NCBI GenBank assembly: GCA_000004985.1
Contig: GG739223.1
Direction: 5' to 3' (one strand)
Origin: Naegleria gruberi
Lineage: Eukaryota
Length of the DNA: 3,474 nucleotides
The notes beneath the pieces were generated by a model. The model was given only the letters and a program-made list of their open reading frames with translations. It was not told where the DNA came from and ran no database searches. Positions within the stretch are counted from its first letter, which is position 1. Each line of letters starts with the position of its first letter. Shown piece by piece: positions 1 through 3,474 of this stretch. A program made the translations under genes and the position numbers.

Positions 1-323
1 TCAACGATTTATTGATTAAGTTCCACCACCATTATGTTTCTCATACATTGTAGTACAGTTTATATTTCAAGAGTGATTTCTGTGTAGATTATTATAAATC
101 GTAATACTATTCAATACCATTAAAACTCAATAGAAGTCAATTCTTCTCATTTTCAAATAGATTATTCAATATAGAAACACATCTAGATAGTTTCCATATC
201 ATAAAAGTCAAGCTACTATATATGGTCTTTGATTAAATTTAAAAATAGACTGCCGTTGATTACTGGAATATTAATTCAAAGCTTGATGATCAAGTTATTG
301 ATTGAAAATCAAACCGATTATTG

Positions 324-358
324 AATATTGATTATTGAATTGGTGAATAATCAATATT
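324..358. repeat. Perfect 13-bp inverted repeat (aatattgattatt at 324-336, aataatcaatatt at 346-358) with a 9-nt spacer gaattggtg. Present in copy A only.
   Basis: The reverse complement of 346-358 equals 324-336. The corresponding region of copy B (about 2159-2196) is degraded by several substitutions. Confidence 0.7.
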
Positions 359-411
359 GATAATGTTACTTATTCATATTGCAAATCAACCAGATTCAAT
401 CTACAAAGGTT

Positions 412-442
412 GGTAGTTGCACCACTACGTGGCGAAACTACC
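412..442. repeat. Locally GC-rich imperfect hairpin in copy A. The outer stem is ggtagtt/aactacc (7 bp), the inner stem is ccac/gtgg, and the loop is tac.
   Basis: ggtagtt (412-418) is the reverse complement of aactacc (436-442). ccac (422-425) is the reverse complement of gtgg (429-432). An identical 50-bp block, 393-442, matches 2232-2281. Confidence 0.6.
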
Positions 443-895
443 ATTCCACGATCAATCAACATAAGAATCACTTCCATTCAACTCAATTTGACCGTTATAA
501 TCAATAAATCAATGAAATGTTCCTTTATTAGCAATACCTATTCAATCTAATCAGTAGATTCACGTCCCAAACATTTGACTTCTAAAAGTCCATAATTCAA
601 AAGTTAGTACTGACCTGACCTTTAAATATCTATCAATACAAGAAATGAAACCATCAAATTTACATCATTTATAGATGATAAGAAATATAATCAATGATAT
701 AAATCTTCACTAATTAATATATTAAATAACCCAAATAAATCAACTCTGAATCCTAACCAAACCTCTATGTTAGCGAAAGTACATCCAACCATCATGTAAC
801 TTTACCAGATACGTTTAATCACACTGATATACATCTGGAATCAATTTTAATGTTTTATAATTGAATTCAGTATGATAATAATATCAATCTGTCAA

Positions 896-2049
896 NNNNN
901 NNNNNNNNNNNNNNNNNNNNNNNNNNNNNNNNNNNNNNNNNNNNNNNNNNNNNNNNNNNNNNNNNNNNNNNNNNNNNNNNNNNNNNNNNNNNNNNNNNNN
1001 NNNNNNNNNNNNNNNNNNNNNNNNNNNNNNNNNNNNNNNNNNNNNNNNNNNNNNNNNNNNNNNNNNNNNNNNNNNNNNNNNNNNNNNNNNNNNNNNNNNN
1101 NNNNNNNNNNNNNNNNNNNNNNNNNNNNNNNNNNNNNNNNNNNNNNNNNNNNNNNNNNNNNNNNNNNNNNNNNNNNNNNNNNNNNNNNNNNNNNNNNNNN
1201 NNNNNNNNNNNNNNNNNNNNNNNNNNNNNNNNNNNNNNNNNNNNNNNNNNNNNNNNNNNNNNNNNNNNNNNNNNNNNNNNNNNNNNNNNNNNNNNNNNNN
1301 NNNNNNNNNNNNNNNNNNNNNNNNNNNNNNNNNNNNNNNNNNNNNNNNNNNNNNNNNNNNNNNNNNNNNNNNNNNNNNNNNNNNNNNNNNNNNNNNNNNN
1401 NNNNNNNNNNNNNNNNNNNNNNNNNNNNNNNNNNNNNNNNNNNNNNNNNNNNNNNNNNNNNNNNNNNNNNNNNNNNNNNNNNNNNNNNNNNNNNNNNNNN
1501 NNNNNNNNNNNNNNNNNNNNNNNNNNNNNNNNNNNNNNNNNNNNNNNNNNNNNNNNNNNNNNNNNNNNNNNNNNNNNNNNNNNNNNNNNNNNNNNNNNNN
1601 NNNNNNNNNNNNNNNNNNNNNNNNNNNNNNNNNNNNNNNNNNNNNNNNNNNNNNNNNNNNNNNNNNNNNNNNNNNNNNNNNNNNNNNNNNNNNNNNNNNN
1701 NNNNNNNNNNNNNNNNNNNNNNNNNNNNNNNNNNNNNNNNNNNNNNNNNNNNNNNNNNNNNNNNNNNNNNNNNNNNNNNNNNNNNNNNNNNNNNNNNNNN
1801 NNNNNNNNNNNNNNNNNNNNNNNNNNNNNNNNNNNNNNNNNNNNNNNNNNNNNNNNNNNNNNNNNNNNNNNNNNNNNNNNNNNNNNNNNNNNNNNNNNNN
1901 NNNNNNNNNNNNNNNNNNNNNNNNNNNNNNNNNNNNNNNNNNNNNNNNNNNNNNNNNNNNNNNNNNNNNNNNNNNNNNNNNNNNNNNNNNNNNNNNNNNN
2001 NNNNNNNNNNNNNNNNNNNNNNNNNNNNNNNNNNNNNNNNNNNNNNNNN
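896..2049. other. Assembly or scaffold gap, a run of 1,154 N. Its true length and content are unknown.
   Basis: Uninterrupted n characters from 896 to 2049. The ORF-track protein is poly-X across this span. Confidence 0.99.
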
Positions 2050-2250
2050 TACTATATATGGTCTTTGATTAAATTTAAAAATAGACTGCCGTTGATTACT
2101 GGAATATTAATTCAAAGCTTGATGATCATGCTATTGATTGAAATCAAACCGAATAATGAATATTGCTCATTGAATTGGTGAATAATCACTCTTGATAATG
2201 TTACTTATTCATATTGCATGCAAATCAACCTGATTCAATCTACAAAGGTT

Positions 2251-2281
2251 GGTAGTTGCACCACTACGTGGCGAAACTACC
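2251..2281. repeat. The same GC-rich imperfect hairpin in copy B.
   Basis: The sequence ggtagttgcaccactacgtggcgaaactacc is identical to 412-442. Confidence 0.6.
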
Positions 2282-2617
2282 CATCCACGATCAATCAACA
2301 TTAGATTCACTTCCATTCAACTCAATTTGACCGTTATAATCAATAAATCAATGAAATGTTACTTTATTAGCAATACATATTCAATCTAATGAGTAGATTC
2401 ACGTCCCAAACATTTGACTTGTAAAAGTCCATATTTCAAAAGTTGATACTGACCTGACCTTTATATATCTATCAATATAAGAAATGAAACCATCAAATTT
2501 ACATCATTAATAGATCATAAGAAATATAATCAATGATATGAATCTTCACTAAGTAATCTCTTAAATAACCCAAATAAATCAACTCTGAATCCTAACCAAA
2601 CCCAACTCCATTTTCAC

Positions 2618-2672
2618 TGAAATTGATATCATGATATGCAGACTCTCTAATTAGCCTATGATATCAATTTCA
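2618..2672. repeat. Inverted repeat with 15-bp perfect arms (tgaaattgatatcat at 2618-2632, atgatatcaatttca at 2658-2672) and a 25-bp spacer. It includes the 12-bp palindrome atatcatgatat (2626-2637).
   Basis: The reverse complement of 2658-2672 equals 2618-2632, read directly from the sequence. atatcatgatat is its own reverse complement. Confidence 0.85.
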
Positions 2673-2734
2673 TAAGTACTGGTTCAGTAGATGTCGAGAT
2701 GTCAACTCTATCACTATACTATAGAACTTTGACA

Positions 2735-2744
2735 TGATATCATA
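2735..2744. repeat. 10-bp palindrome atgatatcat. It is a third copy of the TGATATCA core (GATATC at 2736-2741).
   Basis: Self-reverse-complementary. GATATC is also present at 2625-2630 and 2660-2665. Confidence 0.8.
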
Positions 2745-3474
2745 GATTATGCTCCAACTCGCTCATTATACGTACAATCAATCTAGAATTGATACCAGAT
2801 AGAGTATACATCAATTAAGTATACTATATATAGTTTGGAAACAATTCGTATTACTTTCAATGAGTGAGTCAGTTAATGTTCAATGTCAATAGTGATTATA
2901 TCCAAGTGTACACTCTATCTCAGTGAAAGCATATCCAACCATCATGTAAGTTTACCAGATATGTTTAATCACACTATTGTATATATGGTATCAATTTTAG
3001 TCTGTTAGAATTGAATTCAGTATGATAATAATAACAATCTGTCAATTTGTCACATTTCAACATATAGAATATATACCATCTCAGTCAGTTTACAAAATAT
3101 AATACAAGTATCAAATATGAATACACTTCCCTTCATGAGGAGAACAATATGAGAAAGTTTCATATTCATGGCTCAATATGTTCAAGTCAACTAAGGAACA
3201 TCTAAGGTAATCAATGGGGAAGTATCTTAATTCCAAAATTAAATTTTACCATCATATCATAATCATTGAACAATGAATTATTTATGCAACAATAATATAT
3301 TCAATTGTCATATTCATGTCAGTAATCAGTGAAGGTGACACTTCTTCAGCCTTAGTATACACATCTCAATATGTAGACAGTCATTCCACTGAAACTTGAA
3401 ATATTACCTATCTAGATGATATAACGATGACTCTTCATAGTAACATGTATGTGAAATTGAATGTTGACACTTTT

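Follow-up and report, generated by a model that had tools for sequence, protein, structure and literature searches.

Layout of the window and the overlap between its two contigs

The window, by which we mean the whole 3,474-nucleotide stretch of DNA analyzed here, consists of two contigs, A and B, separated by a run of 1154 N (Table 1). The end of contig A and the beginning of contig B carry copies of one sequence in the same orientation, each of which adjoins the N run exactly, and the run conceals both the continuation of copy A and anything that lies upstream of copy B. Base composition is even over the whole window, with a G+C content of 28-30% and A>T and C>G throughout. The observed/expected ratio of CpG is 0.39-0.67. 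This depletion says nothing about taxon because GpC is similarly low (0.49-0.55).

Table 1. Features of the window and their coordinates
Feature	Position	Strand	Remarks
Contig A	1-895		ends directly at the N run
Left flank of contig A	1-213	+	nothing in contig B matches; would-be partners (1837-2049) all N
Copy A (last 682 nt of contig A)	214-895	+	aligns to 2050-3045
N run, 1154 long	896-2049		scaffold gap or masked sequence
Contig B	2050-3474		starts directly after the N run
Copy B, part one (first 552 nt of contig B)	2050-2601	+	matches A 214-762
B-only segment, 311 nt	2602-2912	+	indel between the copies; missing from A
Copy B, part two	2913-3045	+	matches A 763-895 at 86.5%; stops where contig A ends
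Right flank of contig B	3046-3474	+	runs beyond the point where contig A stops; A partner is N
Imperfect hairpin GGTAGTTGCACCACTACGTGGCGAAACTACC	411-443, again 2250-2282	+	most G+C-rich part of the repeat

Local alignment of copy A with copy B yielded 635 identical columns out of 681 (93.2%) and a score of 957.5, compared to 31.6 +/- 3.5 for shuffled sequence. Thus, the two same-orientation copies of roughly 90-93% identity described in the initial annotation are borne out. Identity ranged from 97.8% (214-304 / 2050-2140) through 91.9% (306-379 / 2141-2214) and 94.8% (380-762 / 2219-2601) to 86.5% (763-895 / 2913-3045), and the last of these blocks, taken by itself, scored 176 against a null of 23.7 +/- 3.1. 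Between the copies there are 46 substitutions and three indels, of which two are small and one is 311 nt long; sequencing error was rejected as the source of these differences, given so many substitutions and so few indels, one of them of this size. Over the first 549 columns the copies are offset by 1836, 1835 and finally 1839 nt, and over the last 133 by 2150 nt. The shifts reflect 311 nt (2602-2912) and 4 nt (2215-2218) found only in B, and 1 nt (305) found only in A. Accordingly, the offset of about 1.84 kb noted at the outset describes the first part of the alignment and is not constant across it.

The alignment is a dovetail in which a suffix of contig A lies on a prefix of contig B. It starts at base 1 of B and stops at the last base of A, ending 0 bp from the right end of A and 0 bp from the left end of B. 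The apparent limits at 214 and 3045 simply mark where the partner turns to N, so that the true boundaries of the repeat are not visible. The earlier description of two copies truncated exactly at the gap is correct in that both abut the N run, and is refined here to a suffix-prefix overlap without a visible boundary. The longest exact run, 79 nt, lies at the very start of B (2050-2128, identical to A 214-292), and the first difference between the copies falls at base 80 of B. A start with this run is one of 681 possible starting columns and has a chance of about 0.4% under uniform divergence. Farther in, no exact run is longer than 54 nt. At the other end of the overlap, the last 79 nt of A (817-895) contain 11 mismatches to B, and only the final 11 nt are identical.

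The flanks have no significant similarity to the opposite contig. The left flank scored 26 against contig B on either strand (shuffled null 25.8 +/- 3.2), and the right flank scored 30 against contig A (null 26.9 +/- 3.0). A shorter hidden period was rejected, as 1-213 and 3046-3474 match neither each other nor the opposite contig, and no third copy, unit junction or internal periodicity is visible in the window. Within contig B, 3242-3306 has a weak, gapped, AT-rich match to 2324-2385 (score 37, null maximum 36) that looks like common motif content.

Coding potential, RNA genes and relatives

The window, including both flanks, is non-coding. It holds no open reading frame longer than 46 aa under table 11, no stop-free frame longer than 67 aa with standard stops, and no gene-sized frame under ciliate, Mycoplasma or TAG/TAA-recoded readings. 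When TAG is counted as the only stop, frames of up to 271 aa appear in contig B and of up to 179 aa in contig A; they were rejected as genes because TAG is rare in DNA so rich in A and T. The ten longest frames had no Pfam match above cut-offs, the 67-aa frame had no relative among 5.8 billion proteins, and ten small open reading frames were absent from the protein collection. A search of the whole window against Rfam gave no match at E <= 1, and the window contains no tRNA or tmRNA.

Searches for relatives at the nucleotide level were similarly negative. Two 23-24-nt seeds, each identical in both copies, had no exact match in genome_contigs or metagenome_contigs, and the first had none in viral_contigs either. 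Comparison with phages by blastn found nothing, as did comparison of contig B with plasmids; contig A had only 49-67-nt AT-rich matches to plasmids (E >= 2e-3), which we took as chance. The searched collections also lack the window's own sequence, and the absence of further copies from them is weak evidence.

The 311-nt segment present only in B had no significant similarity to the remaining window (score 25-28, shuffled null 22.5 +/- 2.8). It holds a perfect 15-nt inverted repeat (2618-2632 / 2658-2672) that is internal rather than terminal. A MITE or other DNA transposon was rejected, as reverse-complement self-alignment revealed no terminal inverted repeats and the segment has no target-site duplication; duplicated bases shared by its junctions amount to no more than 1-2 nt.

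Origin of the duplication

The match between A and B is most likely ordinary, and a new genetic element is not supported. The reading that we favor, and to which we give about an even chance, is that the duplication was made during assembly and that one non-coding, AT-rich locus of about 1.3-1.6 kb has been falsely doubled. Contigs A and B would then be two diverged versions of this locus, whether a heterozygous individual's alleles or variants introduced by pooling individuals or strains. An assembler could not have collapsed them on account of their ~7% substitutions and the 311-nt indel. One version would have been kept on the left flank, giving contig A, and the other on the right flank, giving contig B, and the scaffolder would have set the two end to end with an N run rather than overlapping them. 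What the analysis shows is an exact suffix-prefix overlap, how large the differences are and how they are patterned, and a lack of gene, RNA-family or transposon hallmarks; that the two versions belong at the same genomic position is our inference.

This arrangement resembles the duplicated overlapping contigs (DOC) of heterozygous assemblies. On the evidence of mate pairs, most of these are false duplications that stem from haplotypes (Kelley & Salzberg 2010, PMC2864568), and Ko et al. 2022 termed them 'heterotype false duplication' (PMC9516828). Published hallmarks of such duplications include read-pair distances that fit better once the contigs are merged and, on each copy, roughly half the usual read depth and single-copy k-mers. 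In four vertebrate assemblies, mate pairs marked 5,698 of 5,947, 13,159 of 13,571, 1,094 of 1,366 and 8 of 22 DOC pairs as mis-assembled, making most cases mis-assemblies in three of the four, and 82% of chimpanzee DOC alignments lay 10 bp or less from the contig ends (PMC2864568). The pipeline in that study called dovetails of >300 bp that lay <=300 bp from the facing ends of both contigs and had >95% identity (PMC2864568). Here, A and B are neighbors in one scaffold, and a gap separates them. Their 681-column dovetail is within the limits on length and position and reaches both contig ends; unique sequence is found on the outer side only, and the substitutions and indels are of a sort also found between alleles. 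By contrast, their identity of 93.2% (blocks 86.5-97.8%) is below the 95% cut-off, a practical threshold and not a biological limit; they also differ by a 311-nt indel, and the gap has the specific length of 1154 rather than that of a minimal placeholder. A dovetail at contig ends counts for a false duplication because it is the DOC layout, and the predominance of mis-assemblies among published DOC cases tilts the balance in the same direction.

Several other features bear on an assembly origin. Flanks without similarity to the opposite contig are predicted for a single locus L-(a|b)-R and, like the even composition across the window, argue for it. The start of B may represent the point at which a second path branches off that of A at the first variant in a de Bruijn graph with k of ~80, such that the assembly graph would contain no upstream sequence specific to B. 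With internal exact runs of at most 54 nt, the paths would stay apart at this k, and a bubble containing the 311-nt indel would be hard to collapse. However, the last 79 nt of A differ from B, so that A does not end at a clean re-convergence of paths. Also against a false duplication, 1154 N is none of the usual placeholders (10, 20, 50, 100) and resembles an estimated positive distance. From the coordinates, a truly overlapping pair is expected to have a gap estimate of about -680 to -1000 nt, and a false duplication therefore implies an estimate that is wrong by ~1.8 kb; an error of this size could come from imprecise large-insert links or a failed gap-filling step. Finally, 93.2% identity counts against this reading because it is under the DOC cut-off. 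Alleles this far apart would be expected only in a hyperdiverse species (neutral diversity >5%; examples are listed in PMC8270832) or where the local haplotype is unusually divergent. The initial annotation mentioned neither the 311-nt indel nor the weight of the 1154-N length against a false haplotypic duplication.

The main alternative, possible but doubtful, is that non-coding DNA is really duplicated head to tail or forms a macro-satellite, the period being 1.84 kb or more. The unit would be ~1.84 kb for the A type and ~2.15 kb for the B type, which includes the 311-nt segment, and the N run would conceal the junction and what remains of the first unit. Any array with a period longer than the gap gives an alignment bounded by both gap edges, and a tandem arrangement thus explains the geometry equally well. 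The initial annotation had argued that the coincidence with the gap edges favors a tandem or a false haplotypic duplication over LTR-like or dispersed copies; since both of the former predict a gap-bounded alignment, this argument holds. In a tandem, 1154 looks like a measured positive distance that, with the coordinates, yields the 1836-nt period directly. The hidden 1154 nt would open with the counterpart of 3046-3474 (429 nt) and close with that of 1-213 (213 nt), and there is room for both. Moreover, ~7% divergence and a 311-nt indel are unremarkable in old paralogous copies, and repeats are a common cause of assembly gaps. However, exact runs of 79 nt or less should not alone break a modern assembly, and the gap would need a separate cause. 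In addition, the 79 identical bases that precede the first difference at the start of B suggest that B has no distinct upstream sequence, in which case a genuine duplication would require the identity to reach farther to the left. No third copy, junction or internal periodicity is visible, no further copy was found in the searchable collections (weak evidence, as they also lack the window itself), and most dovetail pairs beside gaps were false in published surveys (PMC2864568). Compared to known tandem or macro-satellite repeats with a kilobase unit, the window has the same-orientation copies, the roughly constant offset of 1836-1839 nt and the non-coding, AT-rich sequence. It differs in that only two partial copies are seen, with no junction, full unit or third copy, in that the period rests wholly on the length of the N run, and in that past the indel the offset rises to 2150 nt. 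A duplication would also be real, and the 1836-nt offset exact, if the N run were genuine sequence overwritten at equal length, as when a repeat is hard-masked or when contaminant or vector sequence is screened out. Overwriting sequence with N keeps its length, and the odd, specific count of 1154 fits such a step. This version of events is very improbable: the window has no independent sign of masking, the surrounding repeat is itself unmasked, and a mask edge that left B with a 79-nt perfect run would be a coincidence.

Likewise very improbable are two complete direct repeats of a non-autonomous element, be they LTR-like ends, 682 and 996 nt long, on either side of an unassembled or masked internal region of <=1154 nt, or dispersed copies that happen to lie nearby. 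Two same-orientation copies around a short interval have this form, the window shares its AT richness and its lack of coding sequence with much transposon-derived DNA, and the motif ATCAAT is over-represented. Direct repeats of 0.7-1.0 kb around a short interval are likewise found in LARD- or TRIM-type LTR pairs. The outer limits would, however, have to be exactly 214 and 3045, where the copies begin with TACTAT and end with GTCAA, giving termini TA...AA rather than the 5'-TG...CA-3' of LTRs. CAAGC (209-213) and TTTGT (3046-3050) provide no target-site duplication of 4-6 bp, and the sole 5-mer in common within +/-6 nt of the limits, GTCAA, is inside both copies. The LTR-like option raised in the initial annotation therefore fails on both termini and target site. 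The inner ends would have to fall exactly on both gap edges, and at 93% identity nothing would make them do so. The internal region of an LTR element has a primer-binding site, a polypurine tract and usually gag/pol; here the interval is all N. Furthermore, <=1154 nt is too short for the internal region of an autonomous element, no transposon protein remnant was found (Pfam on the ten longest frames; the 67-aa frame against 5.8 billion proteins), and there were no further copies in the searchable collections, from which the window's own sequence is also absent.

Consequences for the locus and a hairpin present in both copies

If the duplication is false, the scaffold overstates the locus by ~1.8-2.1 kb (a surplus copy of 682-996 nt plus the 1154 N) and conceals genuine polymorphism amounting to 46 substitutions and three indels, two small and one of 311 nt. 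Assembly artefacts of this kind inflate counts of repeats and duplications, and the main relevance of the locus is to quality control. Should the duplication instead be real, non-coding DNA has been duplicated in tandem in an ordinary way. In either case, no gene, RNA family or mobile-element hallmark is involved.

The imperfect hairpin at 411-443 had no matching Rfam family. It sits in the most G+C-rich stretch of the repeat, inside a 50-nt run (393-442) that is identical in both copies. Its 96-nt context folds at -19.7 kcal/mol with z = -3.5 on the + strand, compared to z = -1.9 on the - strand. It is rather unlikely that the window samples a real macro-satellite-like repeat of ~1.84-2.15 kb in a genome that is AT-rich and probably eukaryotic, with units that carry the strictly conserved G+C-rich hairpin (411-443 / 2250-2282) and the excess of ATCAAT. 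Were the duplication real, the hairpin could be a candidate functional element, such as a small RNA or a protein-binding site, kept identical in diverging units.

Alignment of the two copies at the gap edges

Local alignment of copy A (214-895, the end of contig A) with copy B (2050-3045, the start of contig B) returned 635 identical positions in 681 columns (93.2%) with a score of 957.5, compared to 31.6 ± 3.5 in shuffled sequence, confirming the same-orientation repeat pair described in the initial annotation. An independent repeat search of the window agreed with this alignment, and the weakest of its four blocks (763-895/2913-3045) scored 176 by itself against 23.7 ± 3.1 in shuffled sequence. 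Copy B has 311 and 4 additional nt and copy A has 1, indels that the initial annotation does not mention, and because of them the offset between the copies shifts along the alignment, from 1836 to 1835, 1839 and lastly 2150 nt. The offset of about 1.84 kb that had been proposed therefore stands for the first three values and fails past the 311-nt indel. Of the 46 mismatches, 15 are transitions and 31 are transversions; many are closely clustered, and divergence peaks at 765-864 in copy A (80-86% identity). Among the stretches of lower conservation (88% identity) is a degenerate (TATTGAA)n tract, which has ~6 units in copy A (319-360) and is more decayed in copy B (2153-2195).

Coordinates and properties of features in the window
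Feature	Position	Property
Contig A	1-895	G+C 28%
N run	896-2049	1154 N
Contig B	2050-3474	G+C 30%
Alignment block	214-304/2050-2140	97.8% identity
Alignment block	306-379/2141-2214	91.9% identity
Alignment block	380-762/2219-2601	94.8% identity
Alignment block	763-895/2913-3045	86.5% identity
Imperfect 33-nt hairpin GGTAGTTGCACCACTACGTGGCGAAACTACC	411-443 and 2250-2282	Most G+C-rich stretch of the repeat
311-nt segment	2602-2912	Copy B only
Perfect 15-nt inverted repeat TGAAATTGATATCAT / ATGATATCAATTTCA	2618-2632 / 2658-2672	Inside the 311-nt segment

The alignment spans from the first base of contig B to the last base of contig A. Because it ends at both contig ends, its outer limits, 214 in copy A and 3045 in copy B, are not true boundaries of the repeat, which are unseen there, but the points at which the partner becomes N. 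With no boundary visible, the length of the repeat can therefore be stated only as at least 0.7 kb. Either a contig A suffix and a contig B prefix that are the same sequence, or tandem units longer than the gap, predicts this layout unaided. An 8-nt periodic tract (CAATTTGT x 2.8, 3035-3057) spans 3045, the position in contig B to which the last base of contig A aligns; if the tract varies in length, this may help to explain why contig A stops there.

Opening bases of contig B and origin of the pair

The longest exact run shared by the copies, 79 nt, makes up the opening bases of contig B (2050-2128 = 214-292), with the first mismatch at its base 80; the runner-up exact runs are 54 and 50 nt. 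A clean start of at least 79 nt is found at one of the 681 starting columns and has a probability of ~0.4% under uniform divergence. In de Bruijn-graph assemblers, a branch contig starts k-1 bases ahead of the first difference. The 79-nt start looks like such a k-1 overlap, with k near 80, and suggests that the assembly graph determined where contig B starts and that contig B holds no upstream sequence distinct from that of contig A. A start of this kind fits two versions of one locus, and also a tandem repeat whose identity extends leftward. The end of contig A is asymmetric: 11 of its last 79 nt differ from copy B and the closing exact run is only 11 nt long, and contig A therefore ends ahead of any re-convergence.

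We give roughly even odds to a false duplication, in which two variants of a single locus of 1.3-1.6 kb overlap but were left unmerged. In duplicated overlapping contigs (DOC), heterozygous sequence is divided over two contigs with homozygous sequence kept at opposite ends, and laying these contigs side by side creates the illusion of duplication (Kelley & Salzberg 2010, PMC2864568). Mate-pair analysis of four vertebrate assemblies classed 5,698 of 5,947, 13,159 of 13,571, 1,094 of 1,366 and 8 of 22 DOC pairs as mis-assembled, and 82% of chimpanzee DOC align to within 10 bp of contig ends (PMC2864568). A gap between copies on one scaffold is a primary hallmark of false duplication according to Ko et al. 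(2022; PMC9516828). The pair studied here matches the DOC layout criteria exactly, but its identity of 93.2% is under the published 95% cut-off. Also counting against an artefact, the N run has a length that resembles an estimated positive distance, whereas the pair-based distance calculated from the coordinates would be about -680 to -1000 nt if contig B overlays contig A; this reading thus requires an estimate off by ~1.8 kb. Moreover, for alleles, a divergence of 7% together with an indel of 311 nt is extreme. Neutral diversity above 5% does exist (16% in Caenorhabditis brenneri, 8% in Ciona savignyi and 13% in Schizophyllum commune; summarised in PMC8270832), and unmerged loci are, through selection of cases, the most divergent ones.

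The same gap length and high divergence speak for a real tandem duplication with a period of ~1.84 kb, and the hidden 1154 nt can accommodate counterparts of 3046-3474 and 1-213; we regard this alternative as possible, if doubtful. LTR-like or dispersed copies are improbable. An LTR pair would have 214 and 3045 as its exact limits, but the termini there read TA...AA instead of TG...CA, the adjoining 5-mers (CAAGC and TTTGT) form no target-site duplication, and GTCAA, the sole common 5-mer nearby, sits within both copies. We similarly see little chance that the N run is real sequence that was overwritten by masking. These weightings are our own estimates and leave a very small remainder for causes outside the four. 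None of the readings is out of the ordinary, and none involves a gene, an RNA family, a hallmark of mobile elements or an unusual architecture.

Sequence content of the copies and flanks

The window contains no open reading frame longer than 46 aa (table 11), no stop-free frame longer than 67 aa with standard stops, and no gene-sized frame under reassignment of TGA, TAG or TAA. With TAG as the sole stop, the longest frames reach 271 aa in B and 179 aa in A; we rejected these as genes and ascribe them to the rarity of TAG in AT-rich DNA. A Pfam search with the ten longest frames yielded nothing above cut-offs, the 67-aa frame was without relatives in a large protein collection, and searches of the window found no Rfam family at E <= 1 and no tRNA. 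Two seeds common to both copies had no exact match in genome and metagenome collections that lack the window's own sequence, nor did the first seed match a viral collection; blastn searches of phages and plasmids returned no matches other than AT-rich ones at chance level. A gene-free 2.3 kb is unlike bacterial or phage DNA and is most simply eukaryotic non-coding DNA.

The hairpin is identical in both copies, lies inside an exact run (393-442 = 2232-2281) and corresponds to no Rfam family; its 96-nt context has a folding z of -3.5 on the + strand and -1.9 on the - strand. The 311-nt segment lacks terminal inverted repeats and a target-site duplication and resembles no other part of the window. 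The arms of its inverted repeat are 25 nt apart and internal, not terminal, and we rejected the segment as a transposon, since it is without any hallmark of one. Tandem Repeats Finder detected nothing in the window beyond short microsatellite-like tracts, and the flanks (1-213 and 3046-3474) bear no likeness to each other or to the opposite contig.

Both contigs show the same strand skew, A>T and C>G; they and both flanks have 37-38% A, 33-34% T, 17% C and 11-13% G. GC skew is negative over most of the window, the exceptions being the first ~100-150 nt of each copy (positive) and the region around 2801-3000 (near zero). CpG observed/expected is 0.39-0.67 in the window, and GpC is similarly low (0.49-0.55). 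Counting both strands, the whole window has 25 copies of the hexamer ATCAAT, for example at 297-361, 451-513, 2290-2352 and 2777-2815, compared to 8.3 ± 2.9 in shuffles. Most are on the + strand, where contig B and the 213-nt left flank, which together make up the non-redundant sequence, have 10 against 3.75 expected. Finally, a weak gapped AT-rich match between the right flank (3242-3306) and the repeat (2324-2385), which scores 37 where shuffles reach at most 36, probably reflects common ATCAAT/TCAAT motif content.
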